Source of the DNA: Candidatus Sysuimicrobiota bacterium CSP1-3
Lineage (GTDB): Bacteria; Sysuimicrobiota; Sysuimicrobiia; Sysuimicrobiales; Humicultoraceae
Direction: 5' to 3'
NCBI GenBank assembly: GCA_001443485.1
Contig: LDXQ01000007.1
Span: 1 to 49,066 of the forward strand
Length of the DNA stretch: 49,066 nucleotides
Shown: one piece after another, positions 1 to 49,066 of the stretch
Numbering within the stretch: the first letter of the stretch is position 1
How the letters are laid out: each line of letters begins with the position of its first letter
Made by a program: the position numbers and the translations under genes
Notes under the pieces: model-generated
Told to the model about the DNA's origin: nothing
The model's input: only the letters and a program-made list of their open reading frames with translations
Databases searched by the model: none

Positions 1-1
1 C

Positions 2-745
2 GGCAAGAAGATGAGCGGCTCCGCGGGACGGGGTGTCCTGGCGCATGAGTTCCTGGAAATCCTCCGTCCCGAACTGGCGCGCTTTCTCATGGTCCGCTTG
101 CACTACCGAGAGCAGAAGAACTTCGATCCCGGTGGCGAAACCATCCCGCGCCTCTACGACGAGTACGACCGGGCGGCACGTGCGTTCCGGGGAGAGGTGG
201 AAGATCCGGAACTGGCCCGCACCTACTGGTACGCGCGCATCGACGGCGCGCGACTGGACGTCGCCCGCCCCCGCTTCAGCAAGGTGGCCTCCCTGGTGCA
301 GATTCCGTCGGTGGACGTGGAGGAGGCGATCGCGGAGGACAAGGGCGAGGCGCTTTCGGCGGAGGACCGCGAGGAGTTGGCGCAGCGGATCGCCGACGCC
401 CGGCGCTGGCTGGCGCACTACGCCCCGGATGCCTACAAGTTCGAGGTGCAGCGCGCCCTCCCGGCGGCGGTGAATGCGCTCTCGCCGGGGCAACAGGAGT
501 TCCTGGCCCGGCTGGCGGAGGTGGCGGAGCAGGCGGAAGCCTGGCGGGGGGACGTGCTGCACAGCCGGATGCACGATCTCAAAGCCACGATGGGCCTGCC
601 GCCGCAGGAGGCGTTCAGCGCCATCTACCGGGCGTTTCTGGGCAAGGACTCCGGTCCGCAGGCGGGATGGCTGCTCGCCGCCCTGGACCGCGACTTCGCC
701 CTGCGCCGCCTGCGCGAGGCGGCGGGGACCAGGACGGCGTCATGA
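2..745 (+). CDS. lysS: Lysine--tRNA ligase, class I (C-terminal part; 5' truncated by window)
   Basis: Frame begins GKKMSGSAGRG (KMSKS-type motif of class I LysRS); C-terminal anticodon-binding helices with FSAIYRAFLGKDSGPQAGWLL typical of LysRS1. Confidence 0.9.
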   Translation, partial: GKKMSGSAGRGVLAHEFLEILRPELARFLMVRLHYREQKNFDPGGETIPRLYDEYDRAARAFRGEVEDPELARTYWYARIDGARLDVARPRFSKVASLVQIPSVDVEEAIAEDKGEALSAEDREELAQRIADARRWLAHYAPDAYKFEVQRALPAAVNALSPGQQEFLARLAEVAEQAEAWRGDVLHSRMHDLKATMGLPPQEAFSAIYRAFLGKDSGPQAGWLLAALDRDFALRRLREAAGTRTAS

Positions 746-1701
746 ACGCGGACCCCCTGCGCATCCTGGTCGTGGCCGACGTGGCCGAGCGCCACCTGTC
801 GATGATCCGCGAGGCGGCGCCGCAGGCGCAGATCGAGCAGACCGTCGATCGGGGGCGCGTGGTGCGCCAGGCCGAGAACGCGGACGTGATCGTGGGATGG
901 AACGTGCCGCGCGAGGCGGTGCAGCAGGCCAAGCACCTGCGTTGGATCCACTCCACCGCGGCGGGGGTGGACCAGTTGCTCCATCCGGAAGTGGTGCAGC
1001 GGGACATCATCGTGACGGACAGCAGCGGCATCCACGCCGAGCCGATCACGGAGCACGTGCTGGCCGTGATGCTGGCCTTCGCCCGCCGGCTGCCGGTGGC
1101 CACCCGCAACCAGATGACGCACCGCTGGGACCGCGCCTCGGTCATCGGCGAGGAATTGTGGGGCAAGACGGTGGGCATCCTCGGCCTGGGCAGCATCGGC
1201 CGGGAGGTGGCCGCGCGCTGCCAGGCCTTCGGCATGCGGGTGATCGGCACCAAGCGCACGCCGGCGGCGGTGCCGCACGTGGACCAGGTGCTGCCGCCCG
1301 ACGGGCTGGACGAGGTGCTGCGTGCGGCCGACTACCTGGTGATCATCCTGCCGCTGACGGAGCAGACCCGGGGGTTGATCGGCGCGCGGGAGTTGGGGTT
1401 GATGAAGCCGACCGCCTACCTGATCAACGTGGCGCGGGGGGCGATCGTGCAGGAGGCGGACCTGATCGCGGCGCTGCGCCCCGGCCGGCTGCGGGGAGCG
1501 GGGCTGGACGTCTTCGAGCGGGAGCCCCTGCCGCAGGACAGCCCCCTGTGGGAGATGGAACAGGTCATCCTCACCCCGCACGTCTCCGGGGCCGTGCCCG
1601 ACTACTACGACCGGGCGCTGCCGCTGTTCTGCGAGAACCTGCGCCGCTTCCTCACCGGGGCGCCGCTGCTCAACATGGTGGACAAACGCCAGGGCTATTG
1701 A
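742..1701 (+). CDS. D-2-hydroxyacid dehydrogenase (NAD-binding)
   Basis: GLGSIG Rossmann motif, INVARG, LDVFEREP, TPHVSG; ATG overlaps lysS stop (ATGA at 742-745). Confidence 0.9.
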   Translation: MNADPLRILVVADVAERHLSMIREAAPQAQIEQTVDRGRVVRQAENADVIVGWNVPREAVQQAKHLRWIHSTAAGVDQLLHPEVVQRDIIVTDSSGIHAEPITEHVLAVMLAFARRLPVATRNQMTHRWDRASVIGEELWGKTVGILGLGSIGREVAARCQAFGMRVIGTKRTPAAVPHVDQVLPPDGLDEVLRAADYLVIILPLTEQTRGLIGARELGLMKPTAYLINVARGAIVQEADLIAALRPGRLRGAGLDVFEREPLPQDSPLWEMEQVILTPHVSGAVPDYYDRALPLFCENLRRFLTGAPLLNMVDKRQGY

Positions 1702-1710
1702 GGTGCGTGT

Positions 1711-3801
1711 GTGAAGCCGTATCCAGCGGACAAGATCCACAACGTCGCCGTGGTGGGACACGGCGGCACAGGCAAGACCTCGCTTGTCGAAGCGATGCTC
1801 TTCGTGGCCAAGGCGATCGACCGCCTGGGGCGCGTGGACGAGGGCACGACGGCCACCGACTTCGACGCCGAAGAGGTGCGGCGCAAGCACACGATCAACG
1901 CCTCGCTGGCGCCGCTGGAGTGGCGGGAGCGGAAGGTCAATCTGATCGACACACCGGGCTATCCCGACTTCATCGCCGAGATGGTCGCCCCGCTGCGGGT
2001 CTGCGAAGGGGCGCTCATCGTGGTGGACGCGGTGGCCGGGGTGGAGGTGCAGACGGAGAAGGCGTGGAGCAACGCCGATGAGAGCCGCACCAGCCGTCTC
2101 GTCGTGGTCAACCGCCTCGATCGGGAGAACGCCGTCTTCGCCCGCACGGTGGAAGGGCTGGCGGCGAAGTTCGGCACCCGCGTCGTCCCCCTGCAGATCC
2201 CTATCGGCGCGGAGGCACAGTTCCGGGGCGCGGTCGACCTGCTGCACATGACGGCCTATACCTGGGCGGACGGCGAGCCCGCGGTCGGCGAGATCCCGGC
2301 CGACCTGAACGCGGAAGCCGAGGCGGCCCGGGAGCGTCTGGTGGAGGCGGCGGCCGAGAGCGACGATGCGCTGACAGAGAAGTATCTAGAGGAAGGGACG
2401 CTATCGCAGGAGGACCTGGAGCGCGGGCTGCACCTGGGGGTGCGGGCGGGCACACTCGTTCCCGTCCTCTGCGCTGCCGGCCTGCGCACCATCGGCATCG
2501 CGCCGATTCTCGACGCCGTCGTCACCCTGCTGCCCACGCCGCCGGAGGCGGGCCCGGTGGTGGGGCAGAAGCCGGGGAGCGGCGAGGAGGTGCGGCGTGA
2601 GCCCAGCGCGGATGCGCCGCTCGCCGCGCTCGTCTTCAAGACCATGGCCGACCCCTATGTAGGCAAGCTCTCCTACTTCCGCGTCTACACCGGGCGCTTT
2701 TCCAGCGACACCCCGGTGTACAACGCCACGCGTGACAAGTTGGAGCGGGTGGGCACGCTCTACTATCTGCGCGGGAAGCAGCAGGAGGCGGTGGGCCAGA
2801 TCGCCGCCGGGGACATGGGCGCGGTGGCGAAGCTCGCGGAGACGGCTACGGGCAACACCCTCTGCGCCAAGGAGGCGCCGGTCGTGCTGCCGCCGGTGCA
2901 GTTCCCCAAGCCGGCGATCACGCTGGCGATCGAGCCGAAGACGCGCGCCGACGAGGACAAACTGGCGAACGCCCTGCACCGCCTGGCCGAGGAGGATCCC
3001 ACCGTCCGGGTGCACCGCGACGGCGAGATGAAGCAGACCGTGATCTCCGGGATGGGGGAGTCTCACCTGGAGATCATCGCCGACCGCTTGAAGCGCAAGT
3101 TCGGCGTCGAAGTGACCCTCACGGTGCCGCGCGTGGCCTACCGGGAGACGATCAGGAAGAAGGCCGCGGCGCAGGGACGCTACGTCAAGCAGACCGGCGG
3201 CCGGGGGCAGTACGGGGTCTGCAGCCTGGAGCTCGAGCCGCAGCCGCGCGGCGGCGGGTTCGAGTTCGTGGACGAGATCTTCGGTGGGGCCATCCCCAAC
3301 CAGTTCATCACCTCGGTGGAGAAGGGCGTGCGCAAGGCGCTGGAAGAGGGGGTGCTGGCCGGATATCCGGTGGTGGACGTGCGGGTGCGCCTGGTGGACG
3401 GCAAGTACCACCCGGTGGACTCCTCGGACATCGCCTTCCAGATCGCCGGCTCGATGGGATTCAAGGAGGCGGCCGCGGAGGCGCAGCTGGTGCTGCTGGA
3501 GCCGGTGATGAACGTCTCCGTGCGCGTCCCCGAGGAGTTCATGGGCGACATCATCGGCGACCTGAACGCCAAGCGGGCGCGGATTTCCGGCATGGAGCCC
3601 CAGGGGGACGGGACGACGGTGGTGAAGGCCCAGGTGCCGCAGGCGGAGACGCTGCGCTACGCCAGCGACCTGCGCTCCATCACCGGCGGCCGTGGGACTT
3701 TTGAGCTGGAGTCCTCCCACTACGAGGAGGTCCCCGCCCACGTCGCGGAGCGGGTCGTGGCGGAGGCGAAGAAGCAGAAGGCGGCGGCCGCGGGCCATTG
3801 A
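1711..3801 (+). CDS. fusA: Elongation factor G, EF-G2-like paralog
   Basis: 696 aa; GHGGTGKT, DTPGYPDF, GMGESHLEI, KQTGGRGQYG, YHPVDSS, LRSITGGRG; GAGGTG RBS before GTG. Confidence 0.92.
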   Translation: MKPYPADKIHNVAVVGHGGTGKTSLVEAMLFVAKAIDRLGRVDEGTTATDFDAEEVRRKHTINASLAPLEWRERKVNLIDTPGYPDFIAEMVAPLRVCEGALIVVDAVAGVEVQTEKAWSNADESRTSRLVVVNRLDRENAVFARTVEGLAAKFGTRVVPLQIPIGAEAQFRGAVDLLHMTAYTWADGEPAVGEIPADLNAEAEAARERLVEAAAESDDALTEKYLEEGTLSQEDLERGLHLGVRAGTLVPVLCAAGLRTIGIAPILDAVVTLLPTPPEAGPVVGQKPGSGEEVRREPSADAPLAALVFKTMADPYVGKLSYFRVYTGRFSSDTPVYNATRDKLERVGTLYYLRGKQQEAVGQIAAGDMGAVAKLAETATGNTLCAKEAPVVLPPVQFPKPAITLAIEPKTRADEDKLANALHRLAEEDPTVRVHRDGEMKQTVISGMGESHLEIIADRLKRKFGVEVTLTVPRVAYRETIRKKAAAQGRYVKQTGGRGQYGVCSLELEPQPRGGGFEFVDEIFGGAIPNQFITSVEKGVRKALEEGVLAGYPVVDVRVRLVDGKYHPVDSSDIAFQIAGSMGFKEAAAEAQLVLLEPVMNVSVRVPEEFMGDIIGDLNAKRARISGMEPQGDGTTVVKAQVPQAETLRYASDLRSITGGRGTFELESSHYEEVPAHVAERVVAEAKKQKAAAAGH

Positions 3802-3810
3802 CGGTGTGCG

Positions 3811-6759
3811 ATGCGTGAAAGGCTGGGGGCGGCGAGGGACGAGATCCGCCAGCGGATCAATCTGGTGGAACTTGTTTCGCAGCATGTTGCCCTGAAGAAG
3901 GCGGGGCGCCAGTACAAAGGCCTCTGTCCCTTCCATCAGGAGAAGACGCCCTCGTTCCACGTCGACCGGGAGAGAGGCCTTTGGTACTGTTTTGGTTGCT
4001 TCCCCCCAGGCCAGCTGGTGAAGACCCCTTTTGGCTACCACCCCATTGAGACACTCACTGATGAGCACCCCATAGTTTCCGGGCAGGGGAACTACCAACG
4101 TGTGCTTGCAACCCACGCGCGAGATTACAACGGTGACTTGATCGAGATCGTTACCCGAAAGATCCGAAGGCCCGTCAGGTTGACCGCCGACCACGAGGTC
4201 TTTATCGTCCGCCCCACGGCGCGTCACGAAACGCGTTTCAAGTACTTTGCCAGGCGATTCCGGGCGTACTTGAGGCGATACGAGGATGACCCCGGTTACT
4301 ACTTCCGCAAAATCGCGAAATGGCTCCCCATCCGAAAGATGGAGGCCACGGAACTACGAGTTGGCGATTTGCTTCTTTATCCAATCAATGATCGGGTAAG
4401 CCGAGTTGAGCAAATTGACCTGGAAGACTACGTGTCAGCGCGAGGAACCCGTGGGAAGCGACCGGCGCGTCTCCCAGTCGTTCCGGTCAGCGAAGACTTC
4501 CTCCGTCTGATCGGCTATTTCATCGCAGAAGGAAGCACCCATCGAGCCTATGTCCGGTTCAGCCTAGGGAATCACGAGGAGGTGTTCGCCAGCGAGATCA
4601 TCAGACTGATCAAATCTCTCCTGGGGATTCGCTCGGGTGTTCACCGGCGGCGAAGCCCAAGCTCGGGACTGGAGATCACAGCATGCCATGCCGCACTAGC
4701 CAATGCCTTCGCCAACCTGTGCGGCCGTGGTGCAGAGGAGAAGCATATTCCCTTCGTTTTCCAGGAATTGCCCCCTTCCCAGAAGCGCATCCTAGTCGAG
4801 GCCATTGCCCGGGGTGATGGCACGCAGTCAGTCGCAAACCAGTCTAGCCATACACGCCGTTCGATTACAACCGTCTCCCCCGTGCTTGCGGAACAGGTGG
4901 TCGACTTCCTTCTTGCATTAGGTCGTTTCCCTAGCGTCCAACTGAGAGAGCCGAGGCGCGACCGGCAGGGGGTGGTCCACAGGGAGGCTTACACGATTCA
5001 ATGGTCGGAGGACGCGCGTGCGCGATATGACCTCGTCTACCGTACGGATAATGGGAGACGATATTGGCTTCTGCCCATAGAACGGTTAGGGAAATTGAGA
5101 TATCGCGGTCCTGTGTACAACCTGACGGTGGAAAAAGATCACTCCTATATTGTGTCCCACATCGCCGTTGCGAACTGCGGTCAGGGCGGCGACGCCTTCG
5201 ATTTCGTCATGCGCACCGGCAACCTCTCCTTCCCCGAGGCGCTGGAGCAGCTGGCCGCGCGCACCGGCGTGCGGTTGGAGCGTAGCCCGGAGGAGGGGCA
5301 GGACCGCTCGGAGCGGGAGCAGATGCTGCGGGCGCTGGACGCGGCGGCGGCGTTCTACCGGGAGCAGCTGGCCGGCGACGCCGGGCAGGTGGCCCGCGCG
5401 TACTTAGAGCAGCGTGGCGTGGACGCGCAGACGCGAGAGCGGTTCGGCCTGGGCGCCGCGCCGCAGGCTTGGGATGCGCTGTTGCGCCACCTGCGCGGCC
5501 GCGGGTACCCGGTCGCGCTGCTGGAGCGCGCCGGCCTGGTGCAGGCGCGCAGCGGGGGAGAGGGGCACTTCGACTTCCTGCGCCACCGCCTGATCTTCCC
5601 AATCCAGGACCTGCAGGACCGCACCGTCGCGTTCGGCGGCCGGGCACTGGACGACGCCACGCCCAAGTACCTGAACTCCCGCGAGTCGCCCGCGTTCAAC
5701 AAAGGGAGGATGCTCTACGCCCTCAACTGGGCGCGGGAGGCGATCCGGGAGGCGGGCGAGGTCGTCATCGTGGAAGGGTACATGGATGTTGTGACCTGCC
5801 ACCAGGTCGGCATCCGCCACGCCGTGGCGTCGCTGGGGACGGCGCTTACCCCGGACCACGTCCTGCTGCTGAAGCGCTTCGCGCCGCGGGCGGTGGTGGT
5901 CTATGACCCCGACGCGGCGGGCATGGCCGCCAGCGAACGGGGGCTACACCTCTTCGAGGAGGCGGAACTGCCGGTGCGGGTGGCGGCGCTGCCCCAGGGG
6001 CGAGATCCCGACTCCTTCCTCCGCCAGGAAGGCCCGGAGAAATTCCGGACGATTCTGGCCACTGCCCTTTCCATGTTCGACTATCAGGTAGCCCAGGCCC
6101 TCTCCCGCCACGACCCCCGCACCTTAGAAGGAAAGATCGCGTTCGTCGACGAATTGCTGCCTGTTCTAGGGTCGGTGGCAAACCCGGTCCGCCAGTCCGA
6201 ATACCTGCGGGCCCTCGCGGAGCGGTTCAAAGTTTCCGAGGATGCGCTGCGCCAGCGCCTCGTCGCTCTCAGACGGTCGGGCCGGGGCGCGGCGAAGCCG
6301 CCAGAGCCGTCGGCCGTCCAGGGCACCAAACGGTTCCGGGCGGAGCGGCTGCTTGTGCACATGATGGTGCAGGCGCCGGAGGCCCGGAAGGTCGTTCGCC
6401 GAGACCTCTCGGTCGAGGATTTCCTCGATCCCCTCCACCGCAATCTGGCGCAGGTCTTGCTGGACGCGGATGCGCCGGCGGAGGCGCTGAAGGACCGCCT
6501 GGCCGACCAGGAGAGCGTGGCCTTGCTGACGCGGCTGCTCTTCGAGCCGCTCGGGGTCGCGGAGAAGGACGAGGAGAAGGTCTTGCTCGGCAACATCACC
6601 ACCCTCCGCCGGGTGGAGGTGGAGGAGAGACTCCGCGAACTGCGGCGGCGGCTGGCCGAGGCGGAGGCGGTGGGGAACGAGGAAGAGGTCGCGAACCTGC
6701 AGCGGGCGATTTGGGCGCTGCGTAGCCAGGAGCCGCGACCACAGGAGGCGCCGCGCTAA
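3811..6759 (+). CDS. dnaG: DNA primase DnaG, intein-containing (982-aa precursor, about 589 aa after splicing)
   Basis: [13 protein letters not shown] zinc finger, [37 protein letters not shown]; directly upstream of rpoD. Confidence 0.96.
3997..5175 (+). mobile_element. Intein with LAGLIDADG homing endonuclease (393 aa) in the DnaG zinc-binding domain
   Basis: Block A CFPPGQLV, block B LTADHEV (TxxH), block [10 protein letters not shown], block [11 protein letters not shown], block [19 protein letters not shown], block [15 protein letters not shown], terminal AVAN followed by Cys+1; removal restores WYCFGCGQGGD; visibly more A/T-rich than host gene. Confidence 0.96.
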
Positions 6760-6775
6760 GCGCGGCCCGAGGAGC

Positions 6776-7897
<1,122 letters not shown>

Positions 7898-7924
7898 ATC
7901 CAGCCGGCGAGGTGGGGAGGAACT

Positions 7925-7961
7925 GAAAGGGAGGGGGAGCCCCTCCCTTTCTTCGTTCTTT
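7925..7961 (+). terminator. Intrinsic terminator after rpoD
   Basis: 12-bp stem GAAAGGGAGGGG / CCCCTCCCTTTC (7925-7951) followed by T-rich TTCGTTCTTT. Confidence 0.8.
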
Positions 7962-7973
7962 CGGCCCGCGACG

Positions 7974-9656
7974 TTACGGGCCGACCGTGAGCTTTGTCGT
8001 ATAGATGCTCTGGTTTCTGTTGCCGACGCTGTTGGTCGCGCCGGGGCCTGGGATCAGGTCGCACTGCCCAGCGGGCACGTCGCGGTTGTCGGTCCAGACG
8101 ACGTGCACGATGTGGTTCGCCCCGTCCCAGCGGGCGTCCAGTTCGATGTAGTCGCCGTGGAAGGCGACACTGCCACTACCAAACATCTGGCAGTTTCCCT
8201 CATGAGACACGCCGGTGACCCTCGTCTCGGCATCAAATGCGGGCCAGGTGAACCCGTTGCAGTTGGTGCAGCGGTAGTAGACGTCGAGGGCCTCGTTGCC
8301 GGCCGTCACGCTGTTCCGGAAGTCGTACCAGGCCGCGTGCAGGGCGCCCTGAGAAACCTCGATCGTCGGCCAGATCTGATGTCGTGACCCGGGGTCGGTG
8401 TTCACCTGCACAGGTGCTCCCCAGGTCGCGCCGCCGTCCGTCGATCGGGCGGCGTAGATGTCGTAGTCGCCGGCGAAACTCTGGTAGGCGACGTAGACGA
8501 TATTGGGGTTCACATTGTCCGTGGCGATGAACGCGAAGGTGGGCGTGCGGAAGGCCACGCCGGGCGCCTGGGGCGCAGAGATCGCCGCCACGTTCACCGG
8601 GTTCGTCCAGTGGGCTCCACAGTCGGTCGACTTGACCATCTGGATCGACGCAACGTCCGAGTTCGTCGTGAAGGTGCGGTACGCGACGTAGATCGTGCCG
8701 TTGGGAGCCACGGCGATGTCGGATCCCTGGGTTCGCACCGTCCCGGCCCGACCGCCGGTGGAGATGACCCGCGGGCTGGAGAAGCTAGCCCCGCCGTTCG
8801 TCGAGCGGCTGAACACGATAGGGAACGCCCCGCCCAAGCCACGGAAACTGGTGAAGCTCACATACACGCTCCCGGCGCATGGGCTGGCCGCGGCCGGATT
8901 CAGGTCGATCTCCATCCATTCTTTGTCCACGAAGATCCCCGCGAAGCCGAAGGGCTGGTTAGGGACGGCGAAGCCGACGGCGCCGCGGTCCACGATGGCC
9001 GTGCCCGCATACGTGAAGTGCGGCGGTGAACCCGCCGTCGTTGTCGTGCTCGCCGTTGCCGCGGTGCCTGGAGTGAAGTTGTACTTGGCGACATAGACGA
9101 CGTTGTCGACCGGCCGGTCCGGCTGGTCGAAGTTGCGGTTGAAGGCGATGCCGGCGACATACAGGTTGCCGGCCGCATCAAACCGGACGACCGGGTCGCC
9201 CGACCCATCGAGGTTCTTCAGCGGCGAGTTAACCCCGTCGCTGGAAGTGTCGGTGGGGAACCCGGGGACCATCGTGTTGTAGCCGTTGGGGAACGGCGCA
9301 GCGCCGAACCAGGTTGTTCCGCTGTTGAAGGAGAGGTAGACGGGCATCCAGGCATCGCCGAAGTGTGGAACCATGCGGTAGTCGTTGGACGCCGCGGCGA
9401 TGATGTCTCCGACCGCGCCACCTGGAGGGGCCATCGGGCTGATGGCCACCGTGGGCTCGTTGGACTGGCGGTTCCTGGCGTCCCTGCTCGGCGTGGTGGC
9501 CGCAGTGCCACCATCGACGTTGTTGTTATCATCGGTGACCTTGACGTTAGGCCCGACGCCGGCGTGGCCGGCAAAGATACTGGGCGCGGTGATGAGGCTT
9601 AACGCCGCGACCACAGTCAACAGGATCTGTACGTGCCGGTGAACGCGAGAAGACAT
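7974..9656 (-). CDS. Secreted BNR/Asp-box (sialidase-like beta-propeller) protein
   Basis: N-terminal signal peptide; Asp boxes SFNSGTTW, STNGGASF, STDCGAHW, STDGGATW; GGGGTGA RBS before ATG 9656. Confidence 0.85.
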   Translation of the reverse strand: MSSRVHRHVQILLTVVAALSLITAPSIFAGHAGVGPNVKVTDDNNNVDGGTAATTPSRDARNRQSNEPTVAISPMAPPGGAVGDIIAAASNDYRMVPHFGDAWMPVYLSFNSGTTWFGAAPFPNGYNTMVPGFPTDTSSDGVNSPLKNLDGSGDPVVRFDAAGNLYVAGIAFNRNFDQPDRPVDNVVYVAKYNFTPGTAATASTTTTAGSPPHFTYAGTAIVDRGAVGFAVPNQPFGFAGIFVDKEWMEIDLNPAAASPCAGSVYVSFTSFRGLGGAFPIVFSRSTNGGASFSSPRVISTGGRAGTVRTQGSDIAVAPNGTIYVAYRTFTTNSDVASIQMVKSTDCGAHWTNPVNVAAISAPQAPGVAFRTPTFAFIATDNVNPNIVYVAYQSFAGDYDIYAARSTDGGATWGAPVQVNTDPGSRHQIWPTIEVSQGALHAAWYDFRNSVTAGNEALDVYYRCTNCNGFTWPAFDAETRVTGVSHEGNCQMFGSGSVAFHGDYIELDARWDGANHIVHVVWTDNRDVPAGQCDLIPGPGATNSVGNRNQSIYTTKLTVGP

Positions 9657-9736
9657 ACAGGCTCTCACCCCCTATGATGTCTGAAACGAGACCGGGCTCT
9701 CTCACCTCCTCCGGTGAAGGGTTTTCGCGGAAAGCG

Positions 9737-9768
9737 CTCGGGTGGTCTGGCCTCGGGTGGTCTGGCCT
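9737..9768. repeat. Perfect 15-bp tandem direct repeat (CTCGGGTGGTCTGGC x2)
   Basis: Units at 9737-9751 and 9752-9766 in the intergenic leader of the first BNR gene. Confidence 0.85.
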
Positions 9769-9866
9769 GAGAGAATAGCCATTCAATTCGGGAAGGTCGG
9801 GGTGTTATTCCTCCGTCGGCGGCTGGAAAACTGAACGCGCGCGGCTGCCCTGCAGGATCATGGATA

Positions 9867-9895
9867 ATTCTACGCAGGTTTGAGGCGCATTTCAT
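9867..9895 (-). promoter_or_regulatory. Putative sigma70 promoter for the 7974-9656 gene
   Basis: Minus strand ATGAAA-17 nt-TAGAAT. Confidence 0.4.
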
Positions 9896-9951
9896 CCGCT
9901 GGCGATCGCAGCCCGTCGCTGGACTCCCTCCGCTTACTGGAAGAGTCGTGT

Positions 9952-11598
9952 CTAGGGTCCGACTGTCGCGTAGAAGATGTTCTCGTTCCGCACCCGGTTG
10001 GGCGGGATCTGCAGGTTGGATGCCACGTTCAGGCGCAGGTCGGTCCAGTTCATGTGCGCCCGGCCGGTCGGGTCGACGGCCAGGCCGTTGTAGTCGCCAA
10101 TGAAGAGAGTCTTTCCGTTGGTCGCGCCGCTGAACCAGCGGGCGTGGTTCGGGTCGGAGAGGGCCGTGTGGACCGTCGTGTACGTCCAGCTGGCGCCACC
10201 GGTGGTCGAGCGGGCCAATGTCATGCCCAGCAGGACCTCGCCAGGGCCGGGGTCGTAGCCGTCGTCGTAGTAAGCGACGTTGATCGTCCCGTTGGGAGCC
10301 ACGGCGATCCAGGGGAAGAACTGATCGCCGGGGGCGTTGCTGACGTTGATCGGCGTTGTGGTCCAGGTCACGCCCTGGTTCGTCGACGTGCTCAGGAAGA
10401 CGTCGGTGTTCGTAGCGGCGGTGCTGCCGATGCGGTTGTCCGACCAGACCAGGTAGACGGTGCCGTCCGGACCCACCGTGACATTCCCTGCCGAGTTGAC
10501 GCGGTACTGCACGTCGGTCAGCGTCTGCCGGCCGTTGATGGCGACGGGGTAATCGAAGACGCCGTCCACCAAGTCAGCAACCTTGAATGGTCCCGCCCAG
10601 GTCATCCCGCCATCGCTGGACCGCACTACCAGATACTGGCTTCGGAAGTCCGGTCCGGCGGTGTTGGTGTTTTCGAAGGCGACGTAGAGGGTGCCGTCGG
10701 GCGCCACTGCGGGGACGGAGAACTGGTCCTCATCACACTGGTTCGCCGGGCCCGAGACCTGCGTGATGCAGAACGGCCCGCTGCCGCTGATCTCTCTTGC
10801 CGGCGACCAGGTGCGTCCCCCGTCCGCGGAGGAGGCAAACCAGATCGCCGACCGCAGATATGCGCCGCCCGGGCCGGATTCAAATCCCGACCAGGTGACG
10901 TAGATCCGGTCGCGGTGGGGACTGCCCGGCCAGGTGTCGACGGTCATCCATTCCTTGTCGTCGAAGAATGACCGTCCCAGGTTGCCGAAGCCTTTGTGCA
11001 CCGCGACGGGGAGCGCGTAGTGCAGGCCCCCGTCGGTGGATTTGGCCACGAGCACCGACCCGTTCGAGGCCGCGGCGCCGCCCTGACTGGTATGATAGCC
11101 GACGTTGGCGTAGTAGGCGTTTCCCTGAGAGTCAAACGCGAAGACCGGATCGGTCGCCGTATTGAACCCGCCCATCTCCAGGAAGCCGGTGGTCCAGGTG
11201 TGACCGCCGTCCATCGAGGCACGGAAATCGTTGAGGGAGCGCACGACCAGCGTGCCGCCCTGGAAGTAGAACTCGTATCCGTTGGCGCCGGCAACCAGAT
11301 TGCTGTCGTTGGTCGGGTTGACGGCGATGTGCGGTTCGTTGTGTGGCGCCACGGCGACGAAGGCGCAGTCGGAGAGGATGTTGCCTGCCGAGCTGGTGGT
11401 GGTGCTGCAGCGCAGTCGCGCCGCCTGGGCCTCCCCGGGGACGTCCTGCAGCAGGGCCGACAATGTCTCGATGGCGCCGGAGAGATGTGGCCCGCGCGCA
11501 GCGGCGGTCGGCTTCGCCGACACCGCCGGATCGGGAGCGAGCAGGGTGCCTGCGCACAGCAAGAGAATGCCGATCAGAACGTGCCGCGTCATGAGCAT
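9952..11598 (-). CDS. Secreted BNR/Asp-box (sialidase-like beta-propeller) protein, paralog of 7974-9656
   Basis: Signal peptide after GAGGAG RBS; Asp boxes SMDGGHTW, STDGGLHY, SADGGRTW, SSDGGMTW, STNQGVTW, STTGGASW; shares DPV..FD..GN.Y, DKEWM, GDY..L, WTD.R and terminal TVGP with neighbour. Confidence 0.87.
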   Translation of the reverse strand: MLMTRHVLIGILLLCAGTLLAPDPAVSAKPTAAARGPHLSGAIETLSALLQDVPGEAQAARLRCSTTTSSAGNILSDCAFVAVAPHNEPHIAVNPTNDSNLVAGANGYEFYFQGGTLVVRSLNDFRASMDGGHTWTTGFLEMGGFNTATDPVFAFDSQGNAYYANVGYHTSQGGAAASNGSVLVAKSTDGGLHYALPVAVHKGFGNLGRSFFDDKEWMTVDTWPGSPHRDRIYVTWSGFESGPGGAYLRSAIWFASSADGGRTWSPAREISGSGPFCITQVSGPANQCDEDQFSVPAVAPDGTLYVAFENTNTAGPDFRSQYLVVRSSDGGMTWAGPFKVADLVDGVFDYPVAINGRQTLTDVQYRVNSAGNVTVGPDGTVYLVWSDNRIGSTAATNTDVFLSTSTNQGVTWTTTPINVSNAPGDQFFPWIAVAPNGTINVAYYDDGYDPGPGEVLLGMTLARSTTGGASWTYTTVHTALSDPNHARWFSGATNGKTLFIGDYNGLAVDPTGRAHMNWTDLRLNVASNLQIPPNRVRNENIFYATVGP

Positions 11599-11608
11599 GG
11601 GGATCTCC

Positions 11609-11875
11609 TCACAGCAATTTTCCCAGGGGCCTAGTGTGAACAGTTCGTGTGCATTGCGAAGCGGTCCTTCCGTAGACCGCGCAATGTGAGGGAGATCTGC
11701 GCGCCGTCGCCACAGCCCGTTGGTTGCTTGCATAGTTGAGGTAGCTTGGCAGACCGATGGCCAACAGGATCCCCATGATCCCCAGCACTACGAGCGCTTC
11801 GACCAGGGTGAACCCCGCCGGCGCAGCGAAAACACGGTGCGAAACCCTGGCGCGGCGCGTACCCTGCAGATCCAT
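11609..11875 (-). pseudogene. Truncated type IV prepilin (N-terminal methylation motif only)
   Basis: AG|FTLVEALVVLGIMGILLAIGLPSYLNY class III signal helix; pilin-like sequence stops after about ATARR and the frame ends at 88 aa. Confidence 0.65.
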
Positions 11876-12052
11876 GGTTCGCCGGAACGCTCCGGGTTTG
11901 CCGCTTCCGAGGCTGGCTACGGTCTTCTCCAGGCGTCAGGGTGAAAATTGAGGCGGAGTTCGGCGGCTTCCCGGATTTCCCCTACGCCGATCCATATACC
12001 GAACGACGGATTTTCCCTGGAAAGGAACGTCAAAGAGAACGCGGCCGACGCG

Positions 12053-12082
12053 TTGACACTTTCCATGCCCCTGTGCCAGCAT
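12053..12082 (+). promoter_or_regulatory. Putative promoter of ahcY
   Basis: TTGACA at 12053-12058, 18-nt spacer ending TGC, CAGCAT -10-like hexamer. Confidence 0.4.
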
Positions 12083-12103
12083 GGGAATACACGTACGCCG
12101 CCG

Positions 12104-13357
12104 ATGGACTTCCACGTCAACAATCTAGATCTCGTTCCCGCGGGACGTTCCCGCATCGGCTGGGCGGAGCGGGAGATGCCGGTGCTGCGCCGCATCCGCG
12201 ACCGCTTCGCCGCCGAGCGCCCGCTCGCGGGGATGCGCATCGCCGCCTGCCTGCACGTCACCACCGAGACCGCCGCCCTGGTGCGCACGCTCGTGGCCGG
12301 GGGCGCCACCGTGCGGCTGTGTGCCAGCAACCCCCTCTCCACACAGGACGACGTGGCCGCGGCCCTGGTGGAGGAGCAGGTCGGCGTCTTCGCTATTAAA
12401 GGAGAGGACCGGGAGACTTACTACCGGCACATCCGGCAGGCCCTCGACCTCCGGCCGCACATCACGATGGACGATGGCGCGGACCTGGTGACGACAGTAC
12501 ACGAGCAGCGCCGCGACCTGCTGCCGGGCCTCGCCGGAGGCACCGAGGAGACCACGACAGGCGTGATCCGCCTGCGGGCGATGGCCCGCGACGGCGTGCT
12601 GGGGTATCCGATCATCGCCGTGAACGACGCCCGCACCAAGCACCTCTTCGACAACCGCTACGGCACCGGCCAGTCCACCATCGACGGACTGCTGCGCGCC
12701 ACCAACCTGCTGCTGGCGGGACGGGTCGTGGTAGTCTGCGGCTACGGCCTCTGCGGCCGCGGCGTGGCCATGCGCGCCCGAGGGATGGGGGCCCGTGTCA
12801 TTATCACTGAGGTGGATGCGCTGCGGTCGCTGGAAGCGGTGATGGAAGGGTACCAGGTGAGGCCCCTGGCGCGGGCGGCAGAAGAGGGCGAGGTCTTCAT
12901 CACCGTCACCGGCAACCGGGACGTCATCCGCCGCGAGCACCTGGAGCGGATGCGGGACGGCGCGATCCTGGCGAACAGCGGCCACTTCACCGTGGAGATC
13001 GACATCGCGTCGCTGGAGAAGATGGCGACGGGAAAGCAGCGCCTCCGGGAATACGTGGACGAGTACCGGCTCGCCGACGGGCGGCGCCTCTACCTGCTGG
13101 CGGAGGGGCGCCTGCTCAACCTCGCCGCCGCGGAGGGGCACCCCGCCGCGGTGATGGACATGAGCTTTGCTAATCAGGCGCTCTCGGTCGAGGTTCTGGC
13201 GAAGGGCGACCCGAGGCTCAAACCCGATGTCTACCCGGTGCCGTCCGCGATCGATGCCGCGGTGGCCCGGTACAAACTCGAGGCGATGGGCATCGCCATC
13301 GACACCCTCACCCCCGAGCAGCAACGCTACCTCAGTTCCTGGACCGAAGGGACCTGA
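12104..13357 (+). CDS. ahcY: Adenosylhomocysteinase (SAH hydrolase)
   Basis: [62 protein letters not shown]; 417 aa from ATG 12104. Confidence 0.96.
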
Positions 13358-13495
13358 TTCAGGATCGTGAAGACGGCCGCAGCACCGGCGGCGTCCGCCG
13401 CTGGGCAAAGGCCACTGGGAGCGTGACGCGGGGGCCGCATCCGCCGGCGACTTCACCGCGGCGCAAATCCCGAAAGCGGCGCCGATGAGAAGGGT

Positions 13496-14284
13496 GTGCT
13501 CGCCGGCCTCCTTGATCTCCTCTATCCGCCGCGCTGCTCAGTCTGCCGCTTGCGCAGCGGGGAAACTCTCTGCTCCCGCTGCCGCCTCGAATTCACGCCC
13601 GTCCCTCCGCCGTTCTGCCTGCGCTGCGCCTGCCCGTTGTCCGTCGGGGCAGCGCGGATGTGTCAGCAGTGCCGGACGGGGGAAACGCTCTTCGCCGCCG
13701 CCCGATCGCTGACGCTGTTTGACGGACGGATGCGGACCGCAATCCACCGCCTCAAATTTGGGGGGCGGCGTGAACTTGGGCCGATCCTGGGCGAATTGCT
13801 TGCCGTCTTCGTCCGACAGACCGATTCGCTGGGTCATCCCGAGCTGGTCGTTGCTGTCCCGCTGCACCCGGCGCGCCTGCGAGAGCGAGGCTACAATCAC
13901 GCTCTGCTGCTGGCACAGCCGGTAGCACGGATGCTTGGTGTGCCCCTGATGGCCGAAGGACTGGTACGGGTTGGTGCCACCATTCCCCAGACCGTGCTCC
14001 GACGGGAGCAGCGCTGGGCCAACGTGTTCAACGCCTTTCGTGTGCCCGCGGCATCCGGGGATGTGGTGCGGGGTCGTTCTGTCCTGCTTGTGGATGATGT
14101 CTTGACCAGCGGTGCGACGGCAGCGGAGTGCGCGCGGACCCTGCTCCTGGGCGGAGCAACAGCGGTCTATGTGGTCACGCTGGCCCGGGCGATGCCGCCC
14201 GGTGCCGTTGGGCCAACGGCCGCGTCAGATGGAGGAGGGGGAGCCGACTCACGGAGAGCAATCCGGGAGGCGCGGCCACGATGA
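13496..14284 (+). CDS. comF: ComF family protein (double zinc ribbon + PRTase-like)
   Basis: LLDLLYPPRCSVC..CSRC..CLRC..CQQC, VPLHPARLRERGYN, LLVDDVLTSGAT. Confidence 0.9.
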   Translation: MLAGLLDLLYPPRCSVCRLRSGETLCSRCRLEFTPVPPPFCLRCACPLSVGAARMCQQCRTGETLFAAARSLTLFDGRMRTAIHRLKFGGRRELGPILGELLAVFVRQTDSLGHPELVVAVPLHPARLRERGYNHALLLAQPVARMLGVPLMAEGLVRVGATIPQTVLRREQRWANVFNAFRVPAASGDVVRGRSVLLVDDVLTSGATAAECARTLLLGGATAVYVVTLARAMPPGAVGPTAASDGGGGADSRRAIREARPR

Positions 14285-15170
14285 ACGGGAGGGCATTGGC
14301 CGCGATCGCCCAGGTGGCGATGTCGCCGTGAATCCCGCCGGCGATGACGAGTCGCAGGGGCGGCGTCCCCTGGATCGCCACCGCATCGTGCGGATCGCGG
14401 GCGCCCATGGCCATGACCAGGTCCAGCATCACGGCGGCCTCAGGGTCGCCGTCTGCGCGGTACCCGCGGGCCACCTGGTGCAGCCCCTGCACCGCGGCGC
14501 CGTCAACCAGCGGGTCGATCTCCTCCGTGATGCGCGACAGTTCCCACCCCAGGGCGCCGGCGATCATCGCCACGGATTCCACCAGGCCGACGTGGCCAAG
14601 GCGGCCTTCGCGCACGCCGGCGCGGAAGGCCTCCGGGGTCATCCCCACGCCGACCTTGCGCTGCAGCGCCGCGCGGCGCTGGCTCACGTCCACCACCCGC
14701 TCCGCGGTGATGCGGGTGACGTCACGGCACGGCGCGGTCAGCATGATCGGTAGGGCGTCCATGACAAACCCGGGATTGACGCCCAACCCCACCACGGTGA
14801 CGCCGCGGCGGCGGGCCAGGTCGTCCAGGCGGCGCGCCTCTTCGGGATGGTGATACCAGGGGTACGCCAGTTCCTCACAGGTGGAGACCACATCCAATTG
14901 CGCCTCGACCGCGGCCTCCAGTTGGGGCAGGACCGCGCGCACCCGCGATCCGGTGCAGTGGATGAGGATGTCCGCGGGCTGGCGCAGCGCCCCGGCGGCG
15001 TCCGCGGTCACTTCCACGCCGAGCGGTGCCGCCTCCAGCAGCGCGCCCAGGTCCTGCCCCGCCTTCGCGGGATCAAGATCGACCGCGGCGACGATGGTGT
15101 GACCGCGCTCGAGCACGAGCCGGGCGATGCCCAGCCCGATGTTTCCGAGTCCCTGATGAATGATGCGCAT
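14175..15170 (-). CDS. NAD(P)-dependent amine dehydrogenase family (2,4-diaminopentanoate dehydrogenase / DapB-like)
   Basis: GLGNIG, VVSTCEEL.YP, GVNPGFVMD.LP, GHVGL.ES, GGIHGDIAT. Confidence 0.8.
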   Translation of the reverse strand: MRIIHQGLGNIGLGIARLVLERGHTIVAAVDLDPAKAGQDLGALLEAAPLGVEVTADAAGALRQPADILIHCTGSRVRAVLPQLEAAVEAQLDVVSTCEELAYPWYHHPEEARRLDDLARRRGVTVVGLGVNPGFVMDALPIMLTAPCRDVTRITAERVVDVSQRRAALQRKVGVGMTPEAFRAGVREGRLGHVGLVESVAMIAGALGWELSRITEEIDPLVDGAAVQGLHQVARGYRADGDPEAAVMLDLVMAMGARDPHDAVAIQGTPPLRLVIAGGIHGDIATWAIAANALPFIVAAPPGLLSVSRLPLLHLTRPLAQRHRAASPGPA

Positions 15171-15279
15171 GGGTGATTATTGTAGCAGAGTGCCGGCGGC
15201 TTCCGGCGCAGGGAGAGGTCCGCGAGGCGGCGAAGGGGGAAGAGGCCCCGAGCACTTGAGCAGTGAAGGAGGCGCAACG

Positions 15280-16467
15280 GTGGAACTGCGGCTGGCAGGA
15301 CGCATGGGCCTGCTGGGGACCGAGACGGCGTTTGAGGTCCTGGCGCGGGCGAAGGCCCTGGAACGGCAGGGGCGGCACATCGTTCACCTGGAGGTCGGGG
15401 AGCCCGATTTCGACACGCCGGACAACGTCAAGGACGCGGCGATCAAGGCGCTGCGCGACGGGTTCACCCACTACACGGCGACGGCGGGGTTGTGGGAAGC
15501 GCGCGAGGCCGTGGCCGAGCACGTCAGCCGGACCCGTGGCATCACAGCCGCGCCGGAGGAGGTCGTCCTCACCGCCGGCGCCAAGCCGATCATGTTCTTC
15601 GCCATGCTCGCGCTGGTGGAGCCGGGCGACGAGGTGATCGTCCCCGACCCCGGCTATCCCATCTACGACTCCATGGCCCGGTTCGCCGGCGGGGTGGTGC
15701 GGCCGCTGGTGCTGCGCGAAGAGAACGACTTCCGCGTCGATCCCGACGAGTTCCGCCGGCTGGTCGGCAAGCGGACGAAACTCGTCGTCCTGAACTCCCC
15801 CCACAACCCCTGCGGCTCGGTGCTCTCGCGGGACGACCTGAAGGCGATTGCCGCGGGGGTGGCCGACACGCCGGCCTGGATCCTCTCCGACGAGATCTAC
15901 GGGCGGATCACCTACGGGGTCGAGGCGGCGAGCCTGGCCAGCCTCCCCGGGATGCAGGAGCGGACGATCATTCTCGACGGCTTCTCCAAAGCCTACGCCA
16001 TGACCGGCTGGCGGCTGGGGTACGGTGTGATGCCCGCCCCGCTGGCGGAGCGGATCACGCAGCTGGCCACGAACGCCACCTCATGCGCGGCGGCTTTCAC
16101 CCAGATCGCCGGCGCGGCCGCGCTGCGCGGGTCGCAGGATTCCGTCGACAAGATGGTGGCGGAGTTCCGCCGCCGCCGCGATTTCATCGTGCAGGGCTTG
16201 AACGGCATCGAGGGGATCACCTGCCGCACGCCGCTGGGCGCGTTCTACGTCTTCCCCAACACAAAGGCGATCGACCCGGACAGCGCCCGCTTCGCCTCGT
16301 TCCTGCTGACCGAGATGGGCGTGGCGGTGCTCTCCGGGACGGCGTTTGGTCCCAACGGCCAGGGCTACCTCCGCCTCTCCTACGCCAACTCCATCCCCAA
16401 CATCGAAGAGGCTTTGCGGCGCATCGCCGAGGGGGTGGCCCGTTACCGGGCGGCGGCGAAGGCGTAG
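15280..16467 (+). CDS. PLP-dependent aminotransferase class I/II (aspartate aminotransferase family)
   Basis: GEPDFDTP, LNSPHNPCG, SDEIY, GFSKAYAMTGWRLGY; AAGGAGG RBS before GTG 15280. Confidence 0.93.
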   Translation: MELRLAGRMGLLGTETAFEVLARAKALERQGRHIVHLEVGEPDFDTPDNVKDAAIKALRDGFTHYTATAGLWEAREAVAEHVSRTRGITAAPEEVVLTAGAKPIMFFAMLALVEPGDEVIVPDPGYPIYDSMARFAGGVVRPLVLREENDFRVDPDEFRRLVGKRTKLVVLNSPHNPCGSVLSRDDLKAIAAGVADTPAWILSDEIYGRITYGVEAASLASLPGMQERTIILDGFSKAYAMTGWRLGYGVMPAPLAERITQLATNATSCAAAFTQIAGAAALRGSQDSVDKMVAEFRRRRDFIVQGLNGIEGITCRTPLGAFYVFPNTKAIDPDSARFASFLLTEMGVAVLSGTAFGPNGQGYLRLSYANSIPNIEEALRRIAEGVARYRAAAKA

Positions 16468-16539
16468 AGCACGATAGGCCCTGAGGGGCAAACCGCGCGC
16501 CGTCTGCACGCGCCGGCTTCTGGGCATGTCTTTTCTGCA

Positions 16540-17154
16540 ATGCCCAGGATACTCTTCAGCCTGTGTCTCCTCGTCTTGCTGGGTGTTCCGGCGCCCGCTG
16601 TTCGCGCGGCCCCGCCCGCCGACTACTTCCCGCTCGTGCCGGGGACGGTCTGGATCTACCGCACCAATATCGGCCAGGATCTGATCATGACGGTCGGCGG
16701 CGTGGGCCAGGTCGGCGGCGTGGCCTGCCGGGTCCTGGAGGGCATCATCAACGGGATGCTCACCCAACGCGAGTGTTACCGGCGCGACGGCGGGACGGTC
16801 TACGCGTACGTGCGGGCCTATCCTCAGGGCAACGTCGTCCTCACCCCGCCCCAGCCCATGCTCGTGCTCCCGCCGAAGGTGGGACACGGGTGGGTCTGGG
16901 AGGGAAAGGCGGGTGAGGCGCCGGCCAGGGTGGCCCTGCAGTGGGCGCGGGCCGAACAGGTGACGGTCCCCGCCGGGACCTACGCCACGGTGCAGCTGTA
17001 CCTTGAAGGGTCGGTGGGGCAGGAGCGGGTGCAGTCGTGGCGCTGGTTTGCGCCGGGCGTGGGGATGGTGAAGGAGGATTCGGTGGCGCAGGCCTCCGAC
17101 GGTCGCGCCATCCGCGTCTACGCCGAACTCCGCGAGTTCCGCCCCGGGCGATAG
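16540..17154 (+). CDS. Secreted hypothetical beta-rich protein (TapB/DUF3108-like motifs)
   Basis: Signal peptide; YFPL.PG..W.Y start and VTVPAGTY...WFAPGVGMVK end. Confidence 0.7.
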   Translation: MPRILFSLCLLVLLGVPAPAVRAAPPADYFPLVPGTVWIYRTNIGQDLIMTVGGVGQVGGVACRVLEGIINGMLTQRECYRRDGGTVYAYVRAYPQGNVVLTPPQPMLVLPPKVGHGWVWEGKAGEAPARVALQWARAEQVTVPAGTYATVQLYLEGSVGQERVQSWRWFAPGVGMVKEDSVAQASDGRAIRVYAELREFRPGR

Positions 17155-17182
17155 CGCCTCCCGGCAGCCCGGGCCCGCTGCC

Positions 17183-19180
17183 GTGCAAGGGAGACCGTCT
17201 CTCCCCCCGAAATACCCCACCGTGCTGCTCCGCGCCGCCCGCCCGCCGCTGCTCGCCGCCACCATCGCGACCGTGCTCCTGGTGTTCGCCGCGCCGGCGG
17301 GAGCCAAATCCTTCCGCTTCTCCCGCGTGGACATCGCTGCGGACCTCCGTCCGGACGGCTCGATGCGCGTGGTCGAACGGCGCACCTACACCTTCGACGG
17401 GTCCTTCCGCTTCGCTACCCGTAGCGTGGTGCTGCGGGGCGCGGGCGACATCCGGGAGATCAGCGTCGCCGACGAGGGGGGACCCTACCGCCTGGCCAAC
17501 ACCGAGCAGCCCGGCACCTACCAGGTCAACCGCAGTCCCGGTGAGGCGGTGATCAAGTGGTTCTATCAGGCGCGGGATGAGGAGCGCACCTTCGCCATCT
17601 CCTACGCGCTGACGGACGTGGTCACCGTGTACCGGGACGTGGCGGAGGTGTACTGGAAGTTCGTGGGCGCGGAGTGGGAGGTGCCCTCCGACGACGTGAT
17701 CGTGACCGTGCGCCTGCCCGGCCAGGTGGGGAAGGATGAGATCCGGGCGTGGGGACACGGGCCGCTGCACGGTGTCGTGACCATCGCAGACAAGACGGTG
17801 CTCCTTACGGTGCGCGGTCTCCCCGCCTTCACGATGGTCGAAGGGCGGGTGCTGTTCCCGCCGCGCGTCGTCCCCGCGGCGACCAGACGGGCGAACCGAG
17901 CGGCGCTGGAGACGATCGTCGCGGAAGAAACGGGCTTCGCGAACCGGGCCAACCAGGAGCGCGCGAAGGCCCGCGGCTTTGCCGCCGCGTGGATCGCCTA
18001 CCCGCTGGTGGTTGGCGGTCTCTTCCTCTTCCTCTACCTGCGCCGTGGCCGTGAATTCGAGCCCCGGGCGCCCGATGAATACTATCGGGAACTGCCGGGG
18101 GAGTACCCGCCCGCGGAACTGGGGGTCCTCTGGCGCTTCCGCCGGGTGCGCCCGGAGGACTTCGTGGCCACGGTGATGGATCTGGCCCGCCGCGGCTATC
18201 TGACGATTGAGGAGCGGGAGGCCGGGGTGGACGATGAGTACGTCATCGCGCCCAAGAAGTACCGCCCATCGGCCGCGTCACCGACATGGGCGAGCGCCGT
18301 CCGCCAGAGGCTGCGGCTGTCGCGTAAGGTCGACGATGGAACCATTGAGGAATTGGTTGATGCCGGTGCCGACGCCGAACACGGAACAGCCACCCTGTCG
18401 GCCGACGCGCCTGAGGCCGCGGCACTGCAGCCCCATGAGCGGCGGGCGCTAGAGATCCTGTTCGGCCGGAGCAGTCGCCCGGTCGAGATTTCCCGTCGCG
18501 CTGGGATCACGGGCGGCGCCAAGGTCCGGCTGCAGCGGGGGTTTGCGAAATGGACCGGCCTGGTCGGAGAGGGGGCGAAGCGGCACGGCTGGTTTGACGA
18601 GCGGAGTTCACGGTGGCGCACCGCCGTCCGGGCCGGGGGCGTCGTTCTGGCGGCGGGGTCGTTGCTGGCCATGTTCGTCTTCTCGGTCACCGCGCCGCGC
18701 GTGGCGATCCTGCTGCTGGAAGGCATCCCCCTGGGCATCGTCGGCAGCGTGCTCGCCTTCGCCATCGACCGCCGGTCGCAGGAGGGCGCCGACGAGTTCC
18801 GCCGCTGGCGCGGGTTCCAGCGGTTCCTGCGGGACTTCTCGCAGATGAAAGACCAACCCGTGCCCGCCCTGGCACTGTGGGAGCATTTCCTGGTTTATGC
18901 CATTCCGCTGGGCGTGGCCGACCGGGTCCTGCGCCAACTGCGCGCGCTGTACCCGGCGGCCGAATTGCAGCAGAGCGGCATGATGAGCTGGTACTCGCCC
19001 TCCTCCGGTTGGGGGCGCGGGGACGGGGTCAGCTTTGTGGAGAGCTTCCGCTCCTTCACCTCGGCCTTCACCAGCACCGTGGCCACAGCAGCCTCACCGC
19101 CGAGTTCCGGCGGAGGCGGCGGTGGTGGTTTCTCCGGAGGCGGCGGTGGTGGTGGCGGCGGCGGCGGCAGCGCCGGATAG
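17183..19180 (+). CDS. DUF2207 domain membrane protein
   Basis: DLRPDGSMRVVE, YWKFVGAEW, WGHGP, DLARRGYL, LWEHFLVYAIPLGV, Gly/Ser tail GGFSGGGGGGGGGG. Confidence 0.88.
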   Translation: MQGRPSLPPKYPTVLLRAARPPLLAATIATVLLVFAAPAGAKSFRFSRVDIAADLRPDGSMRVVERRTYTFDGSFRFATRSVVLRGAGDIREISVADEGGPYRLANTEQPGTYQVNRSPGEAVIKWFYQARDEERTFAISYALTDVVTVYRDVAEVYWKFVGAEWEVPSDDVIVTVRLPGQVGKDEIRAWGHGPLHGVVTIADKTVLLTVRGLPAFTMVEGRVLFPPRVVPAATRRANRAALETIVAEETGFANRANQERAKARGFAAAWIAYPLVVGGLFLFLYLRRGREFEPRAPDEYYRELPGEYPPAELGVLWRFRRVRPEDFVATVMDLARRGYLTIEEREAGVDDEYVIAPKKYRPSAASPTWASAVRQRLRLSRKVDDGTIEELVDAGADAEHGTATLSADAPEAAALQPHERRALEILFGRSSRPVEISRRAGITGGAKVRLQRGFAKWTGLVGEGAKRHGWFDERSSRWRTAVRAGGVVLAAGSLLAMFVFSVTAPRVAILLLEGIPLGIVGSVLAFAIDRRSQEGADEFRRWRGFQRFLRDFSQMKDQPVPALALWEHFLVYAIPLGVADRVLRQLRALYPAAELQQSGMMSWYSPSSGWGRGDGVSFVESFRSFTSAFTSTVATAASPPSSGGGGGGGFSGGGGGGGGGGGSAG

Positions 19181-19218
19181 CCGGACGGCGCACACGCGGC
19201 GCCGGGGGAGGGAGTGCT

Positions 19219-19419
19219 GTGGCTCGCCAGCCGGAATTTGCTTCACCCGAGGAGGAGCGCGCCTACCTGCAAGGCGTGAAGACGCAGCTAGACCGGGCGC
19301 AGACCAGGGAAGAGGTCATCGCCATCTGGCGCGAGCACTACCTGCGCATCGGCCACCGCAAACTCGGGCGGCTGCTAATCGGCCGGCCGATCGACGAGAT
19401 CCTCAAGGCCCGCGGTTGA
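19219..19419 (+). CDS. Small hypothetical protein (66 aa)
   Basis: GGAGGGAG RBS before GTG 19219; host-like codon usage; MARQPEFASPEEERAYL...HYLRIGHRKLGRLLIG. Confidence 0.7.
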   Translation: MARQPEFASPEEERAYLQGVKTQLDRAQTREEVIAIWREHYLRIGHRKLGRLLIGRPIDEILKARG

Positions 19420-19423
19420 TCTC

Positions 19424-19876
19424 CTACCGCAGCACGCCGAGCACGTCGGGGTAGGGGGCCGCCTGCGGCCGGCTGCGCGTGATCCGGCGCAGCGCCCTGC
19501 CCAGCGGTTCCTTCTTCACCTGGCGCAGATACCCCAGGGCGACGCTGGGGGAGCGGTTGACCCCTGCGGTGCAGTGCAGGTAGACGGTGTGCCCCGCCGC
19601 GAGCAGACGGTCCAGGGCCTGCACCGCCTGGTCCAGCCGCGCGATCATCGCCTGCGCCGACCAGTCATCGATGGGCAGGCGGTGCGCTGCGATGGCCGCG
19701 GCGCGGTACCACTCCTCCAGTCGGTTCCAGGAGAGCCCCAGCGCGGCGAGGTCATCATCGGTCTGCAGGCTGAGGACCGCGGAAATCCCTCGCCGCTTCA
19801 GACCGGCGACGTCGGCCGCCGTGGCCGGGGCGCGCCCGATGAAGAGGGTAGGGAGGATTCGGGAGGCGTCATCCAC
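19424..19876 (-). CDS. Dual-specificity protein phosphatase family (laforin/SEX4-like catalytic domain)
   Basis: HCTAGVNRS CX5R loop, SRILPTLFIG, GISAVLSLQ, PIDD; likely GTG start overlapping solA stop (ORF extends to 19897). Confidence 0.85.
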   Translation of the reverse strand: MDDASRILPTLFIGRAPATAADVAGLKRRGISAVLSLQTDDDLAALGLSWNRLEEWYRAAAIAAHRLPIDDWSAQAMIARLDQAVQALDRLLAAGHTVYLHCTAGVNRSPSVALGYLRQVKKEPLGRALRRITRSRPQAAPYPDVLGVLR

Positions 19877-21005
19877 GGGCGAAGCGGTCGAGGGCAAACA
19901 GTGAGATGTCGTGCTCCGTCCGCCCGAGCAACGCCAGGTCCGCGAGAATCTCCCCGACCACCGGGGCGAACTTGAAGCCGTGCCCGGAGAAGCCGCAGGC
20001 GAGGACCACGTTCTGGTGCTGCGGGTGAAAGTCGATGATGAAGTGGCCGTCCGGCGTCATCGTGTACATGCAGGTCGTGCTGGCCAGCAGGGGACCGCTG
20101 GCCGCGGGCATGTAGCGCCCGATGAAGTCCCGACGCAGTTCCGCGATCTCCTCGGGCATGATCTCACGGCGGACGGTGTCCGCGGTGGTGGGATGCCCGG
20201 TCTTGTGCTCCGCGATCTTGACACCCTCGTCCCCCAGCCGGGGAAATCCATAGAAGAAGCGCCCGTCCACATGCCAGACGTACACTGGGCAGGAGCCGGG
20301 GTCGAAGGCCGCCTGCAGATCGACCGGTCGAAACCACCCGACGACTTGGCGCTCGACCGCCAGCGGCAGACCCACCTCTTCCAGCACCTGCGGTGCCCAC
20401 GGGCCGGCGGTGATGACGAGTGCGCCCGCCTCGTAGTGCCCGCGCGGGGTCTGCACCTCGACCGCATGCGGCGCCGCACTCCAGGCCAGCACCGGTTCCT
20501 CGTAGTGCAGTTCCGCGCCCGCGCGCGCCGCCTGCTCCAGGTGCGCCAGGATGCACTCCTCCGGGAACAGCACCCCGGCCCGCGGTTCCAGCACGCCGAC
20601 CATCCCGTCGGCGGGGGCGAAGACGGGGAATTTCCGGCGGATGGCCGCGGCCTCCAGGAATTCGTAGGCCAGGTGATGTACCCGCGCACTCTCCAGTGCG
20701 CCCTGCACCAGGGGCGTGTCCGGCGCGCCGATGAGGATGCCGGTCGTGGTCAGCAACAGCAGTTTGCCGGACGCCCGCTCGAGGTCTTCCCATAGGTCAT
20801 AAGCGCGCCAGACGAGCGGGACGTAGGACGGGTGCTCCCAGTAGGCCTCGCGGATGATCCGGGAACGTCCGTGGGAGGAACCCTGGTCGTGCGCGGCCGG
20901 GAATCGGTCGAAGCCGACTACGCGCCGGCCGCGGCGGGCCAGATGGTAAGCGGCGGCGCTACCCATCCCGCCGAGTCCCAGCACGATGACATCGTAGAGG
21001 GGCAT
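19869..21005 (-). CDS. solA: N-methyl-L-tryptophan oxidase / monomeric sarcosine oxidase
   Basis: YDVIVLGLGGMGS, GSSHGRSRIIR, CMYTMTPDGHF (FAD-attaching Cys), GFSGHGFKFAPVVG. Confidence 0.9.
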   Translation of the reverse strand: MPLYDVIVLGLGGMGSAAAYHLARRGRRVVGFDRFPAAHDQGSSHGRSRIIREAYWEHPSYVPLVWRAYDLWEDLERASGKLLLLTTTGILIGAPDTPLVQGALESARVHHLAYEFLEAAAIRRKFPVFAPADGMVGVLEPRAGVLFPEECILAHLEQAARAGAELHYEEPVLAWSAAPHAVEVQTPRGHYEAGALVITAGPWAPQVLEEVGLPLAVERQVVGWFRPVDLQAAFDPGSCPVYVWHVDGRFFYGFPRLGDEGVKIAEHKTGHPTTADTVRREIMPEEIAELRRDFIGRYMPAASGPLLASTTCMYTMTPDGHFIIDFHPQHQNVVLACGFSGHGFKFAPVVGEILADLALLGRTEHDISLFALDRFARG

Positions 21006-21036
21006 AGGGACGGTTTCTCCGCCGCGCCCCGGCCCC

Positions 21037-21222
21037 CTAGCCGGAGTGGGACGGTTCTGCGAGCAGGCCCGCCAGAGCGGAGGTCAGGGCGTCGATGTCC
21101 TCCCGCGTGTTGTATCCCTGGACGGAGATACGGAGCAACCGCCGGTCGTTCCAGGTCATGATCGGGACTTCGATCTTCCGATCGGCGTAAAGCCGTTGCT
21201 GCGTGGCCGCTCCCGCAGCCGG
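21037..21222 (-). pseudogene. C-terminal remnant of a class V aminotransferase (isopenicillin N epimerase-like)
   Basis: QQRLYADRKIEVPIMTWNDRRLLRISVQGYNTREDIDALTSAL resembles the fold-I class V C-terminus; no room for the rest of the gene. Confidence 0.65.
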
Positions 21223-21232
21223 CCCGCGCCGC

Positions 21233-21937
21233 TCATCGCGGAGGCACGGCGCGGGCGATGAAGACCAGGATCCTCCCGGTGAGGTCGGGCCCATGTGCAG
21301 AGTCGAAGATGTAGGTGCCGTGGGCGCTGCCGGAGTAGACGTGCAGCGTCTTCCTCCCGCCCGCGGCGGCGTGCATGGCGCGCATCGCCGGCGTGACGCT
21401 GTCGCGTTCGCTGGCGATCCACAAGGACGGCATCGTCAGGCGCCCCAGCTCGGTCTCGCTGACGTTCAGGCCGCGGAAGCGCATCGGGCTGCTGATCGCG
21501 ATCAGCGCATCCACGCCACCCGGGGTCGCGGCTTTGATCGACGCGGTGCCGCCCATGCTCGCCCCCACGAGCACGATGCGGCGCGCGCCCTGGCTGCGCA
21601 GGTACACCGCGGCCGCGCGCACATCGAGGTCGATCTCGTCGACGCGGCGCGAGCCGCCCGACCGCCCGAAGCCGCGGAAGTCAAACGCGAGCGCCCGGTA
21701 GCCCTCCGCGGCCAGCTGGCGCGCAAACGGCTGCCAGCTGGTCTGGTCGGTGGGGAACATGTGCGCCAGCACCACGCCGGCGGAGCCGTCGCCGAACACC
21801 GTGCCGGCCAGCACAACACCGTCCGATGTCGTGAACCGCACGGCCCCGCCGGCGGGCGCGGCGGCCCCGGCCGGCGCCGAGCAGAAGATGACGGCTGCAA
21901 CGAGGGCGGCCCAAAACCCCCGCGCCCTCAGCGGCAC
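21233..21937 (-). CDS. Secreted alpha/beta hydrolase
   Basis: Signal peptide; FDFRGFGRS, nucleophile elbow GASMGG, ERD, AHG. Confidence 0.88.
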   Translation of the reverse strand: MPLRARGFWAALVAAVIFCSAPAGAAAPAGGAVRFTTSDGVVLAGTVFGDGSAGVVLAHMFPTDQTSWQPFARQLAAEGYRALAFDFRGFGRSGGSRRVDEIDLDVRAAAVYLRSQGARRIVLVGASMGGTASIKAATPGGVDALIAISSPMRFRGLNVSETELGRLTMPSLWIASERDSVTPAMRAMHAAAGGRKTLHVYSGSAHGTYIFDSAHGPDLTGRILVFIARAVPPR

Positions 21938-23268
21938 GCCTGGATTGCCTCCCGCAGGATCTCGACGATCCGATCCACTTGTGCTTCGGTGATCACAAAC
22001 GGCGGTGCCAGGCAGATCACGTCTCCGATGGGGTCCTCACCCTTCTGCCCGGCGCGGATGCGCGCCACCAGGCCGCGCTGCCGTGCCTCCGCCAGCACGC
22101 GCGCCCCCAGTCCAACCGCCGGCGCTTTCGTCGCCTTGTCCTCGACCAGTTCGACGCCACACATCAGGCCCAGCCCGCGCACGTCGCCGACGACCGGCAG
22201 GTCCCGCAGCGTGCGCAATCCCTGGAGGAGTCGGTCGCCGAGTGTCGCCGCCCGGGGCACCAGGCTTTCGCCCTCCAGGATGTCCAGGTTGGCCAGCGCG
22301 ACGGCGCAGCAGGTGGCGTGGGCGGAGTAGGTGGCGGCGTGCATGAAGCGCTCCGCGGGCGGGGCCTCCGCAATCGCCGCATGGATCTCCCGCGAGACCA
22401 TCACTCCTCCGAGCGGCAGGTAGGCGCTCGTCACGCCCTTGGCAAACGTGACGACGTCGGGCTGTACGCCCCAGTGGTCGAGGGCGAACCAGCGGCCGGT
22501 CCGGCCGAATCCGGTGATGATCTCGTCGGCGATGAAAAGGACCTGAGATTGATCGCAGATCTCTCGGATGCGCGGGAAGTAGTCTGGGGTCGGCGGGATC
22601 ACACCCCCCGCGCCGATGACCGGTTCGGCGAGGAAGGCGGCCACGGTCCCCGGGCCCTCCGCCTGCAACGTCGCCTCGAGCGCCTCAGCCTGCGAACCGG
22701 CATACCGGTAGGGATAGGACGGCGTGATGTGGATGAACCCCGGCACCGTCGGCGCGAACATCCGGTGGAAGGCGGGGATGCCGGTGGCGCTCATCGCCCC
22801 CAGTGTCACCCCGTGGTACCCGTGGATCCGAGAGATGACTTTGGTCTTCTCCGGTTGCCCGCGGCGCTTCCAGTAGTAGCGGGCGATCTTGAAGGCGGTC
22901 TCATTGGATTCGGCGCCGCCAGTGGTGAAGTAGACCCCGGAGAGGTTCGGGTAAGCCAGACGGATCAGCCGCTCCGCCAGGCGCACGGCCGGTTCGTTAG
23001 AGAAGCCGGCATACGCCGCGGTGTAGGCCATCCGCCGCATCTGGGCCGCGGCCGCGTCCGCCAGTGCGGTCCGGCCGTGGCCGACGTTCACGTTCCACAG
23101 CGACGCCAGTCCGTCGATATACTCGCGCCCCTCCGCGTCCCGCAGGACCGCCCCCGCCGCCTCGACGGCCACCAGGGGGGCGGTGTGTTCGGCCGGAAAG
23201 TGCAGCGGGTGAATCAGGTGAGCCCGATCGGCTTCGACTAGCGCGGCCAGCGCCGTGCGCCTCTCCAT
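21928..23268 (-). CDS. Aminotransferase class III (omega-amine/putrescine:pyruvate type)
   Basis: LWNVNVGHG, GGAESNETAFK, YHGVT, FIADEIITGFGRTG, FAKGVTSAYLPLG. Confidence 0.92.
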   Translation of the reverse strand: MERRTALAALVEADRAHLIHPLHFPAEHTAPLVAVEAAGAVLRDAEGREYIDGLASLWNVNVGHGRTALADAAAAQMRRMAYTAAYAGFSNEPAVRLAERLIRLAYPNLSGVYFTTGGAESNETAFKIARYYWKRRGQPEKTKVISRIHGYHGVTLGAMSATGIPAFHRMFAPTVPGFIHITPSYPYRYAGSQAEALEATLQAEGPGTVAAFLAEPVIGAGGVIPPTPDYFPRIREICDQSQVLFIADEIITGFGRTGRWFALDHWGVQPDVVTFAKGVTSAYLPLGGVMVSREIHAAIAEAPPAERFMHAATYSAHATCCAVALANLDILEGESLVPRAATLGDRLLQGLRTLRDLPVVGDVRGLGLMCGVELVEDKATKAPAVGLGARVLAEARQRGLVARIRAGQKGEDPIGDVICLAPPFVITEAQVDRIVEILREAIQACR

Positions 23269-23418
23269 GGGGACCTCTCCGGTGAGACGTGGTCGTGTCT
23301 ACATTACGCTCCGCGGCGCCGAAGCCCTCCGCTCGCCCCGTTCCCTGTCCGGCGGAGCTGATCCCGCTGACCCGCAATCCTCCGGCCACCCCCCGATGCA
23401 TTAGAGGGAGGGAGGAGC

Positions 23419-23973
23419 ATGGGATCCCAGGACCGCGGCCTCACGCTGATTGAGGTCATTGTCACCCTGGCGCTGCTGGGGACCGCGCTAGGAGCCATCG
23501 CGGGGATGGTTCAGGCAACTTTCCGCAGCATGCTGCTGACCGAGCGCACGCTGGAGGTGCAGCAGAACGTCCGCGTTGCCGTGGACCGGATGGTGGAGGA
23601 GCTCCGCTGGGGCGAAGCGGTGCTGGCGGATCCGCGGTGCGGCGGTCTGTGCCCCGAACGCATCAGCGTGCGCGTCGCGCCGCACAACCCTCGCCGCCCC
23701 GGGGAGGCGTACACGGTGACCTTTCAGCGAGACCGGGTGCAGCGCGAGCTGGAGCGCCGCATCGGACTGGCCGTGAACAACCTGGCGGGCTCGATCGAGA
23801 GCCTCTCCTTCCGCTACTTCGATTCGGCGGGCGCGCCGGCGACCCGGCCGCAAGATGTGGTGCGCGTGGAGGTCACGGTCGTCGCCTCCGAGACCTCACC
23901 CCAGCCCACGAGCCGGACGTTAGTGACCGATGTCTTCCTGCGAAATCGCCCGGCGGCCTCGCCGCCGCCGTGA
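23419..23973 (+). CDS. Prepilin-type N-terminal cleavage/methylation protein (minor pilin, PilW-like)
   Basis: RG|LTLIEVIVTLALLG; QQNVRVAVDRMVEELR; GGAGGAG RBS. Confidence 0.85.
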   Translation: MGSQDRGLTLIEVIVTLALLGTALGAIAGMVQATFRSMLLTERTLEVQQNVRVAVDRMVEELRWGEAVLADPRCGGLCPERISVRVAPHNPRRPGEAYTVTFQRDRVQRELERRIGLAVNNLAGSIESLSFRYFDSAGAPATRPQDVVRVEVTVVASETSPQPTSRTLVTDVFLRNRPAASPPP

Positions 23974-24081
23974 CGTTGGCCGCGTCACCCCACTTTTCCC
24001 CGAGATTTGACACAGCCGTTACATTCCTGCCCGATCGTGAGGCGTAGCCTTAGTGGGACAACCTTGGGGGAGGGAACAAGC

Positions 24082-24534
24082 GTGAAGATCTGGACCGTCG
24101 TTACACTGATTGCGTTGGCGGGTGTCATCATCTTGCCGCAGGTTGTACTGGGGCAGGATCCGGTGGCCGCCGCCCGCACCCAGCTCACCACCGCGCGGTT
24201 CCACGCGGGCGAACTGGCCCAGCGGGGGACGGCCGTCGCGGGGACGCAGCTGCACCTGCGGCATGTGATCAACTGCCTGGAGGGGCCACAGGGCAAGAAC
24301 TTCACCGCCGCAGCCGGCAACGTGTGCCAGGGGCAGGGGAACGGCATCATCCCTGACCTGAAGGCCGCGGCGGCCGCGGGCCACGCTGGGGCGGGGAAGG
24401 CGCTCACCTTCGCGAACGCCGCGCTGACCGTGGCCCTGCAGGGTGTGGTCAGCAACGACGTCAACGAGGCGCAGCCCTTCGCGGCCGTGGTGGCCAAACA
24501 GATTGACTCCGCCCTCGCCGCCCTCGGGAAGTAG
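24082..24534 (+). CDS. Secreted hypothetical helical protein, copy 1
   Basis: GGAGGGA RBS, signal peptide; HLRHVINCLEGPQGKNFTAAAGNVCQGQGNGIIPDL. Confidence 0.8.
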   Translation: MKIWTVVTLIALAGVIILPQVVLGQDPVAAARTQLTTARFHAGELAQRGTAVAGTQLHLRHVINCLEGPQGKNFTAAAGNVCQGQGNGIIPDLKAAAAAGHAGAGKALTFANAALTVALQGVVSNDVNEAQPFAAVVAKQIDSALAALGK

Positions 24535-24578
24535 CGAGTCGGGCCGGCGGAGACGTGGCGGAGGATTTCTCCAGGTCG

Positions 24579-24584
24579 TATAAT
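24579..24584 (+). promoter_or_regulatory. -10 element of tRNA-Thr promoter
   Basis: Perfect TATAAT 12 nt upstream of the tRNA. Confidence 0.65.
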
Positions 24585-24596
24585 CCGGGTTGAGTC

Positions 24597-24673
24597 GCCG
24601 CTGTAGCTCAACCCGGCAGAGCACCGCACTTGTAATGCGGGGGTTGTCGGTTCGACTCCGACCAGCGGCTCCA
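24597..24673 (+). tRNA. tRNA-Thr(TGT)
   Basis: Acceptor GCCGCTG/CAGCGGC, anticodon stem CCGCA/TGCGG with loop CTTGTAA, GTTCGAC T-loop, encoded CCA. Confidence 0.97.
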
Positions 24674-24683
24674 GATGAAATAC

Positions 24684-24722
24684 AGAAAGAGCGCAGGCGG
24701 AAAGCCTGCGCTCTTTCTTCTC
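24684..24722 (+). terminator. Intrinsic terminator after tRNA-Thr
   Basis: 15-bp perfect stem AGAAAGAGCGCAGGC / GCCTGCGCTCTTTCT, loop GGAAA, pyrimidine tail. Confidence 0.85.
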
Positions 24723-24798
24723 TCCCACCTTCGCTTCACTCTCGGGACACCCAGGCTCAACCCCGGCATGTCCTCGGACCGCGGTCCTCGCGTTCCCT

Positions 24799-24828
24799 TT
24801 GACACCCTCGTCTCATCGTGGCTAAATT
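24799..24828 (+). promoter_or_regulatory. Putative sigma70 promoter for copy 2
   Basis: TTGACA-18 nt-TAAATT. Confidence 0.55.
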
Positions 24829-24872
24829 GTGGGATGTGGCGTTCGCGGCATATCTTCGGAGGGGGACCGCAT

Positions 24873-25313
24873 GTGAGAATCGGGACCGTCGCAGTGCTGA
24901 TCGTGCTCGCGGGCCTGACCGTCCTGCCGGTCGTACACGGGCAGGATCCGGTGGCCGCCGCCCGCACGCAGCTCATGACCGCGCTGTTTGACGTCGCCGA
25001 CCAGACGCAGCGGGGCACAGCCCTCTCAGCCGCGCACCTGCGCCTGCGCCGCATGATCAACTGCCTGGAGGGGCCTGGAGGCAAGAACTTCACGGTTGCC
25101 GCGGGCAACCCATGCCGGGGTCAGGGCAGCGGGATCTTCAATGACCTGCGGGCGGCCACGGGGAACGCCAAGGTGGGTACGGCGCTGCGGTTCGCCGAGG
25201 CCGCGCACGGCTTCGCGCTGCAGGGGATCGCCAGCACCGACGTCGGCGTGGCGCAGACCTACGCGTGGATGGTGGCCTTTGACCTCAACAACGCCCTGGA
25301 CGCACTGAGATAG
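24873..25313 (+). CDS. Secreted hypothetical helical protein, copy 2 (paralog of 24082-24534)
   Basis: GGAGGGGG RBS before GTG; shares GQDPVAAARTQL, INCLEGP.GKNFT.AAGN.C.GQG.GI..DL with copy 1. Confidence 0.8.
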   Translation: MRIGTVAVLIVLAGLTVLPVVHGQDPVAAARTQLMTALFDVADQTQRGTALSAAHLRLRRMINCLEGPGGKNFTVAAGNPCRGQGSGIFNDLRAATGNAKVGTALRFAEAAHGFALQGIASTDVGVAQTYAWMVAFDLNNALDALR

Positions 25314-25493
25314 CCGCCGGCCGTTCCGCCCCCGCCAGGTCGTCCGCCGAGTCTGGGTGAGCGCCGTCCGGGCGCTCGTCTTCGTCGCCGTACCGTTGTT
25401 CCGCGGGTAGTCGCTCCGCGCGCCCGGCTCTACCCCTTCCGCGCGCTGGCCCGCAGTCCCCGCAGGAAGTACTGCCCCAGGAAGATATGACCA

Positions 25494-25628
25494 CGCGAAG
25501 AGGAACTCGGTCCAGACCGCCGTGGACTGCCAGATCATGACGACGACAAACGGCAGGCCGGTGACAGGGGGAGAGGAGAAGGCGTCGAAAGACGCCCACC
25601 GGGCCGAGCCAGCGAAACCGCAGTCGAC
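25494..25628 (-). pseudogene. Frameshifted remnant of a carbohydrate ABC permease (MalG/GtsC type)
   Basis: Two frames give GVFRRLLLSP then PFVVVMIWQSTAVWTEFLFA, resembling the post-EAA-loop consensus F.RI.LP...VVV.IWQFT..WNEFLF. Confidence 0.55.
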
Positions 25629-25653
25629 CGGTCGCAAAGAGGAGGCGAACCCT

Positions 25654-26802
25654 ATGCCGCTGCGTGATCTCCGCACTCAGGCGACCCGGCGCACCCCCGA
25701 AGAACTCGTCGCCCATCTGCAGCGCTTCCCGCTGGCGCCGAAGTTCTCCGCCGGCATCTGGTATTTCTCGCCGATGGCCAGCCGATTTCACGACAAGTAT
25801 CAGAGCGACCTCTCCATCGAGGCGCGCTTGGAGAAGATCGCCGGGCTGCGGGAGATGGGCGTCGTGGGCGTGGAGGCCCATTACCCCAACGAGATCAACG
25901 AAGACAACCTGAATCTCTGGCGGACGTGGAGCCAGCAATCGGGGATCCGTGTCCTCACGATCGTGCCGCTGCTCTTCTTCGACCGGGAGTTCGAGTGGGG
26001 GTCGCTCTCCTCCCCGCTCCCGGAGGCGCGGCGCCGCGCCGTGGAGCGGACGATCAGCACGCTGCGCATCAACAAGGAACTGGGCGCCGATTTTGCCATC
26101 GTCTGGCCGGGGATCGACGGCTATGAACAGCCATTCGGCACCGACTTCATTGCCATGCGCGACCGGTTCGCCGACGGGCTGGCCGAGGCCATGGATGCCG
26201 TTCCCGGCGTGCGGGTGGCCTTCGAACCCAAGCCCTACGAGCCCCGCGGGCGCATCCTCTACGGCAGCACGGCCGAGGGGCTGCTCCTGGCGGAGAAGGT
26301 CGAGGCCCGCCTCACGCATCCCGAGAACCGCCGGTTGCTCGCCGAAGGGCACGCCCTGGTCGCGCTCAACCCCGAGATCGGCCACATGCTCATGGGCTCC
26401 GAGGATCTGGCCTACGCCTTGAGCCAGATCTGCGAGTACGGCCGCCTCGCGCACACCCATTGGAACAGCCAGCCTCTCGGCAATTACGACCAGGACCTGA
26501 ACGTCGGCGTCGTGGCGCCGGAGCAGGCGGAGGCCGCGCTGTACGCGCTGAAGATGGCCGGGTACGCGGAGCACTTCGGCATCGACGTCAATCCCGAGCG
26601 GATGCCGGTCGAAGTGGCCGTCCGCAATTCCATCGACGCCATCCGTGCGGCCGCAGACCGGATCAACGCCCTGGACCACGAGCAGGTGATCTGGGCGACC
26701 GGCCATCCCGATCGGGCCCGGGGCTGGCTCGAAGCCTACCTGATTCGCCAGCGGGCGCCGGCGGCCAGCAAGCTCCCTCCCCTCCCGCCGCTGCCCAGGT
26801 GA
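25654..26802 (+). CDS. xylA: Xylose isomerase-family sugar isomerase (divergent)
   Basis: WPGIDG, EPKPYEP, NPEIGH, YDQD motifs; AGAGGAGG RBS; coupled to xylB. Confidence 0.75.
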   Translation: MPLRDLRTQATRRTPEELVAHLQRFPLAPKFSAGIWYFSPMASRFHDKYQSDLSIEARLEKIAGLREMGVVGVEAHYPNEINEDNLNLWRTWSQQSGIRVLTIVPLLFFDREFEWGSLSSPLPEARRRAVERTISTLRINKELGADFAIVWPGIDGYEQPFGTDFIAMRDRFADGLAEAMDAVPGVRVAFEPKPYEPRGRILYGSTAEGLLLAEKVEARLTHPENRRLLAEGHALVALNPEIGHMLMGSEDLAYALSQICEYGRLAHTHWNSQPLGNYDQDLNVGVVAPEQAEAALYALKMAGYAEHFGIDVNPERMPVEVAVRNSIDAIRAAADRINALDHEQVIWATGHPDRARGWLEAYLIRQRAPAASKLPPLPPLPR

Positions 26803-28334
26803 GGAGCGCGCCTCACTCGAGCGCACTCCTCGGTCTCGACGTCGGGACGACCGGCGCCAAGGCCGTGCTGATCGACCCCGACGGGCGGCTCCTCGGCGTC
26901 GCGACGACCGAGTACCCGCTGCTGACGCCCCGGCCGGGGTGGACCGAGCAGGACCCCGAAGCCTGGTGGGAGGCCAGCGTGGCCAGTATCCGCCGGGTAG
27001 TGCAGCAATCCGGAGTCGGCGCATCCGCGATCGCCGCAGTGGGACTCACCGGTCAGATGCATGGGCTGGTGGCCCTCGATGCCGCCGGCCGTGTCCTCCG
27101 CCCGGCGATTCTCTGGAACGACCAGCGGACCGTGGAAGAGTGCGCCTGGATTACCGAGCGCGTGGGCGCCTCCCGGGTGCTGGAGTTGACCGGCAACCCC
27201 GTGCTCACCGGGTTCACCGCACCGAAGATCGTCTGGATGCGGCGCCACGAGCCTGACCTGTACGCCCGGATCGCACACGTTCTCCTGCCCAAAGACTATG
27301 TGCGCCACCGGCTGACCGCAGAGTTCACGATCGACGTTGCGGACGCGTCCGGGACGTCGCTCTTCGACGTACGGCGCCGTGCCTGGTCGGGAGAGATGCT
27401 CGACGCCCTAGACATTCCGGCCGCGTGGCTCCCCTCCGTGGTGGAATCCCCTGTGCCTGCCGGAGCGGTCACGGCAGCGGCCGCGGCCGTCACCGGACTC
27501 GCACCGGGCACCGTGGTCGTGGGCGGGGCCGGTGACCAGGCGGCGCAGGCCGTAGGCAGCGGTGTCGTGCGTCCGGGCCTGGTCTCCGTGACCATCGGTA
27601 CCTCCGGCGTTGTCTTCGCTCACCTGGATGCCGTGGAGGTCGATCCCCTCGGTCGGCTCCATACCTTCTGCCACGCCGTCCCCGGCCGCTGGCACGTCAT
27701 GGGTGTGATGCTGTCGGCCGGCGGTTCACTGCGGTGGCTGCGGGACAGCCTGGGCCGCCAGACCTGGGGCGCCGAGGGCGGCGATCCGTACGACGTGATG
27801 ACCGCCGAGGCCGCCGGCGTGCCGCCGGGGGCAGAGGGCGTGGTCTTCCTGCCGTACCTCACGGGAGAGCGGACCCCACACGGCGATCCGCACGCGCGCG
27901 GGGCGTTCGTGGGCCTCACGCTGCGGCACCAGCGGGGCCACCTCGTCCGGGCGGTGCTGGAGGGGGTCGCCATGGGGCTGCGGGACGTCCTCGAGATCAT
28001 GAAGGACATGGGTGTGCGGATTGAGCAGGTTCGGGGCTCGGGCGGCGGGGCGCGGAGTCCCCTGTGGCGCCAGATCCTGGCCGACGTATTCGACAAGGAA
28101 GTCGTGACCGTGACGGCGACCGAGGGCGCGGCGTTTGGGGCGGCGATGCTGGCCGGGGTCGGCTCTGGAGTATTCCCATCTGTGGAGGCCGCCTGCGATC
28201 GGACGATCGCCATCGTCGACGCCACGGCCCCGAATCCGGCGGCCGCCGCCGTCTATGAGCGGCTGTACGATGTCTACCGCGGCCTGTACCCATCCCTCCG
28301 GTCGTCCATGCGCGACCTCGGGGGATTCGCCTGA
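26799..28334 (+). CDS. xylB: Xylulokinase
   Basis: LGLDVGTTGAK, LTGQMHG, ILWNDQRT, LLPKDY, DASGT, GAGDQAAQ, IGTSGVV, LPYLTGERTPH; GTGA overlap with upstream stop. Confidence 0.93.
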   Translation: MRSAPHSSALLGLDVGTTGAKAVLIDPDGRLLGVATTEYPLLTPRPGWTEQDPEAWWEASVASIRRVVQQSGVGASAIAAVGLTGQMHGLVALDAAGRVLRPAILWNDQRTVEECAWITERVGASRVLELTGNPVLTGFTAPKIVWMRRHEPDLYARIAHVLLPKDYVRHRLTAEFTIDVADASGTSLFDVRRRAWSGEMLDALDIPAAWLPSVVESPVPAGAVTAAAAAVTGLAPGTVVVGGAGDQAAQAVGSGVVRPGLVSVTIGTSGVVFAHLDAVEVDPLGRLHTFCHAVPGRWHVMGVMLSAGGSLRWLRDSLGRQTWGAEGGDPYDVMTAEAAGVPPGAEGVVFLPYLTGERTPHGDPHARGAFVGLTLRHQRGHLVRAVLEGVAMGLRDVLEIMKDMGVRIEQVRGSGGGARSPLWRQILADVFDKEVVTVTATEGAAFGAAMLAGVGSGVFPSVEAACDRTIAIVDATAPNPAAAAVYERLYDVYRGLYPSLRSSMRDLGGFA

Positions 28335-28516
28335 GTGAACCCGGGCCTGCGCCGGATGCAGGGAAGATGAAGCGACGGCCAGAACAAAGGTAGAACATTC
28401 CGGGCGATGCAGCGGTGCAGTCTTGGCTGACCTTTCGCGGGGAGGTGGTATCCGCAGGGACCGGGTCGGCGTGTCGGCTTTGGCCTGAAGCCCACAAGGC
28501 TATGGAGGGGATGCCC

Positions 28517-29569
28517 GTGAAGGGGAGACGTTTGGCCGCAGTTGTTGTGACGCTCCTGTTCGTGTTCACTTCGTTAAGCCTGGTTTCCGCGCAGCAGAAA
28601 ACGATCACCGTCGGTGTGAGCTGGGCCAACTTCCAGGAGGAGCGCTGGAAGATTGACGAGGCGGCGATCAAGGCCGCGCTGGCGAAGGCGGGCGCGCGCT
28701 ACGTCAGCGCCGACGCCCAGAGCTCCAACGAGAAGCAGATCTCGGACGTCGAGGGGCTCATCGCCCGCGGCGTGAACGCGCTGATCATTCTGGCCTGGGA
28801 CAAGGACGCCGTCCTCCCAGCCGTGAACAAAGCCAAGGCCGAGAAGATCCCGGTCATCGGCTACGACCGTCTCATCGAGACGCCGGGCGTCTTCTACATC
28901 ACCTTCGACAACCGCGAAGTCGGCAGGATGCAGGCGCGGGAGGTGTTCAAAGTCCGGCCGAAGGGGAACTACGTGTTCATCAAAGGCAGCAGCACCGACC
29001 CCAACGCCGACTTCGTTCACGGGGGCCAGCTGGATATCCTGGGCGCGGCGATCAAGAAGGGCGACATCAAGGTCGTCGGCGAGCAGTATACCGACGGGTG
29101 GCGACCCGAGGTCGCGCAGAAGAACATGGAGCAGATCCTCACCCGGACCAACAACAAAGTGGACGCGGTCGTCTCCTCCAATGACGGGATGGCCGGCGGG
29201 GTCATCGCGGCGCTCGCCGCCGTCGGTCTGGCCGGCAAGGTGCCGGTGTCTGGCCAGGACGGCGACATCGTCGCGCTGAACCACGTGGCCAAGGGCAATC
29301 AGACCGTGAGCGTCTGGAAGGACGCCCGCGACCTGGGCCGCGCCGCCGGCGAGGTGGCGGTGGCGCTGGCAAGGGGGACGGCCCTCAACAAGGTCAAGGG
29401 GGCGGTCAAGTTCAAGGGGCCCAGGGGCGTGACGATGGACTCGATCCTGCTCAAGCCCGTCCCCATCGTCTTTGGGAACCTGGACCTCGTGATCAAAGCG
29501 AAGTGGGCCACCAAGGCCCAGGTCTGCCAGGGGGTCAATCCAGCCAAGGCGCCCCCGGCCTGCAAGTGA
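28517..29569 (+). CDS. xylF: D-xylose ABC transporter substrate-binding protein
   Basis: Signal peptide; [41 protein letters not shown]; GGAGGGG RBS. Confidence 0.88.
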
Positions 29570-29585
29570 TGCAGCGGTAGCGATC

Positions 29586-29628
29586 GAGGTGCCGCCGGTT
29601 AGACCCACCCGGCTCCCGGCGGCACCTC
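29586..29628 (+). other. GC-rich hairpin after xylF (likely mRNA stabiliser/attenuator)
   Basis: 13-bp perfect stem GAGGTGCCGCCGG / CCGGCGGCACCTC, no U-tract. Confidence 0.6.
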
Positions 29629-29649
29629 AATTTCACGCGGGGAGACGTT

Positions 29650-30915
29650 GTGTCGGTCGAAACCACAGCTCCGCGCCAGACCCCGGCTGAGGCTCCCCCC
29701 CCGGCGCGCTTCGGCCGGGTGAACGTCTTCCAGCGGTTCGCCGCTTGGGCCGGCTTCGACACCCGCCTGATGGGGATGGTGGCGGCGCTGGCCGTCATCT
29801 GGGTCGGCTTCCACCTGCAGACAGGGCTCTTCCTTACCCCGCGCAACCTGTGGAACCTGATGGTTCAGAGCAGCGTGGTCGGGGTCATGGTGGGCGGTAT
29901 GGTCCTGGTGATCGTCGCCCGCCAGATCGACCTCTCTGTGGGGTCCGTCCTCGGTTTCGTGGGCATGGTTATGGCCTTTATGCAGGTCCAGGTCTTCCCG
30001 CTGGAGGTCTGGTGGAACCCGCTGGCCACGATCCTGATCGGCCTTTCCTTAGGCGCTCTCATCGGGGCGTTTCACGGCTACGTCGTCGCCTACCTGGAGG
30101 TCCCGTCCTTCATTGTCACGCTGGGCTCGCTGCTGGCGTTCCGCGGAGGTGCCTGGCTGGTCACGAGCGGGCGCACGATGGCCCCGCTCGATACGACCTA
30201 CCAGATCTTCGGCGGGGGCATCAACGGTTCCATCGGGGCTACCTGGAGCTGGGTCGGCGGTCTGGCGGCCATCGTCATCCTCGTCTGGTACTTCGTCAGC
30301 TCACGCGCCAGGCGGCGGAAGTACGGGTTCACGGTGCGGCCGCTGTGGGGCGAGTTCCTGGTCATCGCGATCAACGTCGGCTTCGTGGCCGGGTTTGTCC
30401 AGCTGATGAACTCCTACCCCTTCCCCGGAACGACCGTGCCCCGGGGGCTCCCCGTGCCCGTCCTGATGATGCTCGGGCTGGGGATACTCATGAGCACCGT
30501 CCTGCGCTCGACCCGATTCTGGCGCTACGTCTTCGCGATCGGCGGCAACCCGGAGGCGGCGCGCTTTTCGGGGATCCCCACGCGCCGGATCACGTTGGTC
30601 GTCTTCGTGATCATGGGCGTCCTGGCGGCGATCGCGGGGATCATCGCCACCGCCCGGTTGAACGCGGGCACGAACTCCGCGGGCGAACTGGCGGAGTTGA
30701 GCGTCATCGCCGCGGCGGTCATCGGCGGGACGTCGCTGTCCGGGGGCGTCGGCAGCATCCCGGGGGCGATGATCGGGGCGGTCCTGATGGAGAGCCTGCG
30801 GAACGGCATGGTGCTGATGGACCTGCCCAGCGCGCTGCAGAACGTCGTGCAGGGCGCGGTCCTGGTGCTGGCTGTCTGGCTGGACGTCGTCTATCAACGG
30901 TACCGTCGGCGGTAG
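29650..30915 (+). CDS. xylH: Sugar (xylose) ABC transporter permease
   Basis: [43 protein letters not shown]. Confidence 0.9.
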
Positions 30916-30943
30916 CTCGCCGGCGTCGATGGAGGGGGCGCGC

Positions 30944-31717
30944 GTGGAACGACAGCCTCTCGTAGAGATGCGCAGTATCTACAAGGCCTTCGGTGGCGTC
31001 CACGCACTCGAGGATGTCACGGTCGACCTCTACGCAGGCGAGGTGGTCGGCCTCGTCGGCCACAACGGGGCAGGAAAGTCTACGCTGATCAAGATCCTCT
31101 CCGGCGTCTATGGAGCGGACAGCGGGCGGATCTTTATCGACGGTCAAGAGGTGACGATCCGCAATCCGCGGGACGCGCGCGGGCACGGGATCGAGACGAT
31201 CTACCAGAACCTGGCCCTGGCCGATAACCTGGACGCGCCGGCCAACATCTTCCTGGGCCGCGAGATCATGCGGGGAATCTCGCTGAACGAGGACGCGATG
31301 GAGGCGGAGAGCCGCAAGGTGCTGAACCGCCTGCGCATCAGCGTCCCTTCCCTCCGCGAGAGCGTCCTCAACCTCTCCGGCGGACAGCGCCAGGCGGTCG
31401 CCATCGGGCGGGCGATCTACTTCAATGCCCGCATCCTGATCATGGACGAGCCGACGGCCGCGCTGGGCCCGCAGGAGGCCCGCCAGGTCGGCGAGCTGAT
31501 CAAACAGCTCAAGGGACAAGGGCTGGGTATCTTTCTGATCAGTCACGACATCCACGACGTCTTCGACCACGCCGACCGCATCAGCGTGCTGAAAACCGGG
31601 CGCCTCGTGGGGACGGTGCGCACCGCCGAGGTCACCAAGGACGATGTTTTGACGATGATCATCGCCGGCACCCTGCCGGGAAAGACCCAGGGCAACGCGG
31701 CGGTCGCCGGCGGGTAG
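30944..31717 (+). CDS. xylG: Sugar ABC transporter ATP-binding protein (single NBD)
   Basis: [28 protein letters not shown]. Confidence 0.9.
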
Positions 31718-31720
31718 GGT

Positions 31721-33064
31721 GTGGACGTTCAGTTCGTTGAACTGAGCCTGCCGGAGTTCGACGTCCCGACGGAAGTCCCTGTTCTCCCCCCACGCATCTT
31801 CCACGAACGGTACCGGCGGCTGGAACGCGCCCGCGAGGCCGCGGGATTTGACTGCCTGGCGGTTTACGCGGACCGGGAGCACAGCGCCAACCTGGCCTGG
31901 CTCACCGGCTTCGACCCCCGCTTTGAGGAAGCCCTCTGGCTCCAGGGGTTAGCCGACAGACCGACTCTCCTGGTCGGCAACGAAAACCTCGGCTACGCCC
32001 CCTCGCAACTGCAGGTCCCCGCCGACATCGCCCTCTATCAGCCCTTCAGCCTGCCGAATCAGGACCGGAGCCGGAGCGCCGACCTCGTCGGTCTGCTGAA
32101 GAAGGCGGGAGTAGGGGGTCCGCTCCGCTGCGGCCTGGTCGGGTGGAAGCCGCAGCCCCTCCCGGACGTGCCCTACTGGATCGTGCAGGCCTTCGCCGGA
32201 CTCACGGGCCAGACTCCGGCCAATGCCGCGGGCCTCCTGATGGCCCCGGACGACGGCCTGCGGGTCGTCCTCGAGCCCGAGATGATCCGCTTCTGCGAGT
32301 ACGCGTCCTCTCTCACCAGCGCGGCGCTCCGCACATGGGTGTTCTCCCTGCGCGAGGGGATGACCGAACGGGAGGCCGCGGCGAGCCTCGTCTCCTTGGG
32401 CCTGGAACTGAGCTGCCACCCGATGGTGAACTTTGGGCGCCCTATCCCCAGCGGGCTGAAGAGCCCACGTAACGGGCGCGCGGTGCGCGGCGAGTACGCG
32501 CAGGCGGCGTTTGGTGTGATCGGGGCACTGACCTGCCGGGCCGGAAGGCTTATCGATGCCCGGGACGCGGAGGATGAGGATCGCTACTTCGACCTCGTGG
32601 AGAATTACCTCCGGGTCGTCCACGCCTGGTACGCGGCGGTGGGCGTGGGCGCGCGCGGGGGCGACGTCGTGGCCGCGGCGGAGCGGGCGAAATCCGACCA
32701 GTGGGATTTCGCCGTCAATCCGGGGCACCTGATCCACCTGGACGAGTGGGTGGGCAGTCCCTTCTCTCCCGGCTTCGCCGGCACGCTGAAGTCAGGGCAC
32801 GCCATCCAGCAGGACATCATCCCCGTGCCCCGGCAGGGGGCCGCCGTCGTCAACATGGAAGACGGTTTGGTCCTGGCCGATGACGACCTCAGGGCACGCC
32901 TGCGGCGTCTGGATCCTCAGATGACGCAGCGGTGCGACGCGCGGCGGGCGCTGATGGAGCACCTGGGGTACGAGATCCGGCCGGAGGTTGTGCCTCTCAG
33001 CAACATTGCGGGCGCCTTCTTTCCCTACTTGCTCGACGCCCGCTACGTCGCGAAGTTCTCGTAG
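31721..33064 (+). CDS. Xaa-Pro aminopeptidase-like (M24/creatinase fold) protein of unknown function
   Basis: [26 protein letters not shown]-domain; [22 protein letters not shown] pita-bread-like C-domain; 3 nt after xylG. Confidence 0.7.
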
Positions 33065-33079
33065 CAGGCTACCGTGGCC

Positions 33080-34738
33080 TCACTTCCCGGGCGGGCGCCA
33101 CGGCACCGCCTGGTTCGCGCCGCGCTCCAGGGAGACGAACTGATTGGCGGACACGCGCACCGGCGGGCCCCATTCCCCGGCGGGCCACTGCACGCGGACG
33201 ACCGCGTCCCGGGCCCGCCCCAGGCCAAAGTGGATCCAGCCGAGCTGGCCGCCGGCGTGGCCGCCGCCGATGGTCACCTCGCGGCGCAGCGTGCGCTCCC
33301 CCACCTGCACCTCGACCCAGGCGCCGATCGCGTCCCGATTGCCGCCCGGCTGGCGTAGTCGCAGGGCGAGCCAGTTGCCTAGCGGCCGGGAGCGGCCGGC
33401 GGTGCCGCGGCCCACGTTGCGCCAGAGCTTCACGTTCTCCCGGCGGTTGACGACGACGAGATCCGGCAGACCGTCCAGGTTAAAGTCCGCCAGGGCGGCG
33501 CCGCGGGCCCGGGCGAAGGTGAGGATGCCGGCGGCTTCGGCGGCCTCCACGAACTGGCCGTCGGGCTGTCCCAGCAGCAGGTTGCTCGGATCGCGCTGCG
33601 CGGCTTCCGCCATCGCTTCGACGTTCCCCTTGGCGATGAAGAGGTCGATGAACCCGTCGTTGTTCACATCACAAAACTCCGCGTGCCAGGCGGTGGAGGG
33701 GCGCGTGTCGCCCCCGGTGAAGGGCCGATGGGCGGTCACGCCGCGCGCGCGGGCCATGTCGGTATAGGCCGGTCGCCCCGGCCCTTCGGCCAGGCTGCGC
33801 AGCTTGTTGTCCGCCATGCTTGTGAGGAAATATTCAGGGTAGCCGTCGCCGGTCACGTCGTAGGAGGCGATCCCCATGCCGTTGATCTCCAACTTCTGCC
33901 AGCCGTCGGCCCGCCCGTAGAGCGCCGGCGCCTCGCCCGGCCGGACGCGCCAGAGCTGGTCTTCTCCTCCGCGGTAGTAGTGCCGGTCGTTCGTCACCAG
34001 CAGGTCGGCATGGCCCGATCGGTTCCAGTCGCTGAAGAGAGTCGAGAGCGTGCAGTAGCCGGGCGTCAGGGGGATGGGCGCGGCGAAACCACGCCCGCCC
34101 TCCGCGGGCCGATAGAGGACATTGTCGTGACAGGTGCCAAACGGTGCGCCGGGTCGGCTGCGGTCGACGTAGTTCCCCACGGCGAGGGTCGGCCAGCCGC
34201 TGCCGGCCTCCCAGTGGGCGCTGAACGCGGTCGTCCAGGCATCACCGCCGGCGAAGCCCCAGGCTTCGTTGGCCCGCTCGAACCGGCAGTCCCCGCGGCC
34301 CCGCAGCAGGACGTTTTCGCCCACGCGGAGGACGGCGAGGTCGACGTTCCCATCGCCGTCGATGTCGACGGGATAGGCGCCGGTCACCGCCTCGAGGCCG
34401 ACGGCGGGGTCGGTCAGGTGCGTGAAGCGCAGCGTGGCGCCGACGAGACTGTCGTTGCGATACAGCGCGGCGGGGTTCTGCCCTCCGGCGACGAACAGGT
34501 CCGGACGCCCGTCCGCGTTGCAGTCGAAGACCGCGACGCCCCCGCCCACGTAGAACTCCCAGTCGCCGTCGTAGACCTGGGCGAGACTAGCCGGCGCGGC
34601 CTCCTCCACAAAGCGCGGTGGCCGGACCGCCGCCGTCGAGGCGCAGCCCACCGCCACGATGAGGCTGAGGCCGATGGCCAGCGCGGCGCTGCGCCGGCGG
34701 GATGCGGGTCGCGGAACCTGGAGTTCACCGGGGGACAT
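33080..34738 (-). CDS. CRTAC1 family lipoprotein (FG-GAP repeats + ASPIC/UnbV domain)
   Basis: Lipobox AVGC; D.N.DG..DL repeats; C-terminal NRDAIGAWVEV...GGGHAGG...HFGLG. Confidence 0.88.
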   Translation of the reverse strand: MSPGELQVPRPASRRRSAALAIGLSLIVAVGCASTAAVRPPRFVEEAAPASLAQVYDGDWEFYVGGGVAVFDCNADGRPDLFVAGGQNPAALYRNDSLVGATLRFTHLTDPAVGLEAVTGAYPVDIDGDGNVDLAVLRVGENVLLRGRGDCRFERANEAWGFAGGDAWTTAFSAHWEAGSGWPTLAVGNYVDRSRPGAPFGTCHDNVLYRPAEGGRGFAAPIPLTPGYCTLSTLFSDWNRSGHADLLVTNDRHYYRGGEDQLWRVRPGEAPALYGRADGWQKLEINGMGIASYDVTGDGYPEYFLTSMADNKLRSLAEGPGRPAYTDMARARGVTAHRPFTGGDTRPSTAWHAEFCDVNNDGFIDLFIAKGNVEAMAEAAQRDPSNLLLGQPDGQFVEAAEAAGILTFARARGAALADFNLDGLPDLVVVNRRENVKLWRNVGRGTAGRSRPLGNWLALRLRQPGGNRDAIGAWVEVQVGERTLRREVTIGGGHAGGQLGWIHFGLGRARDAVVRVQWPAGEWGPPVRVSANQFVSLERGANQAVPWRPPGK

Positions 34739-34798
34739 GGTAAGGCTAATTGGACTGCGGGCGCGCGCACTCCTGCGCGCCCGCGGGCGGAGTCGAGG

Positions 34799-35329
34799 TT
34801 AGGAGAGCGGACCCGGGCGAAACGCCTTGAGGATTTCGTCGCACTGCTTCTGTCCATCCCGCCACCGGTCCAAGGGTTTGGCGCAGACGACGTAGTGGAA
34901 GGCCTGCCGGCCGGTCACCAGCAGTCCGACCGAGGCCCACTCCCGACCCCGCGACGTCCCCGTGACCTCGAAGCGGTGCCAGACCGCGCCCTGTTCTTCT
35001 TTGAACCGCCGGAAGCCCGAGACCCCGTGAATCGGCAGCAGGTTCAACCCGAGCTGCCGGGCTTCGTCGTCGCTGAGGGGTCCGGGTTGGGCATCCGTCA
35101 GGACCAGCAGGAACTCGGCCGCGGACTGGGGCGTCCCGCCGGCGCTGGAGGGCAGGAACCAGACGCGGGCGTCGTCGGCGACCGTGACGATCTCCCAGCC
35201 CCGCGGGTAGGCGATTGAGAACTTCTGCTTCTCGCTCGTGAAGGAGGCGAAGGCCGGCGGGCGCGCACAGGCGGCGGCCAGCGCGACCGCGCCGAGCAAG
35301 ATCACCAGCGTGCCGGGGAGCCATCTCAT
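34799..35329 (-). CDS. Hypothetical lipoprotein (PsbP-like FSIAYP.GW motif)
   Basis: Lipobox LAAAC; FSIAYPRGW; C-terminal ILKAFR. Confidence 0.7.
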   Translation of the reverse strand: MRWLPGTLVILLGAVALAAACARPPAFASFTSEKQKFSIAYPRGWEIVTVADDARVWFLPSSAGGTPQSAAEFLLVLTDAQPGPLSDDEARQLGLNLLPIHGVSGFRRFKEEQGAVWHRFEVTGTSRGREWASVGLLVTGRQAFHYVVCAKPLDRWRDGQKQCDEILKAFRPGPLS

Positions 35330-35424
35330 CCGGACTCTATCCTAACGCGCCGCGCCCGCTTCGGGATGGCCCAAACATACTCTTGACCGCCGCGGGGCGT
35401 GACGGAATAGTTGTGGCAGACGCC

Positions 35425-36087
35425 ATGATCACCGTGACGATTGATCCCCAGGTTGGAGAGTACGTCCGCATCGGGCTCGTGGAAGCGCGCCAGGTCTTGG
35501 TCCGGCCCGCGGAGGAGGCGCTGCGCGCCGAACTGGACTCCGTGGCCCGCGCCCTGCGCGACCGCTACACCGGCCTCGAGCCGGCGCAGATCGACGGCCT
35601 GCAGCCCGCCCGCGAATTGTACAGGCGGCTGGGCATCGATCCCACGCGGCTCCGCCCCTCGTCGGAGGCGCTGCTGCGGCGCGTCCTGCGCGGAGAAGAG
35701 GTCCCCGCCGTCAACTCCCTCGTGGACACCGGCAACCTCTGCTCCCTGGACTTCCTCCTCCCCGTGGGCATGCACGACCTGGGACTCGTGCACGGCGGGG
35801 TGACGTTGCGCCGCGGCCGGCCCATCGAGATGTTCGAGGCCATTGGGAAGTCCTACTACAGCGTGGAGGGAAGGCTCGTGCTGGCAGATGAGACCGGACC
35901 CTGCGGCACGCCCACCAGCGATTCGGTGCGCACGATGATCACCGACGCCACGGTGCGCTGCCTGATGGTGCTGTACGCGCCCAGCACGCTGCCGGCGGAG
36001 CGGATGGCAGACCACGTGCGCACCGTCGCCGCCCGCGTCCAGCGGTACACCGGCGGCACCATCGTCGGCACGGCCGTGCTGCCCTGA
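35425..36087 (+). CDS. Stand-alone B3/B4 domain protein (PheRS beta editing-domain homolog)
   Basis: RELYRRLGIDPTRLRPSSEALLRR, VNSLVD.GN, GMHD, LADETGPCG.P; start could be GTG 35413. Confidence 0.87.
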   Translation: MITVTIDPQVGEYVRIGLVEARQVLVRPAEEALRAELDSVARALRDRYTGLEPAQIDGLQPARELYRRLGIDPTRLRPSSEALLRRVLRGEEVPAVNSLVDTGNLCSLDFLLPVGMHDLGLVHGGVTLRRGRPIEMFEAIGKSYYSVEGRLVLADETGPCGTPTSDSVRTMITDATVRCLMVLYAPSTLPAERMADHVRTVAARVQRYTGGTIVGTAVLP

Positions 36088-36105
36088 CCACGGCCCAGCG
36101 CGGCG

Positions 36106-37104
36106 ATGCGCGTCCAGGAACTGCGCCGGCCGGCACCAATCGAGTCCAATCCCCTCACTCTCGCCTCGCGCCCCGTCCCGTCCCCCGGGCCGGGTGAGGT
36201 GCTCCTGCGGATCGTCGCGACCGGAGTGTGCCACACCGACCTGCACATCGCGGAAGGCGAGTTGCCGCCGCGCCGGGATGTGGTCGTCCCCGGGCACCAG
36301 GTCGTCGGCCTTGTGGAGCAGGTCGGTCCCGGCGGGGACCTCGTCCAGGGGCAGCGGGTGGGCGTGACCTGGCTCTTTCGCTCCTGCGGGCAGTGTGCCG
36401 CCTGCCGGCGCGGCGAGGAGAACCTCTGCCCCGAGGCGCGCTTTACCGGCTACGACGTGGATGGCGGCTATGCCGAATTCATGTGTGCGGACGCCAGGTT
36501 CGTCTACCCGATCCCCCAGCGCTTTTCCGCCGCGGAGGCGGCGCCGCTGCTCTGCGCGGGGATCATCGGCTACCGTGCGCTGCGCAAAGCGGACGTGACC
36601 CCGGGTGAGCGCGTGGGGCTGTTCGGCTTCGGGGCCTCGGCCCACCTGGCGATCCAGGTGGCGGTGCACTGGGGGTGCGAGGTTTTCGTCTTCACGCACA
36701 GCGCCGGGCACCGCGCGCTGGCGGTCGAGTTGGGTGCGGCCTGGACCGGATCGGCCGACGACCGCCCACCCCGGCCGCTCGACCGGGCGATTCTCTTTGC
36801 GCCGGCGGGCGCGCTCATCCCGCAGGCGCTGGCGGCCCTGCGTCCCGGTGGAACACTGGCGATCAACGCTGTGTACCTGGATCGGATTCCCGAGATGGAG
36901 TACGGCCTGCTCTACGGCGAGCGCACCCTGCGCTCGGTCAGCAACCTGACCCCGCAGGACGCCCGGGAGTTCCTTATCCTGGCCGCGGCGATCCCCGTGC
37001 GCACGGAGGTGGAACGCTTCTCGCTCGAGGAAGCGAACGCGGCGCTGCAGAAACTGAAGCGCCGCCAGATCAAAGGCGCCGCCGTCCTGGCTATCGCCAC
37101 TTGA
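36106..37104 (+). CDS. Zinc-dependent alcohol dehydrogenase
   Basis: GVCHTDLH, GHQVVG, CGQCAACRRGEENLC, LLCAGIIGYR, GFGASAH. Confidence 0.93.
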   Translation: MRVQELRRPAPIESNPLTLASRPVPSPGPGEVLLRIVATGVCHTDLHIAEGELPPRRDVVVPGHQVVGLVEQVGPGGDLVQGQRVGVTWLFRSCGQCAACRRGEENLCPEARFTGYDVDGGYAEFMCADARFVYPIPQRFSAAEAAPLLCAGIIGYRALRKADVTPGERVGLFGFGASAHLAIQVAVHWGCEVFVFTHSAGHRALAVELGAAWTGSADDRPPRPLDRAILFAPAGALIPQALAALRPGGTLAINAVYLDRIPEMEYGLLYGERTLRSVSNLTPQDAREFLILAAAIPVRTEVERFSLEEANAALQKLKRRQIKGAAVLAIAT

Positions 37105-37621
37105 TGGAGCAGCCGCGGGGCGGCGTCTCCGCTACCGCCGGCGCTTGATCCGCCAGCACCGCCTCGACCGCGTCCCGCAGGTAGTGTTGCCGCACCGCCT
37201 GGGGGTCCTCGGAGTTGTCGTCCGGCGCGCCATGATAGCGCAGCGTCCGGGCGGCGTCAAAGAGGAAGATCTCCGGCGTGCGCGTGGCGCCGTAGCGCCG
37301 CGCCACCTCCTGGTTCTCGTCGAAGAGGTAGGGGAAGGGATAGTCCTTCAGCCGCGCCCGCACCTGCATCTGCTCGAAGGAGTCCTCCGGGTACTTCGCC
37401 GGGTCGTTGCTGTTGATCAGCACGAAGCGCACGCCCCGCCCGGCGAACTCGTGCTGCAGGGCGATCACCCGGTCCTCCCAGGCTCGCACGTAGGGGCAGT
37501 GGTTGCACCAGAAGATCACGGCGAGGGCCTTCGCCTCGCCGAAGTCCTCGGGCGAGGAGGTCGTCCCGGCCACACCGGGCAGTGCAAAGGAGATGAACTG
37601 CTGATTTGTCGCCAGCGTCAT
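37091..37621 (-). CDS. Thioredoxin family / AhpC-TSA redoxin
   Basis: WCNHCPYV, INSNDP..YPEDS, YLFDENQEVA..YGA.RTPE, GCSIKW. Confidence 0.9.
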   Translation of the reverse strand: MTLATNQQFISFALPGVAGTTSSPEDFGEAKALAVIFWCNHCPYVRAWEDRVIALQHEFAGRGVRFVLINSNDPAKYPEDSFEQMQVRARLKDYPFPYLFDENQEVARRYGATRTPEIFLFDAARTLRYHGAPDDNSEDPQAVRQHYLRDAVEAVLADQAPAVAETPPRGCSIKWR

Positions 37622-37971
37622 GGCTGCGTTCCTCCCAGTGAGTTCGTCGCCGCTGCCGGCGCCTGCGCCGCGCGGACCGCCCGGCGGATCATCTCCGCCG
37701 AAGGGAGCGGCGAGGGCCGCCCGTCGTCCAGCAGGTAGAGGCGGCAGGTGAGGCGGCCGTCGGCGGCCACCGTCTCCGGCTGGATGTCGCGCCCGTCCAC
37801 GCGGATCGTGGGCGACCCGGGGAAGCGTAGCGCGCGGGCCAGTTCCTCGGTGTCCACGTGGGTCACCTGCACCTCCGCGGCGATCTCGTCCTCGGTCAGG
37901 ACCGCGCGCAGGCGCCGCAGCGCTTCGTCGTGGGAGGGACAGTCCTCCCAGTACAGAAAGTCAATGCGCAT
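37618..37971 (-). CDS. Small thioredoxin-fold protein (DUF2703/DF-type)
   Basis: LYWEDCPSH, FPGSPTIRVDGRDI, CRLY, PLPS; ATGA-coupled to redoxin. Confidence 0.8.
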   Translation of the reverse strand: MRIDFLYWEDCPSHDEALRRLRAVLTEDEIAAEVQVTHVDTEELARALRFPGSPTIRVDGRDIQPETVAADGRLTCRLYLLDDGRPSPLPSAEMIRRAVRAAQAPAAATNSLGGTQP

Positions 37972-38092
37972 GACGTATCTATTATAAACGGGTTCCCTGT
38001 GCCTATCGCGGAAGGAGCCGCCCGCCATCGCCGTCGTCCGCGCCGCCTGGCTTCGCCTGCACGTCATCACGCGCTACCGGGCGCGGACCGCG

Positions 38093-38278
38093 GTGGAGCG
38101 CTGGCAGATCCAGGACCAACTCCGCCTGCGGCTACGGGGTGTTCTGCCGGACGGACGGCCGCATTTCTACGAGACGGCGGCAGGGGAGCTGGCTTTCGTC
38201 CTCTGGGCAGGATGGCGGCCGGCGGTGCACGTCCGCGACGCGCTGCGGCGCATTGACGGCGAGGAGGCGCGGGGGTAA
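38093..38278 (+). CDS. Possible small hypothetical protein or fragment
   Basis: GC3-rich open frame extending upstream to about 37988 without a good start; no recognisable motif. Confidence 0.3.
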   Translation: MERWQIQDQLRLRLRGVLPDGRPHFYETAAGELAFVLWAGWRPAVHVRDALRRIDGEEARG

Positions 38279-38282
38279 CACG

Positions 38283-39074
38283 CTACCGCCGGCAGCTGCC
38301 GTTGAAGCAGTGATTGCTGAAGCGCAGGCTCATTTTGCCCTCCACCCGGCCGATCCCGCGCACGTCCATGGCGGCGTCCATCTTCACCTCGCGCCAGATC
38401 AGGCGGCCCCCGACGTTGGCCCAGTCGAGCTCGGTGCCCACCGGACCCCAGTCGTAGATGAGCTGGAGGCCGTAGTACGTCCCCTGCTCGTCCACGACGG
38501 CGGTGACGATGTACGGACCGCCGGGACGCGTCACCAACTCGCGCTGCCGGGGGAGGTAGAGCCACTTGGCAATCGCGCGGCGCACGTTGACGTCCTTCAG
38601 ATCGCTCGCCCGGCCGTACCGCTGCATCACATCGGTGACGATGTCTTTGCGCACGGCGCCCAGGACGTAGCGGCCGTTGGGGAGTTCCTCGGCGATGAAG
38701 ACGTCATAGTCGTCCAGCAGGGAGAGCGCGCCCTCCTCCCGCTCGATCCGCTGCTCGATCAGGCTCTTCAGGTTGCCCTCGAAGGGCCGCAGGACGAAGG
38801 GCAGGTCCAGCCTGGTGATAGTGACCTGACGCCGCCGCGGCGCGCCGAAGGTGAGCCGCCACTCCCGGTAGGAGCCGGCGGCCCTCGCGGTGATGCGCCC
38901 GGCCCGCCACGTGATTACCACATCCCCGTCGAAGTCGGCCGTGGCATCATACGGCGTCGGCGCGGGGTCGGTGAACATCCGTTGGAGGAGCGTCTCCACC
39001 GGGATGTGGTTCGCCGCCGCCGGCAGAGGCACGGCTAGCGCAAGGACAACAACTCCCAAGATTACGTACCGCAT
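38283..39074 (-). CDS. Secreted hypothetical protein
   Basis: Signal peptide MRYVILGVVVLALAVPLPAAA; host codon usage; no recognised family. Confidence 0.75.
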   Translation of the reverse strand: MRYVILGVVVLALAVPLPAAANHIPVETLLQRMFTDPAPTPYDATADFDGDVVITWRAGRITARAAGSYREWRLTFGAPRRRQVTITRLDLPFVLRPFEGNLKSLIEQRIEREEGALSLLDDYDVFIAEELPNGRYVLGAVRKDIVTDVMQRYGRASDLKDVNVRRAIAKWLYLPRQRELVTRPGGPYIVTAVVDEQGTYYGLQLIYDWGPVGTELDWANVGGRLIWREVKMDAAMDVRGIGRVEGKMSLRFSNHCFNGSCRR

Positions 39075-39309
39075 CGCACGGGCATTATACATGGGAGACC
39101 CGCCGTCTCGTAAATACCCACAGATTGTGATCTCAGGCAGCCGGGGTTGCATCTTCAGAATAACGCATACCGCGGGGGCCGTCTTCCCGCACGGGTCCAC
39201 AGACCCGGCCGCAGCCGGCGCGGGTCCCGGTTTTCCGGGACGGGACCCTTGCCGCAACCTGCTACTATGGGCTGCGGTGACCGAGAACCGAAGCCCCGAG
39301 GTGTTGTCG

Positions 39310-39873
39310 ATGGACGTCCTGGAGTTGATCAAGACCCGCCGCAGCGTCGCCCGGATGAAGCCCGACTCTGTGGATCGGGACCTGATCGAGCGGGTCCTGG
39401 AGGCGGCGGTCTGGGTGCCGAACCACCGGCTGACCGAACCCTGGCAGTTCTTCGTCCTCCAGGGGGAGGCCAAGCGCCGGTTCGCCGAGATCCGGCGAGA
39501 CTTCCGGCGTACCGCACTGCCGAATCCGGACGCGCCGGAGGTACAACCGGCGCTGGAGCGCCTCTATACCGAGACCGTGCAGACGCCGACGATCATCGTG
39601 GTCACCGCGTTCGTGGCCGAGGATGCGGAGACGCGCGAAGAGGACATGTGGGCCACCTTCGCCGCCACCTACGCCCTGATGCTGGGGTCGTGGAGCTTTG
39701 GCGTGGGCACCTACTGGCGGACCGGTCCACTGCGCGACTACCCGCCGTTCCGGGAGTTCCTCGGCCTGCCGGCGGACCGCCGCATCACCGGGGTGCTCTA
39801 CGTCGGCTACCCGGCGGAGATCCCCCAGAAACGCCGCACCCCCCCGGCCGAGAAGACGGTCTGGCTGGAGTAA
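39310..39873 (+). CDS. Nitroreductase family protein (YdjA-like)
   Basis: LIKTRRSV, PNHRLTEPWQF, GVGTYWRTG, LYVGYP; GAGGTG RBS. Confidence 0.9.
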   Translation: MDVLELIKTRRSVARMKPDSVDRDLIERVLEAAVWVPNHRLTEPWQFFVLQGEAKRRFAEIRRDFRRTALPNPDAPEVQPALERLYTETVQTPTIIVVTAFVAEDAETREEDMWATFAATYALMLGSWSFGVGTYWRTGPLRDYPPFREFLGLPADRRITGVLYVGYPAEIPQKRRTPPAEKTVWLE

Positions 39874-39944
39874 CGCGCCCGCGGGGGAGAGGGGGGCACC
39901 TTCCGGGCGACGAATGGACTCCTAATCTTTCCCCAGGGGGGTCA

Positions 39945-40370
39945 ATGGTGGCGGAAGTCGCTCACGTTGAGTACTTGAAGAAGGTGCCCATCTTCAAGAG
40001 TCTGCCGGCCAGAGATCTGGAGGCCGTCGCCCGGTCGCTCAAGGAGCGCGTCTACGAACCCGCTGCGGTGATCGTCAAACAGGGCGATCCCGGCGTCGGG
40101 TTCTTCCTCATCGTCGAGGGGCGGGTGGAGGTGAGCCACGACGGACACCACATCCGCGACATGGGTCCGGGCGAGTTCTTCGGCGAACTGGCGCTGCTCG
40201 AGGAGCGCGTCCGCACCGCCACGGTCACGGCGAAGGAGCGGACGCGCTGCCTGCAGCTGGTGCGCTGGGACTTCCGGGCGCTGATCAAAGAGCACCCCGA
40301 GATGGCGGTCAAGGTCCTGGAGGTCGTCGTCCAGCGGCTCCGCGAGCACCCAGTGCACGAGCACGACTGA
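39945..40370 (+). CDS. Stand-alone cyclic nucleotide-binding domain protein
   Basis: LKKVPIF, IVKQGDPG..FFLIVEG, GEFFGELALL...RTATV; no CRP HTH. Confidence 0.9.
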   Translation: MVAEVAHVEYLKKVPIFKSLPARDLEAVARSLKERVYEPAAVIVKQGDPGVGFFLIVEGRVEVSHDGHHIRDMGPGEFFGELALLEERVRTATVTAKERTRCLQLVRWDFRALIKEHPEMAVKVLEVVVQRLREHPVHEHD

Positions 40371-40379
40371 CCGCATCCA

Positions 40380-41054
40380 GTGGGGGTCTTTGGGGCTCTG
40401 CTCCTGGCGCACCTCCTCGGGGATTTCCCCTGTCAGCCCTACCCGCTGATCCGGTGGAAGATCGCCTCGCTCCGGGGGCTGGCGGTGCACGTCGCCATTC
40501 AGGTGGCGCTGACCCTGCCGGTGCTGATCTGGTTCGTGCCCGCCTGGGGGTGGTGGGCGCTGATCCTGGTATCATCCCACTTCCTGATCGACTGGCTGAA
40601 AGTTCGTCTCACCCGCGCCGGGTGGGTGGAACTCGCCGCCTTCTTTCTCGACCAGGCGGCGCACTTCGCCGTGCTCTGGGTCATTGTCCGCGCCTCGGGC
40701 GCCGCGACAACCTTCGGCGGCGTGACCGCCGAGGTGCTGCGCCTGGGAATCATCCTCGTGCTGGCCATCTACGCCGGGGCGGTGGTGGTCTTTCTGGTGG
40801 GGGCGGCGCTCAAGGGGCCCGACGGCGGGTTCGCCCCGATCCCGTCCCCAGAGCGGTGGCGGGGGACGCTGGAGCGCACCATCATGGTGGTGGGGGTGCT
40901 GCTGCTGCCCGCCGCGATCTGGATTGTCCTGGCCGCCGGGTACGTGCTGGCGGCCGTGCTGCTAAAGCGTGAACGCCAGGTCCTGGTGAAACACATCGTC
41001 AGCGTGACCTGGGCGCTGGCCGTGACCCTCCTCGTGGGTCAGGTCACGGTCTGA
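40380..41054 (+). CDS. DUF3307 domain membrane protein
   Basis: LLAHLLGDF, H, SHFLID, DQAAH conserved His/Asp pattern; G.LER. Confidence 0.8.
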   Translation: MGVFGALLLAHLLGDFPCQPYPLIRWKIASLRGLAVHVAIQVALTLPVLIWFVPAWGWWALILVSSHFLIDWLKVRLTRAGWVELAAFFLDQAAHFAVLWVIVRASGAATTFGGVTAEVLRLGIILVLAIYAGAVVVFLVGAALKGPDGGFAPIPSPERWRGTLERTIMVVGVLLLPAAIWIVLAAGYVLAAVLLKRERQVLVKHIVSVTWALAVTLLVGQVTV

Positions 41055-41075
41055 AGGACGAAGCGGAGGGATCTG

Positions 41076-42068
41076 ATGGCCCGCCCGAAGATCTACGTCT
41101 GCCGCCCGCTGCCCGAGAAGGCGCTGGCCCTGCTGCGGGGACGTACGGAGATGCGGCTCTGGGAGCAGAACGAGATCCCGCCGCCGCGCGAGGTGCTGCT
41201 CCGGGAGGTCGCCGACATCGACGGCCTGCTCTCCCTGCTGACCGATCGCGTCGACGGGGAACTGCTCGACCGCGCGCCCCGGTTGCGCGTGGTCTCCAAT
41301 TACGCGGTGGGGTTTGACAACATCGACGTCCCGGCGGCGACCCAGCACGGCGTCGTCGTCACCAACACCCCCGGCGTGCTCACCGAGACCGTGGCCGACT
41401 TCGCCATGACGCTGATCCTGGCCACCGCCCGCCGCGTAGTGGAGGCGGACAAGTACACGCGGGCGAACCTCTGGCGCTCCTGGGAGCCGATGCTCTTCCT
41501 GGGCCAGGACGTGCACGGCGCGACGTTGGGATTGATCGGGCTGGGCCGCATCGGCAGCGCCGTGGCCCGCCGGGCCAGAGGCTTCAACATGCGCATCCTC
41601 TACCACGACGTGATCCGGCGCGAGGACCTGGAGGGCGAACTGGGGATCGAGTACCGGCCGTTCGAGGAGGTGCTGCGGGAGGCGGACTTCGTCAGCGTCC
41701 ATGTGCCGCTGATGCCGGAGACGCGCCATCTCATCGGCCGGGAGCAGTTGAAGATGATGAAGCGCACCGCCGTCCTGGTGAATACCGCCCGCGGGCCGAT
41801 CGTGGACACCCTGGCCCTGGCGGAGGCGCTGCGCGAGGGGTGGATCTGGGCCGCCGGGCTTGACGTCTTCGAGAAGGAGCCCATAGAGCCCGACCACCCG
41901 CTGCTCGCCCTGGACAACGTCATCGTCGTGCCGCACATCGCCAGCGCCAGCATCGAGACCCGGACGAAGATGGCGGTGATGGCGGCGGAGAACCTGCTGG
42001 CGGTGCTGGAGGGGCGGCGCCCGCCCAACCCGGTCAACCCGGAGGTGCTGGCGGGCGGGCGGCCGTGA
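41076..42068 (+). CDS. gyaR: Glyoxylate reductase / D-glycerate dehydrogenase
   Basis: [48 protein letters not shown]. Confidence 0.9.
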
Positions 42069-42153
42069 GGGCAGGACTGGCCGGGCGGTTCCCGAAATAG
42101 GGGGGCGTATCCCCTGCGTGTTTGTCCGGCGGTATTCGAAGGGAGGGGTTGGA

Positions 42154-43767
42154 TTGAGGTATCGGTTTCGTATCCTGGTTCCCGTTCTACTGTTGACGGC
42201 GGCGCTGCTGATCGCCCCCGTGAACCTGCAGGGCGCGGCGATGGCCCGGACGTCCTGGGACGCCAAAGCCTGCGGGGCTACCGGTGGCACACTGGTCTTC
42301 GCGCAGGCCGACGACGCGGTGTCGCTCGACCCGAACGACATCGAAGACGGGTTCTCCGTCAACATCGACTCGAACATGTTTGACACGCTGGTGCGTTTCC
42401 GGGCGGACGGCACGCAGGTGGAGCCGTCGCTGGCCGAATCGTGGAGCGTTTCCGCCGACGGCAAGACCTGGACCTTCAAGCTGCGCGCCGGCGTGAAGTT
42501 CCACGACGGCACGCCGTTCAACGCCGAGGCCGTGAAGTTTACCTACGATCGGCAGATCAACAACAAGCACCCCTACTTCCCCGGCGCGGCGCCCTACGCC
42601 AGCTTCTCCTATCAGAACGTGACCAAGGTGGACGCAGTGGACGCGCAGACCGTGCGCTTCAACTTGAGCGCGCCGTTCGCGCCGTTCCTGACCAATATGG
42701 CTATGTTCTCGACGGCCATCGTCAGCCCGACCGCCGTGAAGAAGTACGGCAAGGACTTCTTCAAGAACCCGGTGGGCACGGGGCCGTTCCGCTTCGTCGA
42801 GTGGGTGAAGAAAGACCACGTCACGATGGCCGCTAACCAGGATTACTGGGCGGGGCGGCCCTGCGTGGACCGGCTGATCGCGCGGGCGATCCCGGACAAC
42901 ACCGTGCGGTTGCTGGAGCTGGAGAACAGGAGCGTCCACGTGATCGACCAGGTGAACCCGCCGGACTACGAGCGCATCCGCAAGAACAAGGACCTGGTCC
43001 TCTTCACCGGACCGGGGCTGAACACCGGCTACATCGCGCTGAATGTGGAGAAATCCCCGTTCAACGACGTGCGCATTCGCCGCGCGGTCAACTACGCCGT
43101 GAACAAGGCGGCGCTCATCCGCGCCTTCTACGCTGGCGTGGGCGCGCCGGCGAAGAACCCGATCCCGCCGACCATCTGGAGCTACAACGACGCCGTGCCC
43201 GCCTACGAGTACAGCGTCGAGAAGGCCAAGCAGTTGCTGGCCGAGGCCGGCTATCCCAATGGCTTCTCTACCGAACTGTGGTGGCCGAACCGTGCCCGCC
43301 CCTACCTGACGCAGCCGCCGAAGATCGCCGAGGCGCTGCAGGCCCAGCTGGCCGCGGCGGGTATTCGGGCCAGGCTCGTCACCTTTGAGTGGGGGACATA
43401 CCTGGAGAAGATTCGCAACGCCGAGCACTCCATGGCGATCATCGGGTGGATCGGCGACAACGGCGATCCCGACAACTTCCTCTACGTCCTGCTGGACAAG
43501 GACAACGCCGAGAAAGGGAAGGCGAACAACTACGCCTTCTACAAGAGCGAAGCCGTCCACAGCCTCTTGATCAAGGCGCAACAGGTCGGCGAGCAGAGCC
43601 AGCGCGCTGCGCTCTACCGCCAGGCCCAGGTGATCATTCACAACGACGCGCCGTGGGTGCCGCTGGTGCACGCGGCGCGGGTGGCAGCCTACCGCAAGGC
43701 GGTGCAGAACTACTTCCCGCACCCCCTGGAGATCCGCTGGCTGCACCGCGTCTGGCTCGCCCGCTAG
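42154..43767 (+). CDS. Peptide ABC transporter substrate-binding protein (DppA-like)
   Basis: SLDP, LAESW.VS.DG, GVKFHDGTPFNAEAV, PVGTGPF, NRARPY, GWIGDNGDPDNF; GGGAGGGG RBS before TTG. Confidence 0.9.
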   Translation: MRYRFRILVPVLLLTAALLIAPVNLQGAAMARTSWDAKACGATGGTLVFAQADDAVSLDPNDIEDGFSVNIDSNMFDTLVRFRADGTQVEPSLAESWSVSADGKTWTFKLRAGVKFHDGTPFNAEAVKFTYDRQINNKHPYFPGAAPYASFSYQNVTKVDAVDAQTVRFNLSAPFAPFLTNMAMFSTAIVSPTAVKKYGKDFFKNPVGTGPFRFVEWVKKDHVTMAANQDYWAGRPCVDRLIARAIPDNTVRLLELENRSVHVIDQVNPPDYERIRKNKDLVLFTGPGLNTGYIALNVEKSPFNDVRIRRAVNYAVNKAALIRAFYAGVGAPAKNPIPPTIWSYNDAVPAYEYSVEKAKQLLAEAGYPNGFSTELWWPNRARPYLTQPPKIAEALQAQLAAAGIRARLVTFEWGTYLEKIRNAEHSMAIIGWIGDNGDPDNFLYVLLDKDNAEKGKANNYAFYKSEAVHSLLIKAQQVGEQSQRAALYRQAQVIIHNDAPWVPLVHAARVAAYRKAVQNYFPHPLEIRWLHRVWLAR

Positions 43768-43786
43768 CGCGTCCGATATTGCAGGC

Positions 43787-43820
43787 GAGGGGCCGGAGGG
43801 CGCGTGTCCTCCGGCCTCTT
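43787..43820 (+). other. Hairpin between peptide SBP and permease genes
   Basis: GAGGGGCCGGAGG / CCTCCGGCCTCTT inverted repeat. Confidence 0.55.
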
Positions 43821-43841
43821 CGCATGCTAGCATGACCACGG

Positions 43842-44846
43842 ATGGGCAGGTATCTGGGGCGCCGCCTCCTCGAACTGATTCCGGTTTTCTTCGGAGTCCT
43901 GCTGGTCGTCTTCATCATCACCCGTCTCACCCCCGGCGATCCGGCGGTGGTGATGCTGGGCGAGAAAGCCACGCCCGAGGCCGTGGCCCGCCTGCGCGAG
44001 GTCCTCGGCCTGAACGAACCCCTGCCCGTACAATTCCTCCGCTACCTGGGGCGCACCGTGCAGGGAGACCTCGGCCGGTCCATCCAGAGCAACGAGCGCG
44101 TTCTCGTCGAACTGATCGCCCGGTTCCCGGCGACCATCGAACTGACCTTCGCCGCGATGCTCATCGCCTCAGGCGTCGGCATCCTCACCGGGGTCATCGC
44201 CGCGGCCCGGCAGAACTCCTGGTTCGACGGGGTGAGCATGATCACGGCGCTCTTTGGCTTCTCCATGCCGATCTTCTGGCTGGGGATCATGCTCATTCTG
44301 CTCTTCGCCTCCTACCTCGGCTGGTTTCCGATCTCCGGTCGGCTGGACTACACGATCGACCTCGCCCGGCAGACGAATCTTTACTTCGTGGATGCCTTGC
44401 TCGCGCGCAACTGGGCGGCCGCCGCCAACGTCCTGCGCCACCTCGTCCTCCCAGCGGTGACGCTCTCGACCGTGCCGCTGGCGATCATCGCCCGGATGAC
44501 CCGCAGCAGCCTGCTGGAGGTGCTGCGCCAGGACTACGTGCGCACCGCGCGGGCGAAGGGACTGACGGAGGGCGGGGTGATCGCGCGCCATGCGCTGCGC
44601 AACGCCTTCATCCCCGTGATTACGGTGATCGGGCTGAACGTCGGCAGCCTGCTGGGCGGCGCGATCCTCACCGAGACCATCTTTGCCTGGCCGGGCATCG
44701 GCCGCCTGGTGGTGGACGCGATCTTCGCCCGGGATTATCCGCTGGTCCAGGGCGCGGTCCTGGTCATCGCCCTCCTCTTCGTCCTGGTGAACCTGCTGGT
44801 GGACCTCTCCTACGCCTATCTCGACCCCCGGATCCGCTATGGCTGA
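43842..44846 (+). CDS. Peptide ABC transporter permease (DppB-like)
   Basis: PGDPA, SMPIFWLG, DYVRTARAKGL, HALRNA, ETIFAWPGIG, DPRIRY. Confidence 0.92.
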   Translation: MGRYLGRRLLELIPVFFGVLLVVFIITRLTPGDPAVVMLGEKATPEAVARLREVLGLNEPLPVQFLRYLGRTVQGDLGRSIQSNERVLVELIARFPATIELTFAAMLIASGVGILTGVIAAARQNSWFDGVSMITALFGFSMPIFWLGIMLILLFASYLGWFPISGRLDYTIDLARQTNLYFVDALLARNWAAAANVLRHLVLPAVTLSTVPLAIIARMTRSSLLEVLRQDYVRTARAKGLTEGGVIARHALRNAFIPVITVIGLNVGSLLGGAILTETIFAWPGIGRLVVDAIFARDYPLVQGAVLVIALLFVLVNLLVDLSYAYLDPRIRYG

Positions 44847-45729
44847 ACGGGCGGCGCTTCTGGGCCGTCCCGCGGCCCCGCGGGCGGCCACGGGGTTTTA
44901 CGGCGACGCTTGGCGCCGCCTCCGGCGCAACCGTGCGGCCATGGGTGGACTGGGCGTCGTGCTCGTCTTTGGCCTCGCCGCCGTGTTCGCGTCCCTGGTG
45001 GCACCGGCCGATCCGATCGCCCAGGATCTCGATGCCCGCCTGCTGCCGCCCACGCGCGCCCACCTGCTGGGTACGGATGACCTGGGGCGCGACCTCCTCT
45101 CGCGGATCATCTACGGCGGCCGCGTGTCGCTCACGGTGGGCATCGTCTCGGTGGGCTTGGCCCTGGCGATCGGCACGCTGCTCGGACTGATCGGCGGCTA
45201 CTATGGTCGCTGGGCCGACAGCGTGACCATGCGAACGATGGACATCATGCTGGCCTTCCCGGCGACGCTGCTGGCGATCTTCATCGTCGGCGTGCGCGGG
45301 CCCGGGCTGAATAATGCGATGCTGGCGATCGGCGTGATCAATATCCCGATCTTCGCCCGCATCGTCCGGGGGTCGGTGCTGCGCGTGCGCCAGGAGGACT
45401 TCGTGGAGGCGGCCCGCGCGCTGGGCGCGAGCCACGCGCGCATCCTGGGCCGGCACATCCTGCCCAACACCCTGGCGCCCCTGATCGTGCAGGCGACGCT
45501 GGGCGTGGGGTCGGCGGTGCTGGAGGCCGCGGGGCTCTCCTTCCTGGGGTTGGGCGCGCAGGCACCGACGCCGGAGTGGGGGGCGATGCTGACGAACACC
45601 CGGGAGTTCCTGCGGGACGCCCCCTGGGCGGCGACCTTCCCGGGGATCGCCATCCTGCTGACCGTGGTCGGCTTCAACCTGCTGGGCGACGGGCTGCGCG
45701 ACTCCCTCGATCCCCGGCTGCGCCAGTAG
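44839..45729 (+). CDS. Peptide ABC transporter permease (DppC-like)
   Basis: HLLGTDDLGRD, FVEAARALGAS, LSFLGLG, FNLLGDGLRDSLDPR. Confidence 0.92.
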   Translation: MAERAALLGRPAAPRAATGFYGDAWRRLRRNRAAMGGLGVVLVFGLAAVFASLVAPADPIAQDLDARLLPPTRAHLLGTDDLGRDLLSRIIYGGRVSLTVGIVSVGLALAIGTLLGLIGGYYGRWADSVTMRTMDIMLAFPATLLAIFIVGVRGPGLNNAMLAIGVINIPIFARIVRGSVLRVRQEDFVEAARALGASHARILGRHILPNTLAPLIVQATLGVGSAVLEAAGLSFLGLGAQAPTPEWGAMLTNTREFLRDAPWAATFPGIAILLTVVGFNLLGDGLRDSLDPRLRQ

Positions 45730-45750
45730 CCCTTCCCGAACGAACGCCCC

Positions 45751-46569
45751 TCAGTGCTTGCCGCGGGAGGCCCAGCGCTCGATCCCACGCACGCCCACCG
45801 AACCGATCAGACTCATCGACAGATAGAGGAGGGCCACCATGTTGTAGGTCTGGAAGGAGCGGAAGGTCCGCGCGTTCAGCAGTTGCCCCGAGTAGGTCAG
45901 CTCCTGCACCGAGATTATCGACGCCAGGGACGAGTCCTTCAACATGGAGATGAAGTCGTTGGCCAGCGGCGGGAGGATCACGCGGACCGCCTGCGGCAGG
46001 ACGATGAAGCGCATGGCCTGCCAGTAGGTCAGGCCGACGGAGCGGGCCGCCTCCATCTGCCCGCGGGGAATGGACTCGATCCCGGCGCGGTAGATCTCCG
46101 CCAGGTAGGCCCCGTAGCCGATGCCCAGGCCCAGCGTCGCCCGCACGATGTCGTTGCGCAGCCAGCGGATCCCCGTCAGGTCGGAGAGCGCCGGCGTCAG
46201 GACGAAGGCGATGTAGAGTAGTTGGACCAATAGGGGAACGCCGCGGATGACCTCGATGTAGAGCCGCGCAATCGTATAAGGCACCGGGTGCCGGGAGAGC
46301 TGCGCCAGGGCCGCGAAGAGCCCCAGGACCATCGCCGCCGCGTAGGCGAGGACGGCCAGCCGGATCGTCATGACCACGCCCGAGGCGAGAAAGTGGTAGG
46401 TCTCGATGTAGATCGGGGAGTTGAGGATGCCGTAGAGCGCCAGCAGCCCGCCGATGACCAGGACCACGGCCCACCAGGGTACACGCTGGAGAATATCGGC
46501 GGGGAGCAGCCGTCCCTGACCGGGGAGGGGAGGGGTGGCGTCGGACGGGGTTGTCGGAGACGGGCTCAT
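45751..46569 (-). CDS. Polar amino acid ABC transporter permease
   Basis: RGVPLLVQL, AYLAEIYRAGIESIPRGQMEAARSVG, LKDSSL. Confidence 0.92.
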   Translation of the reverse strand: MSPSPTTPSDATPPLPGQGRLLPADILQRVPWWAVVLVIGGLLALYGILNSPIYIETYHFLASGVVMTIRLAVLAYAAAMVLGLFAALAQLSRHPVPYTIARLYIEVIRGVPLLVQLLYIAFVLTPALSDLTGIRWLRNDIVRATLGLGIGYGAYLAEIYRAGIESIPRGQMEAARSVGLTYWQAMRFIVLPQAVRVILPPLANDFISMLKDSSLASIISVQELTYSGQLLNARTFRSFQTYNMVALLYLSMSLIGSVGVRGIERWASRGKH

Positions 46570-46590
46570 GCAGGGTGGAAAAGTTCGGGT

Positions 46591-46614
46591 GCGGGGAGAA
46601 GACTCCCTCCCCGC
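46591..46614 (-). other. Hairpin between amino-acid SBP and permease genes
   Basis: GCGGGGAG / CTCCCCGC inverted repeat. Confidence 0.45.
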
Positions 46615-46656
46615 CCCCGCACGACGGTTACCGACCGGCTGACGGGGCCGGCTCGC

Positions 46657-47478
46657 CTACGACGGCTTCCACTCCACGAACCACTTCTGGTAGAGCGTGT
46701 CCAGGAAACCGTTCTCCTTCAGTACCTTGAGGGCGGCGTTGAAGGCGTCCTGCAGCTCCTTGTCGCCTTCGCGCACAACAATCCCCAGTCCCTCGCTCGT
46801 GAGCTTCTCGCCGACCACCTTCAGCTTGCCGGGGTTGGTGCCCATGTAGCCGGCGGCACCGACGCTATCGATCAGGACGGCGTCCGCATCCTTCTGCAGC
46901 AGCGACTGCACGGCCAGGTCAAAGGTGGGGAAGCGCTTGACTTCCTTGATCTTCCCCTCGCTCTGCATCTTCGAGGCCAGTTCGTCGTTGGTCGTGCCCT
47001 TCTGCACGGTGACGACCTTGTCCGCCAGATCGTCGGCGCTGTTGATGCGGTCCTCGTCGGTGCGCACCAGGACCACCTGTCCCACCTCGATGTAGGGGGT
47101 GGTGAAGTCCATGGTCTTGTCGCGTTCCTCGGTGACGGTCACGCCGGAAATGACGGTGTCGTAGTCGCCCTTCTGCAAGGCCGGGAAGATGCCGTCCCAG
47201 GCCGTGCTCTTGATGTCGGCCTGGCAGTTGGCCAGCTTGCAGATCTCGGTGATCAAGTCGATGTCGTACCCGATGATGTTCTTGTCTTTGTCCAGCAACT
47301 CAAACGGTGGGTAGGTCGCGTCGGTGGCCACGCGGATCGTTTTCCCACCCAGATCCGGAACCTGTGCGGCCGGCTGCGGCGCGGGCGCCGGCTGCTGCGC
47401 CTGCTGGCGCTGGCAGCCCGCGGCGACGAGCGCCACCGCCACCAGGATAACCGCGAACAACCCCGCGTATCTGCGCAT
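46657..47478 (-). CDS. Basic/polar amino acid ABC transporter substrate-binding lipoprotein
   Basis: Lipobox AAGC; DATYPPFE, GYDID, QKGTT; GGGAGGGGG RBS. Confidence 0.92.
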   Translation of the reverse strand: MRRYAGLFAVILVAVALVAAGCQRQQAQQPAPAPQPAAQVPDLGGKTIRVATDATYPPFELLDKDKNIIGYDIDLITEICKLANCQADIKSTAWDGIFPALQKGDYDTVISGVTVTEERDKTMDFTTPYIEVGQVVLVRTDEDRINSADDLADKVVTVQKGTTNDELASKMQSEGKIKEVKRFPTFDLAVQSLLQKDADAVLIDSVGAAGYMGTNPGKLKVVGEKLTSEGLGIVVREGDKELQDAFNAALKVLKENGFLDTLYQKWFVEWKPS

Positions 47479-47673
47479 AGCTCCCCCTCCCTGAGATGAG
47501 GCTGATGACGTCCTCAGCACGTCGTGAGTTGGAATGCTGTGTATTTCTTTGGCCTGCGGTAATCTCCTCTCCTATGGGGGCAGGGACGGCCCCGGGCGCC
47601 TGCCTCCTCGACGGACAACGCGCCTGGGATATACTGGAGGGCGGTTCGACCCTCACGTTGCGAGGTGGTCGGT

Positions 47674-48192
47674 ATGAAGCCCCGAGACCTGGCCGCAGCC
47701 GCGATCTTTGCCGCCTTGACCTTCGTCGTCACCCGGTACACGCTGATCCCCATCCCGGCGACGAAGGGGTACTTCAACCTCGGGGAGGTCGTGATCTACA
47801 TCGCCGCGCTGGCGTTCGGCCCCGTCGTCGGCCTGTTGGCCGGTGGCGTCGGTTCGGCCCTGGCGGATCTGGTCGCGGCGCCGCAATTCGCCGTCTTCAC
47901 GTTCGTGATCAAGGGAATCGAAGGCTATCTGGTCGGCCGCCTGGCCGGCCCGACCACGGCGTCTCGTCTACGGGCGACGATCATCGGCGGCGCCTGGATG
48001 GTCGCCGGCTACTTCCTGGCGGAGACACTCTTCGCCCGTGTGCTCGGCATCGCCCCGACCCCGGCCACCGCGGTGGCGGCCGCGCTGACGGAGCTTCCGT
48101 TCAACGTCGTCCAGGTCACGGCCGGGATCATCGTGGCGGTGCTGGTGGCGGTGCGTCTGGTTCCTCTGATGGCGGAGAAGCCGTCGCGCTAA
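47674..48192 (+). CDS. ECF transporter S component
   Basis: IPIPATKGYFNLGE, GGVGSALAD, FTFVIKGIEG, NVVQ; TATACT at 47630-47635 and GAGGTG RBS. Confidence 0.88.
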   Translation: MKPRDLAAAAIFAALTFVVTRYTLIPIPATKGYFNLGEVVIYIAALAFGPVVGLLAGGVGSALADLVAAPQFAVFTFVIKGIEGYLVGRLAGPTTASRLRATIIGGAWMVAGYFLAETLFARVLGIAPTPATAVAAALTELPFNVVQVTAGIIVAVLVAVRLVPLMAEKPSR

Positions 48193-48257
48193 CCGGTTCG
48201 CGCGCGGCTGAGTGGGGCCCCGCCCGCGCGACCTTCCTCCAGATCGGCCTCCTGAGG

Positions 48258-48263
48258 TATACT
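48258..48263 (+). promoter_or_regulatory. -10 element of tRNA-Val promoter
   Basis: TATACT 18 nt upstream of the tRNA. Confidence 0.5.
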
Positions 48264-48281
48264 GCCACCGGCGAGACGCGT

Positions 48282-48356
48282 GGGCGCTTAGCTCAGAGGA
48301 AGAGCGCCTCTCTGACGCAGAGGAGGTCGGAGGTTCAAGTCCTCCAGCGCCCACCA
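48282..48356 (+). tRNA. tRNA-Val(GAC)
   Basis: Acceptor GGGCGCT/AGCGCCC, anticodon stem CCTCT/AGAGG with loop CTGACGC, GTTCAAG T-loop, encoded CCA. Confidence 0.96.
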
Positions 48357-48685
48357 TCACAAAACCCGCACCAGTCCTAGCGATAATTCCCGGTTACCGA
48401 AGCGGGTGTCGTTGCCTCAAAACAGGTGTTACCGAGTGGTCTGGTCTGAGAGATTCCACATAACTTCTGCTCATCCCCATCCTGCAGGCCGCTGAAAGCC
48501 TTCTGCTGACCAGGCGGGTCGCCGGTTGCACAGACAGCGCCGCTGGCGGTGCGGGCCTACTTCGCCCGTCTAGGGAGGGAAGCCTAGTGGGCAGGAAGTA
48601 ACAGACCCAGCGAATAGAGGTGGGCTGCGAGGCTGCAGCTGAGGTCGTTGTTGGGAGCGTCCCGCATCGCCGGAGGCATCGGCTG

Positions 48686-49066
48686 ATGGCCGATAACGCC
48701 CTCATTCGCCTGGGGTATTGGATGCACGCCGCTCGGTTGTACCGTGATTTGCTCACCGCAGCACAACTGTCCCCTTCTGCGCTGGCCCAATTGCGGCGGC
48801 GGCGGCTCGCCGCTACCGTCCGGCACGCGTACGCGACGGTCCCGTATTACCGCCACCTGTTTGACCGGGCCGGCATGAAACCCGGCGACGTCCGCTCCGA
48901 GGAAGACCTCGCCGGACTGCCGATCACTTCGAAAGAGGTTCTGCGGCAACTGCCCCGAGAGGAGATTGTCTCATCCGCGGTCCCACTGGAGCGTTTCAGA
49001 GGATACACGACCTCAGGTTCCACCGGCGTCCCCTTTACGCACTACAAGACGATGGATGATCGGCTC
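48686..49066 (+). CDS. Phenylacetate--CoA ligase / CapK family adenylate-forming enzyme (3' truncated by window; absent from ORF track)
   Basis: GGAGG RBS; own translation MADNALIRLGYWMH...HAYATVPYYRHLFDRAGMKPGDVRSEEDLAGLPITSK...TTSGSTGVP. Confidence 0.85.
   Translation, partial: MADNALIRLGYWMHAARLYRDLLTAAQLSPSALAQLRRRRLAATVRHAYATVPYYRHLFDRAGMKPGDVRSEEDLAGLPITSKEVLRQLPREEIVSSAVPLERFRGYTTSGSTGVPFTHYKTMDDRL

What the first reader, a model, noticed from the sequence alone, without database searches (positions are those of the whole stretch)
3925..5190. Primase zinc finger split by an intein so that the intein's catalytic Cys1 occupies a Zn-ligand position: candidate zinc/redox-gated splicing switch
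Seen: the DnaG CHC2 finger (C-PF-H ... C-FG-C) is interrupted between Gly and the last Cys. The true fourth ligand is the +1 nucleophile (TGC 5176). The unspliced precursor still reads WY-C-F-G-C because the intein starts with Cys (3997), so a complete C/H/C/C set exists using Cys1. Established: Cys1 must be free for the N-S acyl shift; a Cys(-3)-Cys1 disulfide traps the Pyrococcus abyssi MoaA intein precursor; Zn2+ inhibits several inteins. Inference: Zn occupancy or oxidation of C(-3)xxC(1) could hold the essential primase as an inactive precursor, giving post-translational control of DNA priming by zinc or redox state.
Basis: partly seen in the sequence, partly recalled or inferred. Interest (0 to 1): 0.85.

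Follow-up and report, generated by a model that had tools for sequence, protein, structure and literature searches.

The report
Mobile intein splitting the primase zinc finger
The DNA primase gene carries a self-splicing, mobile protein insert exactly at the last zinc-binding cysteine of its zinc finger; this is real and belongs to a large uncharacterised family, but nothing shows it acts as a zinc or redox switch rather than as an ordinary selfish element.

Summary
dnaG (3811-6759, 982 aa) carries a 393-aa Cys1/Asn393/Cys+1 intein with a LAGLIDADG endonuclease (3997-5175). It sits between Gly62 and the fourth CHC2 zinc ligand, so the precursor reads C-F-G-C with intein Cys1 in the ligand slot.

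The intein is not unique. At least 356 DnaG proteins carry a homologue at this site, and all 16 organism-named ones are Patescibacteria. It looks mobile:
- 33 of 40 relatives have precise intein-less alleles and none has this intein.
- Its GC is about 0.57 against 0.70 in the flanks.
- It is better conserved than the primase core.
- The endonuclease catalytic residues are kept.

An unrelated intein, abundant under actinobacterial names, uses the neighbouring third ligand Cys as +1.

Zinc or redox sensitivity is chemically plausible, given published Cys-3/Cys1 traps and zinc-inhibited inteins. It is untested, and an adaptive switch has no support here. An AlphaFold2 precursor model assembles the whole zinc domain across the intein, so Cys+1 may be the ligand instead. 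One extra result: 24 of 108 related inteins in other hosts also sit at C-x-x-|C.

The parts
3811..6759 (+). dnaG precursor ORF, 982 aa (589-aa primase plus 393-aa intein); the only dnaG match in the 89%-complete assembly
3811..3996 (+). N-extein, aa 1-62: first part of the CHC2 zinc ribbon with Cys39 (3925-3927), His42 (3934-3936) and Cys60 (3988-3990), ending Phe61-Gly62
   Evidence: C39, H42, C60, F61 and G62 are present in every aligned homologue
3997..5175 (+). Intein, 393 aa: HINT splicing domain with a nested LAGLIDADG endonuclease; GC 0.55-0.60 against about 0.70 in the flanks
   Evidence: Structure: PI-PkoII 2cw7 Z 30.2 and TliVMA 7qsu Z 30.2, with model range 63..455 or 61..455; Foldseek E 9.8e-22
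3997..3999 (+). Intein Cys1 (TGC), the step-1 nucleophile; it lies in the sequence slot of the fourth zinc ligand in the precursor
   Evidence: Cys in 118 of 118 aligned homologues
4183..4194 (+). Splicing block B, T-A-D-H (Thr125..His128 of the precursor)
   Evidence: T 119/120, D 119/120, H 120/120
4501..4536 (+). First LAGLIDADG motif, [12 protein letters not shown], with catalytic Glu240
   Evidence: E 117/120; Pfam LAGLIDADG_3 scores 35 bits against a cutoff of 22.5
4783..4824 (+). Second LAGLIDADG motif, [14 protein letters not shown], with catalytic Asp336
   Evidence: D 117/120
5113..5175 (+). Splicing blocks F and [22 protein letters not shown]: Asn where block F usually has Asp, no penultimate His (Ala392), terminal Asn393
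   Evidence: N375 119/120; penultimate residue A79/S27/G9/L3/N1/T1 with no His; N393 120/120
5176..5178 (+). Cys+1 (TGC), the step-2 nucleophile and true fourth zinc ligand of the mature primase
   Evidence: (C 120/120)
5176..6759 (+). C-extein, aa 456-982: rest of the zinc domain, DNAG_N core, Toprim and DnaB-binding domain

Best explanation
This is a canonical class-1 intein (Cys1, block-B Thr/His, C-terminal Asn, Cys+1) with a nested LAGLIDADG homing endonuclease. It is a selfish mobile element that has homed into dnaG at the codon of the fourth CHC2 zinc ligand. The site is favoured because that Cys is invariant, which supplies the obligatory +1 nucleophile, and because the CFGCG-coding DNA is strongly conserved, which gives a stable endonuclease target. 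The 982-aa precursor splices: an N-S acyl shift at Gly62-Cys63, transfer to Cys456, Asn455 cyclisation, then an S-N shift. The products are a 589-aa primase with a restored zinc ribbon and a free endonuclease that cuts empty dnaG alleles. The C(-3)-x-x-Cys1 arrangement follows automatically from inserting before the second Cys of a zinc knuckle. The catalytic cysteines lie at a metal site, so splicing is probably slowed in vitro by zinc or oxidants. I judge that an incidental property, not an evolved control of priming. What is shown: the anatomy, the fold, family membership, mobility signatures and empty sites. What is inferred: that splicing occurs, that the endonuclease is active, and any metal or redox sensitivity.
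For: A continuous in-frame ORF carries all splicing residues. The AlphaFold2 model has pLDDT 90.5. Its best structural matches are endonuclease-bearing inteins spanning model residues 63-455. There are 356 homologous DnaG-intein proteins among 8000 scored candidates, and the same junction appears in 118 of 120 listed. Of 40 relatives, 33 have dnaG with N- and C-extein matches abutting, 1 has a different intein, 6 lack the junction in the assembly, and 0 have this intein. Empty sites are precise in 7 of 7 relatives read. Intein GC is 0.55-0.60 against about 0.70 in the flanks. Median intein identity is 49%, against 37.7% for the primase core in 104 distant homologues, and 74% against 66% in 14 nearer ones. 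Catalytic Glu and Asp of the endonuclease are each kept in 117 of 120. An unrelated intein (best BLASTP E 0.35) uses the neighbouring ligand Cys as +1, and 119 of 120 listed hits show this junction. Only one dnaG was found in the assembly, so the precursor must mature.
Against: Splicing and endonuclease activity were not and cannot be shown here. The family lacks the penultimate His (0 of 120) and has Asn instead of the usual block-F Asp (119 of 120). Both features can slow splicing and would allow precursor to build up. Cys at -3 is strongly enriched among related inteins in other hosts: 24 of 108, against 0-5 of 108 at each other position from -1 to -12. The mirror arrangement, Cys at +4, is seen in 1 of 66 and in 0 of 28 inteins with both junctions resolved. 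A purely neutral 'any conserved Cys will do' model does not obviously predict that asymmetry. Higher conservation of the intein than of the host could also reflect selection on the intein itself. Pfam's Intein_splicing and Hint_2 models score below their cutoffs.
Confidence: 0.78

Rival explanations
1. In the precursor, Cys39, His42, Cys60 and intein Cys1 form a complete zinc site, or Cys60-Cys1 forms a disulfide. Either holds the Cys1 thiol, blocks the N-S acyl shift and keeps the primase inactive. Zinc status or redox state would then control priming as an evolved switch.
For: The four residues are present in the right spacing. A Cys-3/Cys1 disulfide blocks splicing in an engineered Ssp DnaE intein and in the native Pab MoaA intein (review passages). 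Zinc bound to a catalytic Cys inhibits Msm DnaBi1 in its native host. This family lacks the penultimate His and the block-F Asp, which may make it slow and therefore regulable. Cys(-3) is recurrent among related inteins.
Against: There is no evidence of selection for such a role. The intein is absent from all 40 relatives searched, foreign in composition and apparently horizontally spread. A second successful DnaG intein does not recreate C-x-x-C at its N-junction. Cys1 conservation does not discriminate, since all 133 related N-junctions have Cys. The AlphaFold2 precursor model builds the native zinc domain from both exteins, with 101 of 102 residues of 1d0q aligned at rmsd 2.0, which favours Cys+1 as the ligand. 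Splicing is irreversible, so a reversible trap only delays maturation.
Confidence: 0.1
2. The zinc domain folds natively in the precursor around Cys39, His42, Cys60 and Cys+1, with the intein looped out. Zinc then acts on step 2. It either sequesters the Cys+1 thiolate, which would stall the thioester or branched intermediate, or it templates the two exteins and so speeds and proof-reads splicing.
For: In the AlphaFold2 model of aa 1-530, 101 of 102 residues of the solved primase zinc domain superpose at rmsd 2.0 A (Z 15.9) over model range 1..496. That range includes both exteins and spans the intein. For 2au3, 93 residues align at rmsd 1.6. Intein termini are adjacent by construction of the HINT fold.
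Against: AlphaFold2 takes extein contacts from co-variation that reflects the mature protein, so it may impose the mature arrangement. No coordinates, zinc or per-residue alignment were available, so which Cys lies at the ligand position is unknown.
Confidence: 0.12
3. Cys(-3) benefits the intein rather than the host. A reversible Cys(-3)-Cys1 disulfide or metal contact protects the catalytic thiol from irreversible oxidation, or lets the N-extein fold. Inteins of this clade therefore persist preferentially at the second Cys of C-x-x-C motifs.
For: Cys is at -3 in 24 of 108 non-DnaG junctions, in at least 7 different host contexts, against 0-5 of 108 at other positions. Cys is at +4 in 1 of 66 junctions. 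Among 28 inteins with both junctions resolved, 15 have Cys(-3) and 0 have Cys(+4).
Against: The junctions are not independent, because host families repeat. Only the best 150 of 4732 representatives were seen. Extein-context compatibility inherited within one intein clade could give the same pattern. The actinobacterial DnaG intein has the opposite arrangement.
Confidence: 0.1
4. The insert is a decayed, non-splicing remnant, and this dnaG is a pseudogene or needs another primase.
For: None beyond the non-canonical penultimate residue and the block-F Asn.
Against: The frame is open throughout. All nucleophiles and block B are intact and are conserved across 120 homologues. The non-canonical residues are family-wide rather than private. 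No second dnaG was found in the assembly.
Confidence: 0.02

Closest known systems
Pyrococcus abyssi MoaA intein and the engineered Ssp DnaE 'redox trap' (Callahan et al. 2011; seen only as passages in reviews PMC3922620, PMC10663303 and PMC11766414; the paper itself is not held)
   Same: [quoted passage not shown] The extein Cys belongs to a cofactor-binding motif of the host. That MoaA is a radical-SAM enzyme is recalled, not checked here.
   Different: Here the host motif is a CHC2 zinc ribbon of a replication protein, and the metal would be zinc rather than an iron-sulfur cluster. No disulfide or conditional splicing has been shown for this intein.
Mycobacterium smegmatis DnaB intein 1, zinc-inhibited in its native host (Woods et al. 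2020, PMC7360933; abstract and section 11 read)
   Same: It is an intein in an essential replisome protein, and its catalytic Cys can be held by zinc.
   Different: DnaBi1 is a class-3 mini-intein. Zinc binds Cys118, Val119 and Tyr128 inside the intein, not a host zinc finger. Here the ligands would come mostly from the extein.
DnaG inteins listed by Novikova et al. 2016 (PMC4760082, Table 1: 14 inteins in Actinobacteria and Proteobacteria) and the actinobacterial-type DnaG intein found here in relative G019
   Same: Same host protein and the same zinc knuckle. Each has Cys1, a terminal Asn, Cys+1 and a LAGLIDADG domain.
   Different: The G019-type intein is 313 aa and shows no significant similarity (E 0.35). 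It is inserted three residues upstream, (Y/H)|C...GN|CFGC, so that +1 is the third ligand and no C-x-x-C is formed with Cys1. The paper's main text gives no insertion sites, and its supplements were closed.
SufB, NrdJ and radical-SAM inteins of sister genomes
   Same: They are 27-42% identical to this intein. All start C(F/L)xP... The radical-SAM ones sit at C-x3-C-x2-|C and also lack the penultimate His.
   Different: The hosts differ. The SufB and NrdJ sites have no Cys at -3.
PI-PkoII, TliVMA and PI-SceI (solved endonuclease-bearing inteins)
   Same: Overall fold: Z 30.2, 30.2 and about 20 over model residues 63-455.
   Different: Sequence identity is only 16-23%, and the hosts and insertion sites differ.

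Membership tests
Class-1 intein (HINT protein-splicing domain) | Cys or Ser at intein position 1 | tested here: met
   Cys63 of the precursor (TGC 3997); Cys in 118 of 118 aligned homologues
Class-1 intein (HINT protein-splicing domain) | Block B Thr-x-x-His | tested here: met
   T125-A-D-H128; T 119/120 and H 120/120
Class-1 intein (HINT protein-splicing domain) | C-terminal Asn followed by Cys, Ser or Thr at +1 | tested here: met
   Asn455|Cys456; each 120/120
Class-1 intein (HINT protein-splicing domain) | Penultimate His (G:6) and block-F Asp (F:4); these are assisting residues, not obligatory | tested here: not met
   Ala392 (no His in 120) and Asn375 (119/120). Inteins without the penultimate His are known (title cited in PMC4031507), so this marks a variant and is not an exclusion.
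Class-1 intein (HINT protein-splicing domain) | HINT fold | tested here: met
   AlphaFold2 pLDDT 90.5. Mini-inteins and the hedgehog HINT domain align at Z 15-17 and rmsd 1.6-2.5 over 63..455; large inteins reach Z up to 30.2. Pfam Intein_splicing (23.5 bits against 35.8) and Hint_2 (19.8 against 28.4) are below cutoff.
Class-1 intein (HINT protein-splicing domain) | In-frame insert in a conserved host gene, with precise empty alleles elsewhere | tested here: met
   33 of 40 relatives have abutting extein matches; 7 of 7 read at the DNA level are precise
Class-1 intein (HINT protein-splicing domain) | Protein splicing actually occurs | not testable with these tools
   Needs expression and detection of the 589-aa and 393-aa products
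LAGLIDADG homing endonuclease | Two LAGLIDADG motifs, each with a catalytic acidic residue | tested here: met
   Glu240 and Asp336, each 117/120. Pfam LAGLIDADG_3 is above cutoff. I-DmoI and I-Tsp061I matches have E about 1e-6.
LAGLIDADG homing endonuclease | Site-specific cleavage of the empty allele | not testable with these tools
   Needs a cleavage assay on the CFG|CG-coding DNA of an intein-less dnaG
Bacterial DnaG primase | CHC2 zinc ribbon, DNAG_N core, Toprim and DnaB-binding domain | tested here: met
   All are above Pfam cutoffs. The zinc domain matches 1d0q and 2au3.
Redox-trap conditional inteins (Pab MoaA type) | Cys at -3 paired with catalytic Cys1 | tested here: met
   Cys60-Phe-Gly-Cys63
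Redox-trap conditional inteins (Pab MoaA type) | Disulfide forms and splicing depends on reduction | not testable with these tools
   Needs biochemistry
Zinc-inhibited inteins (Ssp DnaE, Mtu RecA, Msm DnaBi1) | Zinc bound to a catalytic nucleophile, with reversible inhibition | not testable with these tools
   The model gives no metal or coordinates. The native zinc domain is predicted to be assembled next to both nucleophiles.

The most novel reading that the evidence does not exclude
A large clade of Cys1 inteins lodges preferentially just before the second Cys of C-x-x-C metal or redox motifs. The hosts include the primase CHC2 fingers, other zinc ribbons (one protein, P0139, has an intein in each knuckle), radical-SAM C-x3-C-x2-C motifs and a C-A-T-C pyridine-nucleotide disulfide oxidoreductase. 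Every such precursor therefore carries a C(-3)-x-x-Cys1 pair at a cofactor site. Metal loading or thiol redox state would then gate maturation of many cofactor proteins. In this genome and in many Patescibacteria it would gate the replicative primase.
Probability: 0.12. Interest if true: 0.75.

Novelty: new member of a known kind. Interest (0 to 1): 0.4.

Why it matters
DnaG is essential and single-copy here, so replication depends on this splicing event. The catalytic cysteines of the intein and the zinc site of the host share the same few residues. That makes this a clean natural system for asking whether cofactor loading and protein splicing are coupled, and at which step (Cys1 or Cys+1).

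The family is large, dominated by Patescibacteria, and no paper in the searched library describes it. The excess of Cys at -3 among related inteins hints at a rule for intein site choice that a proper census could test. If the excess is only a by-product of homing to conserved cysteines, this is an ordinary intein in an unusual place.

Tried and rejected
- **Primary papers.** The redox-trap papers (PMC3087850, PMC3718494) are not held. I relied on review passages. I did not verify that the Pab MoaA intein sits in the radical-SAM motif. Supplements of Novikova 2016, which may list DnaG insertion sites, were closed and not requested.
- **Sequence-only intein evidence was weak.** Pfam HINT models scored below cutoff and PDB phmmer gave E about 3e-4. 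I replaced this with AlphaFold2 plus fold search.
- **Cys1 conservation at this site** holds in 118 of 118 aligned homologues but proved uninformative, because every one of 133 related junctions has Cys1.
- **Model coordinates** are not exposed, so S-S distances and the identity of the fourth ligand could not be measured.
- **Complex prediction with zinc** was considered and not run. It scores protein partners, cannot score a ligand, and the report claims no protein-protein binding.
- **Census limits.** A wider census of Cys(-3) against Cys(+4) over all intein families was not feasible with the locus caps. The binomial p is overstated, because junctions from the same host family are not independent.
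- **Other readings rejected.** A group I intron or free-standing endonuclease gene is ruled out by the single continuous frame. A decayed intein is ruled out because all catalytic residues are conserved family-wide.
- **A failed pattern.** My first pattern found no N-junctions because it was too strict. One search corrected it.
- **Rows dropped before counts.** In one search, only alignments starting at intein residue 1 with at least 12 upstream residues were counted (133), and only those ending at residue 393 with at least 12 downstream residues (66). In one search, rows covering less than 70% of a region were left out.
Full report
**What is there.** The window carries one long open frame at 3811-6759 (+) of 982 aa. 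It lies between an EF-G paralogue (1711-3801) and rpoD (6776-7897). Pfam reads it as a DnaG primase. Zn_ribbon_DnaG matches in two stretches, the best at aa 10-68. DNAG_N covers 515-641, Toprim about 650-737 and DnaB_bind 756-811. A LAGLIDADG_3 domain lies at 230-284 inside a 393-aa insert.

Direct reading gives Cys39 (3925-3927), His42 (3934-3936) and Cys60-Phe-Gly62, then the insert. The insert begins with Cys (TGC 3997) and ends ...HIAVAN (AAC 5173-5175). It is followed by Cys (TGC 5176) and GQGGD.

**It is an intein.** The insert has Cys1, block B T-A-D-H, blocks [23 protein letters not shown], a terminal Asn and Cys+1. It also has two LAGLIDADG motifs with Glu240 and Asp336. Pfam's HINT models are below cutoff and PDB sequence matches are weak, so I folded aa 1-530 with a 65-sequence alignment. 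The model has pLDDT 90.5 and pTM 0.80.

Foldseek's best hits are endonuclease-bearing inteins: TliVMA 7qsu at E 9.8e-22, then PI-SceI, PI-PkoII and PI-PfuI. VIA-align gives PI-PkoII Z 30.2 over model residues 63..455 and TliVMA Z 30.2 over 61..455. Mini-inteins align at Z 15-17. The structural boundaries therefore coincide with the sequence boundaries.

**The zinc-finger claim.** Precursor aa 10-68 align to the solved B. stearothermophilus primase zinc domain 1d0q at residues 11-69, with CFGC over CFGC. In sequence, intein Cys1 therefore stands where the fourth ligand stands. The ligand numbering of 1d0q is recalled, not checked. Seven intein-less alleles in relatives read ...CFG|C..GGD... uninterrupted at this point.

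**How common is it?** A search with aa 40-480 found 356 proteins at E <= 1e-3 among 8000 scored candidates. All 120 listed are DnaG-sized proteins of about 950-1050 aa with the same insert. All 16 that carry an organism name are Patescibacteria/CPR, such as Levy-, Davies-, Gottesman-, Blackburn- and Shapirobacteria.

In an alignment of the 120:
- Cys1 is present in 118 and gapped in 2.
- Asn393 and Cys+1 are present in 120.
- Block-B Thr is present in 119 and His in 120.
- The penultimate residue is never His (A79, S27, G9, L3, N1, T1).
- The block-F position that is usually Asp is Asn in 119.

This is a coherent, previously uncharacterised family with a slightly non-canonical active site. DnaG is already listed as an intein host, in the table of PMC5874633 and in Table 1 of PMC4760082, which counts 14 inteins in Actinobacteria and Proteobacteria. 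I found no paper on an intein in the DnaG zinc finger. That library lacks most subscription journals.

**Signs of a mobile, selfish element.**
- Among 40 relatives from the same genus to the same order, 33 have dnaG with the N-extein match (about aa 8-63) abutting the C-extein match (from aa 456). One (G019) has another intein. Six lack the junction in their assemblies (G001, G003, G004, G011, G013, G023). None has this intein. The same-genus genome G002, 76% identical in the C-extein, is empty.
- Intein GC is 0.55-0.60 against about 0.70 on both sides.
- The intein is more conserved than its host. Median identity to the window is 49% for the intein, against 37.7% for the DNAG_N+Toprim core and 18% for the C-terminal domain, in P0017-P0120. 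In P0003-P0016 it is 74% against 66% (whole C-extein figures are).
- The endonuclease catalytic residues are each kept in 117 of 120.
- The assembly, 89% complete, has one copy of this intein type and one dnaG.

**A natural control in the same knuckle.** Relative G019's dnaG has a different intein three residues upstream...GLFY|CLAGETRV...ILTGN|CFGCHAGGD. Its +1 is the third ligand, and its Cys1 is followed by L-A-G, so no C-x-x-C forms at the N-junction. This 313-aa intein is abundant. There were 2505 hits at E <= 1e-5 among 8000 candidates, although the query included some extein. Of the 120 listed, 119 show each junction, and the names are Streptomyces, Nocardiopsis, Nonomuraea and similar. 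It shows no significant similarity to the window's intein (best E 0.35). Two unrelated inteins have therefore each taken one cysteine of the same zinc knuckle as their +1 nucleophile. That fits 'conserved Cys plus conserved DNA', and it shows that a complete surrogate ligand set is not required.

**The same geometry elsewhere.** Related inteins in sister genomes (27-42% identity) sit in several hosts:
- SufB, at VEG|C.
- NrdJ, at ALN|C.
- Two radical-SAM proteins, at CNLKCAF|C...GN|CQN and CDLHCPY|C...AN|CQNW. These are C-x3-C-x2-|C sites with Cys1 in the third-Cys slot.

A profile-free scan of 1.84 billion representatives with the intein alone gave 4732 hits at E <= 1e-3. In the best 150 I could place 133 N-junctions, and all start with Cys. 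Twenty-five are the primase-type CFG|C. Of the other 108, 24 have Cys at -3, while every other position from -1 to -12 has 0-5. Cys at +4 occurs in 1 of 66 C-junctions. Among 28 non-primase inteins with both junctions resolved, 15 have Cys(-3) and 0 have Cys(+4).

The 24 fall into at least seven host contexts:
- B12-binding radical-SAM proteins.
- A Pyr_redox_2 protein at ...YCAT|C.
- Prim-Pol and Toprim primases.
- Several unassigned zinc-ribbon proteins.
- P0139, which has an intein in each knuckle of one ribbon.

These junctions are not independent, and only the top 150 hits were seen, so this is a lead and not a result.

**What this means for the zinc/redox idea.** The chemistry has precedent. 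A Cys-3/Cys1 disulfide blocks splicing in an engineered Ssp DnaE intein and in the native Pab MoaA intein (passages). Zinc inhibits several inteins. In Msm DnaBi1 it binds the catalytic Cys118 and acts in the native host (abstract and section 11). Measurable zinc or oxidant sensitivity in vitro is therefore likely. An evolved switch is another matter, and the comparative data above give no support for it.

The AlphaFold2 precursor model adds a complication. Of the 102 residues of the native zinc domain 1d0q, 101 superpose at rmsd 2.0 A (Z 15.9) over model range 1..496. For 2au3, 93 residues align at rmsd 1.6 over 3..491. The model therefore builds the zinc domain from both exteins with the intein looped out. 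Cys+1 may thus already occupy the fourth position, with Cys1 beside it. AlphaFold2 may impose the mature extein contacts, and I could not read coordinates, so the ligand is undecided. Zinc might act on step 1 through Cys1, on step 2 through Cys+1, or even help splicing by templating the exteins.

**Verdict.** This is a real, correctly described intein at the fourth zinc ligand of the primase. It is a new member of known kinds: inteins at C-x-x-C cofactor motifs, and DnaG inteins. Most likely it is an ordinary mobile element whose metal or redox sensitivity, if any, is incidental. The switch hypothesis remains testable and cheap to test. The Cys(-3) excess is the most interesting by-product.

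Noticed in passing
L004 (relative G019, contig C5), about 630-1570: A second, unrelated 313-aa intein in dnaG, three residues upstream, with the third zinc ligand Cys as +1 (...FY|CLAGETRV...TGN|CFGC...). It is abundant in proteins named from Streptomyces, Nocardiopsis and Nonomuraea.
   Followed up: yes
L015 (G001 C47) and L016 (G016 C14): Radical-SAM proteins in relatives carry related inteins inserted at C-x3-C-x2-|C, so Cys1 stands in the third cluster-Cys slot. Both lack the penultimate His (GN|C and AN|C).
   Followed up: partly
L011 (G002 C42), L012 (G008 C24), L013 (G027 C44), L014 (G032 C26): Relatives carry SufB inteins (VEG|CLPPGE...HN|CTAP) and class II ribonucleotide reductase-like inteins (ALN|CFPAG...HN|CY) that are 27-31% identical to the DnaG intein. 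The window's own assembly shows no second intein of this type.
   Followed up: partly
P0139 (representative protein, residues 310-1062): One protein has two inteins, one before the second Cys of each knuckle of a four-Cys zinc ribbon (NCPQ|C ... HN|CGSEWNGMVCTN|C ... KN|CG).
   Followed up: no
P0220 (representative protein, residue 147): A pyridine-nucleotide disulfide oxidoreductase has an intein inside a C-A-T-|C motif, which looks like the redox-active disulfide of thioredoxin-reductase-type enzymes (motif identity recalled).
   Followed up: no
window 5113-5175: The whole DnaG-intein family lacks the penultimate His (0 of 120) and has Asn instead of the usual block-F Asp (119 of 120). Splicing may be slow, or may rely on other residues.
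   Followed up: partly
window 7974-9668 (-) and 9952-11733 (-): Two adjacent large proteins with weak BNR/sialidase-like repeats (the first is below the Pfam cutoff). The first has an N-terminal hydrophobic segment suggesting export.
   Followed up: no
window 1711-3801 (+): A full-length EF-G paralogue ends 10 nt before the dnaG start, and rpoD starts 17 nt after the dnaG stop. The intein-bearing dnaG therefore sits in a tight EF-G/dnaG/rpoD gene string.
   Followed up: partly
window 24597-24673 and 48282-48356: tRNA-Thr(TGT) and tRNA-Val(GAC). The many long overlapping antisense ORFs in the list are the usual artefact of about 70% GC.
   Followed up: no
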